Shown here: piece after piece, positions 1 to 11,498 of the stretch | Position numbering within the stretch: position 1 is the first letter of the stretch | Layout of the letters: every line of letters begins with the position of its first letter | Source of the DNA: a candidate division WOR-3 bacterium | Lineage (GTDB): Bacteria; Hydrothermota; UBA3072; B12-G15 | NCBI GenBank assembly: GCA_965649055.1 | Contig: CBFGJG010000056.1 | Span: forward strand, 1-11,498 | Length of the DNA: 11,498 bases | Direction of reading: 5' to 3' | Notes under the pieces: model-generated | Database searches by the model: none | The model's input: only the letters and a program-made list of their open reading frames with translations | What the model was told of the DNA's origin: nothing | Program-made: the position numbers and the translations under genes

Positions 1-211
1 ATCTCTCTCTCTCGAGAGGGAATTTTTATACTGATGAATGCATAATAAAGAATTCCAGAATAAAGATATATTTAACATTAAAGAGGATAAAGTTTATTTG
101 AAGAACCCTTTGCACCTTTGCCCAAAGGTGTGAAGGGGAGACATAAAAGGGCATAAAAGGGTTTGATTTTAGCAAAAGAAAAAAATTAAAAATTTAAATG
201 GAGGTAATTTT
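1..211 (+). repeat. Conserved cassette leader, copy 1 (5' part truncated by window edge)
   Basis: 1-152 is nearly identical to 4879-5032 (one substitution at 100, a 2-nt indel in the hairpin loop, one substitution after the hairpin). Similarity resumes at the A-rich tract and GGAGGT RBS (200-205) before ATG 212. Contains a local 10-bp tandem duplication CATAAAAGGG x2 (142-161). Confidence 0.95.
106..153 (+). promoter_or_regulatory. Conserved leader stem-loop (candidate cis-regulatory RNA element)
   Basis: CCCTTTGCACCTT pairs with AAGGTGTGAAGGG (13 bp, two G-U pairs on the + transcript). Arms are identical in all three leader copies. Loop GCCC is complementary to a downstream GGGC. Confidence 0.6.
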
Positions 212-385
212 ATGATTGAAATAGTATTTCCTGGGATAATAGTAGATGCCTTAATCGGAAGAGCGAAACCAGAATGTAGATGCGATTGCTGGGATAGAGG
301 TTCAAGAGAAGGGGAAAACTGTTCAGCAGGTTCATATTGTAGCGCTCGTATGGATATAGGACAATTTGATGCATTTGCAGTATAA
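212..385 (+). CDS. Cys-rich RiPP precursor peptide 1, 57 aa: MIEIVFPGIIVDALIGRAKPECRCDCWDRGSREGENCSAGSYCSARMDIGQFDAFAV
   Basis: Manual translation; not in the ORF track. GGAGGT RBS 6 nt before the ATG; 5 Cys including CxCxC; directly upstream of a rSAM/SPASM gene; same position relative to the leader as the other precursors. Confidence 0.9.
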   Translation: MIEIVFPGIIVDALIGRAKPECRCDCWDRGSREGENCSAGSYCSARMDIGQFDAFAV

Positions 386-389
386 CTTT

Positions 390-418
390 AGGGGGACGGA
401 AGCATCCGACCCCCTTTT
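390..418 (+). terminator. Hairpin plus short U-tract between precursor 1 and maturase (leaky terminator or mRNA stabiliser)
   Basis: GGGGG-A-CGGA / AGCA loop / TCCG-A-CCCCC followed by TTTT; very GC-rich against an AT-rich background. Confidence 0.75.
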
Positions 419-436
419 CAAAAAACTGGAGAAAAA

Positions 437-1858
437 ATGAATGTTCCATTTATAAAAAAGTTAAAAGTAGGAAATAATTATTATATCTATGATGTGAATT
501 CAAATAATATTCTAAGGTGTGATGAAAAAATATATAATATGATAGATACGAGTTACTGGAATACTAATGAGAAAATAATTGAGTTCCAAAAGAAAGGTAT
601 CTTTTCCCTAAAAAGACCTAAGAAAATAGTTCCTCCTTTTTCATTTGAAGAGATGAGAAAAATTTTAGAAAATGATTTAGTTGGTATATCAATGTTTATT
701 TCAGATAATTGCAATCTTAAATGTAAATACTGTTTTTTTTCAAATAACTATTATAAAACAATAAGTAGACCTTTAAAAAACAATCTAATGCATTTTCCAA
801 TGGCAAAAAAAATCCTTGATTTTTATCTAAATCATAGTGAGAATAGTGAAAGAAAGATTATAACTTTTTATGGTGGTGAGCCTTTGTTAAATTTTAAAGT
901 GATTAAAAAAAGTATTGAATACATTAAAGAAAAGTTAAAGGATTATACAAAGGAAATTATATTTTCATTTACCACAAATTTATACACTATTACAGATGAG
1001 GAAATTGAGTTTATTATAAATAATAATATCAGATTAGCAGTTTCACTTGATGGTCCTAAAGATATTCATAACAAATTTAGGCTTGATAAAACAGGAAAAG
1101 GAACATTTGATGTAGTAATGAAAAATTTAAATAAAATAAAAGATAAAAATATTGAATTCTTTAAAAAGAATGTTGGTTTTATAAGTGTGGCTACAGGAGG
1201 AACAGATATTGAAAAGGTTGCCAAATTTTTTACAGAATATTTTTCTGAGAATGTGAGTGTTAAAATTGGAGGGCTTTCATTCCTTCCTATGAATGAGACT
1301 TCAGAATTTTATGGTTTCAAATACTCACCAAACTACAAAAATGAGGAATTTTTATACAATGAATATAAAGACTGCAAGATAAAAGGTAAATCTCAAATTT
1401 CCCATAATGTTCTTTTTGATTTTTATGAAATAGAATTTTCAAAAATTCATAACAGATTTATGATACCTCTTGGGGAGATTTTTTATTCAAGTAGTGGTTG
1501 TACCCCAGGACAATTAAGACCATTAGTTGATGTAAATGGCTCAATATTTCTCTGTGAAAAGACTGGTTTTACATTTCATATAGGAGATGTTATAAATGGA
1601 TTTGATTATGAAAAGTGTTATCGCCTTATGGAAGAATTTGCATTGATCAGAGACGAGATTTGCAGGGATTGTTGGGCTTTGAGGTTTTGTGGAGTTTGTT
1701 ATCTTTATGGGATAGATGAGGAAGGAAAACTGAACAAAGGAAGATTGATAGAGATGTGTAAAAAAGAGAAAAGGGCATATGAAGTATTATTGAGAAGATA
1801 CATAGAGATTAGAGAAAAGAAAATGGATGCATTTGATAATTTAAGAAAAAATGAATAA
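437..1858 (+). CDS. Radical SAM/SPASM peptide maturase (CcpM-like Cys-rich peptide maturase), 473 aa
   Basis: CNLKCKYC (CxxxCxxC), YGGEPLL and SLDG motifs; C-terminal Cys cluster GCTPG...FLCEK...CRDCWALRFCGVC...C; N-terminal extension (YYIYDVNSNNIL) typical of an RRE-like domain; GGAG RBS at 428-431. Confidence 0.93.
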   Translation: MNVPFIKKLKVGNNYYIYDVNSNNILRCDEKIYNMIDTSYWNTNEKIIEFQKKGIFSLKRPKKIVPPFSFEEMRKILENDLVGISMFISDNCNLKCKYCFFSNNYYKTISRPLKNNLMHFPMAKKILDFYLNHSENSERKIITFYGGEPLLNFKVIKKSIEYIKEKLKDYTKEIIFSFTTNLYTITDEEIEFIINNNIRLAVSLDGPKDIHNKFRLDKTGKGTFDVVMKNLNKIKDKNIEFFKKNVGFISVATGGTDIEKVAKFFTEYFSENVSVKIGGLSFLPMNETSEFYGFKYSPNYKNEEFLYNEYKDCKIKGKSQISHNVLFDFYEIEFSKIHNRFMIPLGEIFYSSSGCTPGQLRPLVDVNGSIFLCEKTGFTFHIGDVINGFDYEKCYRLMEEFALIRDEICRDCWALRFCGVCYLYGIDEEGKLNKGRLIEMCKKEKRAYEVLLRRYIEIREKKMDAFDNLRKNE

Positions 1859-2939
1859 TAAATTTTTGTTATTTATCTTTATTTTATTTCTAAATTGTTC
1901 TAAATACATTGAAAAAACCATAAATTTTAAGATTGCGAAAGAAATAGAAAGAGAAAGCCACTTTGAAGGCTTATATTTTCCTCAGTATATGGGAGGGAAT
2001 GATAGTTTTTTAATAATTTCAGGCATTCAGAGTCCTTCTCTTATGATAAATATAGAAAGAGATGAGGTTATAGAAACATTAGCGATTGATGGAGAAGGAC
2101 CAGGTGAAAAGAAGAACTGGGGGGATGCTCATTTCTATGGGAATAAACTACTTTGCGCTTATCATAGTAAGTTGATGGTTTATGAAAAAGAGAAGAATGG
2201 TTATAAACTAAACAAAGAGCTCGCTCTTCCTTTTAATGGATGGTATTTTAGGATTTTAAATGATACTTTATTAGTTTTTATGGTGATTGATAGATATGAA
2301 AATTTGTTTGTATTATTTAATTGGGATAATGGGAAGGTTCTATTAGAGTTTGGGGATGCACTTGTCTATCCTCAAAGAAGATGGAGACAAAAATTATTAC
2401 CTGATTTTCCTTATTATTTTTGTGTATATGATAGTTTTTTAATAGTATATGATTATTTTGTAAACAAATTTATTGTATATGACATTTTTAGCAAAAAAAA
2501 GATGATAATTTCTTGTCGTTCTATTAAGTATTGGAAAACTCCAAAAGTTAAATTTGATAAAAAACTACATAGATTTGTTACTCAGTGTCCCAAAGTAAAA
2601 ATAGCAACGAATGGGAAATATTTGTTTATAATGTTTGAAAAAGCTTGGTTATACAATTGGTCAATTTATAATAATAAGAAGATTAAGAATATGAGCCAAA
2701 AAGAAAAAGCAGATTTATATTCATCTTTATTTTATTATTTTATAGATGTTTATTTATTAGAAAATTATAAATATGTTGGGAGTATTTATCCATTCAACTC
2801 AAGCATCTTATTTAATGAAGATAAAAATATTCTTTATGAACCTGAATTGTTAATTGTTAATAAAGATAAAATAATAATTTTCCTTACTGATAATTGCAAA
2901 TTCAAAGTTAAATTACTACATATAAAAATTGACCTCTAA
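1851..2939 (+). CDS. Putative lipoprotein, 6-bladed beta-propeller-like, 362 aa
   Basis: N-terminus MNNK + hydrophobic stretch + FLNC (lipobox-like Cys16); GEGPGE motif typical of 6-bladed beta-propeller proteins; beta-strand-rich pattern; overlaps the upstream stop (translational coupling). Confidence 0.65.
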   Translation: MNNKFLLFIFILFLNCSKYIEKTINFKIAKEIERESHFEGLYFPQYMGGNDSFLIISGIQSPSLMINIERDEVIETLAIDGEGPGEKKNWGDAHFYGNKLLCAYHSKLMVYEKEKNGYKLNKELALPFNGWYFRILNDTLLVFMVIDRYENLFVLFNWDNGKVLLEFGDALVYPQRRWRQKLLPDFPYYFCVYDSFLIVYDYFVNKFIVYDIFSKKKMIISCRSIKYWKTPKVKFDKKLHRFVTQCPKVKIATNGKYLFIMFEKAWLYNWSIYNNKKIKNMSQKEKADLYSSLFYYFIDVYLLENYKYVGSIYPFNSSILFNEDKNILYEPELLIVNKDKIIIFLTDNCKFKVKLLHIKIDL

Positions 2940-4578
2940 TCCCTTTCTCCGTTTTCTTAGATTTCTTTCACCTTATTGGAGAAAGGGATTATTAGCATTT
3001 TTCTTTATGCTTGTTTCTATTCTCTTACAACTTCCAATGCCTTTCTTAACAAGATATATTCTTGATGATGTTATAAGGATGAGGAGTTTTAAGGTTCTTA
3101 ATATAATAGGGTTTTCTCTTATAGGTGTAATTATTATTCAAGGTATATCATTTTTTGTTGAAAGATATTTGCTTTCAACATTCAGGGCAAAGGTCTTGTT
3201 TGATTTGAAGGTTACATTATTAGATAAGATAGAGAGATTAAAATTATCATATTTTCATAATAAAGAGACAGGTTATCTTATGAGCAGGATTCAAGATGAT
3301 ACAAATCAGGTTCAGGGACTTCTTGCAGATACATTTATCTCATTTGTTCAAAATTTTCTCACATTCATAGTTGGGATATGTGCGACATTTTATTTACACT
3401 ATAAACTTGCAATAATATGTCTTTCAATATTGCCTTTATATGCTTTAACAACATATATATTTAATAAGAGGATAAGGGATTTGAGTTATGAATTAAGGGA
3501 GGCATTTGCGAAGGTATCAAAGGATTTACAGGAGTTGTTGTCAGGTATAATGATAATTAAGGCATTTACAGGAGAAAGATATGGGACATTAAGATTTATA
3601 AGGAGTTTGAGAGAAGGGATAAGGAAGACAGTTAAACTTGATATTACAGCAACTATATTTAATATTTTTTCAAATGTTATCTCATCAACAGGTCCAATAA
3701 TTTTGATATGGTATGGATGTTATGAGATAATGAAAGGGAGATTAACGATAGGCACACTTGTGGCGTTTAATTCATTTATCAGGTATCTATTTGCTCCCAC
3801 GCAAGCATTTATGCAGATGAATATTTCTATTCAGCAATCAATAGTTTCAATAAGGAGGATATTTGAGATAATGGATGAGGAGGAGGAAAGAGATAGAGGA
3901 ATAAAGATTGAAAGGATAGAAGGTAAAATTGAGTTTAAAAATGTTTATTTTTCTTATGATGGTATGAATGATATATTAAAGAACTTTTCATTGTTGATAT
4001 TTCCGGGTGAGAAGATAGGGGTAGTGGGAGAGAGTGGGATTGGTAAATCAACAATAGCAGGGTTAATTTTAAGGTTTTATGAACATAGGGAAGGAAAGAT
4101 TATGATAGATGGGATAGATATAAGGGATATTAATTTGAAATCATTGAGGGAAAGTATAAGTTATGTATCACAGGATATATTTTTGTTTTCAGATACGATA
4201 AGGGAGAATATAAGATTAGGTAAGAGAAATGCAACAGATATTGAGATAATAGAGGCTGCAAGGATATCAGGAGTTATGGATTTTGTGAAAAAGAAAGGGG
4301 GAGGTCTTGATACGAAGATAGGTGAAAGGGGGATAAGGCTTTCAGGTGGTGAGAGGCAGAGGATAGCGATAGCGAGGGCAGTATTAAAGAATGCACCTAT
4401 TGTGATACTTGATGAGGCAACGAGTAATCTTGATATAAAAAATGAGAAGAAGATAATAAGGCTTGCAATGGATATATTTAGGGGAAAGACGATGATAATT
4501 ATAACGCATAGAAAAACTCCATTAAATATGCTTGATAGGATAATAAAGATAGAAAATGGTAGTGCAAAAGAATTGTGA
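2929..4578 (+). CDS. ABC exporter, fused permease/ATPase (MdlB/MsbA-type) without a C39 peptidase domain, 549 aa
   Basis: N-terminal TM helices; Walker A GESGIGKST, Q-loop YVSQD, signature LSGGE, Walker B VILDE, H-loop ITHR. The TTG start is supported by alignment with the ATG of the remnant copy at 10699. Confidence 0.95.
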   Translation: MTSNPFLRFLRFLSPYWRKGLLAFFFMLVSILLQLPMPFLTRYILDDVIRMRSFKVLNIIGFSLIGVIIIQGISFFVERYLLSTFRAKVLFDLKVTLLDKIERLKLSYFHNKETGYLMSRIQDDTNQVQGLLADTFISFVQNFLTFIVGICATFYLHYKLAIICLSILPLYALTTYIFNKRIRDLSYELREAFAKVSKDLQELLSGIMIIKAFTGERYGTLRFIRSLREGIRKTVKLDITATIFNIFSNVISSTGPIILIWYGCYEIMKGRLTIGTLVAFNSFIRYLFAPTQAFMQMNISIQQSIVSIRRIFEIMDEEEERDRGIKIERIEGKIEFKNVYFSYDGMNDILKNFSLLIFPGEKIGVVGESGIGKSTIAGLILRFYEHREGKIMIDGIDIRDINLKSLRESISYVSQDIFLFSDTIRENIRLGKRNATDIEIIEAARISGVMDFVKKKGGGLDTKIGERGIRLSGGERQRIAIARAVLKNAPIVILDEATSNLDIKNEKKIIRLAMDIFRGKTMIIITHRKTPLNMLDRIIKIENGSAKEL

Positions 4579-4807
4579 TTTTTCTTGATTATTTTTATTA
4601 TATTGATAAAATAATTATATGTTTTTAATAATTTCTTTAACACTTCAAGATATAGATTCTCTTGCTTTGAAAAATGCTTCTGAGATAATAAACCTAAGGG
4701 AAAATCTTTATTCGCTTCAAGATGAATATAGAACTCTTTTTTCTCACTTTTTACAACCATTGATAATTCTTTATTTTTAAATATAGAAAATTTTTCAAAA
4801 AAAATCC

Positions 4808-4836
4808 TTGACAGGATTATATTTTTTATTTATAAA
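4808..4836 (+). promoter_or_regulatory. Sigma70-type promoter TTGACA-17 nt-TATAAA, with inverted repeat AATCCT-N4-AGGATT (4803-4818) over the -35 box
   Basis: Perfect -35 at 4808-4813, 17-nt spacer, 5/6 -10 at 4831-4836; lies at the 5' side of the repeated leader. Confidence 0.7.
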
Positions 4837-4983
4837 TAAAATATGCTTATGAGTTTCATCAAAAGCAGAAATAAATTAATCTCTCTCTCTCGAGAGGGAA
4901 TTTTTATACTGATGAATGCATAATAAAGAATTCCAGAATAAAGATATATTTAACATTAAAGAGGATAAAGTTTATTTAAAGAA

Positions 4984-5032
4984 CCCTTTGCACCTTCTTG
5001 CCCAAAGGTGTGAAGGGAAGACATAAAAGGGC
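4984..5032 (+). promoter_or_regulatory. Conserved leader stem-loop, copy 2
   Basis: CCCTTTGCACCTT-CTTGCCCA-AAGGTGTGAAGGG (4984-5017) with downstream GGGC (5029-5032). Confidence 0.6.
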
Positions 5033-5080
5033 TTGTGGAAGAGAAACGAAAAAATTAAAATTTGAAAATGGAGGTAAATT

Positions 5081-5323
5081 ATGAAAAAAATAAAATGTAT
5101 TATTATACTATTAATGTTAATTGGAATTATATGTAATTTATTTCTGACTTCGTCAGCAAATGAAATTCCATCGTTAGGTGATGGATTTGAATATCCACCA
5201 TATGAAGATGGAGGTGGTGAAGGGAATGTTCCAACTGGAACTAGATATTGGAGTGGATTTCCAGATAATCCTATATGGAACTGTGATTGTTATAACGTTG
5301 GTAATACTTGTTGGTGTGGATAA
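5081..5323 (+). CDS. Secreted Cys-rich peptide, 80 aa (Sec-type signal peptide; C-terminal CDC...CWCG)
   Basis: GGAGGT RBS; MKKIK + hydrophobic core + SSA cleavage-like site; acidic Gly/Pro-rich linker; WNCDCYNVGNTCWCG C-terminus. Confidence 0.88.
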   Translation: MKKIKCIIILLMLIGIICNLFLTSSANEIPSLGDGFEYPPYEDGGGEGNVPTGTRYWSGFPDNPIWNCDCYNVGNTCWCG

Positions 5324-5344
5324 AGGCGTTCTCGCCTTTATCCA
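5317..5344 (+). terminator. Perfect 12-bp hairpin overlapping the peptide stop codon
   Basis: TGGATAAAGGCG-TTCT-CGCCTTTATCCA followed by ATTTAT (weak U-tract). Confidence 0.7.
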
Positions 5345-5360
5345 ATTTATAAATTAATTT

Positions 5361-6362
5361 ATGATTTTGATTATTTTTTCACTTACTTTTGAAGAAATCT
5401 TTACACTTATAGATATTGATTCTCTGACTTCACAAATAATTTGCCATTATGGCCAAACACCAAGGATATATATATGGAAAGATAACTATATATTAGACTA
5501 TAATAATACTATGTGGTCAAAAGGTAAAGAAAAACTCATAGCAAATTTTGGGGATGGCCCTGATGAAATAACGAAAGGTTCTATGGTAAGACTTTATAAA
5601 GATTATTGTTACTTTCTTACTTCAAATGGTATTATGTCAATTTACAACTTAGAAAAAGATGAAATGGTGTTGAAAAGAATTATAAGAAATATTGGTATAA
5701 TTTTTGATTTTACCCTTGATTCAAGAGGGAACATTTTTATTTTTAGGCATAAGTCCTTATTCAGAGGTGGAAAACCTTGGTATGGTATTCAAAGGTTGAA
5801 GCCGGATGGGACACCTGAAAATAAAAATTTTCTTGAATTAGATGAGGAATACTTTGAATGGGTATTACAAATTGGGACTACAAGGGGGATGATTGAGATA
5901 CTTAATGATACATTATATTTTATAGAACCTCATAAACCTATTTTTTATAAATTTACTACAGATGGGAAATTGATAAAAAAATGTAAACTCAAAATTGAAA
6001 GATTTATTCCGCCAAAAGAAAAGTTTAAACCTCAAAGAATAGTTACAAATGATGAATGGTTTAAAAAAACTATAGAATGGGGAGAGACTTGGACACCACC
6101 TTTGAGGCTACTAAAGATACCACCTAAATATCTTCTAATATTTTATTTTGATAAAGGTGCATATATTGAAAAACCTAATGGTTTTATTGTTCTAATAGAT
6201 ACAAACGGAGATATATTAGATGAGATTAATATTGATAAACAACCTATTGGAATAGATGATAATGGAATTATATATTTTGCATCACCAAAACAGATAAACA
6301 AGAATGGCACTATGAAGATATTTAAATACAAGTTGAACATTGAGACGGGAAAAAATAAATAA
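5361..6362 (+). CDS. 6-bladed beta-propeller-like protein, 333 aa
   Basis: FGDGPDE motif near the N-terminus; NHL/propeller-like blades (FDFTLDSRGNIFIF, FYKFTTDGKLIK, LIDTNGDIL, IGIDDNGIIYF); short hydrophobic N-terminus. Confidence 0.7.
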   Translation: MILIIFSLTFEEIFTLIDIDSLTSQIICHYGQTPRIYIWKDNYILDYNNTMWSKGKEKLIANFGDGPDEITKGSMVRLYKDYCYFLTSNGIMSIYNLEKDEMVLKRIIRNIGIIFDFTLDSRGNIFIFRHKSLFRGGKPWYGIQRLKPDGTPENKNFLELDEEYFEWVLQIGTTRGMIEILNDTLYFIEPHKPIFYKFTTDGKLIKKCKLKIERFIPPKEKFKPQRIVTNDEWFKKTIEWGETWTPPLRLLKIPPKYLLIFYFDKGAYIEKPNGFIVLIDTNGDILDEINIDKQPIGIDDNGIIYFASPKQINKNGTMKIFKYKLNIETGKNK

Positions 6363-6379
6363 TTTTTGTTTTCATTTAT

Positions 6380-6979
6380 ATGAGAGCATTACGTATGATA
6401 AAAAAGAATATAATTTCTGAATTTCTTTTTTATTTAGTTGTCATTGTAATAATATTTTTTCAAAGCAAAATGATTATTTCAAGTAAAATGGAAGTATCTT
6501 TTTATAAAGTTCTTCTTTCTAATGTTCCTTTGAAGGAATATTCAATTATGAAGGAATATTCAATTATTTTAAGAGATACACTTTCAAATGATTTTGAATT
6601 TAATAATTTATATGGGAAAGGGATTTGTCTTATCTCAACAATATCACCGAAGGATTGTGGTAGTTGTCTTGAAGATGAGATAGAGTTTTTGAAGTATTTA
6701 AGAAAGAATATACCTGCATTACAGGTAATAGTTTTAATAGAGCATTATTATGGTTCAAATAAAGAGATATCGCCATGGATTAAAGACTATGGGATAGAAT
6801 ATCCATATTATTTTGATGTTGGTGGTATAGAGGATAGATGTTCATTAAAGAGTAGTTTATCTTGGAATTTTATAGTTAAAGATGGGAAGATAATAACGAG
6901 TTTTCTTCCACCGAAGGGGAGAATGGAAAAGAAGATATGTTTAAATTTATTAAGGGAATATGTGAGGATGAAGATATAA
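6380..6979 (+). CDS. Membrane-anchored thioredoxin-fold (TlpA/redoxin-like) CxxC protein, ~199 aa; exact start uncertain
   Basis: N-terminal TM helix; beta strand then DCGSC then helix (LEDEIEFLKYL); later YGIEYPYYFD and FIVKDGKI segments typical of TlpA/AhpC-like folds. Confidence 0.7.
   Translation: MRALRMIKKNIISEFLFYLVVIVIIFFQSKMIISSKMEVSFYKVLLSNVPLKEYSIMKEYSIILRDTLSNDFEFNNLYGKGICLISTISPKDCGSCLEDEIEFLKYLRKNIPALQVIVLIEHYYGSNKEISPWIKDYGIEYPYYFDVGGIEDRCSLKSSLSWNFIVKDGKIITSFLPPKGRMEKKICLNLLREYVRMKI
6531..6566 (+). repeat. In-frame 18-bp tandem duplication
   Basis: TGAAGGAATATTCAATTA x2, encoding KEYSIM-KEYSII. Confidence 0.95.
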
Positions 6980-7061
6980 ATAAAAAAAATCCTTTACTGG
7001 ATTCTATTTTTTTTATCAAAAGCAGGAATAAAATAAACTCTATCGAAAGGGAATTTTTATA

Positions 7062-7090
7062 TTGATAAAAGGATAAAAGATATATATAAT
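7062..7090 (+). promoter_or_regulatory. Candidate sigma70 promoter TTGATA-17 nt-TATAAT unique to leader copy 3
   Basis: TTGATA 7062-7067, 17-nt spacer, perfect TATAAT 7085-7090. AT-rich context raises the chance-match rate. Confidence 0.55.
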
Positions 7091-7119
7091 TTTAAAGAGG
7101 ATAAAATTTATTTGAAGAA

Positions 7120-7167
7120 CCCTTTGCACCTTCTTGCCCAAAGGTGTGAAGGGAAGACATAGGGCAA
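7120..7167 (+). promoter_or_regulatory. Conserved leader stem-loop, copy 3
   Basis: Stem 7120-7153 identical to copy 2; loop TTGCCC complementary to GGGCAA at 7162-7167. Confidence 0.6.
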
Positions 7168-7201
7168 AATAAATGAAGATAAAACCTTAAAAGGAGGAAA
7201 A

Positions 7202-7354
7202 ATGATAAATATATTAAATTTGTTAGAGGGTAAAATAAAGCCAGTTTGTGGATGTGGTTGTCCCTGTTGGTGTGGTGGCGTTATTAATGATTATGCAAAT
7301 GGTTATATGGACGGTGCTTGTGACGCTGGGCTTGCCTCTAATGAAGCTGCATAA
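7202..7354 (+). CDS. Cys-rich RiPP precursor peptide 3, 50 aa: MINILNLLEGKIKPVCGCGCPCWCGGVINDYANGYMDGACDAGLASNEAA
   Basis: Manual translation; not in the ORF track. AAGGAGG RBS; CxCxCxCxC plus a sixth Cys; directly upstream of the second rSAM/SPASM gene. Confidence 0.92.
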   Translation: MINILNLLEGKIKPVCGCGCPCWCGGVINDYANGYMDGACDAGLASNEAA

Positions 7355-7374
7355 AGAATGGATGCTAGTAGTCA

Positions 7375-7409
7375 TAATCCCGGGAAGACTAAAGTCCTTC
7401 CCGGGATTA
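7375..7409 (+). terminator. Perfect 13-bp hairpin between precursor 3 and maturase (no U-tract; likely stabiliser or attenuator)
   Basis: TAATCCCGGGAAG-ACTAAAGTC-CTTCCCGGGATTA. Confidence 0.7.
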
Positions 7410-7432
7410 ACATAACATTTAATAAATAATAG

Positions 7433-8878
7433 ATGAATGTTAAGAAATTTTTTATAAATAATAGGTTTTTCGTTTATGACAGAAATACTAATTTTATTTT
7501 AGAAGTAGATGAGAGGTTGTATAATATTCTTGATGAAAAAATAGGTTTTAATGAAAAAATAAAACGCAAAATCAAAAGAGACAGAAGTTTGAGCGAAACT
7601 ATAAAAAATATTGAAAATATACAAAATCAATATGGATGTTTCAGACCATTGGAACTAAAAGGATTTAAGTTTGACGAAAAAATGAAAAAAGAAAATATAA
7701 ACAGAGTGGTTCTCAATATAACGGAGGAATGTAATCTCAGATGTAAATATTGCACTTATTCAGGTTTATATAATGGTCATAGAGTTCATACAAATAAATT
7801 TATGGATTGGGCTATTGCTCAAAAAAGCATTGAGTTCTTTTTGAAACATTGTGATAATAAAGAAAAGCAAGTCTTAGGTTTCTATGGAGGTGAACCTTTA
7901 TTAAATTTTGAGATAATTGAGGCATCGGTGCGTTTTATTAAAAATAAAAATGTAAGAAATTTAAATTTTTCAATAACAACAAATGGAACCTTGCTGAATA
8001 AAAAAATTATTAATTTTTTTGTTGAAAATGACTTTCAGGTTTTTATAAGTCTTGATGGTCCTAAAGATATAAATGATATATATAGAGTTTTTCAAAATTA
8101 TAAAGGTTCTTTTGATATTGTATATAGAAATGCTTTATTTATAAAGAAATTATATCCTGAATACTACAATAAAAAGGTTGGGTTTTCTGTGGTTATTCAT
8201 CCGCCGTATAGATGCGAAGAATTTTATAAATTTTTTACAGAAAATCCATTAGTTAAAGATAACATTCATATTTTTTCTTTTGTGAATCCATTTGGAACAA
8301 CTTTTTATAATAATTTTACAAAGGAAGAAATTAATGAGTATCTCCCTTTCTGGAATAAGATTAGGGAAAAATTTGTAAAAATGATGGTGAAAGAAGAATA
8401 TAATGATGAGATAAAAATTCTGTTTGAACTTTTTGGAAAAAGTGTTTATCAAATACATTTAATGCCAAAAGGGATAATCAAAGAAAAATATTTACATCCT
8501 GGTGGAATATGTTATCCTGGTTTTTATAAAACATTTGTTGGAACCTCAGGAAAGATTTATCCGTGTGAAAAACTTGGATATGTTTTGGAGATAGGAGATA
8601 TATTTGAAGGGATAAATGTTAATATGGTTAATAATATTATTAATGAATTCATAAGTATAAAAGAAGAATTATGCAAAGAATGTTGGGCTGTAAGGTTATG
8701 TAATCCATGCTTTTTAAGTGCAATTGAAGGTAACAAATTTTCAGTTAAAAGAAAAAAAGAATTTTGCAATATGAATAAAAAAAATATTGAAAAGAATCTT
8801 GAAACATATATTATGATAATGATGGATAATAAAGATGCTTTTGATAGTGAAAAGTTTAAGGTAAGTTTTACTCAATGA
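7433..8878 (+). CDS. Radical SAM/SPASM peptide maturase (CcpM-like), 481 aa
   Basis: CNLRCKYC, YGGEPLL, TTNGTLL, SLDGP; C-terminal GICYPG...YPCEK...CKECWAVRLCNPC...C; RRE-like N-terminus (FFVYDRNTNFIL). Divergent paralogue of 437-1858. Confidence 0.93.
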   Translation: MNVKKFFINNRFFVYDRNTNFILEVDERLYNILDEKIGFNEKIKRKIKRDRSLSETIKNIENIQNQYGCFRPLELKGFKFDEKMKKENINRVVLNITEECNLRCKYCTYSGLYNGHRVHTNKFMDWAIAQKSIEFFLKHCDNKEKQVLGFYGGEPLLNFEIIEASVRFIKNKNVRNLNFSITTNGTLLNKKIINFFVENDFQVFISLDGPKDINDIYRVFQNYKGSFDIVYRNALFIKKLYPEYYNKKVGFSVVIHPPYRCEEFYKFFTENPLVKDNIHIFSFVNPFGTTFYNNFTKEEINEYLPFWNKIREKFVKMMVKEEYNDEIKILFELFGKSVYQIHLMPKGIIKEKYLHPGGICYPGFYKTFVGTSGKIYPCEKLGYVLEIGDIFEGINVNMVNNIINEFISIKEELCKECWAVRLCNPCFLSAIEGNKFSVKRKKEFCNMNKKNIEKNLETYIMIMMDNKDAFDSEKFKVSFTQ

Positions 8879-8885
8879 AGATATT

Positions 8886-9764
8886 ATGATTTTACTATTC
8901 ATATTAAGCAAAATGATCCTTAACGAGAAGTTCATAGGAGTTATAAGTGATATTGAAGGATTTAAATTTGTGAAAATTATAGATGAAAATTTTTATTTCT
9001 ATTCCAAAGAGATGTTAAAAGTATTAATTTATAATAAAAATTTATTTAAAATTGGAGAAATAGATTTTAAAGAAGGTGATTGTCCTGAATGTGTAAAAAG
9101 GAGATTTAATAACATATTTATAGATACAGAAAATATAATAGTCTGTTCACCATTTCAAAAGAAGATAGTTTTATATAATTCAAACGGAATATTTAAAAAA
9201 ATAATAAATACACAGAACCTTCCATATTTTGTATTAAAGGATAGAGAGAGGATAATGACATATGAAATTAAAGAGTATAAAAGTTTTATTGCTTTTTATG
9301 ATTTGAATGGAAAATTTCTTAATAATAAAGAAATACCCCAAACAGATTTTACAAAAAAATATAATGTCTATGAAATCCCATCAGCAATTTGTTTTGATAA
9401 TAGTAGATTATTTATACCTGAAAGCTACCGATTTGGAATTTGGGAATACATGATTGAAAAGGATATAATAAAAAGATTTATAAAAACAAGAGATTTCTTT
9501 AAAAATCCTATAATAAAGAAGAGGGGGAGCTCTACAGGAGTTATAATTTTATCAACTATCAATAATATTTTTATCTATGATTCATTAATTGTAATATATG
9601 CAATTGGAACAAAATGTGGAAATTTATTGCTGCTTTGTAATAAAAAAGGTGAAGAATTATTATTATTAAAAAAATTGAAATACGATGATATTATAACAGA
9701 TGGGAGAAATATTTATGCAATTAAGTCAGATACTATTTATAGCCTTTCTCTTCTCCAAAAGTAG
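8886..9764 (+). CDS. 6-bladed beta-propeller-like protein, 292 aa
   Basis: Short hydrophobic N-terminus; repeated blade motifs (IVLYNSNGIFKK, IAFYDLNGKFLN, LCNKKGEEL); EGDCPEC at the position of the GxGPxE motif. Confidence 0.6.
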   Translation: MILLFILSKMILNEKFIGVISDIEGFKFVKIIDENFYFYSKEMLKVLIYNKNLFKIGEIDFKEGDCPECVKRRFNNIFIDTENIIVCSPFQKKIVLYNSNGIFKKIINTQNLPYFVLKDRERIMTYEIKEYKSFIAFYDLNGKFLNNKEIPQTDFTKKYNVYEIPSAICFDNSRLFIPESYRFGIWEYMIEKDIIKRFIKTRDFFKNPIIKKRGSSTGVIILSTINNIFIYDSLIVIYAIGTKCGNLLLLCNKKGEELLLLKKLKYDDIITDGRNIYAIKSDTIYSLSLLQK

Positions 9765-10569
9765 TGCTAAATTAGGACTCCCATATGATATTGAGAAAAT
9801 TAATAATTTTTATGTTGTTCTTAATGTGGAAAAAAAATTACTATTTCTTAAAAGAGGTTTATTCTCATTTAAAGTGATAAAAGAAGTTGATTTGTCAAAT
9901 ACTATATCTTCACAATCATTTTTTTTAAAGGTTGATAGCATAGTATATCTGGTAACAGGATTTAAAAATACGGATTTTTATTCTATCAATTTTGACAGTT
10001 TGGAATATGTTAATTCCGTTCCTTATAAAGTTACTGGTGGAATTTCAACAGATGACTATATAATTTTATTTGGAAATTGGAAGGGTAAATTTATTCATTT
10101 CTATACAAAAAAATTTTTATATAAAAATTCATTTTTGGTTTCTTTTAAAATCATGGACAGGATTTATTCTTTTTATTCCTGTGATACAATTTATTTTACT
10201 TCACCTGAAAAATTGATTATCTATAAATTTATTGATACTATGCTATTGGATAGTATAATTATAGATAGTATGAATTGCATATTAAGTGTAAAATACGGAA
10301 ATAAAGATATAGTATTTAAGATTACTGGTTTTACAGGTCTTGTCTGGAGTAAGGAATTTAGTATAGTTCCTTCTTTTTTTAAATATCCTGATTCAATTTC
10401 TAATTTTCTTTTTGATAATAATAAGAGTATATTATCAAATTCCTATTTATTTTTTAAAGATAAAACAAAAAAGATTGGAGATGGGAGAATAACGATAAAA
10501 CAAGTAAATAAAATTTATTTTATTTTAAAAAACAAGAAAATTGAAGTTTTTAATTTTAGAAAATTATGA
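9715..10569 (+). CDS. Putative exported beta-rich (propeller-like) hypothetical protein; start probably ATG 9715 rather than 9700
   Basis: GGAG at 9703-9706 precedes ATG 9715; MQLSQILFIAFLFSKSSA resembles a signal peptide; blade-like FIHFYTKKFLYKNSF and DTIYFTSPEKLIIYKF, the latter resembling DTLYFIEPHKPIFYKF in 5361-6362. Confidence 0.55.
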   Translation: MQLSQILFIAFLFSKSSAKLGLPYDIEKINNFYVVLNVEKKLLFLKRGLFSFKVIKEVDLSNTISSQSFFLKVDSIVYLVTGFKNTDFYSINFDSLEYVNSVPYKVTGGISTDDYIILFGNWKGKFIHFYTKKFLYKNSFLVSFKIMDRIYSFYSCDTIYFTSPEKLIIYKFIDTMLLDSIIIDSMNCILSVKYGNKDIVFKITGFTGLVWSKEFSIVPSFFKYPDSISNFLFDNNKSILSNSYLFFKDKTKKIGDGRITIKQVNKIYFILKNKKIEVFNFRKL

Positions 10570-10706
10570 TAAAGATTTTAAATTTTAAAATGACAGATAT
10601 TAAACAAAATACTAAATGTGAATGTTTTTCTATTGGTTGTGAAAATAGTTCAGGGTATTTAGAAGGATATGCAATGGGTATGTATGCATTCTCTGGAAAT
10701 GAATAA
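10566..10706 (+). CDS. Second precursor-like peptide of cassette 3, 46 aa: MIKILNFKMTDIKQNTKCECFSIGCENSSGYLEGYAMGMYAFSGNE
   Basis: Manual translation. ATGA overlap with the upstream stop; shares MIxILN, IK, CxC, YxxGYxxG and NE with peptide 7202-7354. Confidence 0.75.
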   Translation: MIKILNFKMTDIKQNTKCECFSIGCENSSGYLEGYAMGMYAFSGNE

Positions 10707-10786
10707 TAATCTTCTTTTCCGTTTTTTTAGATTTTTTTCACCTTATTGGAGAAAGGATTATTAGCATTTTTCTTTATGCTTGTTTC
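10699..10786 (+). pseudogene. 5' remnant of the ABC exporter (frameshifted, rest deleted)
   Basis: Aligns with 2929-3017. MNNNLLFRFFRFFSPYWRK vs MTSNPFLRFLRFLSPYWRK; a 1-nt deletion (AAGGATT vs AAGGGATT) gives TAG at 10762-10764. Confidence 0.92.
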
Positions 10787-10794
10787 ATTTATAT

Positions 10795-10844
10795 CCATTG
10801 ATAATTCTATATTTCTTGAATATAAAAATTTTCAAAAAAAGTCC
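10795..10844 (+). repeat. Start of a fourth leader/promoter copy, cut by the IS
   Basis: CCATTGATAATTCT...AATAT...AAAATTTTCAAAAAAAGTCC matches 4757-4807; homology ends at the position of TTGACA. Confidence 0.8.
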
Positions 10845-11498
10845 TGTTATTTCTATAATATATGTCATATGTTTTTACTATAAAATATGTCACATTGTTT
10901 TCTAAACATAAGTTCTTTCCTTCAATATTTCTTCTATTCTTCTTTCTTTCCTTATCATTTCATTATTTTCTGATATCTTTGTTTCAAGTATTACTTCTCC
11001 ATTATAAAGTATCCATACTTTATTCTCTTTTGATATCCTCAACTCAACAATAGCCCTTGCAAAGTTTAATTTCTTTCCTGTCGGATTAAGTTGTATCTTT
11101 TCCTTAAATATGCTTATTGTATTATCCTTGTTTACTCTCCTATAATATCTCTTAGTAAATATTAAATCAAGATCTTTCTTTCCTATATCCCTGTATACCG
11201 AACCCTCTACTTTATGGGAATATTTCAAATTATACCAGGGAATAAACTCTTCTACAAGATATTTATTCGCTTCTTCATAGTCCTTTATCTTCCTTATCCA
11301 CATCTCGTTTATTAGTCTGTCTTGAAAAACTCCAAATAGCCTTTCTATTCTTCCTTTCGCTTGCGGTGAATTCGCTGTTATCAATGTTATTCCTAATTCT
11401 TCAAGTGCTTTCTGTATATTCGTGTCCTCTTGTTCCTCGCTTACATCGTAATGTATACCTCCAATCCTTGTCGTCTTAAAATGTGATGCCCTGTCCAC
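10845..11498 (-). mobile_element. IS1202-like (ISNCY; IS481-related) insertion sequence, right end, partial
   Basis: End starts with TGT at 10845 exactly where leader homology stops; two ~25-bp imperfect direct repeats (TGTTATTTCTATAATATATGTCA at 10845, TGTTTTTACTATAAAATATGTCA at 10870) adjacent to the transposase stop. Confidence 0.8.
10902..11498 (-). CDS. DDE transposase, IS1202-like (ISNCY), C-terminal part; N-terminus lies outside the window
   Basis: ALEELGITLITANSPQAKGRIERLFGVFQDRL integrase-core motif and RRVNKDNTISI C-terminal motif; ORF is open at the window edge. Confidence 0.9.
   Translation of the reverse strand: MDRASHFKTTRIGGIHYDVSEEQEDTNIQKALEELGITLITANSPQAKGRIERLFGVFQDRLINEMWIRKIKDYEEANKYLVEEFIPWYNLKYSHKVEGSVYRDIGKKDLDLIFTKRYYRRVNKDNTISIFKEKIQLNPTGKKLNFARAIVELRISKENKVWILYNGEVILETKISENNEMIRKERRIEEILKERTYV

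Follow-up and report, generated by a model that had tools for sequence, protein, structure and literature searches.

Predicted tandem operons for small, exported Cys-rich peptides behind a reused leader module in a candidate division WOR-3 bacterium

The window, the whole stretch of 11,498 nucleotides analysed here, comes from an uncultured hot-spring bacterium and carries three units arrayed in tandem, followed by the disrupted beginning of a fourth (Table 1). The units share one plan: a leader, a small Cys peptide, a GC-rich hairpin, and accessory genes. A first-pass annotation had described three such consecutive units, and all the parts were found where it placed them. GGAGG-type ribosome sites precede the pep1, pep2 and pep3 ORFs. 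For each of the hairpins that follow these peptide genes, none of 200 shuffled sequences was equally stable; the first, in the gap between precursor and maturase, is probably a partial terminator. The same folding test gave no stable hairpin downstream of pep4 (z -0.9). Protein family scans of the window identified no leader protease.

Table 1. Features of the three units and their flanks (positions in the window; energies in kcal/mol).
Feature	Position	Strand	Details
Leader copy 1	1..211	+	5' end lost at contig start
pep1, Cys-rich precursor candidate	212..385	+	57 aa; MIEIV..CRCDCW..
GC-rich hairpin and T-run, unit 1	390..415	+	-18.4; z -3.3
Radical SAM/SPASM peptide maturase 1, CcpM-like	437..1858	+	TIGR04068 296.5 bits (cut-off 500); PF04055 9.7e-20
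P362, six-bladed beta-propeller by model, probable lipoprotein	1851..2939	+	Cys16 invariant in family
ABC exporter, fused permease and ATPase	2929..4578	+	no C39 peptidase domain (family scans)
Efflux OMP (OEP/TolC-like) gene remnant	4619..4746	+	first ~43 codons
Pre-promoter segment and sigma-70-type promoter, unit 2	4750..4843	+	TTGACA 4808-4813, 17 nt, TATAAA 4831-4836
Leader copy 2, presumed 5' UTR	4844..5080	+	(CT)5 tract 4881-4890; SD-like box; hairpin 4984-5017
pep2, signal-peptide-like N-terminus	5081..5323	+	80 aa; C-terminal motif CDC..CWCG
Hairpin after pep2	5318..5343	+	-18.8; z -7.9
P333, putative DUF5128-type propeller	5361..6362	+	
T199, probable membrane-anchored ResA/TlpA-like CxxC thiol-disulfide oxidoreductase	6380..6979	+	profile, Foldseek
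Leader copy 3	6982..7201	+	hairpin 7120-7153
pep3, precursor	7202..7354	+	50 aa; MINIL..CGCGCPCWC..GYMDG
Hairpin after pep3	7375..7409	+	-23.5; z -4.9
Radical SAM/SPASM peptide maturase 2, CcpM-like	7433..8878	+	TIGR04068 338.3 bits (cut-off 500); PF04055 1.2e-16
P292, accessory, family not recognised	8886..9764	+	place matches two ~300-aa proteins of related operons
P289, second accessory, family not recognised	9700..10569	+	start uncertain
pep4, second precursor of unit 3, pep3 paralog	10566..10706	+	relatives in G120, G125 (phmmer)
ABC gene 5' end remnant	10707..10786	+	frameshifted
Fourth leader module start (pre-promoter segment)	10788..10844	+	ends at 5' edge of -35 position
ISNCY-family insertion sequence (IS)	10845..11498	-	transposase C-terminal part 10902-11498, cut by contig end

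Units 1 and 3 are of the radical-SAM/SPASM type. The translated maturases carry the radical SAM motifs CNLKCKYC and CNLRCKYC and are 32% identical to each other. CcpM is the best NCBIfam match of both, with nearly the full model aligned, and neither score reaches the curated equivalog cut-off; by sequence, then, both enzymes are relatives of CcpM rather than equivalogs. Across the phylum, 26 of 272 genomes encode CcpM-like rSAM homologs. In 13 neighbourhoods that were fetched, a CxCxC peptide lies directly upstream of the rSAM gene in nine and an ABC homolog is present in eight. Two of the 13, from distant families (G120 and G125), have the complete unit-3 order (peptide, rSAM, two ~300-aa proteins, peptide, ABC), and both are without the leader. 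Neither NCBIfam nor Pfam has a model that matches the window precursors. A family of 13 peptides from nine genomes shows a common plan of a short MIxI N-terminus, a CxCxC core and a C-terminal GY..G tail.

The cargo switches type in unit 2, as had been proposed: there is no rSAM gene, and pep2 is a Sec-type Cys peptide whose N-terminus, judged by eye, resembles a signal peptide. It is accompanied by T199, in which the CxxC is conserved. The best PDB profile matches of T199 are to ResA (E 0.0038; weak, 20.6 bits). All 14 Foldseek matches at E≤0.001 are thioredoxin-family folds, mostly thiol-disulfide oxidoreductases (ResA, DsbE, StoA and TlpA), for a low-confidence model (pLDDT 56); Pfam gave nothing even at E≤10. 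The unit-2 order recurs behind the same leader in the sister genus G001, where the counterpart consists of two Sec-type Cys peptides, a DUF5128 protein and a T199 homolog (46% identity).

The four accessory proteins P362, P333, P292 and P289 are mutually 17-23% identical, which together with the maturase divergence bears out the claim of highly divergent cargo. Their description as beta-propeller-like is borne out by fold for P362 and indirectly for P333. P362 (model pLDDT 76.7, pTM 0.80) aligns with the Brat NHL domain (VIA Z 18.8, 256 residues aligned, rmsd 3.3) and with the DUF4221 entry 3s9j (VIA Z 18.6, 303 aligned, rmsd 4.4), and so models as a six-bladed DUF4221/NHL-like propeller. Its family comprises just 9 proteins among 1.84 billion representatives; three of eight members match PF17170 (best E 2.3e-6). 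P333 is probably a DUF5128-type propeller, by an indirect link: a weak pairwise match (E 2e-5), language-model neighbours, and a homolog in G001 that matches PF17170 (DUF5128; 24 bits, cut-off 22.9). For P292 and P289 no family was detected, and in hhalign they aligned weakly with the P362 family (6.2% and 0.4% probability, respectively). None of the four proteins has a Pfam match of its own at E≤10.

Each unit is preceded by a leader. In copy 1 its parts are a (CT)5 tract (3-12), an SD-like box, AAGAGGA (81-87), a hairpin (106-137) and the true ribosome-binding site GGAGG (200-204); a terminator-like hairpin followed by a T-run lies at 2-21. The near-identity that had been reported for copies 1 and 2 was confirmed: 99% over the aligned core, with copy 3 91% alike to each. 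In the repeat search, 1-118 matched 4879-4996 at 99% and 7015-7132 at 64%. Copy 3 is without the stretch that bears the -10 hexamer of the other copies and has an internal consensus promoter (TTGATA-17-TATAAT, 7062-7090).

The leader is not confined to the window. In this genome nhmmer finds 11 copies and a covariance model 10, each facing the gene downstream of it. Three of the 11 lie before Cys-peptide cassettes and seven before other genes, mostly genes for secreted or surface proteins (T9SS-tagged proteins and lipoproteins); the cargo of the remaining one is lost at a contig end. Copies on contigs C33, C81 and C34 are 96% alike and stand ahead of different genes. Outside this genome, relatives of the leader are confined to the same family, in G003, G001 and G002. 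Leader and cargo are kept together between genera in two instances: in G000 C17 and G002 C31, whose cargo matches by BLASTP at E 1e-16, and in unit 2 and G001 C21. A third rSAM peptide cluster of this genome, on C7, has no leader, which shows that such operons can do without it.

A multi-copy element with 96-99% identity between some copies, several of them adjoining another high-copy repeat or an IS, might be a MITE-like miniature mobile element whose position before genes is incidental. We regard this as highly improbable: every one of the 11 copies has the same orientation and is followed by a ribosome site and a start codon, the repeat search found no terminal inverted repeats bracketing the leader copies, and the pairing of leader with cargo has been kept between genera.

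The leader has recognisable internal structure. A hairpin is found at a conserved position in 14 of 14 leaders, across four genera (-16 to -24.6 kcal/mol, z -3.6 to -6.8). Its stem sequences vary between genera, and because the stem is almost invariant within G000, covariation in the hairpin rests on few between-genus changes. The SD-like box is likewise present in all 14 leaders, in a weaker form (AGAGGA) in window-type copies. The dinucleotide tract is (CT)2-9 in this genome and G003 and (CA)6-8 in sister genera, and the invariant blocks read AAGATAT, 13 nt, GAG..AA.TTT. In the consensus fold, 5 pairs can form between the (CT)n tract and the SD-like box; in window-type leaders the tract can alternatively enter the terminator-like hairpin with its T-run, giving two alternative pairings. 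On our reading, the leader is a predicted module of promoter and 5' UTR, reused within the genome and restricted to one family, whose marks are the dinucleotide repeat, the SD-like box and the conserved hairpin.

These features also allow that the leader is a sensing riboregulator (a riboswitch, or a protein- or sRNA-controlled attenuator) of a co-regulated secretome regulon, not a constitutive enhancer. A long UTR with invariant blocks, the conserved hairpin, the alternative pairings, and the fact that all identifiable leader cargo is exported make this a possibility to be taken seriously, though a minority one. Against it, Rfam covariance models run on the window matched none of the leaders (one chance-level match elsewhere, E 0.88), and no multi-helix structure resembling a ligand pocket is predicted, the whole-leader fold having a z-score of -2.5 with the hairpin alone as its well-supported part. 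Moreover, the terminator-like hairpin is absent in leader subfamily B and in the leaders of relatives, and no regulator gene is consistently adjacent.

The sequences that flank the units were found to be duplicated downstream of unit 3, as claimed: the ABC 5' end (2937-3017) recurs at 10707-10786 with 91% identity and a one-base indel, and a second copy of the pre-promoter segment (4750-4808), 85% identical, lies at 10788-10845. The fourth leader start is interrupted by the IS, whose end (10845-10901) is 100% identical on contigs C62, C57 and C82. Since the 80-nt ABC remnant is frameshifted and fused to the next pre-promoter segment, it is, as judged from its sequence, a deletion scar of a lost ABC gene rather than a site kept for recombination. 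The truncated efflux OMP gene marks another breakpoint; an intact copy, preceded by a second ABC 3' end, is found on contig C40. On our reading the repeated flanks are traces left by duplications, deletions and an inserted IS, not places of exchange.

The first-pass annotation had drawn a different picture: a polymorphic array dedicated to cassette exchange, with peptide, maturase and propeller cargo swapped by homologous recombination between two conserved boundaries, the leader and an ABC flank, yielding strain-specific toxin/immunity or pherotype sets. Several points speak in its favour: near-identical leaders ahead of unrelated cargo, the repeated flanks as marks of recombination, the very fast divergence of peptides and accessory proteins seen in the paralogs and the tiny P362 family, and, in G003, a leader that stands before an rSAM gene of another clade (26% identical to the window's). 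The two boundaries do not. The leader is not cassette-specific, with most copies in front of other genes, and the ABC flank is a remnant. Whole-unit order is moreover conserved in G001, G120 and G125. Observations that the annotation itself had named as refuting, a leader mostly before unrelated genes and a unit order fixed across relatives, were thus both made at least in part. Integron-like arrays offer no closer parallel: among the 13 window proteins scanned there is no integrase or other site-specific recombinase, the sole match of this type being the ISNCY transposase. A dedicated exchange array is therefore unlikely. No strain variants turned up, though the strain-level sampling is too thin to serve as a test: a metagenome pattern scan had no matches, and the sequence occurs in a single low-depth DNA run.

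The reading that we favour, at a probability of roughly two in three, is that the window holds tandem operons for small exported Cys-cross-linked peptides, each behind a reused expression module, with the flanks as scars. In units 1 and 3, precursors of the pep1/pep3 type would be cross-linked in the cytoplasm, presumably by the CcpM-like radical SAM/SPASM enzyme, with thioethers of the sacti- or ranthipeptide kind, and the modified precursors would presumably be exported by the ABC pump. In unit 2, pep2 would be oxidised outside the cytoplasm by the membrane-anchored ResA/TlpA-like CxxC protein, reaching a similar end without an rSAM enzyme. Each unit's one or two accessory proteins, fast-evolving and either secreted or lipid-anchored, may bind the cognate peptide, as immunity protein, receptor or chaperone. 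Each operon would start with a consensus sigma-70 promoter and a ~240-nt 5' UTR containing the dinucleotide repeat, an SD-like box without a start codon, and the hairpin. This module is reused at no fewer than 11 places in the genome, ahead of operons for exported proteins, and would act after transcription start, on mRNA stability and/or translation; promoter, transcript ends and leader function are all inferred. A bolder version, which we consider a long shot, makes the leader a self-propagating promoter and riboregulator with a hypermutable dinucleotide tract that would turn exported-product operons on or off; in such a phase-variable secretome, the fast-evolving peptide/propeller pairs would be toxin-immunity or signal-receptor modules re-assorted behind the leader. 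Both the regulatory element and the peptide family look uncharacterised.

Among known systems, the closest to units 1 and 3 are the radical SAM/SPASM thioether RiPP operons (sactipeptides, ranthipeptides; CcpM), which likewise have a Cys-rich precursor directly upstream of the rSAM gene, a hairpin between the two, and an ABC exporter. An excerpt of PMC9062424 describes the CcpM cluster as "previously annotated". The window operons differ in several respects: i) the enzymes score below the cut-off and the precursors match no model; ii) the operon also encodes a second precursor and, as secreted proteins of propeller type, one or two more products; iii) the ABC protein is without a peptidase domain; and iv) the host is of a hot-spring lineage with T9SS, not Clostridia.

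Propeller families of the DUF5128, DUF4221 and BF3164 type are probably linked to small peptides in Bacteroidota. P362 resembles these Bacteroidota propellers (DUF5128, PF17170; DUF4221, 3s9j; BF3164-type lipoproteins) by fold, and both P362 and P333 have them as language-model neighbours, but neither protein matches their Pfam models. A full-text literature search returned no relevant paper on DUF5128, NVEALA, BF3164, DUF4934 or DUF4221. T199 shares with ResA, TlpA and CcmG the N-terminal anchor, a CxxC at a helix start, and the thioredoxin-like order of secondary structure, and ResA is its best match both by sequence and by fold; the sequence match is weak, however, and T199 lies in a small-peptide operon, not in a cytochrome-maturation context.

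Two systems resemble the leader. According to PMC4113751, the STAB-SD of Bacillus thuringiensis cry3A is a 5' mRNA stabiliser that blocks RNase J. The likeness lies in an SD-like sequence far upstream of the start codon, a long UTR and exported products, which in the STAB-SD case are highly expressed, and the difference in the weaker box of the window-type leaders. RNase J (TIGR00649) was not found above cut-off in the 93.8%-complete assembly (44.6 against 400 bits), a point against reading the leader as an mRNA stabiliser. Putative mobile promoters are similar upstream regions (at least 80% over at least 50 nt) before non-homologous genes of one genome, sometimes near IS, and they may carry RNA regulatory motifs (PMC3575422, Nijveen, Matus-Garcia and van Passel 2012). 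The C33/C81/C34 leaders (96%) and copies 1 and 2 of the window, on C56 (99%), show this degree of likeness ahead of non-paralogous genes. The unit seen here differs from mobile promoters in that it joins a promoter to a structured ~240-nt UTR, is tied to exported products, and fronts the same cargo across genera.

The window is the entire contig C56 (11,498 nt) of a 2.08-Mb assembly (G000; 85 contigs, 93.8% complete, G+C ~27%), and its features were mapped from an ORF listing and family scans. It carries three tandem units, each with a leader (promoter plus presumed 5' UTR), a small Cys peptide, a hairpin and accessory genes. The repeats, hairpins, divergent cargo and downstream duplications described in the first-pass annotation are all present. 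Positions 1-118 are 99% identical to 4879-4996 and 64% identical to 7015-7132; a further copy of 2937-3017 lies at 10707-10786, and one of 4750-4808 at 10788-10845. The hairpins following pep1, pep2 and pep3 were not equaled in stability by any of 200 shuffles in each case; by the same comparison pep4 has no such hairpin. Identity is 32% between the two rSAM proteins and 17-23% among the four accessory proteins, which are named by their length in amino acids (P362, P333, P292, P289). Among the sequencing runs listed as containing window sequence, none was of RNA. A hot-spring metagenome DNA run (X1) contains 26% of the sampled window words, in short contigs of low depth; at the contig joints the sides are 20-25 nt, with one of 63 nt inside the ABC gene.

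Features of the window, with positions and strand
Feature	Positions	Strand
Leader 1	1-211	+
pep1	212-385	+
rSAM/SPASM 1	437-1858	+
P362	1851-2939	+
ABC exporter	2929-4578	+
Short ORF (OEP-family gene start)	4619-4780	+
Promoter and leader 2	4750-5080	+
pep2	5081-5323	+
P333	5361-6362	+
T199	6380-6979	+
Leader 3	6982-7201	+
pep3	7202-7354	+
rSAM/SPASM 2	7433-8878	+
P292	8886-9764	+
P289	9700-10569	+
pep4	10566-10706	+
ABC 5' remnant	10707-10786	+
Pre-promoter segment	10788-10844	+
ISNCY element with transposase	10845-11498	-

The same annotation proposed that cargo is swapped by recombination between a conserved leader and a conserved ABC flank. This is only partly supported: the flanks hold a frameshifted ABC start, a cut OEP gene and an IS-cut pre-promoter segment. 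The short ORF holds the opening ~43 codons of a gene of the OEP family, which contig C40 carries intact (443 aa), followed by HlyD- and AcrB-family genes. C40 starts with a second ABC 3' end, 91% identical to window 4558-4746, and the identity stops near 4747, the start of the leader-2 module. Past pep4, the ABC start is retained for 80 nt with a one-base indel, after which the sequence jumps to the pre-promoter segment. The latter is cut at the -35 edge by the ISNCY end, which is 100% identical on three other contigs. The flanks are read as scars because whole-unit duplication, internal deletion and an IS insertion would account for them more simply than a maintained exchange system. Contig C17 might follow the window by way of the IS; the two differ in the 20 nt preceding the promoter.

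Both rSAM proteins matched the radical SAM domain in family scans. Their best NCBIfam model is CcpM, aligned near full length at 296 and 338 bits, below the 500-bit cut-off; the Lachnocin, RumMC, PapB and SCIFF maturases come next. The ABC protein has membrane and ATPase domains only, its alignments to peptidase-containing exporters beginning past the peptidase part. None of the family models scanned matched the window precursors. Homologs of rSAM 2 (E<=1e-30) occur in 26 of the 272 phylum genomes searched, G000 included, and in 17 of 110 genera, with none in the three other genomes of G000's own family. Thirteen neighborhoods of non-window homolog loci were compared. By reading, a small CxCxC-type ORF lies directly 5' of the enzyme in nine of them, and a homolog of the window ABC gene is found in eight. 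Two, from distant families of the phylum (G120:C1 and G125:C30), have the full set in the order of unit 3, i.e., peptide, rSAM, two ~300-aa proteins, second peptide and ABC, except that on G125:C30 the second peptide comes before the two ~300-aa proteins. pep4 is linked to three neighborhood peptides (phmmer, E 8e-6 to 2.5e-4), and 13 aligned peptides share a common plan: a short MIxI start, a Cys run and, in the closer ones, a GY..G tail. The precursors, though unmatched by models, belong to a traceable family. Because the gene order recurs in these two genomes, pep4 has relatives there and the peptides share a plan, unit 3 is, as judged by sequence comparison, an inherited operon type and not a local assemblage.

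A third rSAM peptide cluster is located elsewhere in G000 (C7, stretch L026, 1-1766). It comprises a 50-aa Gly/Cys-rich peptide, a hairpin and an rSAM/SPASM enzyme, with ABC ATPase genes close by and no leader copy.

Nine relatives of P362, itself included, were found at E<=0.001 among 1.84 billion representatives; a separate homologous-protein search returned P362 only. Cys16 is invariant in 8/8 aligned members, as would be expected of a lipoprotein, and three of eight family members match PF17170. The AlphaFold model (pLDDT 76.7, pTM 0.80) is an all-beta propeller. Its top Foldseek matches are propellers, the highest TM-score being 0.51 to the DUF4221 structure 3s9j, and VIA-align scored it at Z 18.8 against the Brat NHL domain and, over 303 residues, at Z 18.6 against 3s9j. 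A P362 paralog on C3 lies outside any peptide context. The language-model neighbors of P333 are DUF5128, TolB-like and DUF4221 families; its counterpart in G001, a same-family genome of another genus, scores above the PF17170 cut-off, the likeness between the two being weak (E 2e-5). Genome searches found one credible P333 homolog, in another such genome (G002), where neither a leader nor a peptide was seen 5' of it. For P292 they gave no more than three fragments, all at chance level and interrupted by stops. P292 and P289 had no Pfam match at E<=10. When the P362 family was compared with P333, P292 and P289 by hhalign, the probabilities were 6.7%, 6.2% and 0.4%, respectively.

Unit 2 ends with T199, whose N-terminus forms a hydrophobic helix and whose CxxC motif is kept in a G001 homolog (46% identity). 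The first match of the two-sequence profile is ResA (E 0.0038). The T199 model is of low confidence (pLDDT 56) and has a thioredoxin-like order of elements; all 14 of its Foldseek matches at E<=0.001 are thioredoxin-family folds, most of them thiol-disulfide oxidoreductases. The whole unit recurs on G001:C21, where the leader precedes two Cys peptides with signal peptides, a DUF5128 protein and a T199 homolog, then an OEP-like gene. Immediately 5' of that leader is a 464-aa ORF (L062, 52-1446) that by eye resembles a hybrid histidine kinase carrying a receiver domain and could be a regulator of the operon.

Within G000, the leader itself also occurs outside the peptide units. A profile search found 11 copies in G000 (three in the window, two on C34, and one each on C17, C32, C33, C70, C81 and C20); a covariance model of the core found 10, the eleventh being truncated where its contig stops. 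The layout is common to all copies: TTGACA, 17 nt, a TATAAA-like box, (CT)n of 2 to 9 units, an invariant AAGATAT, an SD-like box without a start codon, a GC hairpin and then the true ribosome site. Every copy faces a downstream gene. Outside the window the cargo includes: i) an LVIVD protein and others with a T9SS sorting domain; ii) three paralogous copies of a pair made up of a Cys-rich lipoprotein and a DUF5074 protein; and iii) a small protein whose G002 homolog is likewise behind a leader (BLASTP E 1e-16). There are two leader subfamilies, within which copies ahead of unrelated genes are 96-99% identical. The subfamily-B pairs (L008 5558-6694 and 4372-5523; L010 1297-2373 and 108-1268), of the type "Cys-rich protein plus propeller-like partner", join a lipoprotein of 358-378 aa, which has several CC pairs, to a DUF5074 protein that scores 27-28 bits (cut-off 27.2). 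The lipoprotein genes start with ATG plus A7 on L008 (C32) and L010 (C20), and with ATG plus A8 on L005 (C81, ~60-75), where the extra A shifts the frame; either a slippage switch or an error in sequencing might account for the difference. Leader 3 lacks the stretch carrying the -10 hexamer of the other copies and has an internal TTGATA, 17 nt, TATAAT (7062-7090), which fits the sigma-70 consensus better (11/12) than any other site in the window. For this reason the unit 3 transcript may start downstream of the repeat tract.

Five leader copies are accompanied by a high-copy repeat ending ..CCATGTGCATGATCTTTTCC, which occurs at 38 places on many G000 contigs (e.g., C17:473-568, C34:17761-17855, C3:21-77) and also in the same-family genome G003 (C24, L014 ~1735-1760). 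In 35/38 copies, a hexamer that agrees with TTGACA in five or more of its six bases comes after it at an offset of 19-21 nt, compared with 2.1% of random positions. A -10 box, a ribosome site and a gene, once a tRNA gene, come next. Most copies are at contig ends, running inward into an apparent ORF start; four internal copies lead into no transposase. Either the repeat is an inserting element that lands at a set distance 5' of promoters, or it is an upstream element that these promoters share.

Among relatives, the leader model with strict filters matched one genome of 60, G003, and the covariance model run on 17 related loci matched the G003 copy only. When the filters were relaxed for the three genomes of the same family, G003 scored 46 bits, G001 gave two credible copies (36 and 35 bits), and G002 one (24.7 bits), accepted upon reading its sequence. 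Two weak G001 matches (C58 and C37, ~25 bits) without promoter, repeat or hairpin were rejected. Rfam (E<=1, window) had no match on the leaders, and a metagenome scan with a degenerate leader pattern returned none. In G003, the leader lies ahead of a Cys peptide of 40 aa and a hairpin, after which come an rSAM enzyme of a third kind, 26% identical to the window's, and an ABC-2 exporter. On G001:C47 (L060, ~1380-1480, minus strand), a short ORF of only 20 codons follows the leader, and after it come a new promoter-like site and the start of an ORF that by eye resembles an IS200/REP-associated transposase.

The dinucleotide tract has the same early position in all four genera, as (CT)n in G000 and G003 and (CA)n in G001 and G002, and varies from 2 to 9 units among paralogs (window 3-12 and 4881-4890; L008, L006, L010; L014; L060; L061). 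None of the analyses accounted for the retention of such a repeat, whether (CT)n or (CA)n. The place of the hairpin is constant and its stem varies (CCCTTTGCA/TGCAAAGGG, CCCCTGCA/TGCAGGGG, CCTGCATCC/GGGTGCAGG, and an unrelated stem in G002). Because a four-genus MAFFT alignment misaligns stems of unequal length, leaders were folded one by one; the hairpin is found in 14/14 (-16 to -24.6 kcal/mol).

These results point to a phylum-wide, unstudied family of putative radical-SAM-modified Cys peptides with MIxI...CxCxC...GY..G precursors. Since the hosts are uncultured, probably thermophilic bacteria, the products may be heat-stable natural products. Secreted six-bladed propellers of the DUF5128/DUF4221 kind would be tied to such peptides, which would give large orphan families a testable role. 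Two putative routes to cross-linked Cys peptides, one by radical SAM and one by Sec plus a thiol oxidoreductase, would lie adjacent behind the same leader. What appears to be new is a putative 5'-UTR element that is specific to the lineage, has no counterpart in Rfam and marks genes whose products are exported.

In our reading, the leader is probably transcribed and acts in cis. It may share a mechanism with the cry3A decoy-SD stabilizer (PMC4113751). This possibility is weakened because RNase J was not detected above cut-off in the 93.8%-complete assembly (TIGR00649, 44.6 vs 400 bits). Among known systems its closest likeness would be to the reuse of a promoter/UTR module (PMC3575422), and the leader is a clear case of such promoter/leader reuse.

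Follow-up and report, generated by a model that had tools for sequence, protein, structure and literature searches.

The stabilizer of the aprE leader consists of a stem-loop together with a ribosome site, and protective stems of the ompA and papA type must sit at the extreme 5′ end of the message. According to PMC3997798, the 5′ leaders of ermC, atpE and cryIIIA stabilize whole messages without translation, and leaders of this kind protect the message through a strong Shine–Dalgarno (SD) sequence that lacks a start codon, through occlusion of the 5′ end, or through both. The leader that we describe here resembles STAB-SD of Bacillus thuringiensis cry3A and the aprE, ermC and atpE leaders in that its SD lies far from the real start. 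STAB-SD-type elements also share with it an SD without a usable start codon, a stem-loop, and a position ahead of very highly expressed secreted products. It departs from STAB-SD in its fixed 13–15-nt geometry of box and stem and in being repeated 13 times in one genome, a genome in which we found no RNase J, the enzyme that STAB-SD-type stabilizers block. The 5′-terminal stem-loops that act against RNase E in Escherichia coli ompA and papA offer a further likeness, since they too are stable stems in a 5′ untranslated region and the present genome also encodes an RNase E/G homolog.

Small hairpins in long leaders are likewise found in the LoaP-dependent dfn and mln operons and at the UpxY-associated pause sites of Bacteroides, in secondary-metabolite or surface-product operons with terminator-like hairpins further downstream, an arrangement that the present leader shares. 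The LoaP hairpin carries a nearly identical UNCG tetraloop across its targets (PMC12691694), whereas both loops and stems vary here.

Putative mobile promoters, a descriptive class rather than a mechanism, form another point of comparison. They were reportedly described by Matus-Garcia, Nijveen and van Passel in 2012. Like the present leader, they show at least 80% identity over at least 50 nt ahead of non-homologous genes, and some groups bear RNA motifs (PMC3575422). The cassette described below goes beyond them in spanning the distance from promoter to start codon and in containing a covarying stem, a decoy ribosome site and a dinucleotide repeat. A hairpin of this kind is by itself an ordinary element, whose function we infer here; what is new is the previously undescribed, lineage-restricted cassette that contains it.

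Results

The stretch analyzed, hereafter the window, is a whole contig of 11,498 nt from a 2.08-Mb genome in 85 contigs; the only sequencing run found to contain part of the window (0.26 of its words), a DNA run, is labeled as a hot-spring metagenome, and no RNA run was found to contain the locus. Three copies of a 13-bp stem, CCCTTTGCACCTT/AAGGTGTGAAGGG, lie on the forward strand at 106–137, 4984–5017 and 7120–7153, with the same letters in each. Copy 1 folds with 14 bp and a GCCC tetraloop, and copies 2 and 3 fold with 13 bp and an 8-nt loop. Two of the pairs depart from Watson-Crick, as U-G and G-U on the forward strand, where the stems fold at −18.4 to −19.3 kcal/mol at 37 °C; folding of the reverse strand leaves the stem interrupted. 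In copy 3 the stem persists amid deletions of 17 and 25 nt on its 5′ side and 4 nt on its 3′ side. No U-tract follows the stem in any of the three copies, and a GGGC stands 11, 11 and 8 nt past it (149–152, 5029–5032 and 7162–7165). The three identical stems, their G-U positions, the deletions around copy 3, the GGGC and the lack of a U-tract had been picked out in an earlier, sequence-only reading of the window, and each was borne out. The hairpin is 56% G+C, in leaders of 25–30% and a genome of 31.6%. Perfect hairpins of at least 13 bp with at least six G-C pairs occur at 29 loci in the genome, seven of which belong to the leader-hairpin family, and at none in a block-shuffled genome, the forward strand being the one scanned.

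Each hairpin lies 48–74 nt ahead of the start codon of a small Cys-rich open reading frame (ORF) on the same strand. The precursor-like ORF A (57 aa, 212–385) is followed by a terminator-like hairpin with a TTTT tail at about 391–416 and by a CcpM-like radical SAM gene (437–1858). ORF B (80 aa, 5081–5323) has a signal-peptide-like N-terminus and is followed by a hairpin without a TTTT tail (5325–5341). The precursor-like ORF C (50 aa, 7202–7354) is followed by another hairpin without a TTTT tail (7375–7409) and by a second CcpM-like gene (7433–8878). Both radical SAM proteins resemble the Cys-rich-peptide maturase CcpM, with scores below the model cut-off. The strong hairpins behind the small Cys-rich ORFs fit the usual attenuation between precursor and enzyme in peptide natural-product operons.

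Five further ORFs of the three operons, at 1851–2939, 5361–6362, 6380–6979, 8886–9764 and 9700–10569, have no Pfam or NCBIfam match and no BLASTP similarity to one another. Behind the third operon, positions 10707–10840 are 75–97% identical to 2937–3022 and 4750–4802, repeating the opening ~85 nt of the ABC-transporter gene region together with sequence past that gene; the segment has the look of a second transporter gene that has lost its interior. It is followed by an ISNCY-type transposase fragment at 10902–11498 on the reverse strand.

The hairpin is one part of a larger promoter-plus-leader cassette of ~200–280 nt that has not been described previously. Copy 2, which is complete (4797–5080, forward strand), shows the full order of elements. 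A near-consensus, promoter-like TTGACA-16/17-TATAAA site comes first (TTGACA at 4808–4813, TATAAA at 4831–4836), followed ~7 nt past the −10 by an ATG (at 4843, opening a 26-codon frame, 4843–4923) and then by a dinucleotide repeat, here (TC)6 at 4880–4891. An AAGATAT-like box (4941–4947), an SD-like box (4960–4976) and the hairpin come next. Past the hairpin, an A-rich tail leads through an A/U-rich spacer of 33–74 nt to a real GGAGG (5070–5074 in this copy) and the start codon. Copy 1 (1–211, forward strand) is cut by the contig start inside its (TC)6 run (2–13) and carries AAGATAT at 63–69, the SD-like box at 82–98 and the real SD at 200–204. Copy 3 (6982–7201, forward strand) has had its upstream −10/ATG part deleted and possesses its own near-consensus TTGATA-17-TATAAT site (7062–7090), with AAGATAT at 7077–7083, the SD-like box at 7096–7112 and the real SD at 7193–7197. 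Among the copies that can be judged, copy 3 alone lacks the TTGACA-16/17-TATAAA site, its −10 having fallen to the 25-nt deletion.

The SD-like box reads [AG]GAG[GA]-N5-RTT, with ATT or GTT in place of ATG (AGAGG-N5-GTT in copy 1), an imitation of the cassettes' own true ribosome site that offers no start codon; the 3′ end of the 16S rRNA bears CCTCCT. A script found the box in 15 of the 17 copies known from this and related genomes, and C81a, which it missed, still carries the box on inspection. In the 15 copies the base of the hairpin lies 13–15 nt past the RTT triplet, and a conserved AARUUURUU tract stands just 5′ of the stem. Frames read from the RTT run for 2–32 codons and are not conserved. 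Those opened by the promoter-proximal ATG run for 11–45 codons, also without conservation of length, pass through the repeat (LSLSLS or HTHTHT) and stop well 5′ of the hairpin. An upstream ORF through the hairpin was rejected on these frame lengths, as was a sigma-54 or Bacteroidota-type promoter inside the stem, for which spacings do not fit and motifs are not conserved by eye.

The repeat unit is (TC)n in this genome and in the related genome G002 and (CA)n, at the same place, in G001 and G003; the (TC)n run varies among copies from four to nine units, as counted by eye. Repeats were seen at 2–13 and 4880–4891 of the window, on contigs C20, C32, C33, C34, C70 and C81 of the same genome, and at loci L054, L055 and L073. 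The tract, placed ahead of genes for surface or secreted products, looks like a hypermutable phase-variation tract. As a separate observation, the ATG lies ~7 nt past the −10 in every complete cassette, as if it opened a leaderless mini-frame from the first base of the transcript.

A genome-wide scan for strong hairpins returned stems with a CCCTTTGCA...TGCAAAGGG core ahead of other genes. Within this genome, a core-motif search gave 10 copies, nhmmer gave the same 10 cassettes plus one fragment at a contig end, and a low-stringency search gave, beyond the three window copies, a fourth, diverged one on contig C17. A covariance model built on the box-plus-hairpin region (R1) added copies at C81:4883-4974 and C11:17871-17963, whose stems are of entirely different sequence, as confirmed by eye, and a weaker copy on C48 (26.9 bits). 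The genome thus holds 13 cassette copies, and three other genomes of the family hold one or two each (G002 one, G003 two, G001 one at 32.6 bits); the G001 copy precedes an ortholog of the gene behind the C17 cassette. The description of the stem as invariant, made in the sequence-only reading, therefore holds for the three window copies and fails for the ten further copies in the same genome, which vary.

Outside the family, the 20 genomes of the sister family yielded no credible copy, and the other 147 genomes sampled from the phylum yielded none under stricter filters that weak copies could escape. The stem pattern with up to three mismatches was absent from the three other family genomes, and a relaxed exact pattern was absent from 271 other genomes of the phylum. 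Querying 272 phylum genomes with the copy-3 leader by BLAST returned short, A+T-rich chance matches only. Among metagenome contigs, from which records of this or close genomes were possibly excluded, a hairpin-independent box pattern returned no stretch and a 5′-arm pattern returned 11 stretches, none with the hairpin. Scanning species genomes with the radical SAM protein brought up no relative. Eleven extra box-pattern sites in the four family genomes were set aside, all lacking the hairpin and most lying in coding sequence, as were weak model matches in G176, G051, G233 and G244 and on contig C6. On this distribution, the cassette presents itself as an undescribed, lineage-restricted (family-specific) leader motif. 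A hairpin resembling the leader stem, CCCCTTTGTA...TACAAAGGGG, was seen in another family of the phylum (L075, G051:C10:31451-31509); it lacks the cassette context and is probably intragenic.

Other cassettes precede type IX secretion-tail proteins, lipoproteins, and Ig/PKD and β-propeller proteins, and the cassette has been copied ahead of unrelated genes for exported products. The gene behind the cassette at G000:C81:111-204 reads MKKNIDFSIDYINIWL*, with one extra A relative to its paralogs on C20 and C32, which points either to a frameshift in this copy or to a misassembled A-run. Because the leaders of copies 1–3 are 80–99% identical while the two maturases share 32% identity and the precursors are mutually unrelated, the cassette has evidently been propagated or homogenized independently of its genes. 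It also shows what defines putative mobile promoters, namely at least 80% identity over at least 50 nt ahead of non-paralogous genes in one genome.

A dispersed palindrome of the REP/MITE type was rejected, as the hairpin occurs only within the cassette and at one fixed place. A repeat of ~300 nt with inverted ends of ~26 nt (GGGAAGATCAGGGACATGATGGTACA ... TGTACCACCATGTGCATGATCTTTTCC) was seen directly 5′ of two cassettes, upstream of the promoter-like site, at about 480–830 of G000:C17 (reverse strand) and about 17560–17900 of C34 (forward strand). Its right end alone occurs at both C81 copies, at C70, at C48 and at the C34 contig end. This repeat could be a MITE-like vehicle that spreads the cassette.

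To examine the structure itself, we aligned 15 copies, comprising 12 distinct hairpins, from the four related genomes. This alignment was fitted to the structure of the model, which favors pairing, and its C56 and C17 rows are out of register at the two upper pairs; within it, paired cells make up 91.7% of the total. In keeping with the RNA-level structure that the sequence-only reading had proposed, pairs covary: 10 of the 13 change on both sides (28 cells), and none of 500 shuffles matches the alignment on any measure. Sliding the partners by 1–3 columns leaves at most 51.3% of cells paired. The eight core pairs comprise 120 cells, of which 110 are Watson-Crick and 10 are G-U, with no A-C and no mismatched cell. 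Among the ten close copies of this genome alone, covariation is weak (three pairs with changes on both sides, equaled by 46 of 500 shuffles). At the orthologous C17 and G001 loci, pairing is kept although the stems have almost no sequence in common. The loops measure 4–8 nt (GCCC, CTTGCCCA, ATAAGTG, TAGAT, ATTGA, ATTACA, TTTC and others), one copy has a bulged A, and the 5′ arm is mostly pyrimidine-rich and the 3′ arm purine-rich. At 70 °C, the 15 copies parsed whole have computed stem free energies of −4.7 to −9.3 kcal/mol. Since pairing is kept through sequence change and the core admits G-U but no A-C, the hairpin is very probably a sense-strand RNA stem-loop of 9–14 bp that is folded at hot-spring temperature, and the sole conserved secondary structure of the cassette. 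RNAalifold agrees, predicting no helix other than this hairpin in 11 complete leaders.

These data bear directly on whether the inverted repeat acts as DNA, either as an operator for a dimeric regulator downstream of the promoter or as a cruciform. A near-perfect inverted repeat common to co-located operons, with the 5′ arm CCCTTTGCA identical in 10 copies, is what such an element might look like. However, the spacing of the arms varies with the 4–8-nt loops and the bulge, which a dimeric DNA-binding protein would not tolerate, and other copies in the same genome have wholly different arms, giving at least five unrelated stem sequences. The departures in the core are all G-U on the sense strand; they would become A-C mismatches on the other strand, which disfavors both a structure there and a DNA cruciform. 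The window also contains no recognized regulator gene. We consider a DNA-level role very unlikely, and a palindromic operator in particular was rejected for want of a fixed half-site sequence and spacing.

The same evidence addresses whether the hairpin is a passenger of a duplicated or mobile promoter cassette, with no role of its own and with its identity in the window due to recent copying or gene conversion. Over a stretch of 118 nt, copies 1 and 2 agree at 99% of positions, so their identity is uninformative about selection. The cassette precedes unrelated genes, as putative mobile promoters do (PMC3575422), several copies adjoin the shared repeat with inverted ends, and copy number is 13 here against one or two in relatives. 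Against this stand the pairing that survives two-sided changes in three genera and at the near-unrelated C17 and G001 stems, the fixed spacing to the SD-like box, and the excess of G-U over A-C in the core. Together these make a mere passenger quite improbable.

Beyond the stem, the sequence-only reading had proposed that the loop GCCC pairs with the downstream GGGC in an H-type pseudoknot or an alternative-fold switch, possibly one that senses a ligand such as SAM. In its favor, the complementarity in the three window copies (4, 4 and 6 nt) survives the 4-nt deletion in copy 3, and GGGC is rare in an A+T-rich leader. In the other 14 members, however, the longest complement between loop and downstream sequence is 0–4 nt, a length reached by 43–100% of shuffles, so that the feature is confined to 3 of 17 members and stands at chance level elsewhere. 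The diverged C17 copy has a different loop, GTCC as parsed (CGTCC with the closing U-G pair opened), with GGGA downstream, and the 4-nt loop with which copy 1 folds is sterically poor for a pseudoknot. No second helix is predicted, and no riboswitch or pseudoknot family of Rfam matches. Only a simple stem-loop is conserved, with loop and stem sequences that vary, which speaks against ligand sensing. We therefore regard this reading as highly improbable.

At the gathering thresholds of Rfam 15, the whole window gave no match, and the hairpin is thus unrecognized by Rfam, as had been supposed. Scans by E-value of five other cassette loci and of 4780–5100 returned snoRNA, miRNA and sRNA noise at 13.8–23 bits on the reverse strand. 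The earlier proposal of an unrecognized cis-acting structure in a long 5′ leader accordingly stands at the level of RNA structure, stripped of its pseudoknot, its fold switch and its SAM sensing, with the processing site and the antitermination signal that it also named still among the candidate roles.

Several other candidate roles were rejected. An anti-SD switch would require the 5′ arm to pair with the real ribosome site at −2.5 to −11 kcal/mol in competition with a stem of −13 to −22 kcal/mol, and only in G002 and C17 do cognate duplexes outdo non-cognate ones. An intrinsic (Rho-independent) terminator or attenuator does not suit the A-rich tails (GAGACATAAA, GAAATATAT and the like), which contain no U-tract; the hairpins that follow genes in this genome mostly carry T-runs in or past the 3′ arm. 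A CsrA site was discounted, as no CsrA gene was found in the genome.

Discussion

The reading that we favor, with a rough probability of 35–40%, is that the hairpin and the decoy ribosome site form a 5′ mRNA-stabilizing or processing module. The geometry of the SD-like box and the stem points there, as does the AARUUURUU tract just 5′ of the stem, which presumably resembles an RNase E-type cleavage context. In such a module, a 30S subunit would dock on the start-less SD, with the stem lying on the side where mRNA enters it; or else a cut within the AARUUURUU tract would leave the stem near a new 5′ end. The downstream message would then be shielded from the 5′-end-dependent endonucleases RNase Y and RNase E/G, both encoded here with model scores above their cut-offs, and precursor peptides and secreted proteins would be expressed at a high, uniform level. 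As in stabilizers of the STAB-SD type, the leader has an SD-like sequence with neither an initiation codon nor an ORF.

Several points weigh against this assignment. A transcript begun at the upstream promoter-like site would carry the hairpin ~140 nt in from its 5′ end, and for protection by a 5′ stem in E. coli, the stem has to be nearly terminal. The best-studied SD-type stabilizers block the exonuclease RNase J, which was not found here (best match 44.6 bits against a 400-bit cut-off, in a genome that is 93.8% complete). Finally, the polarity of the arms, pyrimidine-rich then purine-rich, is not something that a purely structural role explains.

A post-transcriptional switch that is phase-variable would draw on the same parts differently and would be a new type of expression control for the secretome of an uncultured thermophile lineage. 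The start codon at the 5′ end would open a mini-frame containing the hypermutable repeat, (TC)n in two genera and (CA)n in the rest, whose length would set ribosome entry, and the decoy site and hairpin would decide the fate of the message, bringing bacteriocin-like peptides and type IX-secreted proteins under control. To such a switch we assign a low likelihood.

The main rival to a stabilizing or processing module acts during transcription. The nascent stem-loop might pause RNA polymerase, as in his, trp or Bacteroides capsule leaders, or it might load an elongation or antitermination factor, a LoaP-like protein binding so that polymerase reads through the hairpins behind the precursor genes. 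The position of the hairpin is conserved while its sequence varies, the hairpins at 391–416 and 7375–7409 must be read through to reach the maturase genes, and several copies have a U-run 8–12 nt past the stem. There is also precedent in two studies of such leaders: a small leader hairpin is needed for LoaP antitermination of antibiotic operons (PMC12691694), and NusA-enhanced pause hairpins in capsule leaders recruit NusG paralogs (PMC11685472). However, the three window copies have no U-run past the stem, and what follows most other cassettes is a single large gene with no obvious terminator inside it. Because the loops are non-UNCG and vary widely, and because stems differ among copies within one genome, a single sequence-specific binder is unlikely. 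Nor was a candidate factor found: no NusG paralog was recognized in the cluster, and the NusG NGN-domain model gave no match in the genome, missing even the housekeeping nusG. On balance we judge a pausing or factor-loading role unlikely, albeit the least so of the alternatives.

Whichever role applies, the cassette stands ahead of at least 13 operons of one lineage, three peptide-natural-product loci among them. It is a clean example of promoter-and-leader reuse that propagates a structured RNA and not a promoter alone, and its hairpin is a candidate motif missing from RNA family libraries. If the module truly sets mRNA lifetime or read-through, it would amount to a compact, portable and heat-stable expression leader, one that would help in expressing such clusters and shed light on the co-ordination of secreted products in uncultured hot-spring bacteria.

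Follow-up and report, generated by a model that had tools for sequence, protein, structure and literature searches.

Does the short open reading frame (ORF) at positions 212 to 385, which lies directly ahead of a radical SAM (rSAM)/SPASM maturase gene and opposite a longer frame on the other strand, encode a genuine peptide precursor, and what would the neighbouring gene products make of it? The window, i.e. the whole stretch of DNA analysed here, is an entire contig of 11,498 nt from a 2.08 Mb genome that is 93.8% complete and has a G+C content of about 27%. Two DNA runs containing part of this contig are labelled as hot-springs metagenomes. Analysis of the locus indicated that ORF 212-385 very probably encodes a genuine precursor from which a small cysteine-rich peptide is made; codon usage, position and family membership all show that the gene is real.

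The 57-codon frame and its antisense counterpart

Precursor peptide gene 1 (212..385, plus strand) begins with ATG, comprises 57 codons and encodes the product MIEIVFPGIIVDALIGRAKPECRCDCWDRGSREGENCSAGSYCSARMDIGQFDAFAV. No start codon is found in this frame upstream of the ATG at 212, and direct reading reveals a Shine-Dalgarno sequence, GGAGG (200..204, plus strand), 7 nt ahead of it. The peptide consists of the N-terminal sequence MIEIVFPG, a linker, the cysteine ladder C22-x-C24-x-C26, two further cysteines, C37 and C43, and a 14-residue tail; its five cysteines make up the core CRCDC...C...C. A preliminary description of this DNA had reported a 57-aa ORF with a strong ribosome binding site and a CRCDC core, which agrees with the above data. 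It had also read correctly the strings that this peptide has in common with a second peptide of the window, precursor 3 (GRAKPECRCDC versus GKIKPVCGCGC, and MIEI versus MINI).

The coding nature of this ORF was assessed with a codon usage model derived from 899 long ORFs of the same genome, excluding the contig under study. Precursor 1 scores +0.280 bits per codon, compared to 0.371 +/- 0.142 for real 57-codon windows, and only 0.5% of 3000 antisense windows match this value. The exact 57-aa protein is present in the public protein collection (source NCBI). Matches of a public RNA run to the window were only 18-21 nt in length, all of them within long contigs from other organisms.

The complementary strand contains a 79-aa ORF (210..449, minus strand) that spans the precursor gene, the hairpin behind it and the start of the maturase gene. 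Since it is the longer of the two, it could be supposed that the antisense ORF is the true gene and the 57-codon ORF merely its shadow. However, the codon usage of the antisense ORF is -0.419 bits per codon, a value so low that none of the 3000 real-gene windows reaches it. Its ATG is not preceded by a Shine-Dalgarno sequence, the frame runs across both the hairpin and the maturase start, and its product is missing from the public gene calls and the protein collection. Moreover, the plus strand at precursor 1 is 59% purine, which makes its complement poor in stop codons; the same effect of the purine-rich plus strand accounts for a 199-codon antisense ORF within the ABC transporter gene of this locus. 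A true gene on the antisense strand is therefore extremely improbable, and the frame is regarded as spurious, as the preliminary description had proposed. Its statement that the precursor is hidden or masked was too strong and is true only for a longest-ORF view, because the exact 57-aa protein is already public and the antisense product is not.

Peptides with MI leaders and cysteine ladders beside maturase genes

A search with the precursor 1 sequence retrieved only the query itself among 5.8 billion clustered proteins, and no homologues at E < 0.02 were found in 40 related genomes or elsewhere in its own genome. Of the 272 genomes of the phylum, 26 contain homologues of the maturase (E <= 1e-30, 27-36% identity). 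A small ORF that encodes a Cys-ladder peptide on the same strand adjoins the maturase gene in at least 15 of the 27 foreign loci, located directly upstream of the maturase in 14 cases and downstream in one; in four more of the 27 loci the contig ends less than 210 nt upstream of the maturase. Thus, ORFs of this type are conserved beside maturase homologues, a point on which the preliminary description had considered its own proposal open to refutation, and the proposal withstood this comparison.

In an alignment of these peptides (A2), the start is M-I-x-x-[IV] and W-G often comes next; a variable linker, the ladder CxCxC(xC...) and a tail make up the remainder. When 1.84 billion representatives were searched with a profile based on this alignment, 25 proteins scored at E <= 1e-3, including about ten small peptides that were not among the seeds and one 497-aa protein. 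The MIxI start and the CxCxC ladder, noted earlier as common to precursors 1 and 3, therefore proved to be genuine motifs of a wider family, present in the A2 alignment and in other phyla. The suggestion that G[RK]xKP marks the boundary between leader and core did not extend to the family, since the linker columns vary in A2; the only linker feature recurring in many members is a basic residue two to four places before the first Cys.

Used as a lone query, maturase 1 returned no related loci. A scan with the maturase alignment revealed 56 additional loci in named genomes, whose enzymes are 27-34% identical to the maturases of the window. The Bacillota loci encode Cys-ladder peptides with leaders of the MKKLGKK..VEAY type. 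MI-type leaders were found in Aminicenantes and other Acidobacteriota, Gemmatimonadota, Krumholzibacteriia, Deferrimicrobium and a few metagenome-assembled Clostridia, and among them there are look-alikes of MIEIVFPG, namely MIEEIFPG (L065), MIREVFEG (L016), MKIVFDG (L107) and MILDIFNDG (L018). No publication on MI-leader peptides was found in a search of the openly accessible literature.

The window itself contains two paralogous peptides, precursor 3 (7202..7354, plus strand; 50 aa), located ahead of maturase 2 (7433-8878, plus strand; 32-35% identical to maturase 1), and precursor 4 (10566..10706, plus strand; 46 aa), which belongs to the same family as precursor 3. In pairwise BLASTP, precursor 1 gives no significant alignment with either precursor 3 (E 25) or its nearest relative, P0139 (E 0.45). 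The genome contains 15,219 small ORFs, all of which were evaluated for family membership. Only two of them, precursors 1 and 3, fit the pattern M[IV], 10-25 residues, CxCxC, defined from foreign members, and each of the two lies directly before a maturase gene of the window. Precursor 1 combines the M-[IV]-x-x-[IVLM] start and a ladder 10-25 residues further on with a position upstream of a CcpM-like maturase.

A profile built from 19 foreign seeds placed precursors 3 and 4 first and second of the 15,219 ORFs (E 3.1e-5 and 7.8e-5, respectively), and precursor 1 at rank 185 (1.8 bits, E 230). With an HMM based on 26 foreign seeds, precursors 3, 4 and 1 occupied ranks one to three (E 4.9e-5, 0.0047 and 0.011), followed by an ORF with E 0.88; the seven added seeds, foreign peptides upstream of maturases in other phyla, were picked by position and Cys ladder and not for likeness to precursor 1, but they were added after the 19-seed test. 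An 80-aa peptide encoded elsewhere in the window ranked 395 with the 26-seed HMM and is not a member. The assignment of precursor 1 as a divergent member of the family thus rests on the sum of its position, leader motif, ladder and the match to the broader profile.

A FastTree phylogeny of 80 maturases was considered together with the leader types of the adjacent peptides. All 26 enzymes with K-type leaders fall into a single subtree of 41-43 rows (SH-like support 88-91), which contains neither maturase of the window, although this support is not decisive. Leader type is clustered on the tree (10 and 6 changes versus 22 for shuffled labels, with none of 500 shuffles as low), a pattern that can be explained by kinship alone; the automatic leader labels are rough, for instance L077, a K-type peptide that is truncated, received the label MI. 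The deep branches of the tree are weak. Maturase 2 groups with a clade associated with CVCVC.SP.C...GY.DG peptides, which resemble precursors 3 and 4 (support 89). Maturase 1 has a long branch (1.19) and pairs with another long branch; the peptides of its nearest tree neighbours (L096 and L080) have CxxxC spacing and no ladder.

Operon organisation and predicted maturation of precursor 1

Precursor 1 opens an operon consisting of the precursor gene, a hairpin, and genes for an rSAM/SPASM maturase, a lipoprotein and a peptidase-less ABC exporter. Both the operon position and the family layout agree with the preliminary description of a precursor-type gene adjoining its own maturase. The operon is preceded by an element (1..170, plus strand) comprising the promoter region and, at its end, a conserved 5' hairpin at about 106-138 (dG -20.9, z -2.8); the repeated unit in front of precursor 1 is about 150 nt long. 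Within the window, this element recurs at 4879-5032 (97-99% identical), before the gene of the 80-aa peptide, and at 7015-7168 (64-79% identical), before precursor 3. A fourth copy is located on the minus strand of another contig (G000:C17:242-380), before an unrelated gene. An Rfam search of the whole window produced one chance-level miRNA match and assigned the element to no family.

The stop codon of precursor 1 and the ATG of maturase 1, which is preceded by GGAG, are separated by 51 nt. This interval contains a GC-rich hairpin (GGGGGACGGA..TCCGACCCCC) at 391-414, followed by UUUU (391..419 in total, plus strand; dG -18.6, z -2.9 for the hairpin), which is probably a partial terminator or a transcript stabiliser. 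With just four U behind it, the hairpin was not listed by an automated terminator scan of the window. Strong hairpins occur behind all three genes of the window that carry the upstream element (z -2.9, -7.3 and -4.4). When the 60 nt after the peptide stop were compared with mononucleotide shuffles, hairpins with z <= -3.5 were detected in nine of 15 foreign loci, as well as behind precursors 1 and 3; the hairpin sequences are unrelated. Attenuator or stabiliser hairpins are common behind RiPP structural genes, and such a role would fit the hairpins observed here.

Radical SAM/SPASM maturase 1 (437..1858, plus strand; 473 aa) comprises a predicted N-terminal leader-recognition domain, a radical SAM domain (PF04055, 9.7e-20) and a SPASM region. 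The CX3CX2C motif of the radical SAM domain (C92/C96/C99) is invariant among 44 aligned homologues, as are the SPASM cysteines C355, C373, C409, C412, C421 and C441, and C418 is nearly so. Maturase 1 therefore retains all the ligands for the radical SAM cluster and two auxiliary 4Fe-4S clusters. Its closest homologue, P0007, shares 50% identity.

The next gene (1851..2939, plus strand) encodes a predicted lipoprotein of 362 aa. Its overlaps with the maturase stop and the start of the ABC gene amount to 8 and 11 nt, respectively, and it is thus probably co-translated with its neighbours. The lipoprotein has no Pfam or NCBIfam match and no sequence homologue; its single-sequence AlphaFold model has a mean pLDDT of 48.9, and an atlas match to 6-bladed families (score 0.94) offers only a lead towards a beta-propeller fold. 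The last gene (2929..4578, plus strand) encodes a 549-aa ABC exporter, an MsbA-like half transporter. Its alignment to peptidase-bearing ABC families begins only at profile positions 146-172, indicating that the C39 domain is missing. The window contains no protease gene. Since there is no GG within residues 1-21 of precursor 1 and the 549-aa transporter has no peptidase domain, a double-glycine leader combined with a C39-peptidase exporter was rejected, in line with the preliminary description, which had seen no double-Gly site. Among ten extended foreign loci, seven include an ABC homologue (27-42% identical), which follows the maturase gene by 50-115 nt in four of them. Four unknown beta-rich proteins and a 199-aa protein of the window are absent from these ten loci, as searched by tblastn.

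The interaction between the leader and the enzyme was modelled for full-length maturase 1 (alignment of 44 sequences) and precursor 1 (alignment of 18 sequences). The complex received an ipSAE of 0.79 in all three runs, compared to 0.01 for the best of three controls, a high score that may reflect likeness to known rSAM-leader complexes, since leader-bound rSAM structures have already been solved. In calibration, 116 of 157 solved complexes attained the ipSAE mark, as did two of 215 mismatched pairs. At least 36% of contacts are common to the runs, and the fold of the peptide itself is uncertain, as the pLDDT of this partner is 39-42. In the model, precursor residues 1-11 contact maturase residues 16, 23-29, 32, 46-50 and 55 in the N-terminal domain, several of which are nearly invariant (e.g. 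Y16 and N23). Precursor residues 23-26 are placed near maturase residues 338-343, 353, C355, 419 and C421, among which are SPASM cysteines. No Pfam RRE/PqqD match was found on maturase 1. The model lends support to the predicted binding of the leader by this enzyme.

It may be supposed that precursor 1, perhaps still transcribed, is a paralogue in decay or left orphaned and has become a poor substrate, the working substrates being precursors 3 and 4. Precursor 1 is the most divergent of the three, having no homologue, the 185th rank with 19 seeds and a rank below precursors 3 and 4 with 26, and its maturase has the long branch described above. Signs of decay are also seen elsewhere in this island, namely an ABC remnant and a transposase fragment. 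However, the ribosome binding site, ORF and hairpin of precursor 1 are all intact, its promoter element shares 97-99% identity with the second copy, its codon usage resembles that of real genes, and maturase 1 has kept every cluster ligand; the complex model, too, is confident on the predicted leader contact. Decay of precursor 1 is thus considered quite improbable.

As a whole, the locus is probably best explained by a translated precursor that undergoes leader docking, thioether cross-linking and export, with the hairpin controlling dosage. In the form of a beta-strand, the N-terminal MIEIVFPG, a variant of M-I-x-x-[IV], would bind to the recognition domain at the N-terminus of the maturase, and the active site would thereby be supplied with the alternating-Cys core (C22, C24 and C26, perhaps also C37 and C43). 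There, the three-cluster enzyme would join Cys sulfurs to carbons in the C-terminal half of the peptide, forming thioethers of the sacti- or ranthipeptide type. The likely product would be a compact nested hairpin that exits through the peptidase-less ABC exporter, and the RNA hairpin past the stop codon would keep precursor transcripts in excess of enzyme transcripts. Thioether cross-linking followed by export appears to be the best-supported mechanism; the chemistry, the topology of the links, export and a bacteriocin-like role of the product are all putative.

A wider reading takes the MI-leader peptides as a separate RiPP class distributed across several phyla. The recognition element of this class would consist of roughly the seven N-terminal residues, the alternating cysteines would be stapled into a ladder topology not seen before, and the shared 150-nt promoter/5'-hairpin element would drive a regulon comprising precursors 1 and 3, the 80-aa peptide and one unrelated gene. 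No protease would travel with this class, so that the leader may stay on the product. Taken jointly, these propositions are unlikely to hold.

Relationship to known maturases and cysteine-rich peptides

The top NCBIfam match of maturase 1 is CcpM (TIGR04068), with 296.5 bits against a cut-off of 500 bits; maturase 2 scores 338.3 bits. The next matches include RumMC, the lachnocin maturase, PapB, the GG-Bacteroidales rSAM maturase (TIGR04148), QhpD and the nif11 maturase, as well as the SCIFF-type models NF040492 (ScfB-related) and TIGR03974 (SCIFF maturase). Anaerobic sulfatase maturases and cyclophane-forming enzymes are found among the weaker matches of maturase 1.

This range of matches bears on the chemistry proposed above. 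SPASM enzymes also perform C-C and C-O linkage, Cys oxidation and epimerisation, and it is conceivable that both the gene and its pairing with the maturase are real, but that the reaction on the ladder is not thioether formation, or that the free ladder mainly binds metal. Candidates would be Cys oxidation yielding a residue of the formylglycine type, C-C or C-O linkage and epimerisation, a view favoured by the sulfatase maturases and cyclophane formers among the weaker matches. On the other hand, the stronger matches include RumMC, PapB, QhpD and the SCIFF maturase, which are thioether formers and act on Cys-rich peptides. According to one study, the chemistry of rSAM enzymes is poorly predicted by similarity over the full length, as illustrated by StsB and MftC (PMC10288494). 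For the CcpM clade itself, the CLI_3235/TIGR04068 cluster of Paenibacillus polymyxa (SacP23) yields an anti-MRSA product, the links of which "remain to be elucidated" in the accessible part of the report (PMC10731318), CcpM appears only as an annotated group in the consulted portion of one mapping paper (PMC9062424), and no solved product for the CcpM-type clade was found in the literature searched. However, two pairs of an rSAM enzyme and a Cys-rich substrate, those of StsA and CrpA, both carry thioethers, as far as the available sections of the two reports go (PMC10288494; PMC13692751). A chemistry other than thioether formation is thus regarded as unlikely, and putative thioether cross-linking is retained as the preferred reading.

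The GG-Bacteroidales systems (TIGR04148/04149/04150) resemble the locus in the Cys-ladder core and in their FCB-type hosts, and the maturases of the window score 158 and 194 bits. In contrast to these systems, the window has no GG leader, pseudo-rSAM partner or peptidase-ABC, and TIGR04149 matched only one of the 18 family peptides, with E 0.31.

PapB, CteB/SCIFF, QhpD and RumMC share with maturase 1 the overall architecture, namely an N-terminal recognition domain, predicted in the case of maturase 1, a radical SAM core and a SPASM domain with two auxiliary clusters. Like CrpC/CrpA, they also act on Cys-rich substrates, but the precursors are unrelated to those of the window. The window scores against the PapB, SCIFF, QhpD and RumMC models are 128-193 bits, compared to cut-offs of 340-720. 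CrpC is described, in the part of the paper available, as placing ranthionines on the Cys-rich protein CrpA (PMC13692751).

The StsA/StsB system of Streptomyces sparsogenes also uses a CxCxC ladder as the set of donors. According to the available text, StsA (CxCxCx4GxGxG) contains three Cys-Gly sactionines in a hairpin, and it may serve as a working model for nested links from Cys to acceptor residues in such a structure (PMC10288494). In precursor 1, however, the ladder is followed by WDRGSREGEN, with no x4-GxGxG, and the StsA model NF045558 is unmatched. StsB is MftC-like and acts with a separate RRE protein, as stated in the same source (PMC10288494), whereas MftC is not among the best 25 families for the window.

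The closest known system is CcpM/CLI_3235, the best-scoring family for both maturases of the window. In both cases the precursor starts with a short leader, which is directly succeeded by an alternating Cys ladder and then by a tail rich in Gly, Ser and Tyr; the cluster includes an ABC exporter, and in Clostridial loci the precursor gene lies directly upstream of the maturase gene. The differences are in the leader, which starts at residue 1 with M-I-x-x-[IV] in the window and is of the MKKLGKK..VEAY type in Bacillota, and in the enzymes, since the maturases of the window are below the 500-bit cut-off of TIGR04068 and outside the K-leader subtree. The accessory proteins of this system, TIGR04066 and TIGR04069, have no match in the window. 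In its own 93.8%-complete genome TIGR04066 was not detected by a search that was also silent in all 14 control genomes and is hence weak, and the sole match of TIGR04069, of 19 bits and below the cut-off, lies on another contig.

At E <= 0.1, no NCBIfam family matches precursor 1. The preliminary description had suggested a search with TIGR04065-type precursor models, and this gave none of the 18 family peptides at E <= 1; in the positive control all six Clostridial peptides adjacent to CcpM matched, five of them above the 26-bit cut-off. Because the NCBIfam precursor model misses this branch (0/18), automatic RiPP mining under-counts such clusters in phyla other than Bacillota.

The Cys-ladder peptides of CcpM/CLI_3235 thus have an uncurated sister branch with MI leaders, to which precursor 1 belongs as a divergent member. 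The "new RiPP" of the preliminary description was overstated, since the peptide belongs to a divergent branch of a catalogued kind; its kind was recognised correctly, its novelty was not. With this locus the CcpM-type clade gains a branch from thermal springs, in which the leaders are very short, the three-gene cores (precursor, maturase and exporter) are compact and three paralogous substrates are encoded within 11 kb; together, these features make it a convenient set for co-expression and for studying the reading of alternating cysteines by one enzyme family.

Repeated element upstream of three peptide genes

An element of about 150 nt with a conserved hairpin occurs three times in the window (positions 1-170, 4879-5032 and 7015-7168) and once, on the minus strand, on another contig of the same genome (G000:C17:242-380). 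The copies precede the genes for precursor 1, an 80-aa peptide and precursor 3, and, on the other contig, one unrelated gene, whose product begins MFLMFVFMVGYNVREHP and is interrupted by the contig end. In the hairpin stem of this fourth copy the sequence is changed and the pairing is kept. No Rfam family matched the element, which may mark a small regulon. The first base of the window contig coincides exactly with the repeat, which probably caused the assembly break at this point.

The 80-aa peptide (5081-5323) has a signal-like segment at its N-terminus and NCDCYNVGNTCWCG at its C-terminus, and its gene is without a maturase of its own. Its membership of the MI family, the Cys-ladder peptides encoded upstream of CcpM-like maturases, was ruled out by a profile search with 26 foreign peptide seeds, in which it ranked 395th among the 15,219 small ORFs of the genome. 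The next gene encodes a 333-aa protein of unknown function (5361-6362), followed by that of a 199-aa membrane-anchored protein (6380-6979) with a CGSC motif, which hints at a thiol-disulfide oxidoreductase; a Pfam match to this protein is absent.

Precursor variants and tandem arrangements

A single low-depth 383-nt contig from metagenome run X2 matches within positions 107-499 of the window. The match runs through the upstream element and 33 nt into precursor 1, then resumes at the maturase start, with 190 other letters replacing the intervening 201; this contig may represent a related strain sharing the leader and having a different core. A variant of precursor 4 (10566-10703 in the window) was found in another assembly as protein P0005. 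Of its 46 residues 5 are changed, one in the tail and four in the linker that separates the MIKILNF start from the first Cys; the Cys ladder is identical.

Many related loci have two or three precursor genes in tandem adjoining a single maturase, among them L051 (G116:C30, 4708-4833 and 6557-6628), L073, L067, L072, L082, L086 and L106.

Exporter remnant near the contig end

Behind precursor 4, about 80 nt repeat the 5' end of the ABC exporter gene (2937-3017) at 88-97% identity, and directly after them comes a stretch 75% similar to sequence lying downstream of the same gene (4750-4802). Positions 10707-10840 are the remnant of a second exporter gene, its body deleted. An ISNCY-type transposase fragment (10902-11498, minus strand) follows at the contig end.

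Beta-rich proteins

Four beta-rich proteins of 362, 333, 292 and 289 aa are encoded at 1851-2939, 5361-6362, 8886-9764 and 9700-10569. None of the four matched a family, and a homologue search, run for one of them, found none. A language-model look-up gave as a tentative lead the six-bladed beta-propeller lipoproteins of Bacteroidota (DUF5128/BF3164); the AlphaFold model is too weak to bear on this possible fold. Since the last two ORFs overlap by 65 nt, the true start of the latter may lie further downstream.

In a Clostridia MAG (L092, 378-1175), a 265-aa protein with NHL/beta-propeller-like repeats is encoded directly upstream of a CcpM-like maturase, so propeller proteins may accompany CcpM-like enzymes beyond the genome of the window.

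What the first reader, a model, noticed from the sequence alone, without database searches (positions are those of the whole stretch)
5081..6979. Same chassis, different chemistry: Sec-exported peptide with a CxxC oxidoreductase instead of rSAM plus ABC
Seen: behind an almost identical leader, the peptide has a classical signal peptide and four C-terminal Cys (CDC-x6-CWC), and the cassette encodes a membrane-anchored DCGSC thioredoxin-fold protein but no rSAM or exporter. The peptide shares CDC+aromatic with precursor 1 and CWCG (TGTTGGTGTGG) with precursor 3. Inference: a disulfide-bonded, Sec-secreted counterpart of the thioether RiPPs, linking two peptide system types through the shared leader and propeller partner.
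Basis: partly seen in the sequence, partly recalled or inferred. Interest (0 to 1): 0.72.

Follow-up and report, generated by a model that had tools for sequence, protein, structure and literature searches.

The report
Exported four-cysteine peptide gene cassette
Three neighbouring genes encode a small peptide with an export signal and four tail cysteines, a likely propeller-shaped partner and a thioredoxin-shaped protein predicted to sit in the membrane; the unit recurs in relatives, shares its front-end DNA and probably its export pump with enzyme-cross-linked peptide units, and likely makes a sulphur-bridged secreted peptide whose job is untested.

Summary
5081-5323 is a signal-peptide gene with a CxC-x6-CxC tail; 6380-6979 has a ResA/TlpA-type thioredoxin fold (pLDDT 86.5, Foldseek E 3e-7) with an invariant CxxC. 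The same peptide-propeller-thioredoxin order occurs in relatives, one with no comparable radical-SAM enzyme, so the unit likely works without it.

Three corrections. (1) The shared words (CDC, CWCG) are at or near chance level. (2) The leader also heads seven non-peptide loci here, and the propellers are only remote kin. (3) 'Disulfide oxidase' is not supported: the fold is the reductase type, the cis-proline is missing, and no DsbA, DsbB or VKOR was found, only CcdA. A metal-thiolate tail is a live rival.

New: leader-headed units of both chemistries sit beside one TolC-RND pump, and at one orthologous site the cargo switches at the leader's CT tract.

The scan noted this cassette type before in other genomes; it resembles unstudied DUF5128-propeller neighbourhoods. 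My paper searches found no description.

The parts
4558..4746 (+). End of the ABC gene plus a truncated 5' copy of the TolC-type gene whose intact copy starts contig C40; the truncation falls where the flank of leader 2 begins
   Evidence: 92% identical to C40:1-190; C40 genes are OEP, HlyD-type and two ACR_tran proteins
4747..5080 (+). Leader 2: promoter-like site (TTGACA 4808-4813, 17 nt, TATAAA 4831-4836), CT tract (4880-4891), 13-pair hairpin (4984-5017), ribosome site (5070-5075)
   Evidence: Read from the sequence; copies; hairpin -19.5 kcal/mol, z -4.5. The consensus scan did not call this promoter
5081..5323 (+). 80-aa peptide: predicted Sec signal 1-26, acidic Gly/Pro-rich linker, CxC-x6-CxC tail (nt 5282-5317)
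   Evidence: no Pfam family
5317..5344 (+). 12-pair hairpin over the peptide stop codon, likely stabilising the peptide part of the mRNA
   Evidence: -19.5 kcal/mol, z -6.5; similar hairpins after 7 of 7 peptide genes looked at, windows picked by eye
5361..6362 (+). 333-aa protein, likely a DUF5128-type six-bladed beta-propeller with a very short uncharged N-terminal signal
   Evidence: No Pfam hit itself. Relatives in G001 (24 bits) and L009 (34.5 bits) pass the DUF5128 cut-off of 22.9; link by phmmer and profile; Atlas neighbours of a relative are DUF5128/NHL propellers. Not folded
6380..6979 (+). 199-aa ResA/TlpA/CcmG-type thioredoxin-fold protein with predicted N-terminal membrane anchor, CGSC at 93-96 (nt 6656-6667), no cis-proline at 160-161
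1..211 (+). Leader 1 (cut by the contig start at the CT tract), heading radical-SAM cassette 1
212..4578 (+). Context: Cys-rich precursor 1, CcpM-like radical SAM enzyme (296 bits, cut-off 500), lipoprotein propeller-like gene, peptidase-less ABC exporter
6982..7201 (+). Leader 3, shorter and more diverged, starting right after the thioredoxin gene
7202..10569 (+). Context: precursor 3, second CcpM-like enzyme (338 bits, cut-off 500), two ORFs without family hits

Best explanation
The three genes form a conserved unit that likely makes an exported peptide whose four tail cysteines are predicted to close a two-bridge hairpin, with no radical-SAM enzyme needed. Shown: gene order, the four invariant cysteines, the thioredoxin fold with its CxxC, the repeated leader, and the pump next door. 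Inferred: the leader drives one transcript, and the hairpin after the peptide gene keeps peptide message in excess; Sec moves the peptide across the inner membrane; the membrane-anchored thioredoxin faces outwards and acts as a dedicated thiol chaperone, more likely a CcdA-fed reductase or isomerase that keeps the cysteines unscrambled than a DsbA-like oxidase; the propeller binds its own peptide class as a folding partner, carrier or self-protection protein; the TolC-MFP-RND-RND pump carries peptide across the outer membrane and also serves the radical-SAM peptides, which cross the inner membrane by ABC. The product is likely a competition or signalling peptide; its acidic linker argues against a membrane-lytic one. 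The link to the radical-SAM units is a shared expression and export platform, not shared peptide ancestry.
For: Propeller-then-thioredoxin order in 6 of 6 cassettes seen (window, G001, L007, two in L009, L010); a Cys-tailed peptide gene precedes it in 5 of 6, and L007 is cut 30 nt upstream. Four Cys invariant in 7 of 7 full peptides, each with a hydrophobic N-terminus. CxxC invariant in 21 of 21 thioredoxin relatives; model pLDDT 86.5, ResA E 3e-7, Z 14.4 with rmsd 2.5 over 136 residues. G001 (98% complete) has the cassette and no CcpM-like enzyme, best 49 bits. Peptide spacing follows propeller clade: CxC-x6-CxC with the window and L009b propellers (48.8 bits between them), CxC-x4-CxxC with G001, L009a and L010 (156-322 bits among them; 13-17 bits to the window's). 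The pump lies next to the island in 4 of 4 lineages with downstream sequence, in this genome as a remnant plus an intact copy on C40. CcdA is present. Precedent for a dedicated thiol oxidoreductase with a four-Cys peptide: bacteroidetocins (PMC6671954, passages). That CxC...CxC suits a cross-strand disulfide ladder is my own knowledge, not a call.
Against: No oxidant source found: no DsbB, VKOR or DsbA-like gene in this 93.8% complete genome, and no DsbB or VKOR in 0 of 5 relatives. The cis-proline is missing in 6 of 6 close thioredoxin relatives while 13 of 15 distant ones keep it, which questions ordinary disulfide exchange. The peptide-class and propeller-clade match rests on two clades and could be plain co-inheritance. 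In this genome the pump is on another contig and the copy in the window is a remnant. The propeller fold of 5361-6362 is inferred through relatives. The cassette is rare (thioredoxin in 2 of 272 genomes of the phylum), and there is no evidence on expression or activity.
Confidence: 0.5

Rival explanations
1. The tail cysteines bind a metal (Zn, Cu or an iron-sulphur centre) and the proline-less thioredoxin is a metal chaperone or keeps the thiols reduced for metal loading.
For: [quoted passage not shown] 2007, which I did not read). No oxidase pathway found, CcdA present. Copper-chaperone Sco proteins are among the fold matches (Z 13.4, rmsd 2.7, 141 aligned).
Against: Sco proteins use CxxxC plus His (my knowledge); here it is CxxC. 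The Sco matches are tied with many reductases. No metal transport gene was seen in the cassettes read. 13 of 15 distant relatives keep the proline; their gene context was not read.
Confidence: 0.2
2. The peptide is not released. It is a small permanent subunit or exchangeable cap of the propeller, forming a variable recognition protein in the cell envelope.
For: Peptide class follows propeller clade; the same leader heads large exported proteins elsewhere in the genome; the mature peptide is acidic, 8 Asp/Glu against 1 Arg.
Against: Hairpins after the peptide genes suggest excess peptide; G001 and both L009 cassettes carry two peptides per propeller; a pump lies beside the island.
Confidence: 0.15
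3. The peptide descends from the radical-SAM precursors or is cross-linked by one of the neighbouring enzymes before export.
For: Local alignment of the mature peptide to precursors 1, 3 and 4 beats most shuffles (125, 23 and 58 of 5000; 150, 29 and 80 of 3000 with Cys fixed; uncorrected). A radical-SAM remnant follows the cassettes in L009.
Against: Exact shared words are at or near chance. G001 has the cassette without such an enzyme. The peptide has a Sec-type signal, which the three precursors lack, and its cysteines are at the end, not after a short leader.
Confidence: 0.07
4. The copy in this window is a decaying passenger in an unstable island and makes nothing.
For: The contig holds a truncated TolC, a truncated ABC start (10707-10790) and an ISNCY transposase.
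Against: All three frames are full length against relatives, with ribosome site, hairpin and all conserved Cys intact.
Confidence: 0.08

Closest known systems
DUF5128 (PF17170) six-bladed propeller neighbourhoods with small secreted proteins and TlpA-like genes, such as the NVEALA (PF14055) loci of Bacteroidota (the neighbourhood is recalled and also named in the scan's notes; no paper found)
   Same: Small exported Cys peptide, then propeller, then membrane-anchored CxxC protein; relatives of the propeller pass the DUF5128 cut-off; one distant thioredoxin relative is fused to DUF1573 and one is from Bacteroidota.
   Different: No NVEALA hit for 5 peptides scanned (window, two of G001, two of L009); propeller has a short uncharged signal, not a lipobox; thioredoxin clade lacks the cis-proline; units sit behind a repeated leader shared with radical-SAM cassettes.
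Bacteroidetocins, class IIf bacteriocins (PMC6671954, passages read)
   Same: Four-Cys peptide with a dedicated thiol oxidoreductase in a host without general disulfide machinery.
   Different: They use a double-glycine leader, a peptidase-ABC transporter and a five-helix membrane protein; here a Sec-type signal, a propeller and no such transporter in the cassette.
ResA / TlpA / CcmG membrane-anchored thiol-disulfide reductases
   Same: Fold, N-terminal anchor and CxxC position.
   Different: No cis-proline before strand 3 and no Trp before the CxxC; 10-21% identity to solved members.
CcpM-type (TIGR04068) Cys-rich peptide radical-SAM systems, the flanking cassettes
   Same: Leader, post-peptide hairpin, CxC-bearing peptide, a propeller-like neighbour, the pump.
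   Different: No enzyme and no ABC gene in this unit; Sec-type signal; the flanking enzymes themselves score 296 and 338 bits, under the 500 cut-off.

Membership tests
Peptide / DUF5128 propeller / TlpA-like cassette | Small peptide with export signal and conserved Cys directly before the propeller | tested here: met
   (signal judged by hydropathy and charge, no SignalP)
Peptide / DUF5128 propeller / TlpA-like cassette | Propeller of family PF17170 | tested here: inconclusive
   Window protein has no hit; 2 of 5 relatives in the alignment pass the cut-off; link by profile
Peptide / DUF5128 propeller / TlpA-like cassette | Adjacent membrane-anchored CxxC thioredoxin-fold gene | tested here: met
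NVEALA (PF14055) peptides | Pfam match to PF14055 | tested here: not met
   No hit for the window peptide and two G001 peptides at E 10, nor two L009 peptides at E 0.5
ResA/TlpA/CcmG reductases | Thioredoxin fold with CxxC at the start of helix 1 | tested here: met
ResA/TlpA/CcmG reductases | Cis-proline before strand 3 | tested here: not met
   0 of 6 close relatives, 13 of 15 distant ones; two other TlpA-like genes of this genome keep it. Judged on alignments
ResA/TlpA/CcmG reductases | Redox activity fed by CcdA/DsbD | not testable with these tools
   CcdA gene present on C6; activity needs an assay
DsbA/DsbB-type disulfide oxidation | DsbA-like oxidase with DsbB or VKOR partner in the genome | tested here: not met
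   None found in G000, 93.8% complete; DsbB and VKOR in 0 of 5 relatives
Bacteroidetocin (class IIf) | Double-glycine leader and peptidase-ABC transporter | tested here: not met
   Sec-type N-terminus; the neighbouring ABC has no peptidase domain
Bacteroidetocin (class IIf) | Antibacterial activity | not testable with these tools
   Needs an assay
Radical-SAM thioether RiPP (ranthi/sactipeptide) | Dedicated radical-SAM maturase travelling with the precursor | tested here: not met
   None in the unit; none CcpM-like in G001

The most novel reading that the evidence does not exclude
This bacterial family runs a modular peptide platform: a repeated promoter-leader acts as a swap site at which cassettes of different chemistry are exchanged, all feeding one TolC-RND pump, and the enzyme-free cassettes use a proline-less thioredoxin to make bridged or metal-loaded peptides in a cell with no known disulfide-forming pathway.
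Probability: 0.25. Interest if true: 0.75.

Novelty: new variant of a known kind. Interest (0 to 1): 0.52.

Why it matters
Peptide-propeller-thioredoxin cassettes recur in database neighbourhoods, yet I found no paper on what they do. This locus gives a compact three-gene test case with a clear two-way question (disulfide or metal), a candidate export route, and two peptide classes with matching propellers for swap experiments. If the shared leader and pump are a real platform, it would show how an uncultured hot-spring lineage diversifies secreted peptides by exchanging whole chemistries. How an organism with no DsbA/DsbB or VKOR handles a four-cysteine exported peptide is an open point in its own right.

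Tried and rejected
Single-sequence fold of the thioredoxin gave pLDDT 37 and was not used. Complex prediction of propeller with mature peptide gave no verdict. Rfam found no family for the leader; one chance-level hit at E 0.88 elsewhere. A phylum-wide pattern search for the leader missed even this genome's copies, so it says nothing; a narrower hairpin pattern over 5 genomes gave 8 rows, of which one site (G003:C24, two rows) proved a leader, two G002 sites lay inside genes, and the others were not read. NusG was not found in this assembly, so a NusG-paralogue reading of the leader could not be tested. Word-indexed protein searches returned only the query or one relative. The Atlas gave no answer for the window's own proteins. 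Three weaker propeller hits in the phylum (G002, G059, G262) had no Cys-tailed peptide nearby and were left out of the counts. L012 (E 1e-5, 67 residues) was not read; L006, L008 and L011 are near-copies of G001 or L009 and were not counted as separate cassettes. Sequencing runs: no RNA holder listed. A slippery-promoter switch was considered and set aside: the CT tract lies about 45 nt downstream of the -10 site, not in the spacer. A lipoprotein reading of the peptide was rejected (no lipobox at Cys18). A sigma-54 reading of the hairpin was rejected by eye (no GG at -24; consensus recalled). Paper searches without a relevant hit: (listings only); one search listed two papers that mention TIGR04068, not read.

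Full report
Setting. The window is the whole contig C56 of a 2.08 Mb, 93.8% complete genome. It carries three leader-headed units on the plus strand: a radical-SAM cassette (212-4578), the unit in question (5081-6979) and a second radical-SAM cassette (7202-10569), then a fourth small precursor, a truncated ABC start and an ISNCY transposase. Both enzymes are nearest to CcpM but stay under its cut-off (296 and 338 bits against 500).

Observation. It is correct. The peptide has a charged, hydrophobic, small-residue N-terminus and ends in Cys68-x-Cys70-x6-Cys77-x-Cys79. Two of 6000 short ORFs in the genome end in such a tail. A 12-pair hairpin covers the stop codon (z -6.5), and similar hairpins follow 7 of 7 peptide genes that I folded, of both chemistries; I picked those windows by eye. 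No radical-SAM or ABC gene lies between leaders 2 and 3.

The thioredoxin. It has no Pfam hit itself. A profile with its G001 orthologue (44-46% identical) found 21 proteins at E 0.001 or better among 1.84 billion, 6 of them at 1e-10. CxxC is the only invariant feature of the 21; 14 of 21 match AhpC-TSA and 9 Redoxin. The model from that alignment has pLDDT 86.5 and matches ResA (E 3e-7) and CcmG/TlpA-type chains (best Z 14.4, rmsd 2.5, 136 aligned). So the fold is confirmed, and it is the type that usually reduces (my knowledge of ResA, TlpA and CcmG). The proline before strand 3 is absent in 6 of 6 close relatives and present in 13 of 15 distant ones and in two other TlpA-like genes of this genome. 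Passages of PMC2665069 and PMC2757866 say this proline shapes substrate binding and release, may prevent metal binding, and is more conserved than the CxxC itself. No DsbB, VKOR or DsbA-like gene was found in this genome, and no DsbB or VKOR in 0 of 5 relatives; a CcdA-type gene is present.

The propeller. The 333-aa protein has no family hit, but relatives in the same position pass the DUF5128 cut-off (G001 24 bits, L009 34.5 bits, cut-off 22.9; 2 of 5 relatives), and Atlas neighbours of a relative are DUF5128/NHL propellers. I did not fold it. Its N-terminus is short and uncharged, like the short export signals that earlier notes describe for this genome (not tested here). The propeller-like gene of cassette 1 has a lipobox-like start and no direct similarity to it; the two profiles match only remotely (probability 32%, E 5e-4), and the ORFs of cassette 3 are not hit by either profile.

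Relatives. The thioredoxin occurs in 2 of 272 genomes of the phylum and in 5 metagenome loci. After merging near-copies there are six cassettes: window, G001, L007, two in L009, and L010. All six have propeller then thioredoxin; five show Cys-tailed peptide genes in front, and L007 is cut 30 nt upstream. Seven full peptides keep all four Cys and a hydrophobic start and little else. Spacing comes in two classes that follow the propeller clades: CxC-x6-CxC (window, L009b) and CxC-x4-CxxC (G001, L009a, L010). That fits cognate pairing but rests on two clades. G001, 98% complete, has no CcpM-like enzyme (best 49 bits), so the unit likely does not need one.

Shared words. The three-letter word with precursor 1 was reached in 1217 of 3000 shuffles and the four-letter word with precursor 3 in 163 of 3000 (314 with Cys fixed). 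Local alignments are a little better than chance (23 to 125 of 5000; 29 to 150 of 3000 with Cys fixed), uncorrected. The 11-nt DNA match follows largely from the codons in AT-rich DNA (inference). This is weak ground for common descent.

The leader. It is a promoter-like site, a CT tract, and a hairpin about 60-100 nt before the start codon. Ten copies with the hairpin exist in this genome: three in the window and seven on C17, C20, C32, C33, C34, C70 and C81. Four of the seven lead into 175-972 aa proteins with export-type starts, two are cut by contig ends, and one has no long ORF directly behind. It is thus not peptide-specific. It is conserved across the family: before both L009 cassettes, in reduced form before the G001 cassette, and before a different radical-SAM peptide cassette in G003. 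In 13 distinct copies the nine core pairs give 100 Watson-Crick, 15 G-U, 1 A-C and 1 other, with T-A to C-G swaps at two positions; this favours a sense-strand RNA hairpin over a DNA palindrome, though the copies are related. At one orthologous site L008 and G003 are collinear up to the CT tract and then carry different cargo. In the window, the TolC remnant and the ABC remnant both end where a leader flank begins. These few cases suggest that units are gained and lost at the leader.

The pump. A TolC-MFP-RND-RND set follows the thioredoxin in G001 (after one short ORF) and, as far as the contigs reach, in L007 (TolC) and L009 (after a radical-SAM remnant and a cassette-1-type propeller). In this genome it stands intact at the start of C40 behind the last bases of an ABC gene, and a 92% identical truncated copy sits just before leader 2. 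So the 'no exporter' statement holds for the unit but not for the island.

Mechanism. My best reading (0.5): Sec export, thiol handling by the dedicated thioredoxin with electrons from CcdA, a two-bridge hairpin tail, binding by the cognate propeller, release through the pump, and a role in competition or signalling. Only the anatomy is shown; every functional step is inferred. Rivals: metal-thiolate tail with a metal chaperone (0.2), permanent propeller subunit (0.15), dead passenger (0.08), radical-SAM substrate or descendant (0.07).

Comparison and novelty. It works like the unstudied DUF5128-propeller neighbourhoods and, in its peptide-plus-oxidoreductase logic, like bacteroidetocin loci (PMC6671954, passages). 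It fails the membership tests for NVEALA peptides, bacteroidetocins and radical-SAM RiPPs. The scan has noted this cassette type in other genomes (8 notes listed); I treat those as leads. Six searches of open-access full text found no description; subscription papers and supplements were not seen. What is particular here is the proline-less thioredoxin clade in a host with no known oxidase, and the leader and pump shared between two peptide chemistries. Verdict: real, a new variant of a known but uncharacterised kind, interest 0.52.

Noticed in passing
window 4808-5017, 1-140, 7011-7161; G000 C17, C20, C32, C33, C34, C70, C81; L008, L009, L029: A family-wide 5' leader (promoter-like site, CT tract, G-U-rich hairpin) with no Rfam match heads accessory, mostly exported genes; 8 of 17 long CT tracts in the genome are followed by the hairpin. 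The CT tract could be a Rho loading site or a recombination point (guess). It deserves its own study.
   Followed up: partly
L008:2430-2900 against L029:13600-14106: Orthologous site with the same flanking gene and promoter; the sequences diverge right after the CT tract into different cargo. In L008 the site lies about 1.5 kb from what looks like a tmRNA gene (recalled look, not tested).
   Followed up: partly
window 4558-4746 and G000:C40:1-8061: Truncated duplicate of an ABC end plus TolC start; the intact TolC-MFP-RND-RND set is on C40, next to genes that look like yidC, jag and mnmE (labels recalled).
   Followed up: yes
window 10566-10845: A fourth small Cys precursor (46 aa, similar to precursor 3: 7 of 5000 shuffles), then 80 nt of an ABC start and a leader flank cut by an ISNCY element whose end recurs on C57, C62 and C82.
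   Followed up: partly
window 8886-9764 and 9700-10569: Two ORFs behind the second radical-SAM gene with no family hit and no clear similarity to the propellers.
   Followed up: no
L009:860-1154 and L008:2655-4770: A further exported peptide with eight Cys follows a strong DUF5128/NHL propeller (65.8 bits) and two small ORFs; in L008 the peptide frame looks broken.
   Followed up: no
L029:10390-13622 (G003:C24): The same leader heads a 40-aa Cys precursor, a TIGR04463/geopeptide-like radical-SAM enzyme under its cut-offs, and an ABC pair.
   Followed up: partly
L009:3473-4528 and L003:10708-11130: An ORF without Pfam hit, acetyltransferase-like by my recall, follows the thioredoxin in the CxC-x4-CxxC cassettes: whole in L009, an internally deleted form in G001; 26% identical to a gene on C8.
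   Followed up: no
G000:C3:83419-84498: A stand-alone homologue of the cassette-1 lipoprotein with no peptide or enzyme nearby.
   Followed up: partly
L019:677-2022 and L020:7494-8875: In two distant genomes a propeller is followed by a thioredoxin-like gene with only one Cys at the active-site position and no Cys-tailed peptide.
   Followed up: no
G000:C6:8062-10153: CcdA-type gene with both Pro-Cys motifs, followed by a thioredoxin-like lipoprotein and a peroxiredoxin-like gene (the last two labels by eye).
   Followed up: partly

What the first reader, a model, noticed from the sequence alone, without database searches (positions are those of the whole stretch)
7202..7354. Hidden precursor 3 with CGCGCPCWC donor block and periodic Gly/Asx C-terminal half
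Seen: five alternating Cys, a GG turn, then NDYANGYMDGACDAG with Asn/Asp-Gly/Ala recurring every 4 residues (ANG, MDG, CDA). Established: sactipeptides form nested hairpins between N-terminal Cys and C-terminal acceptors, and ranthipeptides link Cys to Asp/Glu side-chain carbons. Inference: a ladder of up to five thioethers between a strand-like Cys block and a helical acceptor segment.
Basis: partly seen in the sequence, partly recalled or inferred. Interest (0 to 1): 0.78.

Follow-up and report, generated by a model that had tools for sequence, protein, structure and literature searches.

The report
Cysteine-ladder peptide precursor, radical-SAM operon
This 50-codon gene is a real precursor of a small cysteine-rich peptide that the neighbouring radical-SAM enzyme most likely stitches into sulfur-bridged rings, and it belongs to an undescribed two-peptide gene cluster seen so far in a few uncultured bacteria.

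Summary
ORF 7202-7354 encodes the 50-aa peptide as described, and its Cys and Tyr/Gly patterns never arose in 300 shuffles.

It is a real gene. It has a 62%-identical orthologue. It belongs to a family of 15 aligned peptides with invariant M1, C20, C22, G34 and Y35. These peptides lie in a conserved operon: peptide A, rSAM/SPASM maturase, two ~300-aa proteins (one modelled as a beta-propeller), peptide B, ABC exporter. In the window, P3 is peptide A and ORF 10566-10706 is peptide B.

The maturase is nearest to CcpM but scores below its cut-off (338 vs 500 bits). It keeps the CxxxCxxC motif and all seven SPASM Cys. A complex model places leader residues 1-8 on its N-terminal domain (score 0.67, best control 0.32).

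Thioether cross-linking is the most likely chemistry but remains untested. The five-rung Asx ladder is not a family trait: only two Cys are invariant, and the N33 and D41 positions vary.

No curated family covers the peptides. The strings I searched were absent from a 3,421-precursor set.

The scan found no look-alike by sequence on other DNA. It had found other Cys-rich rSAM cassettes of the same kind.

The parts
7011..7161 (+). Upstream element shared with the regions in front of the other two Cys-peptide genes (7-145 and 4854-5025). It holds a promoter-like site (7062-7090) and a conserved inverted repeat, CCCTTTGCACCTT..AAGGTGTGAAGGG.
   Evidence: 79% identity over about 150 nt; promoter-like TTGATA-17-TATAAT; fold of 7095-7205 z = -2.2.
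7192..7197 (+). Shine-Dalgarno AGGAGG, 4 nt before the ATG
   Evidence: Read from the sequence.
7202..7354 (+). P3, the A-type precursor peptide (50 aa). Leader: about residues 1-15, with MIxIL invariant in the family. Cys block: C16-C24 (7247-7273). Tail: Y31-G38 YANGYMDG (7292-7315).
7375..7409 (+). Intergenic hairpin between precursor and maturase, with no T-run after it. By analogy, a likely attenuator or mRNA-stabilising structure.
   Evidence: z = -4.5; no terminator-like site was called.
7433..8878 (+). Radical SAM/SPASM peptide maturase (481 aa) with an N-terminal RRE-like leader-binding domain.
   Evidence: TIGR04068 CcpM 338.3 bits (cut-off 500), RumMC 208.5, PapB 159.4. Aligns to CteB from residue 4. 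Invariant C100 and C107 (C104 nearly invariant), plus seven SPASM Cys: C360, C378, C414, C417, C423, C426, C445. Complex model.
8886..9764 (+). Accessory protein X (292 aa), predicted six-bladed NHL-like beta-propeller with a hydrophobic N-terminus.
   Evidence: AF2 with a 12-row alignment: pLDDT 81.4, pTM 0.78. Foldseek: Brat NHL TMq 0.61-0.64. ESM Atlas lead DUF5128, 0.94. No Pfam or NCBIfam hit.
9700..10569 (+). Accessory protein Y (289 aa; start uncertain, because the ORF overlaps X by 65 nt). It has a signal-peptide-like N-terminus and holds the same operon position as the ~280-aa proteins in relatives.
10566..10706 (+). P4, the B-type precursor peptide (46 aa). Its start overlaps the stop of Y (ATGA). 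Motifs: CxCx4C and GYLEGYAMG.
   Evidence: (P0009).
10707..10845 (+). Remnant of an ABC exporter gene. 10707-10786 is 91% identical to the 5' end of the intact ABC gene (2937-3017), and 10788-10845 is 85% identical to 4750-4808. The body of the gene is deleted.
2929..4578 (+). Intact ABC exporter (549 aa, no C39 peptidase domain) of the neighbouring cassette. It is a candidate exporter acting in trans.
   Evidence: Homologous ABC genes follow peptide B in L023, L053 and L054.

Best explanation
ORF 7202-7354 is the A-type precursor of a two-peptide (A/B), ribosomally made and enzyme-modified peptide system. Its short N-terminal leader (MINILNLL...) docks as a strand on the RRE-like N-terminal domain of the radical SAM/SPASM enzyme encoded 79 nt downstream. 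That enzyme then uses 5'-deoxyadenosyl radical chemistry to join cysteine sulfurs of the CxC(xC) block to carbons in the conserved (Y/L)xxGYx(D/E/N)G tail, producing a hairpin of thioether rings. The same enzyme probably also matures the B-type peptide at 10566-10706. The products are exported by an ABC transporter; in relatives this is an ABC, outer-membrane factor and adaptor set. The two beta-propeller-like proteins act outside the cytoplasm, as immunity or processing factors. Shown: the gene is real, the family is conserved, the synteny holds, the enzyme has the expected cofactor motifs, and the leader-enzyme docking is modelled. Inferred: the thioether chemistry, the number and position of the links, the alpha versus beta carbon, the roles of X and Y, and the biological activity (antimicrobial or signalling).
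For: (1) Real gene. It has a strong RBS. One orthologue is 62% identical (E 1.3e-8) among 1.84 billion representatives. A profile search found 9 family peptides. The same family turned up in 8 of 272 genomes of the phylum once I had dropped three weak rows.
(2) Position. Small MIxI-leader, CxCxC peptides sit just upstream of maturase homologues in the loci. The order A, rSAM, X, Y, B, ABC recurs in L023, L053 and L054, and in part in L056. L024 has A, rSAM, B, X, Y, ABC.
(3) Enzyme. Its best NCBIfam matches are CcpM (uncharacterised), lachnocin rSAM (not found in print), RumMC (named a sactipeptide maturase), GG_samocin (an unspecified peptide maturase), then PapB, QhpD and SCIFF (thioether-related). 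The CxxxCxxC motif and seven SPASM Cys are kept across 14 homologues.
(4) Docking. Complex model score 0.67, best of 3 controls 0.32. That mark was reached by 116 of 157 solved complexes and 2 of 215 mismatched pairs; these counts hold only roughly, because my own alignments were used. The runs agree in at least 28% of contacts, and the partner's pLDDT is at least 37. The confident contacts are peptide residues 1-8 with enzyme residues 13, 20-26, 29, 59, 63 and 67. These peptide residues include the family-invariant leader positions.
(5) Precedent. StsA (CxCxCx4GxGxG) receives three Cys-to-Gly sactionines arranged as a hairpin (PMC10288494, passages and section 7 read). That paper's supplementary table labels alternating-Cys precursors 'Hypervariable Sacti'.
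(6) Export. In relatives, ABC, OEP-like and MFP/HlyD-like genes follow the operon.
Against: No chemistry has been measured, and CcpM, the nearest named family, is itself structurally uncharacterised: in SacP23 the thioethers 'remain to be elucidated' (PMC10731318, passages read). The maturase falls below every curated cut-off. The complex model may succeed from memory of solved rSAM-leader complexes, and it places the core with low confidence (pLDDT 37). The maturases next to the most similar peptides are not the closest to this one: 31-35% identity, against 37-39% for enzymes with different cores. One genome (L055) has an A-type peptide with no maturase in the 14 kb examined. The operon's own exporter gene is deleted and an IS fragment abuts it, so the cassette may be decaying. 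No leader peptidase was found.
Confidence: 0.55

Rival explanations
1. One reading: a ranthipeptide-like ladder of up to five thioethers from C16, C18, C20, C22 and C24 onto side-chain or backbone carbons of the Asn/Asp-Gly/Ala positions that recur every four residues (N33, D37, D41...), with a strand-like donor block facing a helical acceptor segment.
For: P3 and its orthologue P0002 do carry five or six Cys in the block. The period-four pattern is real, and Y31, G34, Y35 and G38 are conserved. The D37 column is D/N/E in 13 of 15 peptides. PapB, QhpD and SCIFF models match the enzyme.
Against: Only C20 and C22 are invariant, and other members have 3-4 Cys. The N33 column is Asx in 3 of 15 and the D41 column is Asp in 7 of 15. 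In the closest orthologue N33 is Ala and D37 is Ser. The B-type paralogue P4 has no Asp at all after its Cys block. The ranthisynthase models score far below their cut-offs: 159 vs 340, 148 vs 453 and 137 vs 425.
Confidence: 0.12
2. The enzyme works on the invariant Tyr motif instead, for example a cyclophane-type C-C or C-O cross-link on YxxG. The Cys block stays as thiols, disulfides or a metal site.
For: Y35 is invariant and Y31 nearly so. Cyclophane-forming rSAM models (YhhB, GrrM/OscB, FxsB, XyeB) give partial matches.
Against: Those matches cover only the rSAM core (for example YhhB 93 bits vs cut-off 445, residues 90-271). The full-length best matches are CcpM, lachnocin rSAM, RumMC and the GG_samocin peptide maturase. 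Y31 is Leu in 3 of 15 peptides. The CxC pair is as invariant as the G-Y pair.
Confidence: 0.12
3. The peptide is not a substrate of the maturase. It is a free Cys-rich metal-binding or redox peptide, and the enzyme serves only other peptides in the window.
For: Alternating Cys can chelate metals. Four Cys-rich small ORFs and two maturases share the window.
Against: The peptide keeps its position in front of the maturase across genomes. The leader is invariant, and the model docks it on the enzyme.
Confidence: 0.05
4. A chance ORF or a mis-framed sequence.
For: Antisense and +3 frame ORFs of similar length overlap it (7223-7375 on the minus strand, 7248-7415 on the plus strand).
Against: It has homologues with conserved motifs in at least 8 genomes. 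It has an RBS. The pattern never arose in 300 shuffles.
Confidence: 0.01

Closest known systems
CcpM / CLI_3235 'Cys-rich peptide' system of Firmicutes (NCBIfam TIGR04068; SacP23 of Paenibacillus polymyxa, PMC10731318)
   Same: It is the best-matching enzyme model, and the match is full-length (residues 4-463 on model positions 3-457). The substrate is a Cys-rich precursor, and an ABC transporter is nearby.
   Different: The score is 338 bits against a cut-off of 500. None of the 18 peptides tested hit any NCBIfam precursor model. The companion genes listed for SacP23 (TIGR04066, the TIGR04069 ACP-like protein, a subtilase) are not in the window. This system instead has two beta-propeller-like proteins and a second precursor type. 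The structure of a CcpM product is itself unsolved.
StsA/StsB sactipeptide (Streptomyces sparsogenes; PMC10288494)
   Same: The donors are alternating Cys (CxCxC), followed by a conserved Gly-containing acceptor segment. Three Cys-to-Gly alpha-thioethers in a hairpin were proven there.
   Different: The StsA acceptors are GxGxG, four residues after the block. Here the tail is (Y/L)xxGYxxG, 9-11 residues after the CxCxC. StsB is MftC-like with a separate RRE protein. This enzyme is CcpM/RumMC-like with a fused N-terminal domain.
Thuricin CD (Trn-alpha/Trn-beta), a two-peptide sactibiotic (PMC3132745, abstract in the search listing only)
   Same: Two distinct precursors sit in one operon, with rSAM maturation, intrapeptide S-to-alpha-carbon bridges and an ABC exporter.
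   Different: From my recall, thuricin CD has two rSAM enzymes (TrnC, TrnD) and CxxxC-spaced donors. Here one maturase sits between the two precursors, the donors are CxC, and synergy between A and B is untested.
Ruminococcin C / RumMC (NF035951; PMC6760926, search listing only)
   Same: It is the third-best enzyme model (208.5 bits). The 'RumMC' class precursors in the PMC10288494 supplement contain CxC and CGCGC blocks close to GY-containing stretches.
   Different: The score is far below the cut-off of 720. The leader (MKFINP...) and the core differ.
CteB/CteA (SCIFF, thermocellin), solved structure 5WGG/5WHY
   Same: It is the best solved relative (E 3.1e-29). Its N-terminal RRE and SPASM domain align with this enzyme. 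[quoted passage not shown]
   Different: Four of the six residues differ, including the two after the auxiliary-cluster Cys. The SCIFF model scores 137 bits against a cut-off of 425. The SCIFF six-Cys precursor motif is absent.

Membership tests
CcpM / CLI_3235 system (TIGR04068) | Maturase reaches the curated TIGR04068 cut-off (500 bits) | tested here: not met
   338.3 bits for 7433-8878 and 296.5 bits for 437-1858.
CcpM / CLI_3235 system (TIGR04068) | Precursor matches the curated CLI_3235-type precursor model | tested here: not met
   No NCBIfam model matched P3, P4, P0002 or 11 more of the 18 related peptides at E <= 10. The other four gave only weak hits to unrelated models, E 0.039 or higher. 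That the CLI_3235 model is TIGR04065 is my recall.
CcpM / CLI_3235 system (TIGR04068) | Companion genes (TIGR04066 protein, TIGR04069 ACP-like protein, subtilase), as listed for SacP23 in PMC10731318 | tested here: not met
   None of the 13 window proteins hit these models.
Sactipeptides | Radical SAM enzyme with CxxxCxxC and a SPASM or twitch auxiliary-cluster domain | tested here: met
   CNLRCKYC at residues 100-107. Seven SPASM Cys are invariant in 14 homologues.
Sactipeptides | Leader peptide recognised by an RRE domain | tested here: inconclusive
   Residues 4-95 align to the N-terminal domain of CteB. The complex model scores 0.67 against a best control of 0.32, with leader residues 1-8 on enzyme residues 20-26. 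This is a model only, and it may reflect likeness to solved complexes.
Sactipeptides | Cys donors lie N-terminal to a Cys-poor acceptor segment (hairpin topology) | tested here: met
   The alignment of 15 peptides shows a CxC(xC) block followed by a conserved tail.
Sactipeptides | Sulfur-to-alpha-carbon thioether in the product | not testable with these tools
   Needs MS and NMR.
Ranthipeptides (PapB, QhpD, SCIFF types) | Enzyme reaches a ranthisynthase model cut-off | tested here: not met
   PapB 159.4 vs 340; QhpD 148.1 vs 453; SCIFF 136.9 vs 425.
Ranthipeptides (PapB, QhpD, SCIFF types) | A conserved Asp/Glu/Asn/Thr acceptor paired with each donor Cys | tested here: not met
   Only the D37 column is D/N/E, in 13 of 15 peptides. 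The N33 column is Asx in 3 of 15 and the D41 column is Asp in 7 of 15.
StsA-type sactipeptides | CxCxCx4GxGxG core | tested here: not met
   CxCxC is present, but the tail is YxxGYxxG at a greater distance. The motif is taken from PMC10288494.
Triceptide / cyclophane-forming rSAM systems (XyeB, GrrM/OscB, FxsB, YhhB) | Enzyme reaches one of these model cut-offs | tested here: not met
   YhhB 93.2 vs 445; FxsB 60.5 vs 370; XyeB 57.2 vs 450. The matches cover only the rSAM core.
Two-peptide sactibiotics (thuricin CD type) | Two distinct precursor genes in one operon | tested here: met
   A and B types lie in one operon in the window, L023, L024 and L053. In L054 and L056, B lies downstream of the maturase and the contig begins inside the maturase gene.
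Two-peptide sactibiotics (thuricin CD type) | Synergistic activity of the two modified peptides | not testable with these tools
   Needs a bioassay.

The most novel reading that the evidence does not exclude
P3 and P4 are the two halves of a new class of two-component, thioether-bridged peptide. A single CcpM-like enzyme links an invariant CxC pair onto an invariant Gly-Tyr dipeptide, a donor/acceptor pair that I found described nowhere. The paired extracytoplasmic beta-propellers are a new kind of dedicated immunity or processing module. The A-type variant in this window has expanded the donor block to five rungs.
Probability: 0.25. Interest if true: 0.65.

Novelty: new variant of a known kind. 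Interest (0 to 1): 0.45.

Why it matters
Radical-SAM cross-linked peptides supply unusually stable antibiotics and signalling molecules, and each new precursor and enzyme pairing has tended to reveal new ring chemistry. This family has three notable features. Its invariant core is very small (CxC ... GY). It has two precursor types served by one enzyme. Its accessory set (two beta-propellers and a tripartite exporter) differs from the Firmicute CcpM clusters.

The family comes from uncultured bacteria. A DNA run that holds 0.43 of the sampled words of this stretch is labelled hot springs metagenome, so the products may be heat-stable.

The enzyme clade is large and unnamed: 1,836 proteins scored E <= 1e-40 among 8,000 candidates, and sources call them at most 'radical SAM protein'. 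Solving one member would therefore allow many others to be annotated.

Tried and rejected
- P0001 alone in the word-indexed protein search returned only itself.
- The search for related loci with the maturase in genome contigs matched 115 pattern stretches, none confirmed. The genome search then found the relatives.
- The search for related loci with alignment A2 gave an error because no stretch was conserved enough.
- P0001 in metagenome contigs returned 3 loci. All were short CGCPCWC matches inside long high-GC frames, which I judged spurious.
- In one search, I dropped three of the 18 places (L043, L044, L045; E 0.002-0.01) because they have internal stops or lack the GY motif. L041 and L042 are family members but are cut or have an unclear start, so I left them out of alignment A6.
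- Rfam at E <= 1 gave only a chance microRNA hit (E 0.88).
- The terminator scan found none.
- Single-sequence AF2 of protein X was unusable (pLDDT 40.4). The 12-row alignment rescued it.
- Pfam and NCBIfam found nothing for X, Y, their relatives, or the 199-aa CGSC protein, even at E <= 10.
- BLAST and phmmer link X and Y to their positional counterparts only weakly (best E 0.001-0.004).
- Expression: no RNA holder was listed, and read laying was not run.
- Catalytic-site-proximity typing (alpha versus non-alpha): I could extract the six residues, but the reference profiles are in a supplementary PDF that the tool could not read. No call was possible.
- Haft and Basu 2011 (the CLI_3235 description) is not held.
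- 'lachnocin' and 'DUF5128' each returned 0 papers.
- I considered and rejected TOMM/listeriolysin-type and FibroRumin-type assignments. Only related peptides gave chance-level hits to those models (E 0.08-9.8), and no cyclodehydratase is present in the window.

Full report
OBSERVATION

Window 7202-7354 (+) translates to a 50-residue peptide, MINILNLLEGKIKPVCGCGCPCWCGGVINDYANGYMDGACDAGLASNEAA.
- five alternating Cys (C16-C24);
- G25-G26;
- N29-G43, with N33-G34, D37-G38 and D41-A42 four residues apart.

AGGAGG lies four bases before the ATG. A TTGATA-17-TATAAT site lies at 7062-7090, although that scan found no more sites than its shuffles did. A 15-bp hairpin with no T-run (7375-7409; z = -4.5) separates the ORF from the next gene.

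The window is 27.5% G+C. I translated it in six frames and compared it with 300 Markov shuffles:
- C.C.C.C.C: observed 1, shuffle mean 0.0;
- C.C.C: observed 4, mean 0.11;
- Y..GY..G: observed 2, mean 0.06.

None of the 300 shuffles reached the observed value for any of the three.

IS IT A GENE?

The word-indexed search with the peptide alone found only itself. An exhaustive phmmer run over 1.84 billion representatives gave one true orthologue, P0002 (53 aa, 62% identity, E 1.3e-8). The three other hits were repetitive, unrelated proteins.

I searched 201 genomes of the same phylum with the downstream enzyme; 20 had a match at E <= 1e-30. Small Cys-rich ORFs next to these enzyme genes share a short MIxI(L/I/M) N-terminus and a CxCxC... 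block. Three of them (L008, L011, L013), together with the window's own ORF 10566-10706, also share the YxxGYxxG tail.

A profile built from these peptides retrieved 9 distinct peptides from 5.8 billion clusters, none of them named by any source. The same profile run over 272 genomes of the phylum gave 18 places in 11 genomes. I dropped three weak places that had internal stops or lacked the motif (L043, L044, L045). That leaves 8 genomes in four taxonomic families. None was found in the 3 other genomes of the window's own family, nor in the 20 of the next family. The distribution is therefore patchy.

TWO PEPTIDE TYPES IN ONE OPERON

The extra hits fall downstream of the maturase. Mapping the ORFs gives a recurrent gene order:
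1. peptide A
2. rSAM maturase
3. protein X (~300 aa)
4. protein Y (~280 aa)
5. peptide B
6. ABC exporter

This order is seen in L023 and L053, and also in L054 and L056, whose contigs begin inside the maturase gene. L024 has the order A, rSAM, B, X, Y, ABC. In L023 and L053 an OEP-like gene and an MFP/HlyD-like adaptor gene follow.

The window has the same order:
- P3 (peptide A): 7202-7354
- maturase: 7433-8878
- X: 8886-9764
- Y: 9700-10569
- P4 (peptide B): 10566-10706, with its start overlapping the stop of Y

After P4 the window has only a remnant of the exporter gene. 10707-10786 is 91% identical to the 5' end of the intact ABC gene at 2929-4578, and 10788-10845 matches 4750-4808. An ISNCY transposase fragment follows.

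Counter-examples:
- L055 has an A-type peptide with no maturase in 14 kb.
- In G195 and G202 the A and B peptides lie on different short contigs.

WHAT IS CONSERVED IN THE PEPTIDES

In the alignment of 15 A and B peptides, the invariant positions are M1, C20, C22, G34 and Y35; I2 is nearly invariant. Reading the columns:

| Column (P3 numbering) | Residues across 15 peptides |
|---|---|
| Y31 | Tyr in 12, Leu in 3 |
| N33 | Asx in 3 |
| D37 | D/N/E in 13 |
| G38 | Gly in 13, Ser in 2 |
| D41 | Asp in 7, all A-type |

Most members carry 3 or 4 Cys (CxC(xC)x4-5C). Only P3 and P0002 have the expanded PCGCxCPCWCGG block. In P0002, N33 is Ala and D37 is Ser. P4 has no Asp after its Cys block.

Five donors are particular to this variant.

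THE ENZYME

ORF 7433-8878 (481 aa) matches these NCBIfam models:

| Model | Bits | Cut-off |
|---|---|---|
| CcpM, TIGR04068 (full length) | 338.3 | 500 |
| lachnocin rSAM | 212.2 | 550 |
| RumMC | 208.5 | 720 |
| GG_samocin | 194.1 | 300 |
| PapB | 159.4 | 340 |
| QhpD | 148.1 | 453 |
| SCIFF | 136.9 | 425 |

Cyclophane-forming models match only the rSAM core.

Its best solved relative is CteB (E 3.1e-29), and the alignment starts at residue 4, so the N-terminal RRE-like domain is present. Fourteen homologues keep C100 and C107 (C104 is nearly invariant), GGEP, and seven SPASM Cys: C360, C378, C414, C417, C423, C426 and C445.

[quoted passage not shown] They correspond here to T108, Y151, T182, S206, E379 and K380 (my reading of the alignment, in which chain numbering is offset by +3). 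The reference profiles needed to type alpha versus non-alpha enzymes are in a PDF supplement that could not be read. I therefore make no call on the linkage carbon.

The enzyme clade is large and unnamed: 1,836 proteins at E <= 1e-40 among the 8,000 candidates scored, named at most 'radical SAM protein'. One is 78% identical and one 48% identical.

DOCKING

I ran a complex prediction with my own alignments (14 enzyme rows, 9 peptide rows). The result:
- It scored 0.67 against a best control of 0.32.
- That mark was reached by 116 of 157 solved complexes and 2 of 215 mismatched pairs. These counts hold only roughly here.
- The runs agree in at least 28% of contacts, and the partner's pLDDT is at least 37.
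- The confident contacts are peptide residues 1-8 with enzyme residues 13, 20-26, 29, 59, 63 and 67, plus 342, 346 and 460-467.

This is the geometry expected of a leader strand on an RRE. From recall, a leader-bound CteB structure exists, so the pass may reflect likeness to that complex. The core was not placed with confidence.

ACCESSORY PROTEINS

X and Y have no Pfam or NCBIfam match, even at E <= 10. They resemble their positional counterparts only weakly (best E 0.001-0.004).

With a 12-row alignment, X folds with pLDDT 81.4 and pTM 0.78 as an all-beta repeat protein. Its best-superposing matches are six-bladed NHL propellers (Brat NHL, TMq 0.61-0.64, rmsd 4.3-5.3). This agrees with an ESM Atlas lead to DUF5128 six-bladed propellers (0.94).

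X and Y have hydrophobic N-termini, so they probably act outside the cytoplasm. An immunity or processing role is my inference only.

COMPARISON WITH WHAT IS KNOWN

Nearest named system: CcpM/CLI_3235. Its one studied product, SacP23, kills Gram-positive bacteria, but its thioethers 'remain to be elucidated' (PMC10731318, passages read). Membership fails on score, on the precursor model and on the companion genes.

Nearest chemical precedent: StsA. Its CxCxCx4GxGxG core receives three Cys-to-Gly sactionines in a hairpin (PMC10288494, passages read). That paper's supplementary table of 3,421 precursors includes alternating-Cys cores labelled 'Hypervariable Sacti'. It contains none of the family-specific strings I searched: five core strings, and the two tail motifs and three of four four-letter leader strings. 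The fourth leader string hit once, inside an unrelated precursor.

Two-peptide architecture: this recalls thuricin CD (PMC3132745, abstract in the search listing only).

Literature searches: CcpM gave 1 paper, TIGR04068 gave 3 and CLI_3235 gave 2. None of the 4 listed papers that I opened by passages (PMC9062424, PMC10731318, PMC10288494, PMC7470986) describes this family; the rest I saw only as listings. 'lachnocin' and 'DUF5128' gave 0 papers.

The scan's own notes hold no look-alike by sequence. They do hold several other Cys-rich peptide and rSAM cassettes in ultra-small bacteria. The kind is therefore common in this scan, while this particular family is new to it.

VERDICT

This is a real precursor gene, confidently paired with its maturase, in a conserved and undescribed two-peptide operon. 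Thioether hairpin formation is the most likely chemistry (about 0.55). It remains possible for this variant in a modified form, with the rungs landing on the invariant Gly/Tyr positions. I class it as a new variant of a known kind, of moderate interest.

Noticed in passing
window 7-145, 4854-5025, 7011-7161; L060 (G000:C17:273-407, minus strand): A ~150-nt element, 79% identical between copies, precedes all three Cys-peptide genes P1, P2 and P3. It includes the inverted repeat CCCTTTGCACCTT..AAGGTGTGAAGGG. A fourth copy (72% identity) on another contig precedes a peptide ORF that is not Cys-rich and runs off the contig end. It may be a shared promoter or regulatory module, or a small repeat.
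   Followed up: partly
window 10707-10845: A deletion remnant of an ABC exporter gene directly after peptide B. Its 5' end is 91% identical to the intact ABC gene at 2937-3017, which points to a recent cassette duplication followed by decay next to an IS fragment.
   Followed up: partly
window 212-385 and 437-1858: A second cassette: a 57-aa peptide (MIEIV leader, CRCDCW block) in front of a second CcpM-like maturase (32% identical to the first). One 362-aa protein with a lipoprotein-like signal follows, and then the intact ABC exporter.
   Followed up: partly
window 5081-5323, 5361-6362, 6380-6979: An 80-aa ORF sits behind the same upstream element. It has a hydrophobic, signal-like N-terminus and a C-terminal NCDCYNVGNTCWCG. 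A 333-aa unknown protein follows, then a 199-aa protein with a CGSC (CxxC) motif. None of the three has a family match.
   Followed up: no
window 10902-11498 (-): A fragment of an ISNCY-family transposase (E 1.4e-38 but below cut-off) runs off the contig end. The whole window is one 11,498-base contig.
   Followed up: no
L003 (G000:C7:1-3170), ORF 211-387: A third, more distant rSAM/SPASM homologue in the same genome (28% identity). It has its own 58-aa Gly/Cys-rich ORF upstream, ending ...GGGGCGDTCKGVICGGSCVGGWCGYSTCG.
   Followed up: no
L055 (G038:C5:19000-33000), ORF 3646-3789: An A-type peptide (P0011) stands with no maturase, X/Y or ABC homologue detected in the 14 kb examined.
   Followed up: no
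loci L006, L007, L012, L015, L017, L020, L021, L014, L005: Maturase homologues in other families of the phylum are preceded by peptides with the same MIxI-type leader. Those peptides have 4-8 alternating Cys and quite different tails, so this is a broad, hypervariable precursor superfamily.
   Followed up: partly
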